Shown: one piece after another, positions 1 through 64,000 of the stretch
Layout: every line of letters begins with the position of its first letter
How positions within the stretch are numbered: the stretch's first letter is position 1
Assembly (NCBI GenBank): GCA_977017645.1
Contig: OZ360229.1
Location: 22,816,001 to 22,880,000 of the forward strand
DNA length: 64,000 bases
Reading direction: 5' to 3'
From: Torpedo marmorata
Lineage: Eukaryota
The notes under the pieces: model-generated
Told to the model about the DNA's origin: nothing
Database searches by the model: none
The model's input: the letters and a program-made list of their open reading frames with translations, nothing else
Translations under genes and position numbers: made by a program

Positions 1-1117
1 GTTGAACCCCTGGTCTTGGAGTTTGCTGATCAGTTTTGAGGGGATGATGGTGTTAAACACCCCACTGTGTAATTGGATCTTTGATTTCCTCACCTACAGA
101 CCACAATCAGTGAGGATTGGTAAGAACATCTCCTCCACAATCTCCATCAGTACTGGAGCACCACGGAGCTGTGTTCTTAGCCCCCTGCTCTACTCACTTT
201 ACACCCACGACTGTGTGGCTCGGTACGACAACAACACCATCTGCAAATTCGCTGACGATACCATGGTAGTGAGTTGTATAAAAAGGGACGATGAGTCAGC
301 ATACAGGAGGGAGATTGAAAACATGGCTGAATGGTGCACCAACAACAAAACCAAGGAGCTGATTGTTGACTTCAGGAAGGGAATGATCCAGTGATCATTG
401 GGGGAAATCAGAGGTGGAGAGGGTGAGCAAATTTAAGTTCTTGGTAGTCACTACCTCAGAGGATCTTTCCTGGACCCAACACTCTAATGGCATCGTGAAG
501 AAAGCATGTCAGCGCCTCTCCTTCCTCAGGAGTTTGCGTTGGTTTGGTATGACACCAGAAACCCTGGCAAATTTCTACAGATGTGTGGCAGAAAATGTGC
601 TGACCGGCTGCATCACGGTCTGGTTTGGGGACACCAATACCCCTGAGTGTAAAGCCCTGCAAAGATAGTGGACACAGGCCAGGACATCACAGACAAAACC
701 CTCCCCATCATTCAGAACATCTACGGGGAACGCTGCCATCAGAGAACAGCAGCGATCATCAAGGATCCACACCACCCAGCACACGCTCTGTTCTTGCTGC
801 TGCCATCAGGAAAGAGGTATAGGTGCCACAAGACTCGCACCACCAGGTTCAGGAACAGCTCCTACCCCTCCACCATCAGACTCCTCAACAACAAACTCAA
901 TCAGGGACTCATTTAAGGACTCTTACTTTGGCACTTTGTTTTTTGTTCCCCTCTCTGTATTGCAGTTTGTTTACATTTCTTTATTTGTTTACATGTGTAC
1001 GTTGTGTTCAGTTTTTTTTGCACTACCAATAAGTGCTAATTCTGCCTCGGCCACAGGAAAAAGAATCTCAGGGTTGTATGTGATGTCGTGTATGTACTCT
1101 GAAAATAAATCTGAAAT
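1..1117 (+). mobile_element. Rex1/Babar-type LINE, 3' part of RT, degenerate; first ~58 nt inverted
   Basis: Motifs [34 protein letters not shown] are spread over frameshifted ORFs, and the 3' tail is aataaatctgaaat. Positions 1-58 read [14 protein letters not shown] on the minus strand. Confidence 0.85.
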
Positions 1118-3992
1118 ATGAAAGTCCTGGTCTTGACAACGTTGCCCACGTTGGGTAAATGAATATTAACAATTAACCTTGGCCACCCTGTTTCCCCATT
1201 CTTCAAGCTTCCACTTCTCACAGCTGGCCCTGGTCTTCAGATCTCATTCATCTTCAGCCAAGACCAGATACAATGAGCGTGCAGTGAGAGTCTTTATGAC
1301 CCAGCAATGGGAAAGGAAAATTTCACCCAGGGTTCAACCTCCTAATCAAAATCAACCAATTCCTACCAATCCCTGCTATTCCAGTGGTTAGGCAAACAGA
1401 TTGGACAAATACTCACTATCTAAGTTAGTGTTTGAACAGAGCCATATTGAGAAGATGCCAGAGATGACAACCAGAATCTGTCAATGCATTCAGGAGCAAA
1501 CAAGGAAAGACGGCTGAAATAATAAATAGGCAAACCAACATTCCCCGATTGTTTACAGTGTGTAGATAAAGAATTACTGGCAACAGCTTACTGCGTCAAC
1601 TTGGAGTCCATCCAGACTTGTACAGCAACAATACAGAGCTTGCTTTGTCACACACTCTGAGTTTAAAAAGGCATTTGTTCTTAAAGCACAAGCCATGATC
1701 ATTTGAATCTCCACACCCTCACCCCCTCCCCCATGGCTTGACAAGGTGCAGTTTCAGACGAGCAATCAGCCCCAAAGCCTTGCTTGTGTGCCAACTGGTG
1801 ATGGGAAAAATCACTTGATTTGTAGCACTGAAGGCATTTGATGGTTACACCGTCTCCACCATCAGGGTAGCTCATTGTCAATAATCGAAGGATTGAAGGA
1901 TGCTTACATGCAACTGGGAAAAGAAATCCGTTTTTTTTATTTAATAAATATAAACTGTGATTTGAATGTACTGCTTGAAAAGAAAGAAAAAGCAACACAC
2001 ACACACACTTCATAAAAACAATTGGGTAGTCATTGAAAGGTTCCCTGGAGCACTGGTATAGAGGAGGGGAGTGGGACTAAGTGGGAGAATAGATCAGCTC
2101 TTGATGGAATAGTGAAGCAGATGGGGTGAATGGCCCACTTCTCCTATATGTTATGGTCCAATGGGACTGAGTAGATATCTTCAGAGCTTTCGCAGATAGG
2201 CCAAATGGCCTTCTCCTGCACAGCGTGATTCTATAATGATTCACCCAACATTTCATAGCTTAACTGAGTATAGGGTTTCCCACAACAACCAAACAAAAAC
2301 ACGCTCACACACAACAATGGTTACCAGATGGCAAATTAGGAAAAGAAACCCTTGCCAACCACACCTCTCCCGTAGGTTGAGGCAGATAAGATTATTCCCA
2401 GCACCCCATCGGTGATTGCAGACTTGGGACAGTAAAACGTGTGTGGGGAGCACTGTCAATCCGGGCACTTTCACATCTGCCAGCTATTTTATAAATCAGA
2501 ATAGTTTCAGCTGGAAGAGTTTTTTTGTTGCCTTCCTCTGCTCTCTCTTCAGGCAGACGCTAACTCATTCAAATGATAATTACATCCCAAAAGCAGCGCA
2601 CAACAGGGCAGCAGCTCAGGAGGTTTTTAAATATTGAAAGTGTTCAGGCACACAACATCCATGATGTAAAGGAGGAGGCAGAAGAGCAGCAATTTTACTG
2701 GACTGCAATCCAGAGGCCTGGACCAAAGACCAGGAGACTACAAATTCCACAAGGCAGCGAGACAATCCGTTCATGGAAAACTAGTACCATGAGCCCAGGA
2801 AACAAATGAATTCTTTCGTATCTATCTCGTTTACCAGCATCCTTTCGGAGAGAAACTGTGCTATCCTTGCACAATGTAGCCTGTGTGTGTGTCTCCACCG
2901 CGATGTAATGGATTCTTAATGAGCAAGGCACTCAATTCAAAGGCAGTCAGAAGTGGACAATAAACACTGGATTAACTGGTGAAAACATTCTATGGAAAAA
3001 AAATCAGCAGGTTTGGACGAGGGCCGAGCAATTCCTGAGGCCTCAGTAACCTTGTTCACCCCCTGCAGACTGAGGAGCGGTGCCTAGCTCCCGAGTTGGA
3101 CTCGTTCACCTGCACCAACTCAGCTCTGGAAGATGGATCCCAGGCCTTGCCCTGGATTCGGATTACCCACATGATGTCAAAGTCCACGTCAACTGTTCCT
3201 AAATATCTGATTATCAGAGACATTCAAAAACAATTGAAATAACAGAGGTTTAAAAAGAAGATTTAACTGATAATTTATAACTAAGAATCAAATCTTTGAT
3301 GACCTTTTCCTTCAAAGTCCACGACCCCATTGAAACAAATGGAGCATACTCCCTTAGTTTGGAAGTTGCTTGGATTGAGGATAGCTTGCTTCCGCTCTGG
3401 TTTCCTGAGCTCTGGGATGACTGAAGAGGCAACCACACATAGCCTAAGAGGTCCTGTAGATGGCTGGGTACCTTGTGACATGCTGCACTCCGTTTACTAT
3501 TTACACTGGGCTTCTGTGTGCTCCTGGCATGTGGATTCAAGGTTCTCAATGGCCTTCTGCATTGTCCTTCTCCACTTTGAGCAGCAATAGGCTAGGGATT
3601 CCCAAGGGTAAGTGGGAAAGTTGCATCTTTATCAAGGAGGTTTTCAGCACATTCTTAAAGCTTTCCATCAGTCTGCCGGGTAATCTTTTCTTGTGACAGA
3701 GTTCAGAATAAAGTGCAAACCCACTGGCCAGCGCAGTGCCTAGTGCCCCAATGCCACGGGTGACCAACGCTATGATTGGTCCAGCAATAAAATGAGAAAT
3801 CAGATGTCCGTCATCTAACCTCCAGCCCATCCCACCTTTCTGCACAAGAAAGCTTTGGCGCAGACATCAGAAACATGCTGACCTGTGAAGACCACTTCAT
3901 CAGAGGGTCTGAAAGACACAAGAGATCTCAGAGGCTGGAATCTGGAGCAAACAACAATCTGCTGGTGAAACTCAGCAGGTTGAGCAGATCTC

Positions 3993-4495
3993 TGTCTGGT
4001 ATGTCACCAAAGACTCTCGAAAATTTCTACAGGTGTACCGTGGACAGCATTCTGTTGGGCTGCATCACTGTCTGGTATGGAGGTGCCAACGCTCAGGACA
4101 GTAAAAAACTCCAGAGGGTTGTTAACTAGCCCTGCGACATCACAGTACCAGTCTTCATCGACGACATCTAAAAGAGGCGTTGTCTTAAGAGAGCAGCCTC
4201 TATCCTCAAGGATCCCCACCACCCAGGCCATGCCCTCTTCACACTGCTACCATCAGGAAAAAGGTTCAGGAGCCTGAAGACGAGCACCCAGTGGCACAAG
4301 AACACTTCTTCCCCTCTGCCATCAGATTCCTGAATGGACAATGACCCACAGACACGACCTCACTTTCTCCTATTTTCTTGCACTATTTATTTGTTTTTGA
4401 AATGTTATTTATCGCAATATTTGCACTGAAATGCTGCCGCAAAACAACAAATTTCATGACGTGTTCCTGACAATAAATTCTCATTCTTCTGATAC
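3993..4495 (+). mobile_element. Rex1/Babar LINE 3' fragment
   Basis: Encodes GMSPKTLENFYRCTVDSILLGCITVWYGG and ends in the tail acaataaattctcattct. It is similar to the copies at 44811, 55151 and 61547. Confidence 0.8.
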
Positions 4496-4648
4496 TGATC
4501 AGTGGGAGAAAAAGAATGGTCAACATTTCAGGTCAGAGCCCTTCATCGTCTTTTTTCTATTAAAGGGTCTATTCTGTACTACTGTACGTCTACAGCTTCA
4601 GACCAACACCTCACACTTAAGATCATTGTTCTTCGAAGTTCAAAGTCA

Positions 4649-4845
4649 GGTTAGTTTAGCGCAACACTATTACAGCGCCAGCAACCTGGGTTCGAATCCA
4701 GCGCTGTCTGCAAGAAGATTGAACATTCACCCGTGACCTGTGTGGGTTTCCTCCCACCATCCAAATACGTATAGGGTTTGTCAGTTAATTGGTGTATTTG
4801 GCCAGAAGGGCCTGTTACCGTGCTGTATCTCTAATTTTTTTTAAT
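4649..4845 (+). mobile_element. HE1/V-SINE-like tRNA-derived SINE, degenerate
   Basis: B-box-like ggttcgaatcc, V-domain-like gtgtgggtttcctc, and tail ggcctgttaccgtgctgtatctct shared with 54530-54790. Confidence 0.65.
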
Positions 4846-5884
4846 AGATTAAATTAAAAGTGATCTTTAACAATTTTAAAAGGGACAGAGGAATCAAAGG
4901 AGCAAGAAGAATTCAAAACAAACATTTCACTCTTCTGCAGGTTTAATTTATAGCCTGAAAATTGACCAAATTGACTGAGAAGTAGCAAAATATGTGGAAT
5001 CAAACGATCAGGATTGGATTTATATAGCAGAAGATCAACAGCATACTGAGACACCTTATGAATATTTCCAGCTCTAGAGATTCCAGAGATCTCTGCTGAT
5101 TGCCGAAAAGCGACTGCTAATGGTTCCAAAGCCAAATTAAATAGGAAAGGGCTTAAGGGACAACCCTGTCTGGTTCCACGATGCAGTTTAAAGGGTTTAG
5201 ATTTAATTGAATTCGAGAAAATTGAAGCTGTAGGGGATAGGTATATCATTTTAATCCAATTAATAAATCGAGAACCTAGGCTAAATTTCTCAAGTACACA
5301 AAATAAATATTCCCATTCCACTCTGTCGAATGCTTTTTCAGCATCTAAAGAGATAATACATTCAGAGGACGAAACTGTAGGGGAGTAAAGTATACCTTAA
5401 AGACGATAAATATTGAATTGTGAGTAACGTCCTTTAATAAATCCCGTTTGATCCTCAGAAATAATTAAAGGCATAACATTCTCTAACCTTGAGGCCAAGA
5501 TCTTAGGCAGAATCTTGGCATCAAAATTTGGAAGTGAAATTGGTCTGTAAGAGGAACAGTCTAAGGGATCCTTATTCTTTTTAAAATAAGAGAGATGGAA
5601 GCATCATAGAAGGTTTGCGGCAACTTTCCACTAATTGAAGATTGAGCAAAGACCGAGTCCAAATAAGGTATCAGCAAGTGAGTCTGTCTCTTTTAAAATT
5701 GTTAAAGATCAATTTAACTATTTAGGTATTACTATTACTAAAAAGTTTAATTTTTGTTTAAAGAAAATTTCCTTACCCTACTGAATCATGTTAAGAAGTC
5801 CCTATCTCAATGGTCTCCTCTTTCAATTACCTTAATTGGACATGTTAATATTATCAAAATCAATATTTTGCCTAAATTCTTATA

Positions 5885-6747
5885 CAGGTAGTCCTCAACT
5901 TACGACCTACGCAAGTTACGTCCACCCGCACATATGACCAAAATTTTTTTGTATTAAAAGTACTGTATATATGTTGAGATTCTTTATTTCAGTATTTACT
6001 TGAAGTTCATAAAAATCGCATCGTAAAAAAGCGGGGTCGCGCTAAATCGGGGTTTCAATAAAGCGTTGTTACAGTTGAAATTAAAACACAGGAGCGGCGG
6101 CTCAATGCGAGATCAATGGCCGTCTTCATTACCCATAATCCCCCACGCAACTGGAACCGCTCTGCCAGTGCCAGCGCCATGGAAACGCAGAGCTGTTCCA
6201 GCTGCGTGGGGGATTATGGGTAATGAAGACATGTTCGGGGCATCGGGAGCTCAGATGAACGGGCGGCCCAGGCAAGGATCCACGGTCGGGGGTGTCAGGA
6301 GCTCCGATGAGCGGGTGGTTGAAGCGTCGGGAGATCGCATGGGTGGGCGGTCGGGGCGTCTGGAGCTCCGATGAGCGGGTGGCTGGTACGTCGGGAGCTC
6401 GGATGGGCAGGCGGTCAGGGCATCGGGAGCTCAGATGGGTGGGCGGTTGGGGCCAAAAATAGGGGGCGGGGGTGAAAGGTATCCGTTTATGGATCACTGA
6501 TGGTTGAAATGGAGAAAGGAAGAGCTGTTCCATAAGGATGGGTTTCCCTTGAATGAGCTAGGACCAGAATCCAAGTAAATACAACAACTAGAGCTGGAAA
6601 CAAGGCTTTAAACTGAAAATAATGTTGATGGTGGTGGTAGTGGGGGTGGTAGCAGATATGCGCGGCAGGATGAATCTGACTTCCAACCAATCCGAGTTAC
6701 GACCACTCCTTCGGTCCCAATTACGGTCATAAGTCGAAGACTACCTG
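5885..6747. mobile_element. Non-autonomous Tc1/mariner (Tigger/pogo-like) element inserted in L1 'A'
   Basis: TIRs caggtagtcctcaacttacgacc and ggtcataagtcgaagactacctg. Flanks are TA on the left and CA (mutated TA) on the right. The L1 reading frame (PKFLY|TFQAVP) resumes across it. Confidence 0.8.
6234..6450. repeat. GC-rich ~40-bp tandem repeat (about 5 degenerate units) inside the Tigger-like element
   Basis: Recurrent unit resembling cggtcggggcgtcgggagctccgatgagcgggtgg. Confidence 0.75.
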
Positions 6748-9004
6748 CATACTTTTCAAGCTGTACCGGTTTTTGTTCCTAAATCCTTTTTTGATTCATT
6801 AGATTCTCTAATTTCTTCTTTTATTTGGAAAAACAAGCGCCCCGCCTCAAAAAAGATTAACTTCAAAATATTTTTAAAAGTTGAGGTTTGGCATTATCTA
6901 ATTTTAGATTTTATTACTGGGCAGCGAATATTAGATATATTACCATTTGGATTCATTATAATGAATACCAAGGTGCTTCAAGATGGATTGACCTAGAGAT
7001 TAAGTCTACTAAAAGGTATTCTCTCCTTTCGATACTTGGAGCACCCTTGCCTTTTTTGGCTTCCAAGTTAACTGATAATCTGGTAGTTAGACATACATTG
7101 AGAATTCGGTTTCAATTTAGAAAACATTTTGGTTACCATAGGTTTTTATTGATTAGCCCGATTCTATGTAACTCTTTTTTTAAACCTTCAGTTCAAGATA
7201 TCGGTTATACTCGCACAGATTACACAAAGGGAAGTAAAGGATGCAATTAGCTCGTTACAAAGTAATAAAGCGCCGGGAGAGGATGGTTTCCCACCAGAGT
7301 TTTATAAAGAATTCAAGGAATTATTGACCCCTATTTTTATGGATATGTTACAACAAGCATCAGTGACCCATACACTTCCAGAGTCTTTTTCAACTGCAAT
7401 AATTACAGTAATACCAAAAAAAGATAGAGATCCATTGAAACCCTCGTCATATAGACCAATTTCATTACTGAACACAGATTATAAGATTGTAGCAAAAATT
7501 CTGGCAAATAGGATAACAAAATTTCTGCCAAAGTTAGTAAATATGGATCAAACAGGCTTCATAAAAAAAGACAAGCAGCAGATAATGTAGCAAGATTACT
7601 CAGTATTATGTATTTAGCTCAAAAAAGGAAAGTACGAAGTGTAGCAGTGGCACTGGATGCAGAAAAAGCTTTTGATAGGTTAGAGTGGGACTTTTTATTT
7701 AAAGTTTTGGAAAAATTCGGGTTTGGGAAGACTTATATAGATTGGATTAAAGCATTATATAATGCTCCAAAAGCCAAAGTAGTGACGAATGGACAATTAT
7801 CAACCCCCTTTTATTTAACAAGATCTAGTCGGCAAGGGTGCCCACTGTCACCAGCTCTATTTGTATTAGCTATAGAACCATTAGCAGAAGCGATTAGAAG
7901 TGATGTAGAAATTAAAGGATTTACAGTTGGTCAAGAGCAACATAAAATAAGTCTATTCGCGGATGACGTGTTAATATACTTGACTGAACCTGAGACCTCT
8001 TTGCAAAGGTTACATTTTAAATTGGAGGAATATGGAAAAGTTTCTGGATATAAGATAAATTGGGATAAAAGTGAAGTTATGCCTCTTACAGAAGGAGATT
8101 ACGCTATATGCAAAAGAAGTACCCAGTTTAAATGGCCACATAATGGAATAAAATATCTAGGGGTCCGGACACATAATAAATTAAAGAACTTATACAAATG
8201 GAACTATGTACCATTGCTTAATAAGATTAAGGAGGATCTAGAGAAATGGATTAATCTACCAATCACATTGATAGGAAGAGTTAATTGTATTAAAATGAAT
8301 ATATTTCCAAGGATACAGTATTTGTATCAGACTATACCTATTTCACTACCACAGGTATTCTTTCAAGACTTAAATAAACAGGTGCGAAAGTTTTTATGGA
8401 AAGGAAAAATGTCAAGAGTATCGATGGAACGTTTAACATGGAAATATGAAATGGGAGGTTTACAACTCCCTAATTTTAAGAACTATTATAGAGCGGCACA
8501 GATGCGTTTTATTTCTTCTTTTTTTGAAACTGAAGAAAGACCTGCGTGGGTGGGAATAGAGCTTGGAGAAATAGGAGAGAAGACACCACAAGAATTTATA
8601 TACAAATGGAATTCAAAGCTGTTGTCAGGTGTTAAAGAAACACCGTTATTAAAGCATCTGATCAATGCTTGGAATAAGGTTAATGACGATATAGGATTAA
8701 AGGAAATATATCACCTAAAGTTCCATTGATACAGAACAATTTGATACCATTTACAAAGGATAACCCTTTTTTAAATATATGGTCATTAAAAGGAATAAAG
8801 AAAATAGAAGATTGTTATGAAGGAAATCAAATGATGTCATTCGTACAATTACAGAATAAATACGGAATACCTAGAAATACATTTTTTTGCTATCTACAAT
8901 TAATAGCTTATTTAAGAGAAAAATCAGGTCCAGACATGTTGTTACAAGAGTGTAGTGAAGTAGAAACTATTATTAGGAAAGGAAATACTAAGAAATTTAC
9001 TTCT

Positions 9005-12000
9005 TTTTTTTTTTTTTTGAATATTTTATTTAAAATTTTAAATCACATAATACATTATATAAATCGCAAAATTATCAAAATACATGTGATACATTTTCTC
9101 CCTCCCAACCACCCTCCCCACCCTAACCCCCCCGCCCCTCCCTAACCCTCCCACCCCTACTAATCTATAAAATAAAATAAAATAAAGTAAAGAAAAGAAA
9201 AAGAAAAACTAAGGAGAATGTCAATCTAAACTAAAAAATATAACTATAAACTAAAATTTTGTGGAAATTAGGTTACCAGCCTGATCCAATGTTCAGAGAT
9301 CTTCAAATTTTTATTTTTAAGCCGACCAATTTTATATATGGGCTCCATATTTTCGAAAAGAAATGATATTTATTACGTAAATTATAAGTAATTTTTTCAA
9401 GTGGTATACAAGAACGAAGTTCTGCGTGCCACCTTTCTAAACCTAAGTCTACATCAGATTTCCAAGTGATAGCGATACATTTCTTAGCAACCGCTAAAGC
9501 AATTCTCAAAAACTCAATTTGATACATATTTAAATTCATCATAATACTAATTCTTTTAATATCCCCAAATAAAAATATCATCGGATCCATTGGAAGTACA
9601 TTTCTTAATACTTTGTCCAAAAATTCCTTAACTTTAAACCAAAAATCCTGAATCTTTGGACAAAACCAAGTAGAATGTACAAAAGAACCTTCTTCCCCAT
9701 TACATCTAAAACACATATCTGATAACGCTGGATTAAACTTCTTTAATTTTTTAGGTGTCAAATATAATTGATGAAAAAAATTATATTGCACTAATCTATA
9801 TCTGACATTAATAATTTTAGTCATACTTAATTTACATAATTCTTTCCAATGTTTTTCTTCTATAGTTACATTCAAATCTAATTCCCATTTTAATCTTGAT
9901 TTATGAATTGCTACCTTAGGCATTTTCCTCTGTAATAATTTATACATTTGAGAAATAAATTTATTTACACCTCCGTTTGTAACTAATAATTCAAATTCAC
10001 TTTGTCGAGGTAAAACCAAATTATGACCCAGTTTTTCAACTAAAAAAGCTTTAATTTGAAAATAGGCAAAATATGTATTATTTAATATATTAAATTTATC
10101 TTTCATTCTTTGAAAAGTAATAAATTTACCAGCTTCAAAACAATCATTTACCTTCTTAATTCCCTTTAAAAACCAAATTTTAAATAACTGATTATTAAAA
10201 GCAAACGGAATAAGTCTATTTTGATATAAAGGCATATTTGGCGAAATTAAACCTTTCGCTCCTATCTCTTTATCCAATCTATTCCATATTTCTAATAAAT
10301 GTTTAAAAATAGGAGAATTTTTACCATTTATCAATATTAATTTAGAATTCCATTTATAAATAACTTCCTCCTTCAAATCTTCTCCTATATTATTTAATTC
10401 TATCCGGATCCATGCCGAATCTTTTGTTAAGTCGAACAATTCATTAATAAACCATAGTTGAGCTGCTTTATAATAATTTTGAAAATTAGGCAGTTGTAAT
10501 CCACCCAATTCATAATTCCAAGTTAATTTTTCCATAGCTACTCTAGCCAATTTACCTTTCCACAGAAACTTCCTAATAATAAAATTTAAATCTTTAAAAA
10601 ATTTTTGAGGAATTTCATATGGAATGGATTGAAAAAGATATTGAATCCTTGGAAAGATATTCATTTTAATACAATTTACCCTTCCTAATAAAGTTATAGG
10701 TAAATCTTTCCAACTTTCCAAATCTTCTTTAATTTTCGCAAATAATGGTAAGTAATTTAATTTATACAAGTTGGCTAATTTAGTATCTATCTTTATACCT
10801 AAATATTTAATTCCTTCGTTTGACCATTTAAATTGTGTAATTTCTTTACATTTACTATAATCATCTTGTGTTAATGCCATAATTTCACTTTTATCAGAAT
10901 TAATTTTATAACCAGAAATCTCCCCATATTCCCTCAGTATAACATCCAAATGTATTAAAGAAGTAATTGGTTTTGTCATATATATCAATACATCATCTGC
11001 AAATAAATTAATCTTATGTTCTTCATTTCCAACTTTAATACCTGCAATCCTAATATCTTGTCTAATTAATTCCGCCAAAGGTTCAATTGCTAAAACAAAT
11101 AATGCAGGTGATAACGGACATCCTTGTCGCGTCGACCTAGTCAACAAAAACTTTGAAGAAATTTGTCCATTTGTAACCACCCTAGCAGAGGGTTCTTTAT
11201 ATATAGTTTTAATCCAATTAATAAATATAGTTCCAAACCCAAATTTTTCCAATACTTTAAATAAATAATTCCACTCTAATCTATCAAAAGCCTTTTCAGC
11301 ATCTAGTGATAATACTAATGATAATTCCTCTCTCTTTTGTGCCACGTTTATTAAACTAATTAACCTAGCTATATTATCTTTTGAATATCTATTCTTAATA
11401 AAACCTGCTTGATCTTCATGAATTAAATCTGGCAAATATCTAGCAAGTCTATTTGCTAATATTTTCGCCATTATCTTATAATCCACATTTAACAATGAAA
11501 TCGGTCTATAAGATTCTGTTTTCAACGGATCTCTATCTTTTTTTGGTATAACTGTTATTATTGCATTAGAAAATGTTTCCGGTAAAGAATGAGTTTCCGT
11601 TATTTGTTTTAATACTTCCATATATGGGGGTATCAATAGATCTTTAAATTCCTTATAAAATTCTGGTGAAAAACCATCCTCACCTGGAGATTTCCCATTT
11701 GCTAAAGAACTAAGGACCTCATTAACTTCTCTCATCGTAAATGCAGAATCTAAAAACTCTTTACTTCGAATATTTAATCTAGGCAATTTGATCTTAGATA
11801 AAAAAGCATTCACCTTAGAATCACCTTTATCAGTTTGAGATTTATATAAATTTAAATAAAATTCCCTAAAAGAATCATTTATTTCCCGAGGTTTGAACGT
11901 TATCTTCTTTGAATTCTTTTTTTTAACAGCATTTATAGTCCTAGAAGTTTGTTCTTTTTTTAATTGCCAAGCCAACACTTTATGTGCTCTTTCACCCAAT

Positions 12001-12926
12001 TCATAATATCTTTGTTTAGTTCTTTCAATTACTTTTTCCGTTTTATATGATTGCAATGTATTATAATACAATTTCTTTCCAATTAAATTCCTCCTTTTTT
12101 CTTCTGATTTTCTCTTTTGTAAATCTTTTTCCAAAAATTCAATCTCTTTCTCCAATTTATCTAATTCTTGAGTATATTCCTTCTTAACCTTTGCTGAATA
12201 ACTTATTATTTGACCTCTTAAATAAGCTTTTAAAGTATCCCAAATAATAAATTTATTATCCATTGAACTAGAATTAATCTGTAAAAATTCATGAATTTCT
12301 CTTCTTATATAATTACAAAAATCTGGTCTTTTCAATAACGAAGAATTAAATCTCCATCTATATGTCATTTTCTCTTTTTCCGGAATTATACAAGACATTA
12401 TTAAAGGGGAATGGTCAGAAATTATTCTTGCTTTATATTGTATTTCAGTAACTCTATCTTGTAAATGAGATGACAATAAAAACATATCAATTCTAGAATA
12501 AGAATCGTGTCTAAAAGAATAAAAAGAATAATCTTTTTCCTTTGGATTCGATTTTCTCCAAATATCAACTAAATTCAAGTCCTTCATCAAAGAAAGAATT
12601 CTCTTTGCAATTTTAGTTCTAACTATTGATTTGGATGTTTTATCTAGTATTGGATCTAAACAACAATTGAAATCCCCCCCAATTAAAATATTCTCATTTG
12701 CTTCTGATAAATGCAGAAAAGAATCTTGAATAAATTGTTCATCTTGATTATTTGGAACATATATATTCATAAGCGTCCACATTTCAGAATATATCTGGCA
12801 ATTTATTAAAGCATATCTTCCTGAAACATCTAATACCATTGACTGTAACTTAAAAGGTAATTTTTTATTAATTAAAATAGCAACTCCTTTTGCTTTAGAA
12901 TTAAATGAAGACGCAATCACTTGACC
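9005..12926 (-). mobile_element. L1-clade LINE 'C', near-complete ORF2, nested in 'B'
   Basis: Poly-A tail seen as a T-run at 9005. 40-bp TSD with 1 mismatch at 8965-9004 and 12927-12966. Confidence 0.92.
9303..12920 (-). CDS. L1-clade ORF2p: AP endonuclease, reverse transcriptase and C-terminal Cys-rich domain; uninterrupted 1205 aa, N-terminus truncated
   Basis: Endonuclease motifs GVAIL, GGDFN, SRIDMF, SDHSP. RT motifs LDAEKAFD, QGCPLSP, FADD, YLG. C-terminal motif CFRC...HSTWFC. Confidence 0.93.
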   Translation of the reverse strand: MIASSFNSKAKGVAILINKKLPFKLQSMVLDVSGRYALINCQIYSEMWTLMNIYVPNNQDEQFIQDSFLHLSEANENILIGGDFNCCLDPILDKTSKSIVRTKIAKRILSLMKDLNLVDIWRKSNPKEKDYSFYSFRHDSYSRIDMFLLSSHLQDRVTEIQYKARIISDHSPLIMSCIIPEKEKMTYRWRFNSSLLKRPDFCNYIRREIHEFLQINSSSMDNKFIIWDTLKAYLRGQIISYSAKVKKEYTQELDKLEKEIEFLEKDLQKRKSEEKRRNLIGKKLYYNTLQSYKTEKVIERTKQRYYELGERAHKVLAWQLKKEQTSRTINAVKKKNSKKITFKPREINDSFREFYLNLYKSQTDKGDSKVNAFLSKIKLPRLNIRSKEFLDSAFTMREVNEVLSSLANGKSPGEDGFSPEFYKEFKDLLIPPYMEVLKQITETHSLPETFSNAIITVIPKKDRDPLKTESYRPISLLNVDYKIMAKILANRLARYLPDLIHEDQAGFIKNRYSKDNIARLISLINVAQKREELSLVLSLDAEKAFDRLEWNYLFKVLEKFGFGTIFINWIKTIYKEPSARVVTNGQISSKFLLTRSTRQGCPLSPALFVLAIEPLAELIRQDIRIAGIKVGNEEHKINLFADDVLIYMTKPITSLIHLDVILREYGEISGYKINSDKSEIMALTQDDYSKCKEITQFKWSNEGIKYLGIKIDTKLANLYKLNYLPLFAKIKEDLESWKDLPITLLGRVNCIKMNIFPRIQYLFQSIPYEIPQKFFKDLNFIIRKFLWKGKLARVAMEKLTWNYELGGLQLPNFQNYYKAAQLWFINELFDLTKDSAWIRIELNNIGEDLKEEVIYKWNSKLILINGKNSPIFKHLLEIWNRLDKEIGAKGLISPNMPLYQNRLIPFAFNNQLFKIWFLKGIKKVNDCFEAGKFITFQRMKDKFNILNNTYFAYFQIKAFLVEKLGHNLVLPRQSEFELLVTNGGVNKFISQMYKLLQRKMPKVAIHKSRLKWELDLNVTIEEKHWKELCKLSMTKIINVRYRLVQYNFFHQLYLTPKKLKKFNPALSDMCFRCNGEEGSFVHSTWFCPKIQDFWFKVKEFLDKVLRNVLPMDPMIFLFGDIKRISIMMNLNMYQIEFLRIALAVAKKCIAITWKSDVDLGLERWHAELRSCIPLEKITYNLRNKYHFFSKIWSPYIKLVGLKIKI

Positions 12927-13675
12927 AACTATTATCAGGAAAGGAAATACTAAGAAATTTACTTCTATAGTATATTCCTTGCTACAGAGGGGAGCTCAAA
13001 AACGAGGACTTCATAAGTCCAGACAAAGATGGGAACAAGATCTTAATATTACAATTGATGAAAAAAGATGGTCGGATCTATGCTTGGATAGTATGACTAA
13101 TACTGTTAATGTAAGATATAGACTGGTACAGTACAACTTTTTACATCAAATATACCTCACACCACAAAAACTGAACAAGATGAACTCTGCAATACCAAAT
13201 AGATGTTTTAGATGTGGAGAAGAAGAAGGAACATTCTTACATTCAACGTGGTCATGTTCAAAAGTTAAAGTTTTTTGGACAGAGTTAGGAAACCGGTTAA
13301 AACAAGTTACAGGTGTTACATTTCCTCAAAACCCTGACTTGTTCTTATTGGGGAATGTAGAGGGAGCTAGACCAAAATTGAAACTATCTATATGGCAATT
13401 AAAATTCGTAAAAATTGCACTAGCAGTAGCTAGGAAATGTATAGCAGTGACTTGGAAATCGGATACAAATCTGAGTATGAATAGATGGAATTCAGAGATG
13501 CAGAGTTGTATCCCATTGGAAAAAATAACATACAGTATGAGGAATAAGTATGGACTCTTTTTACAAATTTGGCGTCCATTTATCCAACTATTAGGAATGA
13601 ATATTTAAATATGTTGCCCTACATCCCAGATCCCGCTGACTCTTTTAAGTTTAAATTTGAAGAATGAACATTGTT

Positions 13676-15207
13676 TTTTTTAAATATTTTATTTAAATTT
13701 TAAAATCACACATTACATAAAATAATTTTGCATATAATTCTTAAAAAATACATGTGATTACATTTTCTCCCCCCCTTCCCACCCTCCCCTCCCCAGCCCC
13801 TATATCCCCCTAATCTAAATTTAAAATAAAATAAAATAATAAAAGAAAAGAAAAGAAAAGATAGAAAAATAGAATGAGGAGTCAGTAAGTTTAAAAACTA
13901 ATATATCTTAGAGGTTATTTCGCCGACGGATCCGATTTCCAGAGAATTTACAATGTTAAACCCATAGTCCTCATATATGGGCCCCAAATTTTCAAAAAAG
14001 AATGATATTTATTTTGTAAATTATAAGTAATTTTTTCTAATGGTATACATGACCGTAACTCTGCATGCCATCGCTCTAGATTTAAATCAACATCCGATTT
14101 CCAAGTAATAGCTATACATTTTTTCGAAACTGCTAATACTATACGTAAAAATTCTACTTGATACATATTTAATCTATTTCTAATACTGAATTTTTTAATA
14201 TCTCCAAATAAAAATAACATAGGATCCATTGCAACTTCAACATTAAAAATTCTTTCTAAAAAATTCTTAACTTTCAACCAAAAATCTTGAATTTTTGGAC
14301 AAGACCATGTACAGTGTACAAACGATCCTATTTCAGTTTTACATCTAAAACACATATCTGATAACGCTGGATTAAATTTCTTCAATTTTTTAGGTGTCAA
14401 ATACAATTGATGAAAAAAGTTATATTGTACTAATCTATATCTCACATTAATGACTTTTATCATACTTAATTTACATAAATCTTTCCAATGATTTTCATCT
14501 ATATTAACATTCAAATCTAATTCCCATTTCAATCTAGACTTATGTACTCCTACTTTAGACATCTTTCTTTGAAACAACTTATACATTTGTGATATAAATT
14601 TATTAACATTGACTTTAGTAATTAATAATTCCAATTCATTTTGTCTTGGTACTGTTAATTCATTCCCTAATTTCTCAATCAAAAAAGCTTTAACTTGAAA
14701 ATAAACTAACATTGTATTATCTAATATATTAAATTTTTCTTTTAACCTCTGGAAAGTAATAAATCTATTATTAGGAAATTTTTATGGAAAGGAAAGTTGG
14801 CAAGAGTAAGTATAGATAAATTAACATGGAATTATGAGATGGGAGGGTTACAACTTCCCAATTTTCAACATTATTATAAAGTAGCTCAATTAAAATTTAT
14901 TAATGAATTCTTTGATTTAAATAAATCTTCTGCTTGGATTAATATAGAATTGAATAATATGGGAGAAACACATAAAGAAGATATTATTTATAAATGGAAT
15001 TCTAAATTATTATTACTTAAAAAGAAAAAAACACCAATTATTAAACATTTGTTGGAAATTTGGTCACAAGTAGACAAAGAGATAGGTCAAAAAGGATTAA
15101 TTTCTTTAAATACACCAATATATCAGAATCCGCTTTTACCATTTTCTATGGATAATCAGTTACTTAAGTTATGGTTTTTAAAGGGAATTAAGACATTAAA
15201 AGATTGT
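13676..15207 (-). mobile_element. L1-clade LINE 'D' (3' end, relative of 'C') with 5' inversion, nested in the 3' UTR of 'B'
   Basis: 20-bp TSD tttgaagaatgaacattgtt at 13656-13675 and 15208-15227. ORF2 C-terminus is on the minus strand (13948-14770) and the adjacent upstream ORF2 segment is on the plus strand (14771-15217). Confidence 0.9.
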
Positions 15208-15975
15208 TTTGAAGAATGAACATTGTTGAATTTCTTGCATCGAGCCATGGATATGTACAGATATATTTTCACTTGTTCTTTTCCCTTCTCTTTTCTTTTT
15301 TTAGTTCTAGTATGGGGAGGGGATAAGGGATGGGAAGGGTGGAGGATGGGTTGTTTTAGTAAGGGTGGGTTTAGATGGGGTTAGATTCATGGTAATACGA
15401 AATTCCTATGTATCGTACTTAACTAATGTTTACTGTGTATTTTACATTATTTTGTATTATTGTGAAAAATTTGAAAATCTTAAAATAAAATATTTTTAAA
15501 AATTTTTAAAAAAGCTATCGGTTATACTCAATGGCAAAGTTTGGGTATCCAATCTTTTCTAGATCTATATATTGACCAAAATCTTGCTTCTTTTGAACAA
15601 TTATCTATTAAATTTAAAATACCTAAACATCACTTATTTCGTTATTTCCAGATTAGGAGCTTCTTAAATTCTTTAATGCTGAAGCTTCCCCAGGACTTAG
15701 ATTTTAACCTTATTTGGGAAGTATATAATTTTAAACCTAATCATAAAGGATTGCTTTCTGCCCTTTATGAATTACTTCTAAGATCTAGGGATGGTTTCCT
15801 AGGTGGTATTAAGAAATTATGGAACAAGACTTTCAACAACCATTTGCTAAAACTACATGGGATTTTATTTTGAAACGTGTTCACTCATCTTCATTAATAC
15901 AATTTAACGTAGTCCATCGGGCACACTTTTCCAAGGTTCAGTTAGCTAAATTTTATCCTAACATTTCTTCTAAAT

Positions 15976-17952
15976 GTGATAAATGCCTTCTTCCTCTTCC
16001 TGGACACCCCGCCCTGGCCAGCTGCCCGCTCTGGACCTTTTTATTTCCAACTGCCGCCGAGACATCAACCGTCTCAACTTCACCACCCCCTCTCGTATTC
16101 CAACCTCACCTCCTCAGAACACTCTGCCCTCCACTCTCTCCGCAACAATCCCAACCTCACCATCAAACCCGCAGACAAGGGCGGTGCGGTTGTGGTCTGG
16201 CGCACTGACCTCTACCTTGCCGAGGTCAGTCGACAACTCTCAGACACCTCCTCCTACCGACCCCTCCCACAGGACCCCACCACAGCACATCAAGCCACTG
16301 TCTCCAACACCATCTCCGACCTCATCACCTACGGTCACCTCCCCTCCACGGCCACCAACCTCATTCTCCCCCACCCCCGCACTGCCCGTTTCTACCTTCT
16401 ACCCAAGATACACAAACCCAACCATCCGGGCAGACCCATTGTTTCTGCCTGCTCCTGCCCCACCGAACTAGTTTCATCTTACCTTGACTCCATCTTTTCT
16501 CCCCTGGTCCAATCCCTCCCCACCTACATCCGCGACACCTCACATGCCCTCCATCTCCTCAATGACTTCAGATTCCCTGAACCGGACCGCATCATCTTCA
16601 CCATGGATGTCCAATCCCTTTATACCTCCATCCCCCACACAGAAGGTCTGAAAGCACTTCGCTTCTTCTTGGACCAAAGACCCGACCAGTCACCCTCTAC
16701 CACCACCCTCCTCCGCCTGGCAGAACTTGTCCTTACTCTCAATAACTTCTCCTTCAACTCATCCCACTTCCTCCAAATCAAAGGAGTAGCCATGAGTACC
16801 CGCATGGGTCCCAGCTATGTCTGCCTGTTTGTGGGCTTTGTGGAGCAATCCATGCTGCAAGCCTACACAGGCAAGACCCCTCATCTCTTCCTCCGGTATA
16901 TCGATGACTACATCGGGGCTGCCTCATGCACCCACGATGAGCTTGTCAACTTCATCCACTTCGCATCCAACTTTCACCACGATCTCAAACTCACCTGGTC
17001 CATCTCCGATAACACTCTCCCCTTCCTGGATCTCTCTGTCTCCATCTCGGGAGACAAGCTTTCCACTGACATTTACTACAAACCCTCCAACTCCCACAAC
17101 TATCTGGACTACACATCCTCACACCCTGTCCCCTGCAAGGACTCCATCCCCTTCTCTCAATTTCTCCGCCTCCGCCGCATCTGTTCCCAAGATGAGGTGT
17201 TCCACTCCAGATCTTCTGAAATGTCTGCCTTTTTCCACAAACGTGGCTTCCCCTCCACCACCATCAACTCAGCCCTCACCCGCATCTCCTCCATTTCCCG
17301 CTCATCTGCCCTGTCCCCCTCTGCCCCCAGACGCAACAAACATAGAATACCCCTCATCCTCACCTACCACTCCACCAGCCTCCGCATCCAACACATTATC
17401 CGCCGGAATTTCCGGCACTTGCTGCAGGATCCCACCACCAGACACATTTTTCCTTCTCCTCCCCTCTCGGTCTTCCGTAGGGACCGCTCCCTCCGCGATT
17501 CACTCGTGCACTCGTCCCTCCCCACCCATCGCACCACCGGAACCTTCCCCTGTGCCCGCAGGAGGTGCAACACCTGCGCCCACACCTCCCCCCTCACCAC
17601 GGTCCAGGGCCCCAAACAGGCCTTCCAAGTGAAACTACACTTCACTTGTACATCCAGAGGACTTATTTACTGCATCCGGTGCTCCCTTTGTGGCTTTCTA
17701 TACATTGGAGAGACCGGTCGTAGATTGGGAGACCGCTTTGCTGAGCACCTCCTCTCCGTCCGCAACAACAGCGACCTCCCAGTAGCCAACCATTTCAATT
17801 CTGGGTCACACTCCCACACTCACATGTCTGTCCATGGCCTCATATACTATCCCACCCAGACTACCCACAAATTGGAGGAACAACATCTCATATTCCGTCT
17901 CGGCACTCTCCAGCCAGATGGAATTAACATTGACTTTTCTGCTTTCCACTAA
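15976..17952 (+). CDS. Penelope-like reverse transcriptase with GIY-YIG endonuclease (N-terminally truncated)
   Basis: Motifs IKPADKGGAVVV, LPKIHK, GRPIVS, MDVQSLYTSIP, GVAM, RYIDD and LPFLD. Endonuclease LIYCIRC..CGFLYIGETGRRLGDRFAEH and terminal GIN. The first residues of the ORF derive from flanking L1 or another frame. Confidence 0.9.
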   Translation: MINAFFLFLDTPPWPAARSGPFYFQLPPRHQPSQLHHPLSYSNLTSSEHSALHSLRNNPNLTIKPADKGGAVVVWRTDLYLAEVSRQLSDTSSYRPLPQDPTTAHQATVSNTISDLITYGHLPSTATNLILPHPRTARFYLLPKIHKPNHPGRPIVSACSCPTELVSSYLDSIFSPLVQSLPTYIRDTSHALHLLNDFRFPEPDRIIFTMDVQSLYTSIPHTEGLKALRFFLDQRPDQSPSTTTLLRLAELVLTLNNFSFNSSHFLQIKGVAMSTRMGPSYVCLFVGFVEQSMLQAYTGKTPHLFLRYIDDYIGAASCTHDELVNFIHFASNFHHDLKLTWSISDNTLPFLDLSVSISGDKLSTDIYYKPSNSHNYLDYTSSHPVPCKDSIPFSQFLRLRRICSQDEVFHSRSSEMSAFFHKRGFPSTTINSALTRISSISRSSALSPSAPRRNKHRIPLILTYHSTSLRIQHIIRRNFRHLLQDPTTRHIFPSPPLSVFRRDRSLRDSLVHSSLPTHRTTGTFPCARRRCNTCAHTSPLTTVQGPKQAFQVKLHFTCTSRGLIYCIRCSLCGFLYIGETGRRLGDRFAEHLLSVRNNSDLPVANHFNSGSHSHTHMSVHGLIYYPTQTTHKLEEQHLIFRLGTLQPDGINIDFSAFH

Positions 17953-18280
17953 ACCTGCTTGTTGTTCCCTTCCCCTCCCCCTCACCTGTCCTTCCTGTTT
18001 TTTTCCCACCCACCCAGCCATCCCTCCTCCCCCTCTGCTGCTGTCCCCTCCCTCCTTTCTCCACCTATCATCTCCTGCCTTTCCCACCCCCCTTCCCCCC
18101 TCACTCCTTTGTTCGGACGCCTGCCGGCATTTTCTCATACCTTGATGAAGGGCTCAAGCCTGAAACGTCGGTTATGTATTTCTACCTTTGCTACATAAAA
18201 GACACTGTTTGACCTGCTGAGTTCTCCAGCTTTTGTGTTTTTTACTTCAACCACGGTGTCTACAGATTTTCGTGTTTACT
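15986..18280 (+). mobile_element. Penelope-like element (5'-truncated) with 3' pseudo-LTR, nested in L1 'A'
   Basis: RT plus GIY-YIG ORF followed by a pyrimidine-rich tract and a terminal region shared with 52155-52490 and 31036-31223. The L1 frame (KCDKC...LYHMFW) flanks it. Confidence 0.9.
18136..18176 (+). ncRNA. Minimal type-I hammerhead-ribozyme-like motif in the Penelope pseudo-LTR
   Basis: Sequence catacc-TTGATGA-a-gggc-tcaa-gcct-GAA-acgt-C-ggttatg. Stem I is CAUACC/GGUUAUG, stem II is GGGC/GCCU, stem III is the palindrome ACGU, and the triplet is GUC. The core carries a C3U change. Confidence 0.6.
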
Positions 18281-18615
18281 TTGTATCATATGTTTTGGCT
18301 ATGTCCTTCTCTCTTTAATTTCTGGCAAGGGGTATTTCACACCTTATCATTAGTTATTAATATTAACTTGACTCCTAGCCCTTTCATTGCTATTTTTGGA
18401 GTGAGTGGCCAATGGATTTAATACTGACTGTTTCACAATTCCATGTAGTGGCTTTTGCTTCCCTAATTGCCAGATGGGCCATTTTGCTGAGATGGAAAGA
18501 TGTTGTCCCTCCCACTAATACTCAGTGGCTGTCGGATGTGAGGGCATGTCTGTCTCTAGAAAAAATTAGGTGTTCTACTACTGCAATGGATCTTAACTTT
18601 CTTTCTCTTTGGGGT

Positions 18616-18815
18616 CCAATAGCCTGAATACAACTGGGATTGTCTGATCTCGGAAGCTAAGCAGGCACAGGACTGGTCAGTACTTGGAGGGGAGACCGCC
18701 TAGGAACACCAGGTGCTGTAGGTTTCTGTGAGGGGCACTTTCCGGTAGACAAAAATTAAAGAATTTCATGTATGTTACATTCAAAATGTAGTATTACGTG
18801 ACAATAATGGAACCT
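18616..18815 (+). mobile_element. 5S rRNA-derived SINE (SINE3-like), with internal deletion
   Basis: gtctgatctcggaagctaagcagg...ggtcagtacttggaggggagaccgcctaggaacaccaggtgctgtaggttt resembles 5S rRNA including the A and C boxes. It is followed by a non-5S tail shared with 26804-27037. Confidence 0.85.
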
Positions 18816-19509
18816 AATTACTTTCAAAACGTGTAGATTAATTATCTTTGGTCTTTTTTTTAATGACCCCAGAGTTATTATTTGTAGAGGACTCCTTAAC
18901 TTGGCCAGCAAACCTCATAGGTTGGATTTTGATTCTTAGATTAGTAATATGTAGGGTTTTTTTTCTCTTTTTCTTTTTTCCATTAATAGCATGGGTTCAG
19001 ATGTATCTTATTCACTGTTATTTGATATTTGTGACTTGATATTAATTTACTTTATCATTATTACCATATGTAGCTATGTAGTTTGCATTTGTTAAAAGCA
19101 ATAAAAAGATTGAAAAAGAAAGATTAAATTAAAAGTAAATTAAACCTGTTCTCAATTGTTCTGGGCTTCCTCAGCCTCAAATGCTTCAAAGCAGCATAAC
19201 AGGACCTAATCTGGTGCAAAAACACTCAGAGCATCTGCGACCAGTTACTCCTCCTGCCGCTGATAAGACACCACTTGACGTATCTTGAACTTCTGATGTA
19301 CATTTGCAATGACAATTATAACCCAAGATATTTCCATCTGAAGAATAAAAAAATTGCCCATTTCTTGGGATGTTCTAAAAGCCTTTAAAACCCAGTGAAA
19401 TGTTTTCTTGAAATGTTGCCACTGTTGTAATGGAGGGGTGGGGGGGGAACACTGGCAACTACCATACAGAAGAGCAGGTCATTTGTTTTCAGTGCTGTTA
19501 GTCCTGAAA

Positions 19510-19880
19510 TGAGTCCCGCACTCTTGAGTCTTCACTTATCACCCTCCAGCTTCTGGCTCTATCTTCAGTCTCTACTCTACCATCTGGATCCTTCTGCCCC
19601 TTTTATGTTCCTTCTTTGTCTGTTTCCACCTATTACTTTCAGCTTCTACTCCTCAACGTGACCCTCCTCCCCCACCTGGTTCCATCTGCCCATCATCCCT
19701 CACTCCACCTATCACCTACCAGCCCCTGCCTCATTCCTAAGCCTCTCCACTTCATACTGGCCATCTTCCCACTACACTGTCAGTCCTGATGCAGGGTCTC
19801 GACCCAAAACGTTAACCATTCCTTTCCCTCCACCAGATGCTTTCTGATCTGTCGAGTTCCTCCAGCAGTTTATATTTTTC
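19510..19880 (+). mobile_element. Old Penelope-type pseudo-LTR remnant
   Basis: Pyrimidine-rich tract followed by cctgatgcagggtctcgacccaaaacgtt and gagttcctccagca. Confidence 0.55.
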
Positions 19881-19969
19881 TGCACCAATGGCAATTCCCT
19901 ATTATCATTTGATGTGGGATGGATTCACAATTTGAAGCCCTGCACACTTGTGACCCACTCTCTCACCAA

Positions 19970-20318
19970 CCTGGAAAAAGGTACAGGAGCCTAAAGACGA
20001 GCACTCAACGGCACAAGGTCAGCTTCTTCCCTGCTGCCATCAGATTGCTGAATAATCAATGAACCAAAGACACTGGGTCCCAGCTACGCCTGCCTGTTTG
20101 TGGGCTTTGTGGAGCAATCCATGCTGCAAGCCTACACAAGCAAGACCCCTCGTCTCTTCCTTACTTCAACCAAAGACACTGCCCTACTTTGCGTGCACTA
20201 TTATTTATATTTTTATAGTAATGTCGTAAGATGGTAATAATATGAATGTTTGCACTATGATGCTGCTGCAAAACACCGAATTCCATGACTTGTTCAAGAC
20301 AATAAATTCTGATTCTGA
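19970..20318 (+). mobile_element. Rex1/Babar LINE 3' end interrupted by a 92-bp Penelope-derived insert
   Basis: Near-identical to the 3' end at 62515-62752. The insert 20076-20167 is flanked by aaccaaagacactg. Confidence 0.8.
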
Positions 20319-21299
20319 CATCTGTCTGCTCATGGGCTATAGCCCTCCTTTTCCTGCCTGTCTAAATGCCTCTTAAATATTGCTATTGTATCTGTTTCCA
20401 CTACTTATGCTGGCACCTACCACTCATGTGTGAAAAAACTTGCCTCTCCATTAAACTTTCCCCTCTTATCTTAAAGCTAACTCTCTAGTATTTGACATTT
20501 CCACCCTGGGAGAAAAAGTCTATCTACCCTACATCTTTCATGATTTTATTGATTTCATAAGAGTATGGAGAATAGAACTTTCCAGATCAAGGTGAATAGA
20601 TTTATTTTGCTTAGTAAGAATGTCAAAGAATTATGGTAAGTGAAGTTTAACCACGTTCTAATTGACTGGCAGTACAGATCAAAAGGAATAAGGTCTTAAA
20701 GCTCTTCTGCATCTAAATTGAGAAAAATGCAGCAATGTTTCATTCAACAGTGCAGTAAACAGTAAGGCTTCAGAAGAAGTGCCAATATGAGAAGCAGGTT
20801 AGACATTACCAGACTTGAAAGTTCAAAGATCACCTATCAAAGGTGAACAAGGTGCAGATAAATACTCCACAAAGAGCAGCACACATTCAGCTGCCTTCAC
20901 CTTCTCCGTGTCATAACTTCCTATTATTCCAGAGGTTGAGGCCAATTGTCCCATCACAACATGCCAGAAGTTTTGTGTCTTCATCCTTGCAGGGAAAATT
21001 ATCCCCAGTTCACCTCTAATACTGCTAAAATGTGTCCATTATTTCCAGAAGGAAGTTGACTACTTATCCACTCTCTTTGGGTCTCTCAAAATTTCACACA
21101 CCTCAGTGAAAGCTCTCCTCAGACTCCTCTTTAATGTACATCTTAAAAACAATTTTTGGCCAACTCTTTGGTCACCTACCCCAATATTTTCTTGTGCAAG
21201 ATTTTATTTAGCAACACTGTAATATGCTTTGGGACATGGCCCAGCCTGAGCAATGCCAATCTAAACCTTCCCCCCCCCCCCCCCCCACCCTCCATCCAG

Positions 21300-21632
21300 A
21301 ATCATAAACAGGCCTTCAAGGCAGAGTTTCACATGCACCTCCTCCAACCTAGTCTACTGTATTTGGTGCTCTCGCTATGACTTCCTCTAAATCGGTGAGA
21401 TCAAACACAGGTTGGGTGATCACTTAGTCAAGCACCTGCATGCATCAGTTAGAACTCCCGGTTGCCACTCATTTTAATCCCTCTACCCATTCCCACACAG
21501 ACCTGTGTGTTATCGGCCTCATCCACTGCCACGATGAGGCCAAATGCAAACTTGGAAGAACAGCACATCATATTCCACCTAGATTGCTTACAATTTGATG
21601 GCATGAACACTGACATTTCCAATTTCAATCAC
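21300..21632 (+). mobile_element. Degenerate Penelope GIY-YIG fragment
   Basis: Encodes KQAFK... and LEEQHIIFHLDCLQFDGMNTDISNF, homologous to the C-terminus of 15976-17952. Confidence 0.75.
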
Positions 21633-24600
21633 TTCTGTCTGTACCTTGCAAGAAGCAAACACTGAATCAATAGAAACAAACCAAAATTCACCTCCTTGTC
21701 CAATTTTATTTTGTATACACAGAGTGGTGGGTGCCTGGAATGCATTGCCAGCAGTGGTGGAGGCTGGTAAAATGGGGACATTTTAAAAAAACCCTTAGAT
21801 AGACACATGAATGTATGAAAAATAGAGGGCAATGGGTGAGGTGGGGAAGGATGAGATTGTTGTGGAGAAGGTTTACATAGATCGGCAAAACAGTGGGTTG
21901 AAGGGCCTGTTCTCTGTTCAATGAAACCAGTCACTTTAAGATCAATGTCTCCTGGTCACTAAAATTCACTGGGACCTGGAATACTCTCCCTGAATAGTCC
22001 ATTTCTAGAATGGAATTGGACACAAACTCAAAAACAGGATCATAAGTTAAAAAAAAAAACAAGACTTATGGATTCATCATGACTGCTCTTTAAAAATACC
22101 AGCAAATGCACCATGGGCATTCTGTGCTGCATGCAGTAATGATTTTACAAAAGCCTTTGTGCCTCAACTGAGCTTTGCTTTTTAGAATGAGGAACAAAAT
22201 CTGCAGAGTCATTTGTCTTGACTCCTTAAAAATCACCCCTTTAAGAGAGGAGACAAATCAAATGGAGTCAGAAATGGAGACTATGGAGAGTGTGCATGGC
22301 GAGCCTGGGTGAGAAAACTGAGCACCTTCGATGTTTGTCTATTTGTGGTTAGGTCTATCAAAGCATTAGTGTACAAGTGGAATCAGACTTGTCTGTGGTA
22401 AACTTGCAGACAAGGAATCCAAATTAAATTTCAGTGAAAAATATTAAATAGTAACTCAATACACAAAATTGACTGGCAATGCAAAAAAAAAGTTAAACAT
22501 TGAATAGCTTTTCTATTTATAGCAGCAATAAATCCAGAATCTTTCAATGGGAAGGACTGTTCCATAGGAAATGAGTTAAAAACAAAGATGCTAGGAGAAG
22601 CTGGGAATCAGAACGATTAGAAGGAAAAGTTAACTGGGGATGTTCTAAAATTAATAAAGTATTAGTTGGAATAAAGAACAAGAAATTGTTTCTGCGCTAT
22701 CAGGAGGGTCAATACTCAGGCACATAGGCTGTAGAATTTGAGGAAATCCTTTTATTCTTTCAGCCCTCCCCCATCTTCTCCTGGAGACGATGGTCTTACC
22801 TAGAGTACACTGCATGGATGCTAAGCTCACACTCAAGTGCAGTGTAAAAACTATTTGACCACAGGAAGGTCACAGTTAAGTATAATCCAATATTGTGCAA
22901 CATTTGCATTGTCCATGAAAAACTCCAAGATTGCAAGCATCAAGTTCACTTTGCTTATCCTTTCCCCAAAGGTGAAGGCTGAGTCAGTGTGTTACTTTGC
23001 ACCACTTCAAGGAAACTATGACCAATCAAAGGCAGCCACCGTGCCTGCTGAGTCATGGGGAAAGCAAAACAATCGGGATAAATACTACTTGATTAATTAT
23101 CGTGAAACAGGACTTCAATAATCTCATTTGTTTATACATTTTGCTGCCTTCTGTACTCCAGTATGCATTGCCAAATTACTTGCTGTAAATGCAAGCTCAT
23201 CAGTCATGACAAGTTTTGACTCAGCGAGGACAAAAGGCAGGAGATATTGCTGCACAACAAGACCCACTGCTAATCTACTGTACCAAATTTGTTGGCTCAT
23301 TAGAATGATAATAACAGCCTATTATTTCTCACCCACATTTTTCCGATACTGTCATTCATCTTATTTGAAGCAGGTTAGAATTACGTTGGCTCACTTGCGT
23401 CAGCCAGGGAGTCAGTTGGCAACATTACAGCCTTCAAGATGGAACATCGAGTGAAACAAAATTGTAATGACTCTACAGCAACAGATCAGTATGAGGATGG
23501 CTCTCACCTCAGAAGTACCAGTTTTTGCATCAAACATCTGCATATTTCCAGGGAAACAGAAGAAACTTCCCTGACCAATATCCAATCAATATGGACAAGA
23601 AAGGTTTCATAAGATATAGGACCCCAGAAGTAGACTAGTCGGCCAGTCGAGTCTGCTCCACCATGAGCTGATCCATTCTCCCACTCAGCCTCACTCCCCT
23701 GCCTTATCCCCATAACCTTTGATACCCTGACTATTCAAATAGCTATCAATCTCTGCCTTAAATACACCCAACAACATGGCCTGCTCAGCCACCTGTGGCA
23801 GCAAATTTTGAGTGATACTGGCTGAATGCAGGCAAATGGGACCAGCTTAGGGAGACAACTTGGTTAGTTGGCTGAAGAGCCTGTTTCCATCTTGTAAAAC
23901 TCCATGACTCTTGACTAATCCTTATTAAATAATCATAAAAAGAGATTATGTCATTGTATTCTACAGTATTACAACTCTAATTTCATGGACCAAAATGTAT
24001 TATGGAACCTACTGTTAATGGTGATAGCAAATGCAAATCAGATTCATTTAAAAAGGCATTGCTCTTTTTGGATGTTGCCATGCACAATTTGCTCGTCAAG
24101 CTTGTGACTACTCTTCAGATCTACTTCACCGGCGATAAAGAATTTTATACATTCGAAGATCTGTCAGAATGGAAATCCTTTGAGACTCATCGACAAATGA
24201 GAAGTATGTTGAGACAGGTATCTACAGACCTCTGTATCTTCACTGGGCACATCAATCCGTACTCATACCCCACAATGAATATTTTGCATCTTGGTTAAAA
24301 TGTGCTTGTAAATATCCTAATGCTGTTACTTAGGGGCTTTCATTCAGAAATTGGACCAAGGAATTAAATATTTGGAAATCAAACAACTATGCTCTGTCCA
24401 AATTCACCAGACAGGTGTGTCTGAGGTTTATTCCACTGTTTATCTGGAAAATAAACCAGGTCCAAAATGAAGGAAAGTTATGTGATTGAATGTGATGTTT
24501 AAATTTGGATTACATAAGGGACTTCTTTCAGGCTTTCCAACTCATGACTCACATCTCCCCTGTCTCAATCATCCTTCGTTAATGGGCACCAATGAGATCA

Positions 24601-24798
24601 TTACTTGATTGGCTAAGCAAGAGGAACTTTTAAAGCCCAAGCCAATTTCCACTAAACCTCCAGAAGATTTGACTAAAATCAACAACAATGCTCATTTTAT
24701 TTGGCCCTTTTCAAGAGTTAAAATGTCCCAAATGTTCAAATTATGGAATAAAAATTAGTTTTGAGCCAGAAGAGATCCTAAAACCTTATTTTATTTAC

Positions 24799-24880
24799 TT
24801 ATATATATATATATATATAGATAGATATATAGATATATACACACACACGTATATATATATATATATATATATAGTATATA
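24799..24880. repeat. (TA)n-rich microsatellite
   Basis: Runs of TA interspersed with GA/CA. Confidence 0.9.
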
Positions 24881-24887
24881 TGTGTGT

Positions 24888-25725
24888 TGTTATGGACCAT
24901 GACTGACCATTTGGACTGCGGACGGTCAGCAGGAAGGATGAAGTCTTTTGGAGTACACACTGGGGCCAGGTACTGAAAAAGTTAACTTCCCCAGGACTTG
25001 GTGTACCCAGAGAGAGAGAGAGAGAGAGCAGAGAGAGACAGACTGTGGAAAAGATACATTGTTGCACTTTTGCAAAAAGCAGGGGCAGATCTCTGCAAAG
25101 CAGACAACAGTTGTGAGTTGTAAAGGCTACAGAACACAGCCAAATCCAGGTTTGTGCATAGTCAGAGAAAAGACTGACAAAATAGCACATGGCCTCTTGT
25201 CTCAGAGAAATTCTGAGAAAAAGCAACTTCTGTGGAGAACAGGCGTGAGATCAGCGAGACTAGCTGTGAGATTCAAGCATACGCCTAAATCAGTGGTATA
25301 CTGATCTGGAACTTGCAATCCTTATGAACCTACAAGAAGGGGACGTCATCAGAGAAGAAAACAAGTATTTGTAAGCATAAACAGTCATTGTCTCTCTCCA
25401 ACGTTCATTCAGAAGTACTTCTACCAGACACAGAGTTGAATTGAAGCCTGAACTTAGAGAGTGAATCTTGTGGACTGAATTATTCTTTTTTTTTTTGACT
25501 GACCTGGGGTTTTTGGGGAAAGTTTTTCCATTTTTACATAGGGGTTGGGCACAGACTGTAGTGGTCTGGGCTTTACACACACACACACACACCTTTTAGA
25601 TAAGAATAGAGTTTATAGACGTTTATAGTGGGGTTAATTGTTGTGAAATTATATGTTTACTTGTGTTTAATAAATAATAATTTCAATTTTACCCCTTTTG
25701 CATTGTGTCTTCTGTTGTTGCTGGT
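24888..25725. mobile_element. Possible LTR-like sequence running into the assembly gap
   Basis: Starts tgttatgg, contains (GA)n and (CA)n, and has aataaa near 25669. The other end is not visible. Confidence 0.3.
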
Positions 25726-26020
25726 NNNNNNNNNNNNNNNNNNNNNNNNNNNNNNNNNNNNNNNNNNNNNNNNNNNNNNNNNNNNNNNNNNNNNNNNNNN
25801 NNNNNNNNNNNNNNNNNNNNNNNNNNNNNNNNNNNNNNNNNNNNNNNNNNNNNNNNNNNNNNNNNNNNNNNNNNNNNNNNNNNNNNNNNNNNNNNNNNNN
25901 NNNNNNNNNNNNNNNNNNNNNNNNNNNNNNNNNNNNNNNNNNNNNNNNNNNNNNNNNNNNNNNNNNNNNNNNNNNNNNNNNNNNNNNNNNNNNNNNNNNN
26001 NNNNNNNNNNNNNNNNNNNN
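25726..26020. other. Assembly gap (N run)
   Basis: Continuous n characters. Confidence 1.
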
Positions 26021-26803
26021 GCAAAGAAAAAGAAATTGCTAAGCAACATCTTAAAAATGAGGTTGGAGAGAAAGTTGAAGGAGAGACGTGCATTGTTTGA
26101 GACCTAAACCATCCAATGGAAGCAAAACCCCCAAAGAGTCCAGTGCAAACAGTATTTTGTGCTTTTAGTACAAACAGTTTCTTCACCTCTCCAAAGTTCT
26201 CTGCCATCTTCTGGCAGGTTTGCACCTTGTGATCAAGCATTCTCACAGAGCCACAGAGAGATATATTGTGGAAATGCCCTTCCGCCCATCTTGTTCACAC
26301 CAACTCTCAACCATCTATTTACATTAATTCTACATGAATTACTTGCTGTATTCTCCCCACATTCTTATCAACTTTTCTCCTTCCACCCCTCAGATTCCAC
26401 CACTCACCTACTTACTAGGGGCGATTACCAAGGAACCTACCAACCTATGTATCCTTAGGATATGGGAGTGTACCAGAGAACTGGAAGGAAGCCCAGACTG
26501 TCACTGGGAGAATGTGCAATTCCCACACGGACAGCAGAGGTCAGGATTGAACCTGAGTGTTTTGCACCATGAAGCAGCAGCTCTAACAGCTGCATTACTG
26601 TGCCACATATCTCTATCTACTTCACAAACTGTTATGTGCTACAGGATATCCAGTAATCATAAGACATTTTATTTCTGTCAGTCTTTTCTCTAATACCTCA
26701 ATTAGGATGTCACTCTTTAATGACATGGTTGGAAACTGAACTGGGGCAGTAGAGTTGTATGCTTGCAGGGAATTTGAACTACAGCTGATCCCAATCTCAG
26801 ATC

Positions 26804-27037
26804 AAGGTAAAGGTTCCATTATTGTCACGTAATACTACATTTAGAATGTAACATACATGAAATTCTTTAATTTTTGTCTACCGTAAGGCAGACAGAGAGT
26901 CGCTACTTTGTCCAGTGCCCCTCACAGAAACCTACAGCACCTGATGTTCCTTGGCGGTCTCCCCTCCAAGTACTGACCAGTCCTGTGCCTGCTTAGCTTC
27001 TGAGATCAGACAATCCCAGTTGTATTCAGGCTATTGG
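26804..27037 (-). mobile_element. 5S rRNA-derived SINE, second and more complete copy
   Basis: The reverse complement is near-identical to 18616-18815. It has the same 5' start (ccaatagcctgaataca) and the tail gtgacaataatggaacctttacctt. Confidence 0.85.
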
Positions 27038-28339
27038 TGCCATAAAAAAGGCAGTCCTTCCAAATGGAAAGCTATGTTCTCTTTCACCTCAACAGGATAG
27101 AGGCCAATCGCAGAGCCATAACTGACCAATACAACTAAGTTTGCCAAATCATGTTGGGAATCTTCCCAGAAGTTGTTTCCCATGAACTCACTACATTGTG
27201 TCAACAGGATGAACTGGTGTCTCCCCATGGCCAAATGGAAAGAGAAGTTGCCAAGTGCATTATTCTAACTTTCCTAGATATCGTTCCACTTTCCAAAATT
27301 TGTTCAGTGAGAAAATAACTCTCCAATCCACTTTCAGAAGTGTCCTGGGGAAACTAATCTTCAATTTCATCTCCTGAAGACTTCAGGACTTAATGAAGGG
27401 CTTTAGTTCAAAACATCAACAGTTCTTTTTCTCCCACTGATACTGCTCGACTTGTTGAGTTCCTCCAGCAGATATTGTTGAGCTTCAGATTCCAGCATCT
27501 GCGGTCTCCTGTGTGTCTCGAGGACCGTACTGGAAGGTTTGCAACTCTGGTGATTATCCATCGAAGCAAACACCAAAATGGACCCTGAGCCTTTCCTGTA
27601 TACCCATCAGCCAGTGAGATTTCTTCTTTAAATTCAGATGTAATCCCCAACATCCCTACCTTTTTCCTGAACAATCTATGTGATGTACAATTAGAAGCAA
27701 TCGGCAGCTACTCTAAACCTGGTTACAACCCTGCAGGCGAAGCAGATTAAAGGCAAATGTAAATGCACAGAAATAATTCAGTCAACAATCAAAGTTCAAG
27801 GACCATGCATTCAATCCCTATTTTTATATTTCTATTCTAAATGCCTAAAATCTCACCTATAATGTAAACGTGCACACTCCAACTAAAAGCAGCACTGCAA
27901 CACCAGTGCAGATGTAATTAACCCTGACAAATTTCCAAGGACAGACACAGTATAAATGTGGACATAGGAATTTATAATGAAAGTAGTTCAGTGAGTATAT
28001 ACCCAAGATTTTTAAACATAGTCCAGTTCTCAGCTTGAGGATATATTTTTACATTCCTGTCGCTCTTAAACATTTTGTAATTCTCATGCAGGAACAAAGA
28101 TATGGGTGGTTTTTCAACTCTCCATCATATACTTAGTATTTCCATTCCAATGATTGTCAGCTGGAAATTCAGCTAACAGTGACTCTTCTTAATCTTAATT
28201 TCTTCCGACATGTGTGCATTACCAACAGGAATCATTTGAGAATTAACGGCATATTTCATGAGAAATTTCATCACAAGTCTTTAAGATGGCTGGACATTTC
28301 AATTACTGCCCTGGCAATGTTCAGCACAGACTTAAACTT

Positions 28340-28456
28340 TTAAATTTAAATTAAATTAAATTTTAATTTTTAAATTTAGACATACAGCACGGTAACAGGC
28401 CATTTCGGCCCACGAGTTTGTGCCGCCCAATTTACACCCAATTAACCTACAGCCCC
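28340..28456 (-). mobile_element. 3' part of an HE1/V-SINE-like element
   Basis: Near-identical to 54515-54618, with an AT-rich tail. Confidence 0.75.
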
Positions 28457-28614
28457 GGAAGGAACTTACTTGGAAGGAACAATTGGATCTTACTTGGTTC
28501 CATTCCATGAGTTGGTGGTTAAAATCCCCTCAGAGCAAACAGGGAAATTCAGCAAGAGTTCTGCTGCACACCACAGAAATTCCCTGAGTTACCATGGAAT
28601 ACAGTTACACAAGA

Positions 28615-29195
28615 AATATTGTGAACAGTTTTGGACTCCATATCTAAGGAAGAATGTGTTGGCAATGGAGAGGATCCAGAGGAGGTTTACAAGGATGATC
28701 CCTGGAGTGAAAAGGTTTTCATATGAGGAGTGTTTGAAGTCTCTGGGATTGTACTCACTGGAGTTTACAAGAATGCGGGGATGGGGGGGGGGGTAATCTC
28801 ATTGAAACCTGTCGAATACTGAAAGGCCTAGATAGAGTGGATGTGGAGAGATGTTTCCAATGGTAGGGGAGTATGGGACTAGAGGGCACACCCTCAGAAT
28901 ACTCAAACGTCCCTTGAGAACAGAGATGCGGAGGAATTTCTTTACCTCGAGGGCGGTGAATCTGTGGAATTCATTGCCGCGGGCAGGTGTGGTGGCCAAG
29001 TCATTGGGGATACTTAAGGCGAGGGTAGATACGATCAGGAAGGGAATCAAGTGCTAATGGGGAGAAGGCAGGAAAATGGGATTGAAAAGGATAGCAAATC
29101 AGCCATGACGAAATGGCGGGGCAGACTGGGTGGGCGAAATGGCTGGGCAGACTGGGTGGGCCAAATGAACTGGCTCTGCTCCTATATCTTATGGT
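28615..29195 (+). mobile_element. CR1 LINE 3' fragment
   Basis: Encodes YCEQFWTPYLRKNVLAMERIQRRFTRMIPG and TRGHTL...RRNFFTSRAVNLWNSLP. Confidence 0.85.
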
Positions 29196-30548
29196 CTTTT
29201 GTCGATCACAATTTTCAAGCCCTCTGGTCACATCAAAACACTTTACATCCAATTAGGCCCTTCCTAGAAGTGTGGTTATTAAAAACAGCTTCAATTATAT
29301 TAGAAGGCAATGCCTTCTCCATCTGCAAGTTCCACTCCAGGTCACACACTCTCCTGCCGATAAAATTGCTTCCTGTCACTGGGTCAAAATAGTGGAACTT
29401 CCTGGCCAAAAACACTGTGTAATTCACATATAATGGCAACCATTCAATATTTCTAGTTAAGACTTCCAATGGGCAATTAATACAGGGATTGCTCTTCTTT
29501 GAGAGATAAGGCTTTCAAGCACACTTAATCCACTTTGACTACAAAATGCTCCATTACACTAAACCTGTTTTTATTCTCCACACATCGGCCCACAACTCCG
29601 CCCGCATTCTACAACTTGCGTGGACAGTGGGGGCAATTTGCAGTCAATTACCCTGCCAACAATCTGCACGTCTTTGGGATGTGGGATGAAACTGGACCAT
29701 CTGAGGGAACCCAGGCAAAAACTAGATAGTGCCCAGACTCGAGTCAGCACCAAAGATCAGGGTCGAGTCTGGGTCACCACAGCTGCGAGAGGCAGCAGAC
29801 TGAACTGGGATGTCTGCCTCATCTGGTGCAGAGATGAACTGCCTGGGTTCGATTCCCAAAAGTACAATTGATTTTCACACTGGTGAACCACGTAGTTTTT
29901 TTTGGGTCAAATACTTAAGATAAGAGGGGGGAACAATCTCCAGTCGTGGCAACGGCGTGTGGGATGTGTAGGGGGAGCAGAGAGAGTGGGAGACGGAGGG
30001 GACCTACATTTAGGGGTTATGTCCAGAACTTCACACCAAAGGTTGTGTTGGAAACCTGTGTCTCCTCGCGTTCTCTGCTCTCATGCGATTAAGAAAACAG
30101 TTGAGAGACCGGGGAAATACATTGAACATTTCAAAATAAATACCATTTTTGTGATAATACAAAAAAAATAAATCGATTGGGATGACTTTCCCCACTGTCA
30201 CTTGTTTATAGGCAAGGCGAGGTTTGGGAAAGCCTCTCGTTAAAGGGAGGACAAAACTGAAGCCGCTTTCGATCACCTTTCTGCAATTCTCCCCGACCGC
30301 AGCTAAACCAAAGTTCCCCGAGACGGGCACCTGCTCAACAAAACGCTTCGACTTTAGACAGCGGCTTGTTCCCCCTTCACTTGGCCCGAGGAGAAGGAAA
30401 GAGCGAATAGTCCAGAATAACCAAATAATTTCAGGACCAAACTATTTTTTTTTTAAAAAAACCTCAACAAGAAGGGATCGCGAGTAGAATTTGCAATACT
30501 TTGAAGTTTAACTGTACAAAAGGCCCGCTTTGCTGCTTTTCTGCGCAC

Positions 30549-30674
30549 CTCCTCCAAAGCAGTCACCGTGTTCCTGCAGTTTGTCATTTTCGATGTAAAG
30601 TTGGAAGTGATCGGCGAGTTGATGTCTTCCAAAGTCTCGCTCACAAACTCGGAGATGCTGATTTGTTCCGGCAT
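30549..30674 (-). CDS. asap3: First coding exon of an ASAP-family Arf-GAP (BAR-PH-ArfGAP-ankyrin), most like ASAP3
   Basis: Encodes MPEQISISEFVSETLEDINSPITSNFTSKMTNCRNTVTALEE, which matches the ASAP N-terminus (MPDQISVSEF...CRNTV.A.EE). It is 42 codons long and ends at a phase-0 donor GAG|GTGCGC. Paralog assignment is by recall only. Confidence 0.85.
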
Positions 30675-30900
30675 CCTAACTTCAAAAACAAAAGTCCAAC
30701 CGAGGTGCAATCGTCCTGCTTGCCGATAACAGGCAACTGAGCAAGGCAAACGGCGAATTCAGCCAGTCAATTTCAGCCGCAGGATTACTTCGGAGCGAAC
30801 TCCTCACCAGAGTCACGTGGAGTCGAGTCGGATACAATTTCAAGCAACATTGGTGCGGCGCTGGAGGGGGGGGGGGGCAAGAGTGGAACGTTCTCCCTGT
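30675..30900 (-). promoter_or_regulatory. Probable 5' UTR and promoter of the ASAP gene
   Basis: CpG-enriched, non-repetitive region from about 30150 to 30920. Contains an E-box CACGTG at 30814-30819, CCAAT on the minus strand at 30849-30853, and a G-tract near 30866-30877. Confidence 0.55.
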
Positions 30901-31035
30901 TGTTCACACGGGGTTCCTTTCTGTTCAGCATCGGAGCAGACTTTTCAGTGATGAACTCCCTTTTAACTCTTGTAGAACACTATCCATTTTTATAACTACG
31001 GGAAATGCTGATAACACAGAGCAGGTCAGATTGCA

Positions 31036-31223
31036 AAAGTAAACACGAAAATCTGTGGACACCGTGGTTGAAGTAAAAAACACAAGCTGGAGAACTCAGC
31101 AGGTCAAACAGTGTCTTTTATGTAGCAAAGGTAGAAATACAAAAACGACGTTTTTGTATTTCTACCTTTGCTACATAAAAGACACTGTTTGACCTGCTGA
31201 GTTCTCCAGCTTTTGTGTTTTTT
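31036..31223. mobile_element. Fold-back (palindromic) Penelope terminal fragment with TSD
   Basis: 13-bp TSD aggtcagattgca at 31023-31035 and 31224-31236. Perfect 64-bp inverted arms at 31084-31147 and 31149-31212. The sequence matches 18166-18280. Confidence 0.88.
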
Positions 31224-31509
31224 AGGTCAGATTGCATCTGTGGAAAGAGAAACACGTTGAACGTTTCACGTCCTGGGCCGCCTTCTAAATATTTTGTTTT
31301 TCTTTCAGATTTCCTGCATCTGCAGTTTGTTACATCTCAGGTTTTTTTATATATATTTATATATCGCTTTCCAGTGTTTCTTTCCTGTACATTTTCTTAA
31401 AGTCGTTCATTTTGGGATGTAGTTCTCCCGGAGAGGGTCGGAGTGAACTCCTTTCCTGAGTTGAGTGCTGGTTCGGATTATCGTTTCGCGGGAGGAAACT
31501 GTACTCCGT

Positions 31510-32402
31510 GTCCCTTTCACACTGGCAACCCACTAAATAGGCGAGTAAACGACCCGGGTTGCAGTACCGGGTGAGCCGTTCACACTGGACCATGAATTCC
31601 CAGGTTCATGTGGATATCTTGGATCTAAGGGGGGGCCCCAACCTCCAGTGGTGACGTCCCGAGTGACGTATTACGTACTGGCAGGGCAGTGAAATCGTAG
31701 CGGGAATAAAGCACATATGCGCTCAATGTATAAAAGAGCGTGGGGAAAAACGTGTACAATTTAATAAAACATATACGCCCAATGTATAAAAGACCGTGGG
31801 GATAAAACACGCACAATTTAATGAGACATGCACGCTCAATGTGTAAAAGACCGTGGGAAAATCTACTGCAGTGGGCTTCAGACTGTTCAAACTTGGGAAC
31901 TGAGAGGACATTGGGCTGAGCACTAATGCTAGTTCTGTGATCATACTGGGTAAAGAAGAAGAACCGAGCACTTACATTGTATTAGGTATTATGTAACCTT
32001 GAGATGATTTAACACACAGGTACGCGCTGACAGCCCTGGCGGTCGCCCTGTGACAGCTCCACCGGCCGTGCGCTGACAGCCCCGCCGGCCTCTCTGTGAC
32101 AACCCTGTGAAATATAACTGCACTGATATTAAAACTACCAGACTGACGCACACACGCAGGCACTGACATCACTAATGGTACCCGGTAGAGCCGGTTGCCC
32201 ATTCACATTGCAGTCTACCAGGTAACAAGTCAAATCCGAGTTAACTCGGCCAGGCTCTGATGCAACCCCCTACCAAGTATCAGAGCCCGGTTGATTTTTA
32301 CCCCCCCTGCCCGGTTGGGAGCGTTCACACTGCCAGGTGACCCACTAAATACCCACTAAATTGCCCGGTTCAACCCACGTTATTTGGCAGTGTGAAAGGG
32401 GC
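31510..32402. mobile_element. Non-autonomous DNA transposon (PIF/Harbinger-like MITE), copy 1
   Basis: TIRs ccctttcacactggca and tggcagtgtgaaagggg, with subterminal ttcacactg repeats. About 56-bp internal tandem units at 31720-31860. Homologous to 58001-58808 in opposite orientation. Confidence 0.7.
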
Positions 32403-33339
32403 TGTGTGGTTACTGGATACTGTCCGGCAGTAGAACAGCCTTGCACCTCTTGCCCTTCTGCACCGCTGTCACCTTACGGCTGCATTTCAGTTAACGGTCA
32501 CTAACCGAACTGAGAACCTGCTAACTCAGCACAGGGGAGCAGGAAGGTGAGATTTGCACAACATGGCACCACACAAGACAGTGTCATTAAACAGCCGGCC
32601 ACCAGGAGAGCTGACAAGGAAGCAGAACGTAAGAGCGACTGAGCTCATTGACAATTGCCCCCACAATGATAATTTCTCAGGATCTTGCCGAGAGAGCTTA
32701 GCGTTCTGCCCCGATTGTTTCCTGTTTCATTTAATTGTATTTGTTTTGTTTTAGAGCTGATTGATCTCCTCTGTTCTGTTTAGTATGGAAAAAACAAATG
32801 AAATGGCAGCAACTATCTGAAACAAAAGCAGAGAACACAGCAAGAACCCAGGCAGTCATGCAGCGTCTGTGGAAAGAGAAATCAGTAAACGTTTCGGGGC
32901 AGTGACACCTCCTCAGAATTAGAGAAAGAATGGAGTTTTCAAAGCAGAGCTGGGGAGGAGCGGTTTAAGACAAATAAAAGATGAGTCTTGACTGTTTGCG
33001 CAGCCTTTTAAAGATAGGGATGAAGATAGAAAATGATGCGAGAGCAGTTTACTGAAGTTGAACATTTCAATGTTCATTCCAGAAGTTTGCAAAGTGCCCA
33101 GATAGAAGAAAGTATTGTTCCTCTAGTTTACCATAAGACATAGGAGCAAAAATAGGTTATTCAGCCCATCAAGTCTACTCCACCATTTACATGTCTAATT
33201 GGGCATCACCAAGGTAGTGGAGGACGTTTTAGACAGATGGATTGGAATAGGTGGGATTGAGGATAAAAGGGCCATGCAGCAGGTAGGTCAAGATCACTTG
33301 TGCAGAATGATCACAGTGTTCCACAAAATGATCACCCAA

Positions 33340-34085
33340 TCTGCATTTCTTTATTCCAGTGCAGAGGAGGCAACATTATGAACAGCCTGTTGGTGCACAA
33401 CTTCCCAGTCTTGAACCTTCTCCCAATAGGAGGAATGAGAAGAGAGTGTGTCCAGGGTGGGATGGATCCTTCTGTATTTTCTGCTGCCTTTCCCAGGCAG
33501 CTGGTGTAGTGCCAAGATCCCAAAGTTTGAGGATGAGCATTCTGGGGACCATGGCATTGAAGATGGAGTCAATGAACAGTAGTCAATGAACAGTGGTCTG
33601 ACATGAGTATCCTTGGTAACCAGATGTTCCACGATCAGGGAGAAAGCCAGGGAGATGGCATCTGCCATGGTCTGGTTTGGGCAGTAGGCAAATTGAAGTG
33701 GGTCAAGGCTGGCTGGGAAGCCAGAGTTGATGTGAACCATGACGAGCATCTCAAAATAATTCATGGTGGTGGATTATCATGTTTTTCTTCAGTACTAGTA
33801 TAATGGTGGCCTTCTTGAAACAGATGAGAGCTACAGCCCGTTGCAGGGAGAATTGACAGTTTACGTGAATACGCCTACCAGCTGATCTGCGCAGGCTCTC
33901 AGGTCACGTCCAGGGATTCTGTCTGGGCTGGTCGCTTTCCATGGGTTTACTCTCCAGACGGCTGACTTGACTTCAGCAGCAGTGACCTTGGGTTCAGAAG
34001 GAAATGAAGAAGTTGAGGTGGATGTTGCTGACTCACTGACTCTGCTCAAAGCAAGCATGGAATTAAGCTCATCAGGGAGTTATGT
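33340..34085 (-). mobile_element. Degenerate Rex1/Babar LINE
   Basis: Encodes VNPWKATSPDRIPGRDLRACADQLVGVFT and LDPLQFAY...DAISLA...LFIDY. Confidence 0.8.
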
Positions 34086-36789
34086 GCTATTGCATGCTAA
34101 GCTGCCTGGGTAAAGAGATCAAAACTGTATACAATTAAAGGCTTCACTTGGGACAATACAATTTTATGAAGCACAAATTAAATTATCAATAAGGTGATGA
34201 GAAGGAAATGATGTCAATCTTGAGGAAGCAAAGAAATTACAATAAAAAAAAACTAATGTGTTCTTGAGGGTTGCCAAATAAACTCAGATCTAGAGGGCCG
34301 ATGGACCTTCAGTTTAACCACCGAGTTCATATCGAAAGTGAAGCATTCTGTACCACAATGGAATGTTGGCCTAGATAACATGTCCTAGCATCTGAGTGGG
34401 GTTCAGAACCAATGACCTTCAAAGCCAAATCAAAAAGGAGAGCAAACCTACTGAACCACACAGCCACACCAATCCAAAAAATGGAAAAACATTACCAAGA
34501 CTTTGGATTTATATGGGCAAATGTTTAAGGTGAAAGGAAGAATTTTAAGGGGGATCTGAGTACATTTTTTTTTTAATATACAGAGAGTAGTTGATATGTG
34601 GAATGTACTGCCGGAGGAATCGGATACAATTATTCACTTTTAAAAGGCATATAGAAAAACACTTAAAAAGGCAAGCATAGAAGGATATGGTCCTAATATC
34701 GACAAATGGGAATAATGTTGATGGGCAAAAGGTCAGTCTGGAGATGCTAGACTGAAGAGTCTGCATTGTGCTGTACAACTCAATAACTCTGGAATGATCT
34801 TTTTTTTTTGCTTCCTTCGCATGATGTAATATGGCAATCCCAGCATTTACTAATCATTCTAGTTGGACACTCAATGGAGTAGACAGTTAAGAATCAACAA
34901 CATTGGTGGCCGAAAGCCACACATCGGCCAAACTTTGTAAGAACAGGAGATCAATTCCCTTAAGAACATTATAGTATGAGATAGTTTTTTTTAAAGCAAC
35001 AATGTGGGTGGTTTTGTGTTTACTATAATTAAGGCCAACTTTTTTTTTACAATTCCTGATGTACTCAATTAGTGAATTTTAAATCTCCAGCTGCATTGGG
35101 GCAATTAAAACTTCTATCCAGAGGTCAATTCTCCAGAATTCTAGTTGTAGGACTAGTCATTTTATGACCACTTAACTCATCATTGCTGAAGGAAATTGAG
35201 TACATTTAAATTTTCAAGAAGTACAGATCCCTGCAAAGTAAGTCATTGGGGAAAGAATGGGGGTCTGACAGGAAATTAGCAAATTGGAAAACTCCATCAA
35301 AGTACAGACCCAATGAAAAATATACTCCTTCCTTGTGACATTAATGAAACAGAACTATATACATGGAAAGTTAAGTCAGTCACATCTTTTAAGGCCAAGT
35401 ACATCTTCATTTTGTTGTCTAGGAAGTCTCAGTTCTACAAAAATATCTATACAATACTGGTTCAAGTTATATGTTCCCAAATTTCAACCAGCTAGCTCGT
35501 GATGAATTACTGATCTCAGCCGAGACAGGAGACAAACCTCACTTCTTCACCTATGGGCTGAGGAATGAAACTGAATGAAGAAATGGATGAATGAAGTTTA
35601 TTGATGTGTACACAAGTACAAAGTATAGCCATAGGCTATAGGCAATGAAAGTGGTAGGCCAAGTCTTTTTCACTATCCAAAAGAAAGTTTTTATGTGTAT
35701 GGATATGTAGCGAAATCCCAGGGCTTGACAATGTTACAGCAATTATTGAATAGTTATCACTTGATTAAAATTGGAATATAAAGGGTAGGAACATGCTCTT
35801 CACGCACCCAACTAGTATGTGCACTGATAATACCGCACATCAAACTTCTCATTTCATTCTACCAGTAGTGCTATTTATCCCTTTCTACCTCATGTATTGT
35901 ATCTCTGCAAGTTTACTTGTGAAACCTTTGTCAACTATGTTACCTGCATCGCAGGGTGACTACAACTAAAATAATAAATAGTGGCTGAAATGCTCTTTTT
36001 GGTGTCCCAGGTTAGTACAACATATTATATAATGCAATTTATTTCCTTCTCCATCTTGTATCATGCCAAGACTACACGAGATCAGCAATGAAAGAGTTAA
36101 ATCCATCTGTAATTCAACACCCGACTTGCCTTTCCAGCTCAGTATGTGTGGTCTTGAACTCAGAATAACGCTTGCATTTCCAAAATTATTACACTTCTGA
36201 ACTAGAAAAGCAATTATTAATATCAGAGCTACGCAGGGTGAATCGTAAGGTTCCACCAACCTTCCCAGCACCACCCCTGTTCTACCACTCCTGGTTCCAC
36301 TCCCTTCAGTTCCTGCCAACTCAACGAGGTCACATTACTGAAGCACAATATTTCAGCTGTGTACATAAATTGCAAATAAAGAAAAAATGCCTAGTTGCAT
36401 GAAAAGTGGCCTCTCTGAATATCCTTGTCCTTATTGCTTCTCTTCAACACACTCTGGGAATGTTAATGATGCTAGATTTGCAGTTTGAATCAGCTTTGGT
36501 CACAGGTTCCAGCAACTAGGAAGATCCCTGCTTCTTTTCACAGGCACATTGGCATACTTTTCCTTTTGGGATGTGGTCATTGTTATAAGAAATACAGTGC
36601 AATTTGCGCAGTTCCCACAGACTGTGAAGCAAGAATTTGTTTTGTTGATGTTGACTGAGGCATAAATACTGATCAGGGTAGCATACAGTACACCACAACC
36701 CTGCTCTACTTCATATGGGTATATCTTGGTTTCATGTCTATCTGCAAGATAGTGTCTCTGAAATGCAGCAGTACAATACTACAGTGAGC

Positions 36790-37018
36790 CAGCCATTCTC
36801 AACCTTTTTTCAGCTCTGGCCTCCCTAGGACTCTGTTCAAAATTTATGGGCACCCTTCCGTGAAGCAGTCAAGTTTTGGTTTCTTCCGTACTTCTACCAG
36901 CTACGTGAAAAAAAAATATATATATTTATGTTACGCAAGGTGAAAAGAAAACAAGGCTTTTACTTAAATGTGCTGTGGTCCCCAGGAAGGGCTGTAGGGC
37001 CCCCGTTGAGAATAGCTC
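36790..37018. mobile_element. Short hAT/Charlie-like MITE
   Basis: Imperfect TIRs cagccattctcaac and gttgagaatagct. No TSD was resolved. Confidence 0.5.
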
Positions 37019-37065
37019 CAGATGATTTGCTCCTGTCCTAAGCTGATTGCTGCTGTATAAGTCAT

Positions 37066-37310
37066 TGATATACCCATCAATTAGCACTGAAGAGACTATG
37101 AGTGGGAAACGAACCATAGGCTTTTATTGACATAAAACAGACCTACAGTGGACCTGCAGATCTATCCCGGACTGTGGGCGGAGCGGTGGCACAAAGGCCT
37201 TTATTCGGGTGAGAAAGGGGGAGGGATTACCTGGACACCCAAAGGAGGGGAGAGGAGTCGCCGGGACAGACAGCAGTCCACATGATATATACAAACAGTG
37301 GTTTACCACA
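37066..37310 (-). repeat. 3' LTR of the Gypsy element
   Basis: Direct repeat of 41333-41577, with about 5 differences counted by eye. Confidence 0.95.
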
Positions 37311-37326
37311 TTCACCCCTCCTTTTT
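37311..37326 (-). other. Polypurine tract
   Basis: The minus strand reads aaaaaggaggggtgaa immediately before the TGTGG start of the 3' LTR. Confidence 0.85.
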
Positions 37327-37385
37327 AAAAGAGTCCAGCGGGGTGAAGTGGCCACAATACAATCACAACAGGTATTTACAATATT

Positions 37386-40300
37386 TCACAGGTCAAGGCG
37401 ATCCGGTGGTTTGGCTCGCCTTTGTGACCTGCGCAGTGCCCTGGGTGCGGGTTGTGGTGCAGGGGAAGATGGCAAGGCTGTTGCCTTCTCCTGTGGTGCT
37501 GGGTGAGATGGCAGGATTGTCTCCTCCTGCCTGGCTTTTTGTGGTGTAGGTTCCGTCGAGGGTGACGTTGTAGAAGAGGGAATAGGGAGGGGCCGCAGCG
37601 AGTGGTCTTGCCCGTCGAGAGGTTCCTCCGGCGCTCCCGCGGGTGCCAGGTCCCGAATTGAGACCGTGTCCTCTCTCCCATCCGGGAAGACCACGTAGGC
37701 GTACTGCGGGTTAGCGTGCGCTAACTGCACCCTCTGGACCGCGGGCTCATATTTGCTGCTCCGAAGGTGGTTGCGGAGCAGCACCGGTCCCGGAGACGTC
37801 AGCCAGGCAGGCAGGGCGGTTCCGGTGTTCGACCTCCTGGAGAAGGAGAAAAATCTCTCATGAGGTGTTACATTGGTGGCCGTGCACAGTAAGGACCGTA
37901 TTGAATGGAGGGCTTTGGGGAGAACCTCTTGCCAGCGGGATACCGGCAGTCCCCTGGACTTGAGAGCCAGGAGCGCCGCCTTCCAGACAGTGGCGTTCTC
38001 CCTTTCCACCTGTCCATTACCTCGGGGGTTGTATGCGGTGGTCCTACTAGTGGCGATGCCCCGGGTCAGCAGGTACTGGCGCAGCTCCTCACTCATAAAA
38101 GCTGATCCCCGGTCGCTATGAATGTAGTTCGGGAAGCCGAACACCGTAAATACCTGGCGAAGAGCTTTTATGGTTGAGGCAGCCGAAGTGTCGGGGCAGG
38201 GAATGGCAAAGGGGAACCGCGAGTACTCGTCAATTATGTTCAGAAAGTACACATTGCGGTTCGTGGAGGGAAGGGGCCCCTTGAAGTCAATGCTGAGACA
38301 TTCAAAGGGGCGAGTGGCTTTGACCAGCTGTGCCTTGTCGGGGCGGTAGAACTGGGGTTTGCACTCCGCGCAAACCCGGCAACTGCTGATCATTGTCCTG
38401 ACCTCTTCCAGGGAGTATGGCAGGTTCTGTGACTTCACGAAGTGAAAGAGCCTGGTAATTCCTGGGTGGCATAGGTCGTCATGTAGGGCGTGTAATCGGT
38501 CGATCTGCGCGCTGGCGCACGATCCCCGGGATAGAGCATCGGAGGGCTCATTGAGCTTCCTGGGCCGGTACATGATGTCGTAGTTGTAGGTGGAGAGCTC
38601 TATTCTCCACCTCATGATCTTGTCATTCTTGATCTTACCCCGCTGCTGATTGTTGAACATGAATGCCACAGAGCGTTGATCTGTCAGCAGGGTAAAATGC
38701 TTACCGCCGAGATAGTGCCTCCAGTGCCTGATGGCTTCCACTATGGCCTGGGCTTCCTTCTCCACCGCTGAGTGCCGAATTTCGGGGCCCTGGAGGGTTC
38801 GAGAGAAAAATGCCACCGGCCTTCCCGCCTGGTTGAGGGTAGCAGCCAGCGCGAAGTCCGATGCGTCACTCTCCACCTGGAAAGGTGTCTCCTCATCCAC
38901 TGCGTGCATTGTTGCTCGCGCAATGTCCCCTTTTATAAGGTCGAATGCCTTACGTGCCTCCGAAACAAGGGGAAATGCAGTGGATTTCACAAGGGGTCGG
39001 GCCTTGTCCGCATAATTTGGGACCCATTGCGCATAATAGGAAAAGAACCCGAGGCATCGTTTAAGGGCTCTGGTGTTGGTGGGGAGCGGAAGTTCCAGCA
39101 GGGGGCGCATGCGTTCGGGGTCTGGTCCAATTACCCTGTTTTCGACCACATACCCCAAAATAGCGAGGCGAGTGGTACCAAACACGCATTTTTCTTTGTT
39201 ATACGTGAGGTTTAGGGCTTTGGCCGCCTGCAGGAACCTCCGGAGGTTGTTGTCATGATCCTGACGATCATAACCACAGATGGTAATGTCGTCAAGGTAT
39301 GGGAAAGTGGCTTTAAGTTTGTAATGGTCCACAATCCTGTCCATCTCCCGCTGAAAAACAGAAACACCATTAGTGACACCAAACGGAAGGCGCAGGAATT
39401 GGAACAGCCTGCCATCTGCCTCGAACGCGGTGTATGAACGGTCCTCCCGACGGATAGGGAGCTGATGATATGCCGATTTCAAATCAATGGTGGAGAAGAG
39501 CCGGTATTGGGCAATTTGGTTCACCATCTCCGCTATCCGTGGTAGCGGGTATGCATCAAGCAGTGTAAACCTGTTGATGGTTTGACTGTAGTCCACCACC
39601 ACTCTGCTCTTGGCCCCTTTTACCACAACCACCTGGGCTCTCCAGGGACTATTACTCTTCTCTATAATCCCTTCCTGTAGCAATCTCTGTACCTCCGTCT
39701 TGATAAATGCTCTGTCCTCGGCACTGTAACGCCTGCTTTTAGTTGCCACAGGCTTACCGTCCGGGGTCAGGTTCGCAAACAACGACGGAGGCGAGATCTT
39801 AAGGGTGGAGAGACCACAGGTGGTTTCGGGCGTGCTATCCAGAAACTGGTGGTTGGCCACAGTGATCGCAGGGAGAGGACCGTCATACCACATTGTAACA
39901 CTCCGCAAATGGCTCTGAAAATCCAAACCCAGTAACACCGGCGCACACAAACGGTTCATGACAAACAAGGAAAATTACCGGTACTCCGTCCCTTGTACCA
40001 CAATGTTCGCCACACACGCCCCCCGGATGTCTGTTGTGTGGGACCCAGATGCCATGGCCACCCTCTGGCTTACCAGTACGATCGTTAGGCCACAGCGTTG
40101 AACAGTATCCGGGTGGATAAAGCTCTCAGTGCTGCCAGTGTCGAACGAGCACGTTATCTTGTGTCCCTCGACCAGTATGTCCATCATGGATCTTGCCAGC
40201 TGGTGGGGAACGTTCTGGTCGAGGGTGACGGATGCCAAAGTTGGGGTGAAGTCGTCTTGGTCCGAGGTCGTTAAAAATGGCCGCTCCCGTGGGTTGCACG

Positions 40301-41309
40301 TGTCGCTGGAGGTCTCTTTACAAAATGGTGGCGCCGGAAGTGCAGGGAGTACCGAAGTACTGCTATGAGATGGCGGCGCCGGAAGTGCCAGCATGAAAGA
40401 TGGCCGCTTCCATTCCTCACACGCAGTCGGCGCCAGAAGTGCCAGTCTGTAAGATGGCCGCTCCCATTTCCTGCACACGGCACTACTTGGGCCCGCGCGC
40501 GGCTTGGAGCAGCAGGCCTTCGCGTAGTGGCCTTTCTGGCCGCAGTTGGAACAAGTCGCGTTGCGGGCCGGGCAGCGTTTCCTCGGATGCTTGTCGAGCC
40601 CGCAGAAGTAGCACTTCTCGGGCTCGCGATTAGCAGCTGCGGTGGTGAGCGTAGTGTCGGTAGCGATCGGGTCGCGGGCAACGGCGGCAACAGTCGGGTC
40701 ACGGGCCACCGCGGCCACAGTTAGATCGCTGGGGCTGGGGGACGGGGCGATCCACGCAGTAGGCTGGGGGTCCCGCGTCTGCATAGCATCGGAGTTCTGC
40801 AGCGCGGACTACAGCGTGCGAGCCATCGCCACCGCGGTACGGAGATCGAGTTCGGAGTGCTCCAGCAGCTGCTGGCGTACATATACCGACCTCATCCCCA
40901 TGATAAAGGTGTCCCTCTCCAGCAGATCAACGTGTTGTTCCTCGGTCAGCGCTTTACAGGCGCACGCTCGCACTAGGGACTGGATGTCCCTGACGAAGTC
41001 CACTATCGACTCCCCGGCCCGCTGTTTTCGCAACGATAGTCTGTACCTTGCGTAGACCTCATTAACAGGGGTTACGTAGATCTTTTTCAGTGCCTCCATC
41101 GCCTCGTTGTACGTTTCGCATTTCCAAATAGTAGAATACAACCGAGGGCTTACCCTGGATACGAGGACCTCCAGTTTCTGCTCCTCGCTTTCGGCCTTGA
41201 CCGCTGCTGAGAACGATCAGAGGCAGCGTAGCCAGTGTTCGAACGCGTGGCCAGCATCAGGAGCTAAAGGGTCGATGTCCAGTCGGTCCGGTCGGAGGGC
41301 GCTTTCCAT
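37386..41309 (-). pseudogene. Gypsy gag-pol single reading frame with three in-frame stops
   Basis: ATG at 41309. ORFs 40809-41141, 39975-40784 and 37386-39968 are all in one frame. Motifs: Zn knuckles CYFC..H..C and CSNCGQKGHYAKAC, protease FDTGS, RT YLDD, RNase H SDASD and EKEA, integrase HHCC and DDE (IDFKGP, HSDRG, GQVER). Confidence 0.9.
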
Positions 41310-41332
41310 TACTTTTATTATGTCAATAAAAT

Positions 41333-41577
41333 TGATATACCTATCACTTAGCACTCAAGAGACTATGAGTGGGAAACGAACCATAGGCTTTTATTGACAT
41401 AAAACAGACCTACAGTGGACCTGCAGATCTATCCCGGACTGTGGGCGGTGCGGTGGCACAAAGGCCTTTATTCGGGTGAGAAAGGGGGAGGGATTACCTG
41501 GACACCCAAAGGAGGGGAGAGGAGTCGCCGGGACAGACAGCAGTCTACATGATATATACAAACAGTGGTTTACCACA
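41333..41577 (-). repeat. 5' LTR of the Gypsy element
   Basis: Reads TGTGGTAAACC...GTATATCA on the minus strand and contains AATAAA. Confidence 0.95.
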
Positions 41578-41849
41578 GTCATAGAATGCTAAAATCAATC
41601 TCAGCACCCTAAAGTAGATAAATGAACTTAGCGAGCATTCATTCAGAATTATGATCACTGTACAATGCCTGTGACAAGAGTAGCTGTAGGTCAGTGGCTT
41701 ATTCTTTTGTTTACTGACTCAGTAGGTTCTAAATTGCACCCTCATGCTTTGATGTGCTGGCTGACACTCCTAGCTCAGTACTAAAGTAACCTTAGATGTG
41801 GCACTTTTTTTAGGTGAGGCAGTAGATTAAGTTCTCATCTGCCTCTCTT

Positions 41850-42414
41850 TGCAGAATGCAGATTCGCTAAGTGTATGGAGAATGATGCAAGGTTCCTTGT
41901 CACAGTTCATCCCCAACATCAGCATGACAAAGGACTCTCTGATTTACGGGCTGTTCCCAGGAACGCACAAAGAGCCAGACATCCAGAACTGCTGGAAGAC
42001 TATCAACGGGGTGAAAAGCATACTTTGGTCTGTCTGAAACGTGTTGGTCTTTCACCACATGGAGATATCGTTGCAGGTATGCTGCCGACTGGCACATTCC
42101 AGGCTGCAGGAATATGTGCTGAGGGACGCACTGAGGCTTGGTGCAGCTAACGCAAGGGTGCTGTGGGGAAGGACCACAGTCTAGAGTCCTCCCATTACCA
42201 GGCATTGAGGGGCTGAGACCAAGGAGAAGCCCCTCAAACAACAGAGGGGGGAAGAAACAACAAGGTGCCACAGTGGTGGTAATGGTGTAAATAGAAATGA
42301 ATGTAGCAGTGATGGAAATGTATGGATACAAAACTAAGGGTGAGAAGAGACTTTGAACGGTTTTCCTTTTGTAAATAATTTATTGTGAATAATGTCTATT
42401 TTTGGTTAAAAAAA
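41850..42414 (+). mobile_element. Tx1/L1-type LINE 3' fragment
   Basis: Encodes LIYGLFPGTH...CWKTINGVKSILW...LQEYVLRD, resembling a Tx1 ORF2 C-terminus, and ends in an A-tail. Confidence 0.6.
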
Positions 42415-42497
42415 TTGCCCTCTCAAGTGGATGCAAAATATCCTACAATGCAGGATACGAGCAAAGGGGTACTTTCCCATATCCTGGCAAACAAAGT

Positions 42498-45407
42498 TAG
42501 ATAATAGACAATAGGTGCAGGAATAGGCCATTCGGCCCTTCGAGCCAGCACCGCCATTCACTGTGATCATGGCTGATCATCCACTACCAGTACCCCGTTC
42601 CTGCCTTCTCCCCATATCCCTTGACTCCGCTATCTTTCAGAGCTCTATCTAACTCTTTCTTGAAAGCATCCAGAGAATTGGCCTCCACTGCCTTCTGAGG
42701 CAGAGCATTCCACAGATCCACAACTCTGGGTGAAAAAGTTTTTCCTCAACTCCGTTCTAAATGGCCTACCCCTTATTCTTAAACTGTGGCCTCTGGTTCT
42801 CGACTCCCCCAACATCGGGAACATGTTTCCTGCCTCTAGCGTGTCCAATCCCTTAATAATCAAATATGTTTCAATCAGATCCCCTCTCATCCTTCTAAAT
42901 TCCCGTGTATACAAGCCCAGTCGCTCCAATCTTTCAACATATGACAGTCCCGCCATCCCGGGAATTAACCTCGTGAACCTACGCTGCACTCCCTCAATAG
43001 CAAGAATGTCCTTCCTCAAACATGGAGACAAAAACTGCACACAATACTCCAGGTGTGGTCTCACCAGGGCCCCGTACAACTACAGAAGGATCTCTTTGCT
43101 CCTATACTCAACTCCCCTTGTTATGAAGGCCAACATGCCATTAGCTTTCTTCACTGCCTGCTGTACCTGCATGCTTACTTTCAGTGACTGATGAACAAGG
43201 ACACCTAGATTTCGTTGTACTTCCCCTTTTCCTAACTTGACACCATTCAGATAGTAATCTGCCTTCCTGTTCTTGCCACCAAAGTGGATAACCTCACATT
43301 TATCCACATTAAACTGCATCTGCCATGCATCTGCCCACTCACCCAATCTGTCCAAGTAACCCTGCATTCTCATAACATCCTCCTCACATTTCACACTGCC
43401 ACCCAGCATTGTGTCATCTGAAAATTTGCTAATGTTACTTTTAATCCCTTCATCTAAATCATTAATGTATATTGTAAACAGCTGAGGTCCCAGCACCAAA
43501 CCTTGTGGTACCCCACTAGTCACTGCCTGCCATTCTGAAATGGATCCGTTAATCCCAACTCTTTGTTTCCTGTCTGCCAACCAATTTTCTATCCATGTCA
43601 GTACCCTACCCCCAATACCATGTGCTCTAATTTTGCCCACTAATCTCCTATGTGGGGCTTTCTGAAAGTCCAGGTACACTACATCCACTGGCTCTCCCTT
43701 GTCCATTATCATAGTTACAACCTCAAAATATTCCAGAAGATTAGTCAAGCATGATTTCCGCTTTGTAAATCCATGCTGACTCAGACCGATCCTGTTACTG
43801 CTATCCAAATGTGCCGCTATTTCATCTTTTATAATTGACTCCAGCATCTTCCCCACCACTGATGTCAGGCTAACTGGTCTATAATTCCCTGTTTTCTCTC
43901 TCCCTCCTTTCTTAAAAAGTGGGATAACTTTAGCTACCCTCCAAACCACAGGAACTGATCCTGAATCAATAGAACATTGGAAAATGATTACCAATGTGTC
44001 CACGATTTCTAGAGCCACCTCCTTAAGTACCCTGGGATGCAGACCATCAGGCCCTGGGGATATATCAGCCTTCAGTCCCATCAGTCTACCCAGCACCATT
44101 TTCTGCCTAATGTGAATTTCCTTCAGTTCCTCCGTTACCCTAGGTCCTCTGTCCACTATTACATCTGGGAGGTTGTGTGTGTCTTCCCTAGTGAATACAG
44201 ATCCAAAGTACCTGTTCAACTCATCTGCCATTTCCTTGTTCCCCATAATAATTTCACCCGTTTCTGTCTTCAAGGGTCCAACTTTGATCTTAACTAATTT
44301 TTTCCTCTTCACATACCTAAAGAAGCTTTTAATATCCTCCTTTATATTCTTGGCTAGCTTACCTTCATACCTCATCTTTTCTCCCCGTATTGCCTTTTTA
44401 GTTATCTTCTGTTGCTCTTTGAAAGTTTCCCAATCCTTTGGCTTCCCGCTCATCTTTGCTATGTTATACTTCTTTTATTTTTATACTGTCCTTGACTTCC
44501 CTTGTCAGCCACGGTCACCCCTTACTCCCCTTAGAATCTTTCTTCCTCTTTGGAATGAACTGATCCTGCACCTTCTGTATTATTCCCAGAAATACCTGCC
44601 ATTGTTGTTCCACTGTCATCCCTGCTAGGGTATCTTTCCACTCAACTTTGGCAAGCTCCTCCCTCATGGCTCCATAGTCCCCTTTGTTCAACTGTAATAT
44701 TGACACTTCCGATTTTCCCTTCTCCCTCTCAAATTGTAGATTAAAACTTATGTTATGGTCACTACCTCCTAATGGCTCCTTTACCTTGAGTTCCCTTATC
44801 AAATCCCACACAATCACAAAGAAGGCTCGTCAGCAGCTATACTTTGTGAGGTGTCTGCGGAGATTCGGTATGTCACCAAAGACTCTCGTAAACTTCTACA
44901 GGTGTACCGTGGAGAGCATTCTGGCTGGTTGCATCACTGCCTGGTATGGAGGCGCCAACTCCCAGGACAAGAGTAAACTCCAGAAGGTTGTTAACTCGGC
45001 CTGTGACATCACAGGCACCAAACTTCACTCTATCGAGGACATCTACATGAGGCGGTGTCTTAAAAAAGCAGCCTCTATCCTCAAAGACCCCCACCACCCA
45101 GGCCATGCCCTCTTCACTCTGCTTCCATTGGGAAAAATGTACAGGAGCCTAAAGACGAGCACTCAATGGCACAAGGACAGCTTCTTCCCCGCTGCCATCA
45201 GATTCCTGAATAATCAATGAACCAAGGACACTGCCCTACTTTTCGTGCATTATTGTTTATAATTTTTTTTATAGTGGTGTCGTTGGATGGTTAATATGAA
45301 TGTTAATTGCACTATGATGCTGCCTCAAAACACTGAATTTCATGACTTGTTCATGACAATAAATTCTGATTCTGATTCATTACACAACACTAAATCCAGA
45401 ATTGCCT
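42498..45407 (-). mobile_element. CR1 LINE (5'-truncated, frameshifted RT), interrupted by a Rex1 insertion at 44811-45376
   Basis: Motifs LGGSDH, SPGPDGLHPRVLKE, NYRPVSLTS, YLDFQKA, GVPQG, FSDD and LVRPHLEYCVQF. The CR1 3' UTR ends in a ctattgt-type repeat. Confidence 0.9.
44811..45376 (+). mobile_element. Rex1/Babar LINE 3' fragment inserted in CR1
   Basis: Encodes ITKKARQQLYFVRCL...FFPAAIRFLNNQ and ends in an (attctg)n tail. Confidence 0.88.
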
Positions 45408-46389
45408 TAGTATTTGTGGTGGTTGACCAAGCACAGGTTGGTGCCATTTTGCAATTGCACCGCTATTAATATGCTTCAAATGGAGCTTTGGTACCCTTCA
45501 GTCTTGAAAGATGTAAAGCAAGTCATTTCCACCCCCCCCCCCCACTCCGTGTGTGTGGCAGAACTTGTTAAGAGAAAGAACTCTCATCTGTGAACTCTCC
45601 CTGACTCTCCTCACACAACCTCCCTCCAGTCCTCCCATCTTTCTTCAATTACTGGCACTTATTGAGTCAGCTCACACATGAAGAGTGATCTCCTCAGTGG
45701 AGTAATGTAACTGTAATATCACATGGAGCCTCCCCAAGCAATGGGTTACGTGAAAACAGCTGTGTAGTGAGACAACACACAACAGATTCTGGCACTGCAA
45801 CAAACCAGCTGCAGTTGTGCTGATCATTCTTTATAAGAGAGGGTGGGAACATTCCCAATGTTGGAAGTTACCCAAAGAAGAATTTTGTTCTGGGAAGAAT
45901 TTGGTGTCGATGATTTATCAACATTAGTCCGGAATCTTTCATGAATTAACAAATGGGGATCCAGTTCAACAACATGGCCCAACAAACAGAGGATATTAAC
46001 ACAAACCCTGTGTCTGCTTCCAAAATAAGGAACACACAAGGGCTTGTGATTAGTTGTTAGAAACAGATAAACTTTGAAAAGCCCAATAACCTTCAGCAGA
46101 AAAATATAAATTAGGAAGGGTCTGAAGGTGCCAGCAGAGATGAGCAGAATCCCAGTGGAACACTGGTAAAACGTTTTGAGTGGTCATAAACATGAACAAC
46201 TTGCATTAATATAGTGCCTTCAATGTGCAATCATTTTGCAAGAATTCTTAACAGGAACATGAGCAAACAAGATTTGAGACCAAATCACATAAACAAACAT
46301 CAGGGCTGTGGTTATAGACAGCAAGAAGAAGTAGGCTTTAAGGAACATTTTGGAGAAGGCGAGAGGGGGCTGGGTAGGAAATTTCAGCT

Positions 46390-47758
46390 CGGTCTTGGGC
46401 GCCACTCTGCCTTTCTCCGTTTCTAAATTTGTGACTAATTTGGTTGTTAAACATACTTTACAAATTTGGTTTCAATTTAGGAAGTCTGTAGGTGCGCATG
46501 GTTTTCTATTGAATAGTCCCATTTTGTATAATTCTTTTTTTCTCCCATCAACAATAGATAGCGGTTTCCGCAGCTGGTCAACACTTGGGATTAGGACTTT
46601 CCTGGATTTATTTGTGGATGGTAATCTTGCATCATTTCAACAATTAGTTAATAAATTTAACTTACCTGCTCAACATTTTTTCCGATATCTTCAAGTCAGG
46701 AACTTCTTAATTTTGCTTAAATTGTACCTCCCTCAAGCATTAAATTTGGAAATTATCCGAGAGATTTACGAGGTCAAGTCAGATACTAAGAAACCCCTAT
46801 CTCTTTTTTTATTTGTTATTGACTCATTCTAGTTATAGGGAAGATATGTTATTAAAGGTTAAACAGCAGTGGGAACTAGATTTCAAGAGGAGATTCCCGT
46901 ATGGGAACGGGTGCTCCTAGCTATTAATTCTTCTTCTTTATGTGCTCGCCATTCATTTATCCATCTTAAAGTTGTTCATCAAGCTCATTATTCTAAGTCT
47001 CGATAAGCTAAGTTTTACCTAAATCTTTCCCCCCTTTGTGATAGATGTAAAATCGAGGAAGGTACCTTATACCATATGTTTTGGACATGTCCTTCGTTAT
47101 ATAATTACTGGTCTAGTATTTTTCAGACGTGGTCCACTGTTCTCGATGCAAATTTAACTCCTAACCCACTTATGGGTTTATTCGGGATTCATCAAGTGAA
47201 TAACTCTAAACTTATGAAGTCGCAATTGCATGTGATAGCATTTACGTCACTCATTGCTAGGAAAAATATTCTTTTACACTGGAAAGACGTTGATCCCACT
47301 TCACATCGCTACTGGCTCAACTGTGTGATGTCATGCTTGACGTTGGAAAAAATTTGTTGTTCTAATCTTGATAAGAATCTCAATTTTCAGAGGATATGGG
47401 GTTCGTTTATGAGCCTCTTTCCAACATTATAACATTCTCTTTTTTCTTTATCTTAGCCAGTTTCAGACGCGCATGGATTAGGGTTTAGGTTTCCTCCCCT
47501 TTTCTGTTAGTTAGTTGTAGTTTAGATTCCTTTTTTTTTGCTTTTATGTTTTGGGGGCATGTCAGTTTTATGTGGCCATTCCTTGATTGCTCTTTCCTTG
47601 TATTATTACTTCAGAGAGGGGACTCAATGACATTTGTAATTATAATTTTATTATTATCCTTGTATTGTACTTATTGTATACTTTTGCACTGACCTCTGTA
47701 TTGTTTGACCTTATTTGTTTTAAAAATCAATAAATAAAATTGAAAAGAAAAAAAAGAG
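46390..47758 (+). mobile_element. L1-clade LINE 3' fragment (relative of 'A')
   Basis: TSD ggaaatttcagct at 46377-46389 and 47759-47771. Motifs FFRYLQVR and HMFWTCP, followed by aataaa and an A-tail. Confidence 0.85.
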
Positions 47759-48344
47759 GGAAATTTCAGCTTCGCACTTAGGGAGCAGAAGGCGCAGTTG
47801 CCACCAGTGGGGTGAGGGAAGTCAGCCTCTATCTTAACCCCACTTCACACTGGCAATCTTACCTGCTTCCCCTCAGTCCCAATACAGGGTCTCGACTTCA
47901 AATGTCAACTTACACCTTTTACTTCTACAGATGCTGCGAAACCTGCTGTGTTTCACCCAGGTCCTGTTCTTGAATTAATTGCTATTTAGTTGTCCGTCCT
48001 CTACTGCAGCAGTGATATTTTTTTTCTCCAATCTGCCATCCTGAGACTTGCTCAGCCAGTAGTGATGGACTGTTCCACATCCAATCAAATTTCATGTTGT
48101 TTCTCCCCGCACCCCCCCCCAACCCCCACTCCCATACTAATTACTGTGAGGAGACTTGAGGTTGGACAGAATTTCAAACCATTACCAACACCCCTAATCC
48201 CCCAGCCACATTTCCTCTAACATTCATTGCAACCTCTTCCAGCACCACAGGTCTTCCAGATTTCTTTGGTCCTCTTAATCCCGAGGTCTTGTGTTCACCT
48301 CTTTCCAGCTCCATAGTTTAGAAGATCTGTGTACTCTTTCAATT

Positions 48345-48820
48345 CTGTGTCTCACAACTTTAATTGAAAGGGTGTCATTAAATTGGAAAGGGTGCAGAAG
48401 AGATTCACCAGGATGTTACTGGAGGGCCCAAGGAATGGACTGGATAGTCTGGGTCTTTATTCCTAGGAGGCTGAAGGATGCCCTTATAGAGGTACACCAA
48501 ATCATGAGAGGCATGTATAAAATGAATGCTCAGTCATTTTCCTGGGGTAGATGATTCTAGAACCAGAGGGCATAGGTTTAATGTGAGAGTGGAGAGATTA
48601 AAGAGGGATCTGAGGGGCAATTTTCTCCATTCAGAGGGTAGTCCATATCTGAAATGAGGGGAACTTTGAAGTGGGCACAATGACAATGATAAAAAACATT
48701 TTGGACTGATATATGAATAGGAAGGGTATAGAAGAACATGGCCCAAATGCAAGCTAATGGGGTTGCCCCTGAACCCTACCTTGGTCAGCATGGACACGTA
48801 GGGCTCCATGACTCAATGAT
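48345..48820 (+). mobile_element. Degenerate CR1 3' fragment
   Basis: gtgcagaagagattcaccaggatg and agaaccagagggcataggttta, typical of the CR1 RT C-terminus. Confidence 0.7.
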
Positions 48821-49518
48821 CCACACTGCCCAGGCTCTCAGCTCTGGAATTCCCTTATTCAACCTTGCTAGTTCAATGTCCCTTCCTCCTTTAAAACTCT
48901 CCTTAAAACCTTCTGCTTGAGCACAACCGTTGGTCTGCCACCCTAATTAGTTGGTGTCATATGTTATTTGATGCTGCTTTGCAGAAACATCGAGCATTTT
49001 GTGACGTTCAAACCAATGCACATGTGCAAGCTCTCGCTTCATGTGCACAGCACCCTTATAAGTGGCAATATTGCAGCTGGAAAATTTGGAGTGAGAATGG
49101 GTAAACTTATCTTCCTCTCACATATCAATACCAACTGAACAGCTGTCTGGTAATTTGCTTTGGTCGTGAACTCTTCTCTATAGATATTTAGCTGTTTTCT
49201 AACAGAGTAATTAAACAAGTACCCCTTCCCTTTGCTTTTAACCCTGTGGTAAATTAGGCTCCATACGTTGAGGTTTGGACAACAGAGGGACTGGCTTGAT
49301 CGGATTACATCCTCTTCCTGCGTTACCCATTTTTCTCCCCTGATCTCCTGAAGGGGTGGGCTGCCATTCAGACAGTAGATAAGGCTGTCATCTCTGGTTA
49401 GGCAGTTTTCATCTCATGATCTCATTCAACTGGGCTCTTCCCATTCTCACCATTGGCCACACAATACATCCATCCTTCTGCTGCACTGCCTTTCCCATGG
49501 GCATTTGTTAAGCATATA

Positions 49519-49721
49519 CAGTCAACTCCCCAGTATCCGGCACCTATGGGGATTGGTAGATGCCGGATAAGTGAATTTTCCAGTTGCTTGAGATTGCGTG
49601 TTGCGTGATTGGCGAACTGACTGCTGGGGGCACCAATTTTAAACTTTCGCATTTTTTACCTATTTATTTTACGCGATTTATTTGCCAGTTGCTTGAATTC
49701 CGGATAACAGAGGTTTTACTG
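49519..49721. mobile_element. Tigger-like MITE
   Basis: TA|cagtcaactccccagtatccgg ... ccggataacagaggttttactg|TA. Confidence 0.7.
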
Positions 49722-50489
49722 TAGACCCTTTATGATTCAATAGGATAATTCTCAAACCAAGCCAAGATTTTCAAGTGCATATAAAAGATCTTCTGGCACA
49801 TTTCTGAAGATCCGAGAAGTTTTCTCCAGCATCTTTGCCAGCACTCAGTCCTCAACCAACATCACTAGATGATCTGACCATTAATCACTGGACATTTTGC
49901 AAGTTGGCTGCTGAGTTTCCTTGGTTATATCAACTTCAACATTTCAAAAGTAATTTAACATAGAGCATTTGCCAGATCTTAGAAAGTGCAGTTTAATTGT
50001 AAGAAGTTCTGGAAGAACACAAGGATAGGAATTTAAAATTTGAACCATTTCCAATGTAAGTCAGTGAGCTCCATGGAGACCATTATTAATGACATGTAGT
50101 GTTAAAGCAGTGAGTCTTGTTCCTGAGATGTCAGATGAATTAAATTCATAAAGATGACACCTTAGCTGGAAACTCTCAAACTGCCCGAGTTAGTGAAGGA
50201 TTTGCTATTTTGCACAATAAACCAGCAGGACACATCCACCTTTAACTGAATGAATGAAGAAACTGCATTTATATTGTAACTTTCACAAGTCCCAAATTCT
50301 TCACTCAGTTAATTAGGTTGGAGGTGTTGTCATATTGTAATGCAAAAAGAACAGCCAAATTGTGCATAACCCATCCCACACAAACAGCAATGAGTTAATT
50401 GACCAGATAATCTATATTTTTTTGCAATGATTGTTATACAATAAGCACTAAGATACCAAAAATAATTCCTCCAAATAACATCTGAAGAT

Positions 50490-51157
50490 ATTTTATTTAG
50501 GCACCTGCCTACATTTTGCTCATACCTTGATGAAGGCTCAGGCCCGAAAAATTGGTTATGTTTCTTTACTCTATAAAGTACGCTGTTTGACCTGCCGAGC
50601 TTCTCCAGCATTGTGTTTTTACTGAGGATCTTTTATCTGTCTACCTGAGCAGGATGACAGAACCTCAGTATAGTCTCTTCTGAAGATTGTCACCTCTGTG
50701 TCTATATTCTGATGTTATTTTGCTCTGTCTAAATGGCATTAACATAAACTTCTCTGGTTTCTGTTAGCTCCCCAGCCCCCCTCCCCCCCCCCCATCCCTC
50801 CTTTCCTCTAGCTGTCTCTTCCCTATCTCCTTTCCCTCAGCTCTGCATTCAGAGCCAACTCTCCCCCCCCCCCACAATCAATTCTCACGTTTCCTCTCTC
50901 CTGTCCTCCTATACATATCCAATTAACACCTTTTTGTTTGTTGGTCTGTACTCTTCTCCCTGCCTATTCTTCCCTTTACCCAGCCTTTTAATTCAAGCTC
51001 CTGCCTGCTTTTTGCTTATCCCTTGAAGGAGGGCTCAGGCCCGAAACGTCGGTTATATATCTTTACCTCCTATGGTTGCTGCGTGACCTGCTCAGGTCCT
51101 CCAGCATTTTTGTGCTTTGACTACAATCACAGCATCTGCAGACTTTCATGATTCACT
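50490..51157 (+). mobile_element. Two Penelope-type pseudo-LTR remnants
   Basis: cataccttgatgaaggctcaggcccgaaaa near 50521 and ccttgaaggagggctcaggcccgaaacgtcgg near 51021. Confidence 0.65.
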
Positions 51158-52009
51158 GCGTAATTCAAATTCCTGAACACAACTTGAACCCATGAACTTT
51201 GAGTGAAGAAGTCTCTTTAGTTTTCCCACTTGCGCTGAATCACTTTGACAGGAAGGTTATAGGCCCATCCAAAATTACCCATGGTTTGCAAGGTTTTAAA
51301 CAATTCCACGTTATTTTACCAGAACTCGCTTCAGCAAAATAATAGACAGAATAAGATAAAATACCATGATACCATTGAATGATATATGATGCAATGTGCA
51401 AAAGGATGATGCAAGAGAGTGTGATAAACAAACACCTGCATTTTGGATAAAGAAACATTTGGCATATATAGTGAAATGTGAACTGGTATATGAAAATGTA
51501 ATATGTAGAAGGGAGAGGAAGACAAAATGGGGAGGGGAGTGGAATGGAGTTGGACTGAGAATGGATAGATTCATCAAGTCTGTTACTTGCTGTGGGAACA
51601 AACTTCTGAACATGGACCTTAATTGAGGCCAATCATCTCACTGTGATGAATCATTGCAACACAGACCATCAAAGCTTGGTCTCCTTAGCAAGTTGTGACA
51701 GTACGACTTCATCCTCAGGCACCATGAGGAGAAAGAAAGACAGCAGTTAATATTAAGCAATCTGTGTCATAGAGAGTAGTTAACATTAAACAATCGGTCA
51801 TGAATCAGAATTAAATCGCTTATTTTAGCAAGTAAATTTTTTTTTAAAGTTTGTTCTCGAAATGATGAGATTGCAAAATTCTGTACCCACCACTACCACT
51901 TCCCCTGGCAGCTCTTTCCATATCTCTACCACCCTCCACACTTCAGTGAAAGAGGGCATTGGTGAGACTACGTCTGGTATTCTGTGGACAATATTAGTTT
52001 TACAAGGAA

Positions 52010-53175
52010 GTCTGCAGACGCTGTGATTGTAATTCAATGCACAAAAGTGCTGGAGAAACTCAGTCGGTCACACAGCATCTATAGGAAGTAAAGCATTATG
52101 GGCCTGTGCCCTCCCTCAAGGTGCAAGCAAACAGCAGGCAGTTGCCTGAATAAAAAAGTAAAACACGAAAATCTGTAGACACCGTGGTTGAAGTAAAAAA
52201 CAAATGCTGGAGAAACTCAGCAGGACAAACAGTGTCTTTTATGTAGCAAAGGTAGAAATACATAACCGACGTTTCAGGCTTGAGCCCTTCATCAAAGTAT
52301 GAGAATATGCCGGCAAGCGTCCGAACAAAAGAGTGAGGGGGGGGGGGGATGGCAAAGGCAGGAGATGATAGGTGGAGAAAGGAGGGAGGGGACAGCAGCA
52401 GAGGGGGAGGAGGGATGGCTGGGTAGGTGGGAAAAAAACAGGAAGGACAGGTGAGGGGGGAGGGGAAGGAAAAGACAAGCAGGTTTAGTGGAAAGCAGAA
52501 AAGTCAATGTTAATGCCATCTGGCTGGAGAGTGCCCAGACGGAAAATGAGATGTTGTTCCTCCAATTTGCGGGTAGTCTGGGCGGGATAGTACATAAGGC
52601 CATGGACAGACATGTGAGTGTGGGAGTGTGACTCGGAATTGAAATGGTTGGCTACTGGGAGGTTGCTGTTGTTGCGGACGGAGAGGAGGTGCTCAGCAAA
52701 GCGATCTCCCAATCTACGACCGGTCTCTCCGATGTAGAGAAAGCCACAAAGGGAGCACCGGATTTTTACGGAGGAGGTGCTCAGCAAAGCGATCTCCCAA
52801 TTTTTAGAGGAGGTGCTCAGCAATTTTTACGGAGAGGAGGTGCTCAGCTTGAATAAAAAGGTGGGGGGAGGAGAGGAGAGAAGGGAGGAGCACAGGCTAA
52901 CAGGTAAGAGGCTATAGGTGGGAGGGTAGAAGAGAGAAAAGTCGAGGTGATAGGGGGAGGGTGTAGATCTCTGAATGAAGAGGGAAGGGAGTGGGCAGGT
53001 GGAGGAAAGGAGACAGATAGGCAAAGAGAGAGACTCGGCAGAAGGTTTTAACGGAAGCTGGAGGTCTATGTTAATGCCGTCAGGTTGGAGAGTGCCCAGG
53101 TGGAATATTAGGTGTCGTTCCTCCAATATGTGGGTTGCCTTGGTTTGGCAGTGCACGAGGCCACGGATGGACAAT
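52010..53175 (-). mobile_element. Young Penelope 3' fragment (~52157-52849) nested in an older Penelope remnant
   Basis: The GIY-YIG C-terminus is nearly identical to 17673-17952. Direct repeat tgaataaaaa near 52147 and 52850. The older copy encodes LEERHLIFHLGTLQPDGINID. Confidence 0.85.
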
Positions 53176-53789
53176 ATTAGTTTCCCTATTTATGGAATGA
53201 TATAAATGCATTGGAAGCAGATCACAGATTTACTATACAGGGAAAAGTTAAACAGTCTTAACTGCAGTTTAACAGGCTGAAACTGGAGTTAAGTATTTCA
53301 AGGCTGGAGATACTTAACTCTGTATCCACCAGAGAAGAGCGAGATTACTTGGTTGAAATTTTAAGATCCTGGGGTATCTTGACATATAGAATATTTCCTC
53401 TTGTGGGATAAATCTAGAACTAAGGGACAGTATTTTAGATTCTTGATAAGTAACGGAGTGAAAGAGCAGACAGGAATGTGGAATTGAGTTTACAATCTAA
53501 TCAGCTTCATCTTATGACATGACAGAGCAGGTTTGTGCTGCCAAGGAGCTCTCCTGCCCCAAATGTTACATTCATGTGTATGCAAATCCAGACATAGATT
53601 TAAGATCAGTGAACCTAGAGAGGAAGAACACAGGTTAGTATTTCTCCAGTAGCACTTTATTTAATGCCCCTGTTGGCAATGATGTGTAGAAGTTTGGACA
53701 AGTGATTACTGAGACACAAACAGAATGCTGGAACCTCAGCAGGTCCCGGGACACACAAGGAGAGAGGTAATCATGGATTTCCCTTTAAA

Positions 53790-54030
53790 CAAGAAAATCT
53801 CCAGATACTGGAGTCCAATTCATAAAATTGCTGGAGAAACAGAGTTCAAGTAGCATCCATAAGTCAGTAGTAAAAGGCGGTCAACATTTCGGGCCTGAGC
53901 CCTTCGTCGGGAATGTAGACAAAGGGCTTGGGCCCGAAATATTGATTGCCTTTCACTTTCTATGAGCGCTGCGTGGCCTGCTGAGCTAATCCAGCACTTT
54001 TGTGTATTGCCTGAGTTCCCAGCTGTTGGC
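53790..54030. mobile_element. Old inverted pair of Penelope terminal fragments
   Basis: Inverted atttcgggcctgagccctt and aagggcttgggcccgaaat, with outer arms tgctggagaaac and ccagcacttttgtg. Confidence 0.6.
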
Positions 54031-54504
54031 CACTTTAATTCTCTATCTCCACTCTCATATGATCCTTTGTGTCTCTTTAGTACTACAATGAATTCAACAG
54101 TTTCAGATAATCAATTTTTCAAATTGAATCACAAATGGCTAGTGCTGATGAAATGTCAACAACCCGAAATGTTAGTACATTGGGGCCCAGTTATAACTCA
54201 AACTCCAAGGTACAGCAAAATGTAATGTATAACAAATTAATGGTGTGACATCTCCAAAAAGATGGGAAAAGCAATGTAAGCACTGACGGTACGTTTAGTT
54301 TTCTTTTCTTTTATTTGTAATTTCTGTTTTTTAGGTTTTGTATTTTCCTCTTTAGTTGGTGGGGGGGGGGGGAGAGGGGAAGAGAAATTTTAAAATAATG
54401 TATACAATTGGAAACTGTACGATTATGTTTAAATTGTTAATCTTTGTGAAAAATGAAAAAATTAAATATTCCAAAAAACCCGAAATGTTAACTTGGTTTA
54501 TCTA

Positions 54505-54790
54505 TTTAAATTTTTTTAATTAAATTTAAATTTTAAATTTAGACATACAGCACGGTAACAGGCCATTTCGGCCCACGAGTCCGTGCCGCCCAATTTACAC
54601 CCAATTAACCTACACCCCCGGTACGTTTTTTTTTTGAACGGTGGGAGGAAACCGGAGCTCCCGGGGAAAACCCACGCAGACACGGGGAGAACATACAAAC
54701 TCCTTACAGACAGCGCGGGATTCAAGCCCCGGTCCCGATCGCAGGCACTGTAAAGGCGTTGCACTAACCGCGACGCCAACGGTGCCGCCC
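54505..54790 (-). mobile_element. Full-length HE1/V-SINE-like tRNA-derived SINE
   Basis: The minus strand begins gggcggcaccgttggcgtcgcggttag (A-box-like), then cttgaatcc (B-box-like), the V-domain-like gagtttgtatgttctccccgtgtctgcgtgggttt, and an AT-rich tail. Confidence 0.8.
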
Positions 54791-55150
54791 TCTCTCCGCA
54801 GGTGCTGTGTGGCTTGCAGAATATGACCAACATTTCCATTTTTACCCCCATGACACATCATTCCCATCATTAAACTGCCTGCAGAAATCTAGTATGAAGT
54901 GGGAGTAATTCGATAGCTCTTCCAAATAGCCAGCAGCGGAAAATTCATCCCCCTACAGGACATAATTCAATTACACATTAGTCCTCACTCACATGAGCTG
55001 CCAACACAACAAAAATGACAAAACAAACAGAGGATTAATTTCAGATGTTGTTTGTGAATGGATAGAGAACCAAGCAGTGGGACTGCAGTGATTTGTTTGA
55101 ATCCCTCAGTATACCCATGTTTATTACACTGTGGCATCTATTTCCAGTCA

Positions 55151-57040
55151 GCCTGATACCAAACACCGGGTGTTCCCCAACCAGAAGCCCTGGATGAATC
55201 AGAGAATTTGCAACCTGCTGAGGGCAAGAACAAGGGCGTTTAAGGCCGGGGACCGGGATCTTTACAAGATGTCCAGGCACGACCTGCAGAAGGCCATCTC
55301 TGAAGCAAAGTGGCAATTCCAGAGGAAGCGAGAGACAGAGACAGATACACGCCAGCTATGGCAGGGAGTGCACGCCATTACAGCCTACAAAGTGAGGGCG
55401 AACACTATAGACGGCTGTGATGCTTCACTACCCAATGAGCTGAACACCTTCTATGCCCGCTTTGAGAAGAACCAAACAGTGCCAACGAGAATTCCTGAAA
55501 AGGCTGAGGACCCTGTGATATCTGTCTCTGAGGGCGACGTCAGAACATCATTCAAGAGGGTGAACCCTCACAAGGCGTCAGGCCCTGACGGCGTACCTGG
55601 CAGGGTACTGAAAATCTGCGCCAACCAACTAGCCGGAGTGTTCACAGACATTTTCAACCTCTCATTGCGGCAGTCAGAGGTTCCCACCTGCTTCAAAAGG
55701 GCATCAATCATCCCGGTACCCAAGAAGAGTAGTGTGAGCTGCCTCAACGACTACCGCCCAGAAGCACTAACTTCTACTGTGATGAAATGCTTTGAAAGGC
55801 TGGTCATGGCCAGAATTAACACGTACCCTAAGCAAAGATTGGACTCACTGCAATTCGCCTATCGTCACAATCACTCCACAGCAGATGCAATATCGCTGGC
55901 TCTCCACTCAGCTCTGGATCACCTCGAAAACAGCAATTCATACATACGGCTGCTCTTCATCGACTACAGCTCAGCCTTCAATACCATTATTCCCTCAGTG
56001 CTGGTCAAGAAGCTACAAGCTCTAGGCCTCTGTACCCCCCTCTGCAACTATATCCTTGACTTTCTCATCGGAAGACCACAGTCAGTACGAATTGGAAACA
56101 ACGTCTCCTCCTCACTGATTATCAACACAGGCGCACCCTAAGGATGCGTGCTTAGTCCACTGCTCTACTCATTATACACCCATGACTGCGTGGGCAGGCA
56201 CAATTCCAATGCCATCTACAAGTTTGCCGATAACACCACAGTTGTCGGCAGAATCACAAACAGCAATGAGGAAGCGTACAGGAGGGAGATAGATCAGCTC
56301 GTTGAATGGTGTAACGACAACAACCTTACGCTCAATGTCAGCAAAACCAAGGAGATGGTTGTGGACTTCAGGAGGAAGTCAGGGGAACACGACCCAGTCC
56401 TCATTGAGGGCTCAGTAATGGAGAGGGTCAAGAACTTCAAATTCCTGGGTGTCAACATCTCCAAGGATCTGCCCTGGAGCCTCCAGGTTGATGCAATCAC
56501 AAAGAAGGCTCGCCAGCAGCTATACTTTGTGAGATTCGGTATGTCACCAAAGACTCTCGTAAACTTCTACAGGTGTACCGTGGAGAGCATTCTGGCTGGT
56601 TGTATCACTGCCTGGTATGGAGGCGCCAACTCTCCGGACAAGAATAAACTCCAGAGGGTTGTTAACTCGGCCTGTGACATCACAGGCACCAAACTTCACT
56701 CCATCGAGGACATCTACATGAAGCAGTGTCTTAAAAAAGCAGCCTCTATCCTCAAAGACCCCCACCACCCAGGCCATGCCCTCTTCACTTTGCTACCATC
56801 GGGAAAAAGGCACAGGAGCCTAAAGTCGAGCACTCAACGGCACAAGGACAGCTTCTTCCCCGCTGCCATCAGATTCCTGAATAATCAATGAACCAAAGAC
56901 ACCGCCTTACTTTTCGTGCACTATTTTTATTTATTTTTTATAGTAATGGCGTAAGATGGTAATAATATGAATGTTTGCACTATGATGCTGCTGCAAAACA
57001 CCGAATTTCATGACTTGTTCATGACAATAAATTCTGATTT
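55151..57040 (+). mobile_element. Rex1/Babar LINE, 5'-truncated RT with a nonsense mutation at 56139-56141
   Basis: Motifs [34 protein letters not shown] and KFADN; tail acaataaattctgat. Confidence 0.92.
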
Positions 57041-57234
57041 TTCTGGTCCTATGCCTGGGCTTGTGTTGTGTGCAGTGTAATTATGACACAACATGTGTCA
57101 ACATCTGCTGAACAGCAAAAGAAAATGGCCTTGCATTTCCTCCCTTCCCCCCCTGCTTGTTCTTTCAGACTTACATGGATTGGTTTTTCAGCTGTTTATC
57201 CCATAAACAACCTCAATATCTTTTCTGTTTGCGA

Positions 57235-57448
57235 GACAGGTACAGGAGCCTGACGACGAGCACTCAGTGGCACAAGGACAGATTCTTTGCCTCTGCCATC
57301 AGATTCCTGAATGAACAATGAACCACAGGCACTGTCTTACTTTTACCTTATACTATTTAAAAAAATTTTTGTAAGATGGTTTGCAGTGATGCTTCCGCAA
57401 AACAACGAATTCCGTGACATGTACATGACAATAAATTCTGATTCTGAC
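57235..57448 (+). mobile_element. Rex1/Babar 3' terminal fragment
   Basis: Similar to 56805-57040, with tail aataaattctgattctga. Confidence 0.75.
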
Positions 57449-58000
57449 TTTGCTGCATGTTTTACTAAAGAGTAATGAGGTTGATGAAGTGAAACAGAAA
57501 CAAGTGAACATGAGAGTGAAATGCGTGAAGAGCAAGGTACACAAGACCCAGCTTCATGAAGTGTGTGTACATACAAGAAGTGTGCATGCACAAGAGCGTG
57601 GTAGTACATGGAGCACGAATTTCACAAGACAGGTAGGTAAAGAATCATGAGAACAGAGTTGGAGGTACATTAAAGTTGTGGCTCTGCTCTGGGATGAGAA
57701 AATTGGCAAGGAACCATGATCTGCTGATCTTTCGGCCTTTCATTGTGCAATCATCCCGACTCACGAGTGGACTTTGATGTCACAGTGCAATATGGATAGA
57801 GCTAAGTTGTTATTGAGCTTAAACCTCTTCAGGAATAATTTACTGCTGGCAATATAAAAAAAGACTGATCTCAAAAGATAACCGTTGAAAAACGACTTGT
57901 TCAGTAAACAGACAACATACTGGAGCAGGTGGAGTCACTGAAGTTCTCTTTTCTGCTGATCTTCATGAAACCTCAAGTAACTCAGCCTCACGTCTCTCTA

Positions 58001-58808
58001 GCCCCTTTCACACCGCCAAATGAACCGGCCAACGTAGCGGGTCCATACCGGGTAATCGTGCGGTGGGAAAGGTCCCAACAACCGGGCAGGGCGAGTAAAA
58101 ATCAACCGGGCTGTGACTCTTGGTGCAGGGGGGGGGGGGAGTCAGAGCCCGGCCGAGTAAACTCACTAATCACTCTCTGGCGTTGTGAATGCGCAACCTG
58201 CTCTATCGGGTACCATTAGTGACGTTAGTGTGTGCGTCAGTCTGGTAGTATTATAAGTAATCTTGAGATGATTTAAAGCACAGGTACGCGCTGACGGCTC
58301 CACTGGCCGCCCTGTGAAATGTAACTGCACAGTAATATTTCACAGGGCGACCGGCGGGGCTGTTAGCGTGTACCTGTGCTTTAAATCATCTCAAGATTAC
58401 TTATAATACCTAATACAATGTAATGCTATGTAAATAGTTGTTATACTCTATTGTTTAGGGAATAATGACAAGCTGGTCTGTGGGTTTGTCCTAAGTTTGA
58501 ACAGTCTGAAGCCCACTGCGGTAGATTTTCCTATGGTCTTTTATACATTGAGCGCATATGTCTTATTAAATTGTGCGTGTTTTTTCCCACGGCCTTTTAT
58601 ACATTGCTTTATTCCCGCTACGATTTCACTGCCCTGCGAGTACGTAATACGTCACTCGTGACATCACCGCTGGAGGTGGGACCCCCCCTTAGATTCAAGA
58701 GATCCAGATGAACCAAGTAAATCATGGTCCAGTGTGAATGGCTTACCGGGTACTGCATGCCCGGTAAGTTTACCCGCTTCCCAGGAGGGTTGGCGGTGTG
58801 AAAGTGGC
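58001..58808. mobile_element. PIF/Harbinger-like MITE, copy 2
   Basis: TIRs gcccctttcacaccgcca and tggcggtgtgaaagtggc, flanked by ta. Internal homology to 31510-32402 in reverse orientation. Confidence 0.72.
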
Positions 58809-59007
58809 TACTGTCATCTTTGGGTTAATTGGCTCCATTGGAGGGAATAGGAGCCAATCCAGGCTTTAGTGCTGGGGATAACCTTTGCTAATTAGGGTCT
58901 CTTTTTAATTAAAGAAATTCAGGAAGCTGAGCCGAAAAGAGCAACTCAAATTGAGTTGCTGAGCTGGCAACTAAAACAAATGCAAGGCATTCAGCAAAAG
59001 AAAAAGG

Positions 59008-59106
59008 ATTTTTAAAATTCAGACATACAGCACGGTAATAGGCCATTTCGGCCCACGAGCCTGTGCTGCCCAATTGACACCCAATTAACCTATAACCCCG
59101 GTACAT
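59008..59106 (-). mobile_element. 3' part of an HE1/V-SINE-like element
   Basis: Matches 54535-54626. Confidence 0.7.
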
Positions 59107-59719
59107 TTCGTATGAGGTCATGAGAAAATTATTTTAAGGTAGCAATTGTTTAAACATGCAATGCCCATCCCCAACAGCAGCAGAATCAGAATCTTTTAAA
59201 GTATTTAAACGTTCTTCTTTTAAAATGTAAAGGGTGCGGAGATATCTTGAGAAAGAGTTTAGGCAGATTGCTCTTTCAAAGGGAGGCAACGGGTGTAAGA
59301 GGTCTCATGTCATTGACATCTATGAAAACTTGGAAGATGTAAATTTGTTTATAGTGCTGGGTCCTTTCCATAGGCCTTGGGAACCTCATTCATAGCATTA
59401 GAGTGTTTACAATGAAGAAACCGACCCAAGGTTCACCGGGTCCAAGTTAGTGTTTATACTCTATGCAAATCCGTTCCTGCTTCATTAAACATCACCTCAC
59501 CAACTCATTAGTTTCTTCATTTATCCAGCCTTCCCTTAAATCCACTCTATTTCCCCTAACTACTGCACAAGTTCGTTCATTTGACTGCTCTGTGCTTGAA
59601 GCTTCTCCTGACTGAATCCATTAATGGTTATATTTATAGTCTTAAGTTTTGAACTCTCCCATCAGTGCCAACATTTTCTTTGCTGTTATTCCTTCAAACC
59701 ATCATAGCTGAAAAATTCT

Positions 59720-60300
59720 CCACCATGGCATCTCTCGAAGAAAGAGCCCCAGTTTTTTCCCCCCAATCTTAGGATGGAAACAACTTGTTATTAGAACAGC
59801 ACAGAGTTCCCTGTGTGCTGACCATGATGCCAATCCAACTAATTCCACCTCCCAGCACATGGTCCTTATACCTCTATCCTGCCTATTTAAATATCTCTTA
59901 AATGTTGCTGTCATATTCTAGACACCATGCATAAAAAAACTTGCCTCACACATCTTTCAGCACCCTGCCCACCCCCCCCCCCACCTAAATTGTATGCCCT
60001 CCAGTATGATATTTACACCCTGGGGGGAAAGAAAGACCATCTACCCTATCTCCGCACTCAATTTTATACACACCCATCAGTTCACCCTTCAGCCTGCAAT
60101 GCTCCAGAAAAAAAACAAACCAACTTTGCCCAACCTCTCCTTGTAGATAATACACTCCAAATCAGGCAAGATCCAGGTGAACATCTCCTGCACCCTCTCC
60201 AAAGCCACCCCCCCCCCATATCCTTCCTATGGTGTTGAATTGCACATAATACAACAAATGTGGCTTAACCAAAGTTTTGTGCAGCTGCAATGTGACTTGC
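59720..60300 (-). mobile_element. Degenerate CR1 3' fragment
   Basis: Reverse complement of CR1 motifs, for example atccaggtgaacatctcctgcaccctctcc and tgcacataatac...tgtggcttaacc. Confidence 0.6.
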
Positions 60301-60589
60301 AAACATTTATACTGTTTCGGACCATTTCCAAAGAAGTGCCTTTTCTATAGAAAGCAAGACTGTGCATCTTCATTTGTGGTCCAATGCAAATATAACGTGA
60401 CTGCTATGTTGTTAAATGTTTCCATGCAAATAAACCTCAGTGCTTTGCCCTTTGTCTTTGTTATTCGACAGTACTACTTTCACCGATCTGTGAATCTGTA
60501 CTTTCAGGGCTCTTTCCTGCTCTTTCACAGGCCTAAGACCACACGACTTCCTCGTTACTTCTGCCAAAATGCACCACTTCACTTTCAAT

Positions 60590-61020
60590 TCAGGACCACA
60601 AGAGTGGCAGAGAGGATCACTGGGGTCTTCCCTCCCCATCGTGATCTACCGGGATCATTGTCTGAAGAGGGCACACAAAATTGTTGAGGATCCCTTCCAC
60701 ACAGCATCTTTCAGCTGCTCCCGTCGGCAAAGAGACACAGGAGTATCAGAGCCAGCACCACCAGGCCGAGAAACACCTTCTTCCCACGGGCATTAAGAAT
60801 GCTGAACGACCAAAGGAAATGCTCACACTCGCCATCAGAGACATTAAAATTTACTAAACAGTATTTATTTGTATATATGAATACTTGTCCTGCACATGTA
60901 TTGTTTGTCTGTATGAGTGTTATGACTGGTTGTGTATCTGCACATTTTGCACCGAGGACTGGAGAATGCTGTTTTGTCGGGTTGTACTTGTGTAATCGGA
61001 TGATAAACTTGACTCATTTG
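60590..61020 (+). mobile_element. Old Rex1/L2-type LINE 3' fragment
   Basis: Encodes RVAERITG and IYRDHCLKRAHKIVEDPFH. Confidence 0.65.
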
Positions 61021-61546
61021 CATTGAATATAGTTTAAAACTGCACAGCTCATTGACATCCCATAAAACTGCCCAAGGCAGGCTCTTCCATTGCAAATACT
61101 CCCAGTACCAGGTGCATTTTCATTCCCAGCCCCACCCTCTTCAAAGAAACTACAAGCAAAGTGCAAGACAATTCAAGACACCAGAATAAATACCTCATAA
61201 ATAAGCAAGTAAATCCAATTCTGAAATCCCAAAGTACTGATAATCATACTGGAGCTCAATGATATGCATTCACAAGCCCCTGCTTCTAGACACCGTGCAC
61301 TTACTACCAGTTGACATTGCTTCAGCCTCTCAAATGGCCAATGTGTGACCTAAATCTACCACTCTTTGGTTTAAAGTTATTAGACTTGGAATCCATTGCC
61401 AATTGAAGTCGAGTTCCAAACCTAAACCATTTTTCTGAAGAATTGGTTGTTTTTTTGGGTTTTTAAAAAAAATCTCTACTCTTCAAAGGTTTGGCTTTAA
61501 GACTATACCAAATAATAGCTTAAAATTTCTGCTTTATTAGAAGATC

Positions 61547-62752
61547 CCACTGCAATTCGCCTATCGTCACAATCGCTCCACAGCAGATGCAATATCGCTG
61601 GCTCTCCACTCAGCTCTGGATCACCTCGAATACAGCAATTCATACATACGGCTGCTCTTCATCGACTACAGCTCGGCCTTCAATACCATTATTCCCTCAG
61701 TGCTGGTCAAGAAGCTACAAACTCTAGGCCTCTGTACCCCCCTCTGCAACTGGATCCTTGACTTTCTCATCGGAAGACCACAGTCAGTACGAATTTGAAA
61801 CAACATCTCCTCCTCACTGATTATCAACACAGGCGCACCCCAAGGATGCGTGCTTAGTCCACTGCTCTACTCGTTATACACCCATGTTTGTGTGGCCAGG
61901 CACAATTCCAATGCCATCTACAAGTTTGCCGATGACACCACAGTTGTCGGCAGAATCACAAACGGCAATGAGGAAGCGTACAGGAGGGAGATAGATCAGC
62001 TCGTTGAATGGTGTAACGACAACAACCTTGAGCTCAACATCAGCAAAACCAAGGAGATGATTGTGGACTTCAGGAGGAAGTCAGGGGAACACGACCCAGT
62101 CGTCATCGAGGGCTCAGTCGTGGAGAGGGTCAAGAACTTCAAATTCCTGGGTGTCAACATCTCCGAGGATTTGTCCTGGAGCATCCACGTTGATGCAATC
62201 ACAAACAAGGCTCGTCAGCGGCTATACTTTGTGAGGTGTCTGCGGAGATTCGGTATGTCACCAAAGACTCTCGTAAACTTCTACAGGTGTACCGTGGAGA
62301 GCATTCTGGCTGGTTGCATCACTGCCTGGTACGGAGGCACCAACTCCCAGGACAAGAGTAAACTCCAGAGGGTTGTTAACTCGGCCTGTGACATCACAGG
62401 CACCAAACTTCACTCCATCGAGGACATCTACATGAAGCGGTGTCTTAAAAAAGCAGCCTCTATCCTCAAAGACCCCCACCACCCAGGCCATGCCCTCTTC
62501 ACTCTGCTTCCATCGGGAAAAAGGTACAGGAGCCTAAAGACGAGCACTCGACGGCACAAGGACAGCTTCTTCCCCGCTGCCATCAGATTCCTGAATAATC
62601 AATGAACCAAAGACACTGCCTTACTTTTCGTGCACTATTGTTTATAATTTTTTTATAGTAATGTCGTTAGAATGGTTGAATGTTAATTGCACTATGATGC
62701 TGCTGCAAAACACCGAATTTCATGACTTGTTCATGACAATAAATTCTGATTC
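61547..62752 (+). mobile_element. Rex1/Babar LINE, 5'-truncated
   Basis: Motifs [27 protein letters not shown] and KFADD; near-identical to 55845-57040. Confidence 0.92.
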
Positions 62753-62917
62753 AGAGATCCTAGAGCTGACTAACGTGTTCCTATTCCTCCAAATTTTCCC
62801 AAACAATAGTTTGATCAGGTGGAACAGTTCTGCCTAGGGGAAAGTGAGTCAACTCACCTGATGTTAGAGATCGCGCGCCAGGGTTGGCGACGAGATAGTG
62901 TTAGTGAGGTGACATAA

Positions 62918-63127
62918 ACCTCTGTGTAACTTGTTGCCACAGGCAACTGTGGAAGCAAGGTCGTTGGGTGTAGGTAAGGCAGGGATTGACAGGTATTTGA
63001 TTAGTCAGAGCATCAAGGGTTTCGGGGAGAAAGCCGGGGAGTGGGAGGATGGATCAGCTCATGATTAGAATGGTGGAGCAGACTCGATGGATCAATGGGC
63101 CTACTTCTGCTCCTGTATCTTGTGATC
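62918..63127 (+). mobile_element. CR1 3' end fragment
   Basis: ggatcagctcatgattagaatggtggagcagactcgatgg...ctacttctgctcctgtatcttg, a CR1 3' UTR. Confidence 0.65.
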
Positions 63128-64000
63128 TCTCTATGTACAAGTGCCTTCCTTTTGCAGTTCTTAGACTTGTACCTTTCCTGTAGGTGTGTCAGGGAAAATG
63201 ATTAATCAGAGATGTTATTAATTTTAAAATATAAGAAAATGCTGGAAATTATCAGCAGGTCAGGCCACATATGTGGCAAGAAAAGCAGAGGCAATATTTC
63301 TCATTGAAGATGCTTCATCAGAAATGGGAAGGAGACAAAAGCAGGTTGTAAATCTGAAGCGAGAGTGACACATCTCTGATTAACTGCTACTAATTCTGCA
63401 GGTCGACTACCGAAATCAAACCTGTTCCCAAACCACAAGTCAGCACCTGTCAGTCTCAATATTCCCACAAGTCTGTGTGCAAGAATGAGTTGAACTCACC
63501 CAAGATTTCTTGTGCTACAAGTTAAACTGCAGGGCACAGACTAGGGTGACACCCATACTAACAAGTCATTGTTCATAATTATAGGATTGGAGAGAAAATC
63601 TACTTGCACAAGGAAAAGCAGGAAATTGGCCTCTGACCTGGCCCTGAAGTCCGATTCAGAACAAAGGACCAGACGAACATTTATGGAGAGCCGGTGCAGT
63701 TTGAAATGGAAAACCACTTCAATTTCACATTTCAATGGAGACTTCAATACCACCTAGAAAGAGCAGGCCATTGTGGATGTCAAGGAACGACATAGGTTGG
63801 ATGTGACTCATCGTGACAGGTCCTGGGATCGTGCCCCACCCAAGATCTGCACAGACAATCTGGACTAAACACAAGAGAACAAAACCACAAGTACGCATGC
63901 CATCAATGAGACAATAATAGAGACTACATTTTGTCGTCCAATGTAGGTTCTTCCATTCCGTGGTAGTAATCTAAAAGCACAAGAATTGCTCCCAGGCTTC

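Follow-up and report, generated by a model that had tools for sequence, protein, structure and literature searches.

Covarying complementarity between the primer-binding position and the LTR suggests self-priming in a non-chromodomain Ty3/gypsy clade of animals

Directly behind the 5' LTR of a Ty3/gypsy element in the genome of Torpedo marmorata, the primer-binding site (PBS) position is complementary to a segment of the element's own LTR (the arm), and this PBS-LTR pairing is a real, conserved and covarying signature of the clade to which the element belongs. The best reading of this signature is self-priming of the kind known from Tf1, with masking of a poly(A) signal as a side effect. The element's RNA probably starts at the arm core, and its first 11-12 nt would pair with the PBS and be cut free by RNase H, replacing the tRNA. 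That the element may self-prime was the original prediction, drawn from the letters of the window (the whole 64,000-nt stretch of DNA that was analysed), and it is now supported by covariation, by the lack of a match among 27 host tRNA genes and by signs of copying from arm to PBS.

Background

Several retroelements have been described that appear to manage without a tRNA primer; what we say of them refers to the portions of the cited texts available to us. Tf1 and Tf2 of Schizosaccharomyces pombe, Tj1 and the Tf1/sushi group have no tRNA site, and the PBS that immediately follows their LTR pairs with part of that LTR, as in the clade studied here (PMC7175516, PMC10085805, PMC4600332, PMC11042837, PMC5341516). 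The Tf1 primer is 11 nt long and is cut free by RNase H (PMC7175516), and Tf1 cDNA retains a single-stranded PBS at its 3' end (PMC11042837). Self-priming has likewise been predicted from PBS-LTR complementarity for the plant Tcn1 chromoviruses and for the TAR elements (Houba, Osr-1) of Ty1/copia, the latter indicating that it arose outside the chromoviruses; these differ from our clade in being of another superfamily or clade and in having plant hosts, and the available text gives no covariation or copy-error evidence for them (PMC6317226). The dictyostelid elements Skipper and DGLT-A are also Ty3/gypsy elements without an identified tRNA primer, but Skipper has a polypyrimidine site without an LTR complement, as well as a chromodomain, and DGLT-A retains the TGG (PMC5006619).

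Self-priming is reported in the available text of the sources surveyed only for Tf1/sushi-type chromoviruses, plant Tcn1 and TAR copia elements (PMC3601003, PMC6934838, PMC9873768, PMC2996927, PMC4600332, PMC6238403, PMC11042837, PMC6317226, PMC13524379, PMC10085805, PMC7175516, PMC5006619, PMC10886601, PMC5341516). No published description of self-priming in the present clade was found in these texts; Butler 2001, Simmen and Bird 2000, GyDB and Repbase could contain one.

Results

The element and its primer-binding position

The element lies on the minus strand of the window, measures 4,512 bp (~4.5 kb) and has LTRs of 245 bp each that differ at 5 positions. Its TG...CA LTRs, target duplication, polypurine tract and PR-RT-RH-IN domain order (the Gypsy order) are those of Ty3/gypsy. 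Its features, in window coordinates, are as follows.

41578..41582, minus strand: target-site duplication, 5 bp, left copy (right copy at 37061-37065)
41333..41577, minus strand: 5' LTR, TG...CA, 245 bp
41389..41402, minus strand: arm within the LTR that can pair with the PBS position; its conserved core, 41389-41400, is the putative self-primer, with a putative cut between 41389 and 41388
41390..41395, minus strand: AATAAA hexamer within the arm, predicted to be paired in the 5' LTR and more open in the 3' LTR
41339..41388, minus strand: loop region; a short stem (41388-41383 paired with 41344-41339) closes it, starting immediately after the arm
41332..41332, minus strand: 1-nt spacer from the terminal CA to the PBS, an A in 22/22 aligned families
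41318..41331, minus strand: PBS position, of non-tRNA type and able to pair with the LTR arm
39975..41309, minus strand: gag-protease portion of one long frame, which in-frame stops interrupt in the window copy (codons 31, 167 and 445)
37386..39974, minus strand: RT-RNase H-integrase, 862 open codons, without chromodomain or Tf2-type SH3 domain
37311..37326, minus strand: polypurine tract, directly before the 3' LTR
37066..37310, minus strand: 3' LTR, 245 bp

Past the 5' LTR the element reads terminal CA, one A and then the 14-mer 41331-41318, which is the exact reverse complement of 41402-41389, with no extension of the match on either side; the arm sits 56 nt upstream of the PBS position. 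The polarity suits priming, with the 3' end of the arm (an A-run) pairing with the bases that adjoin the LTR end and facing U5. None of 20,000 dinucleotide-shuffled LTRs reached 14 nt of pairing (maximum 12). The original prediction had named this perfect 14-nt complementarity, its overlap with AATAAA, a leader of about 23 nt and the absence of a chromodomain, and each is borne out: the sequence and the shuffles agree on the first, the hexamer lies inside the arm, the gag ATG at 41309 leaves a leader of 23 nt after the LTR, and a domain scan of the window Pol finds no chromodomain.

The absence of TGG and of any complement to a tRNA 3' end, claimed at the same time, likewise stands, and the proposed comparison of the PBS with host tRNAs yielded neither a tRNA nor a fragment match in a partial set of 27 distinct host tRNA genes (9 anticodons), in which the 3'-anchored match is 1 nt only and the longest internal match is 5-7 nt, as in shuffles (~5.5). 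Assignment to the tRNA-primed type (TGG plus a tRNA 3'-end complement 0-3 nt from the LTR) was rejected on the missing TGG and the 1-nt match to these 27 genes, and copia-type priming by a tRNA fragment, with a fixed internal-tRNA PBS, on the short best match and on a PBS that varies with the LTR. Because the PBS varies family by family along with the LTR, a fixed tRNA site is ruled out, and this is a stronger argument than the tRNA search itself.

Covariation within the genome and across hosts

The 6.2-Gb host genome contains 5,873 matches to a motif of the junction from LTR end to gag start (34 for the control) and 9,822 to a motif of polypurine tract plus LTR, i.e. about 10,000 insertions. 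All 14 bp are kept in 29 of the 30 closest copies (the window included; copies picked by similarity). A shorter motif was also searched in the genome; its first 30 matches carry seven different arms, and 29 of these matches pair over 11-15 nt, the sole non-pairing copy having a damaged LTR. Eight elements were picked by their 3' LTR alone; six had a readable 5' junction, and all six pair over 12-15 nt. In a sister subfamily AATAAA has become ATTAAA, and both PBS partners have changed to match. Single mismatched copies do occur (L250, L253, L255, L257).

For other hosts we used 59 loci of the clade from metagenomes and MAGs. Of these, 25 have a gag start and 24 are judgeable (some loci represent the same family); 23 of the 24 show 9-17 nt of complementarity at the same place, the exception being L071, which lacks pairing. 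Pairing of the PBS with its own LTR is complete (11/11) in 20 of 25 families or subfamilies, as against 13 of 600 cross pairs, and no permutation among 100,000 matches this figure (L051, L071 and three singleton arms were left out of the test). When elements from the host genome and from other organisms were aligned in 22 rows, 263 of 264 cells were paired and two-sided changes appeared at 9 of the 12 pairs; slid controls gave 28-46%. In contigs of two other organisms, 3/3 and 2/3 changes are compensated. Pairing is kept even among families whose RT-RH sequences are merely 44-66% identical. The covariation that the original prediction had proposed to look for is thus present both within the genome and across hosts, and the loss of complementarity in related families, which it had named as counter-evidence, is confined to L071 among the judgeable loci.

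Complementarity that arose by chance, or as a neutral by-product of template switching without a role, is extremely improbable. The arm is AT-rich, and fold-back errors (see below) write LTR sequence into the leader at ~1% of junctions. Against such an origin stand the absence of any other primer site, the pairing across divergent families, the 0/20,000 shuffles (whose counts are not probabilities because the families are related rather than independent, kinship inflating such statistics), and above all the covariation, which largely refutes it (20/25 families; 263/264 cells).

Anatomy of the arm and the poly(A) hexamer

By arm position, pairing is found in 32-34 of 34 distinct contexts of the host genome at -1 to -12, in 19 at -13 and in 14 at -14; the conserved pairing core is 11-12 nt, so that the 14-nt duplex first described is exact in the window but shared across families only over this core. 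Among 19 arms from other hosts, position -11 is A in 15 and position -10 is G in 17; with T-rich sequence before it, this AG resembles the metazoan initiator motif. In the host genome -11 is T in 31 of 34 contexts, and the initiator argument therefore rests on the other hosts. No TATA box lies upstream of the arm, and no transcript start, end or poly(A) site was found in three contig sets.

The PBS begins 1 nt past the CA in 22/22 rows, although the loop ranges from 21 to 66 nt, and the short stem starts at the first base past the arm (summed score 111 versus 67 in shuffles; 49 versus 34 in other hosts). Folding predictions pair the arm with a probability above 0.9 for most pairs, whatever transcript start is used, and give the hexamer an unpaired probability of at most 0.01 in the 5' LTR versus 0.25-0.95 in the 3' LTR. 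The arm ends in AATAAA or ATTAAA in 19 of 22 families. These hexamer results, and the span of the tRNA comparison (just 27 distinct genes and 9 anticodons), accord with a hairpin that merely masks the poly(A) signal of the 5' LTR while a tRNA fragment or some other host RNA acts as primer. We regard this as decidedly improbable: a masking arm need not pair exactly 1 nt past the LTR over loops of such different lengths, nor extend past the hexamer by ~5 nt and then stop abruptly; there is no TGG; a PBS that differs among families would require many different host RNAs; and copying runs one way, from arm to PBS. Masking, which the original prediction had offered as an alternative or additional role, is consistent with the predicted hiding of the 5' hexamer and leaves the fixed 1-nt spacing unexplained.

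A second AATAAA is present at 41472-41467 in the presumed U3, followed by GGCC (41472-41463), with a matching place in L004, a second family. It resembles the arm end and may compete as a poly(A) signal or belong to the promoter; self-priming does not explain it.

Copy-error fossils at the junction

Beyond the 12-bp duplex, the next two bases are unpaired in 2,744 + 563 = 3,307 of 3,352 junctions of one family group. A variant first base past the PBS occurs in 45 junctions, and 43 of these read exactly as the LTR complement. The 43 conversions (among which about three loci are assembly duplicates) comprise 15 normal elements in which a short stretch is converted, representing five or more leader backgrounds, 9 that continue partway and 19 that run to LTR base 1. 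The window's own family group has 41 such junctions, of which 30 were examined; 21 reach LTR base 1 and 9 stop partway. Altogether there are 73 fold-back-type junctions: 40 end precisely at LTR base 1, 7 pass it into the polypurine tract and pol, and the partial ones stop at scattered LTR positions from 7 to 163. Five of the 40 are inserts with two U3 ends (LTR plus inverted U3) flanked by direct 5-bp repeats and must therefore have been inserted in that form; one comparable case has no repeat. Against the 43 arm-to-PBS cases, not one of the opposite kind was found, in which leader sequence would have been copied to a place upstream of the arm.

These fossils point to the arm as the template of the PBS. 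They are most simply explained if plus strong-stop DNA carries at its end a copied primer, derived from the arm and at most 12 nt long, and sometimes folds back; the length is suggested by the persistence of mismatches just past 12 nt in 3,307 of the 3,352 junctions. Fold-backs could also stem from template switching at any inverted repeat, with integrase selecting the products that are seen. A long primer with one upstream start was rejected on the scattered ends of the partial fold-backs.

The arm might also serve as primer without being the capped 5' end of the RNA, through an upstream start and excision on both sides, or through the arm copy of the 3' LTR in the same RNA or a dimer partner. 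The duplex is predicted equally well from upstream starts, no promoter motif fixes the start in the host's own genome, the arm shares its place with the poly(A) hexamer, a site of 3'-end processing, and the 7 of 73 fold-backs that extend past LTR base 1 would fit as well. We nevertheless think it unlikely, given a copied primer that is normally no longer than 12 nt, scattered fold-back ends that mark no single upstream start, and the initiator-like AG at -11/-10 in other hosts.

Several further junctions deserve mention. Those reading polypurine tract, LTR and PBS number 62 (L313-L374) and consist of 55 tandem elements sharing one LTR, 3 fold-backs and 4 others (matches of 3, 7, 9 and 12 nt in three, plus one of 6), at least 2 of which fit chance. 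Short PBS remnants are not overrepresented behind 3' LTRs (the 4 others among 62), and they could not be used to read primer length, 55 of the 62 being tandems. Tandems sharing one LTR amount to ~0.6% of the 9,822 3' LTRs and are akin to the Tf1/Tf2 tandems described in the available text of PMC11042837. The other end of full fold-backs is cut at LTR 172-215, in or beside the U5 loop, in 12/21 and 3/17 cases (L269, L271, L272, L274, L275, L278, L280-L282, L285, L292, L214), as if hairpin-capped DNA had integrated at one end and the loop had been opened. In L235, a single case with short microhomology, 62 nt of fold-back are followed by sequence that resumes at the leader start, which is the expected minus-strand end if priming began at the PBS position. 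In L353, 9 nt of PBS stand between the 3' LTR and the reverse complement of U5.

Relatives and clade placement

The best protein relatives are found in rays and sharks (73-84%), followed by cnidarians, a damselfly and Trichinella at about 60-65%; at least 1,574 clusters passed among 7,986 scored, and a second protein search adds Trichuris, crustaceans and further insects. With relatives in cnidarians, arthropods and nematodes, the lineage, first labelled a vertebrate Gypsy, is not vertebrate-specific. Viral contigs yielded no relatives of the element. Seven contigs in bacterial MAGs (L201-L207) carry the clade and are most likely eukaryotic contamination.

An RT-RH tree (FastTree, 100 rows; 9 of 98 loci with fewer than 250 aligned residues left out) recovers the clade as one group, apart from chromovirus-type loci, which make up a separate clade with a support of 1.0 and a long branch; a sister relation to the chromoviruses is possible in this tree, which consists of the clade and chromovirus-type loci without other named Gypsy clades. 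The chromodomain is absent from the window Pol and from 5/5 intact relatives, and present in 2 of 3 scanned outgroup proteins, the third stretch ending before the integrase core. Unlike Tf1/sushi elements, the clade has neither a chromodomain nor a Tf2-type SH3 domain, and its RT-RH, 32-36% identical to that of the chromovirus-type loci, falls on a separate branch; judged by its sequence, the element is not a Tf1/sushi member.

The name 'Ronin', considered at first, was dropped, as it occurs only as a Fugu repeat name. Cigr-1 of Ciona intestinalis, reportedly described by Simmen and Bird in 2000, is said to have 245-bp LTRs and one ORF of ~1,200 codons. Its likeness to our clade is in these LTR and ORF sizes only, the comparison being by description and not by sequence. 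The Cigr-1 clade occurs also in molluscs (PMC6238403); the main text of that paper, as available to us, does not mention a PBS or self-priming, and a motif search of its available supplements found no Cigr-1 or MolGy reference sequences.

Discussion

The mechanism that we favour, Tf1-like self-priming, is proven in Tf1 and inferred for this clade. Transcription would start at the arm core, in the window near 41399-41400 rather than at 41402 as first expected, and the RNA 5' end would fold onto the PBS. The element's RNase H would cut after the A-run, as in Tf1, freeing a 3'-OH, and minus strong-stop DNA would jump by means of the part of R that follows the hexamer. Plus strong-stop DNA would copy the primer, so that the PBS is rewritten from the LTR, which would speed covariation; its end may accidentally fold back on the arm. 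The arm:PBS duplex would make the poly(A) hexamer of the 5' LTR inaccessible and leave that of the 3' LTR free.

Like the Tf1/sushi elements, as far as their available descriptions go, the clade has a core of ~11 nt and plus-strand DNA that apparently ends in a primer copy. It differs in its leader of 13-51 nt and in a primer arm that contains the poly(A) hexamer, and the three-duplex pretzel of Tf1 is not supported, a duplex downstream of the PBS being found in 2/22 only. As a positive control, chromovirus-type loci (L090, L093-L096, L104, L105, L108) show 8-9 nt of PBS-LTR complementarity, placed 2 nt past the LTR compared with 1 nt in the clade.

In the available literature, self-priming in Ty3/gypsy has so far been tied to Tf1/sushi-type chromoviruses. 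We suggest, tentatively, that a large pan-animal non-chromodomain Ty3/gypsy clade, undescribed in print in this respect, independently evolved tRNA-free priming, in which a single 11-12-nt segment acts as initiator, primer and poly(A) signal and is rewritten into the PBS each cycle, leaving fold-back strong-stop fossils throughout the genome. If so, a second self-priming clade (more than 1,500 protein clusters, and ~10,000 insertions here) would make the dropping of the tRNA primer a repeated and successful route in animals, and the elements would presumably be freed from tRNA supply and from silencing by tRNA fragments. It would also explain why tRNA-based PBS annotation should miss the clade, and would offer a much simpler RNA substrate than Tf1 for studying the cleavage of an RNA duplex by RNase H. 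Copy-error fossils might allow priming sites to be read from genomes alone.

Elsewhere in the window, positions 31075-31221 hold a 73-nt inverted repeat, 97% complementary, with arms 1 nt apart. Four long ORFs (9303-12995, 15946-17952, 43080-44474 and 55101-56891) presumably encode non-LTR retrotransposon RTs, which we take by eye to be L1-, Penelope-, CR1/L2- and RTE/Rex-like.
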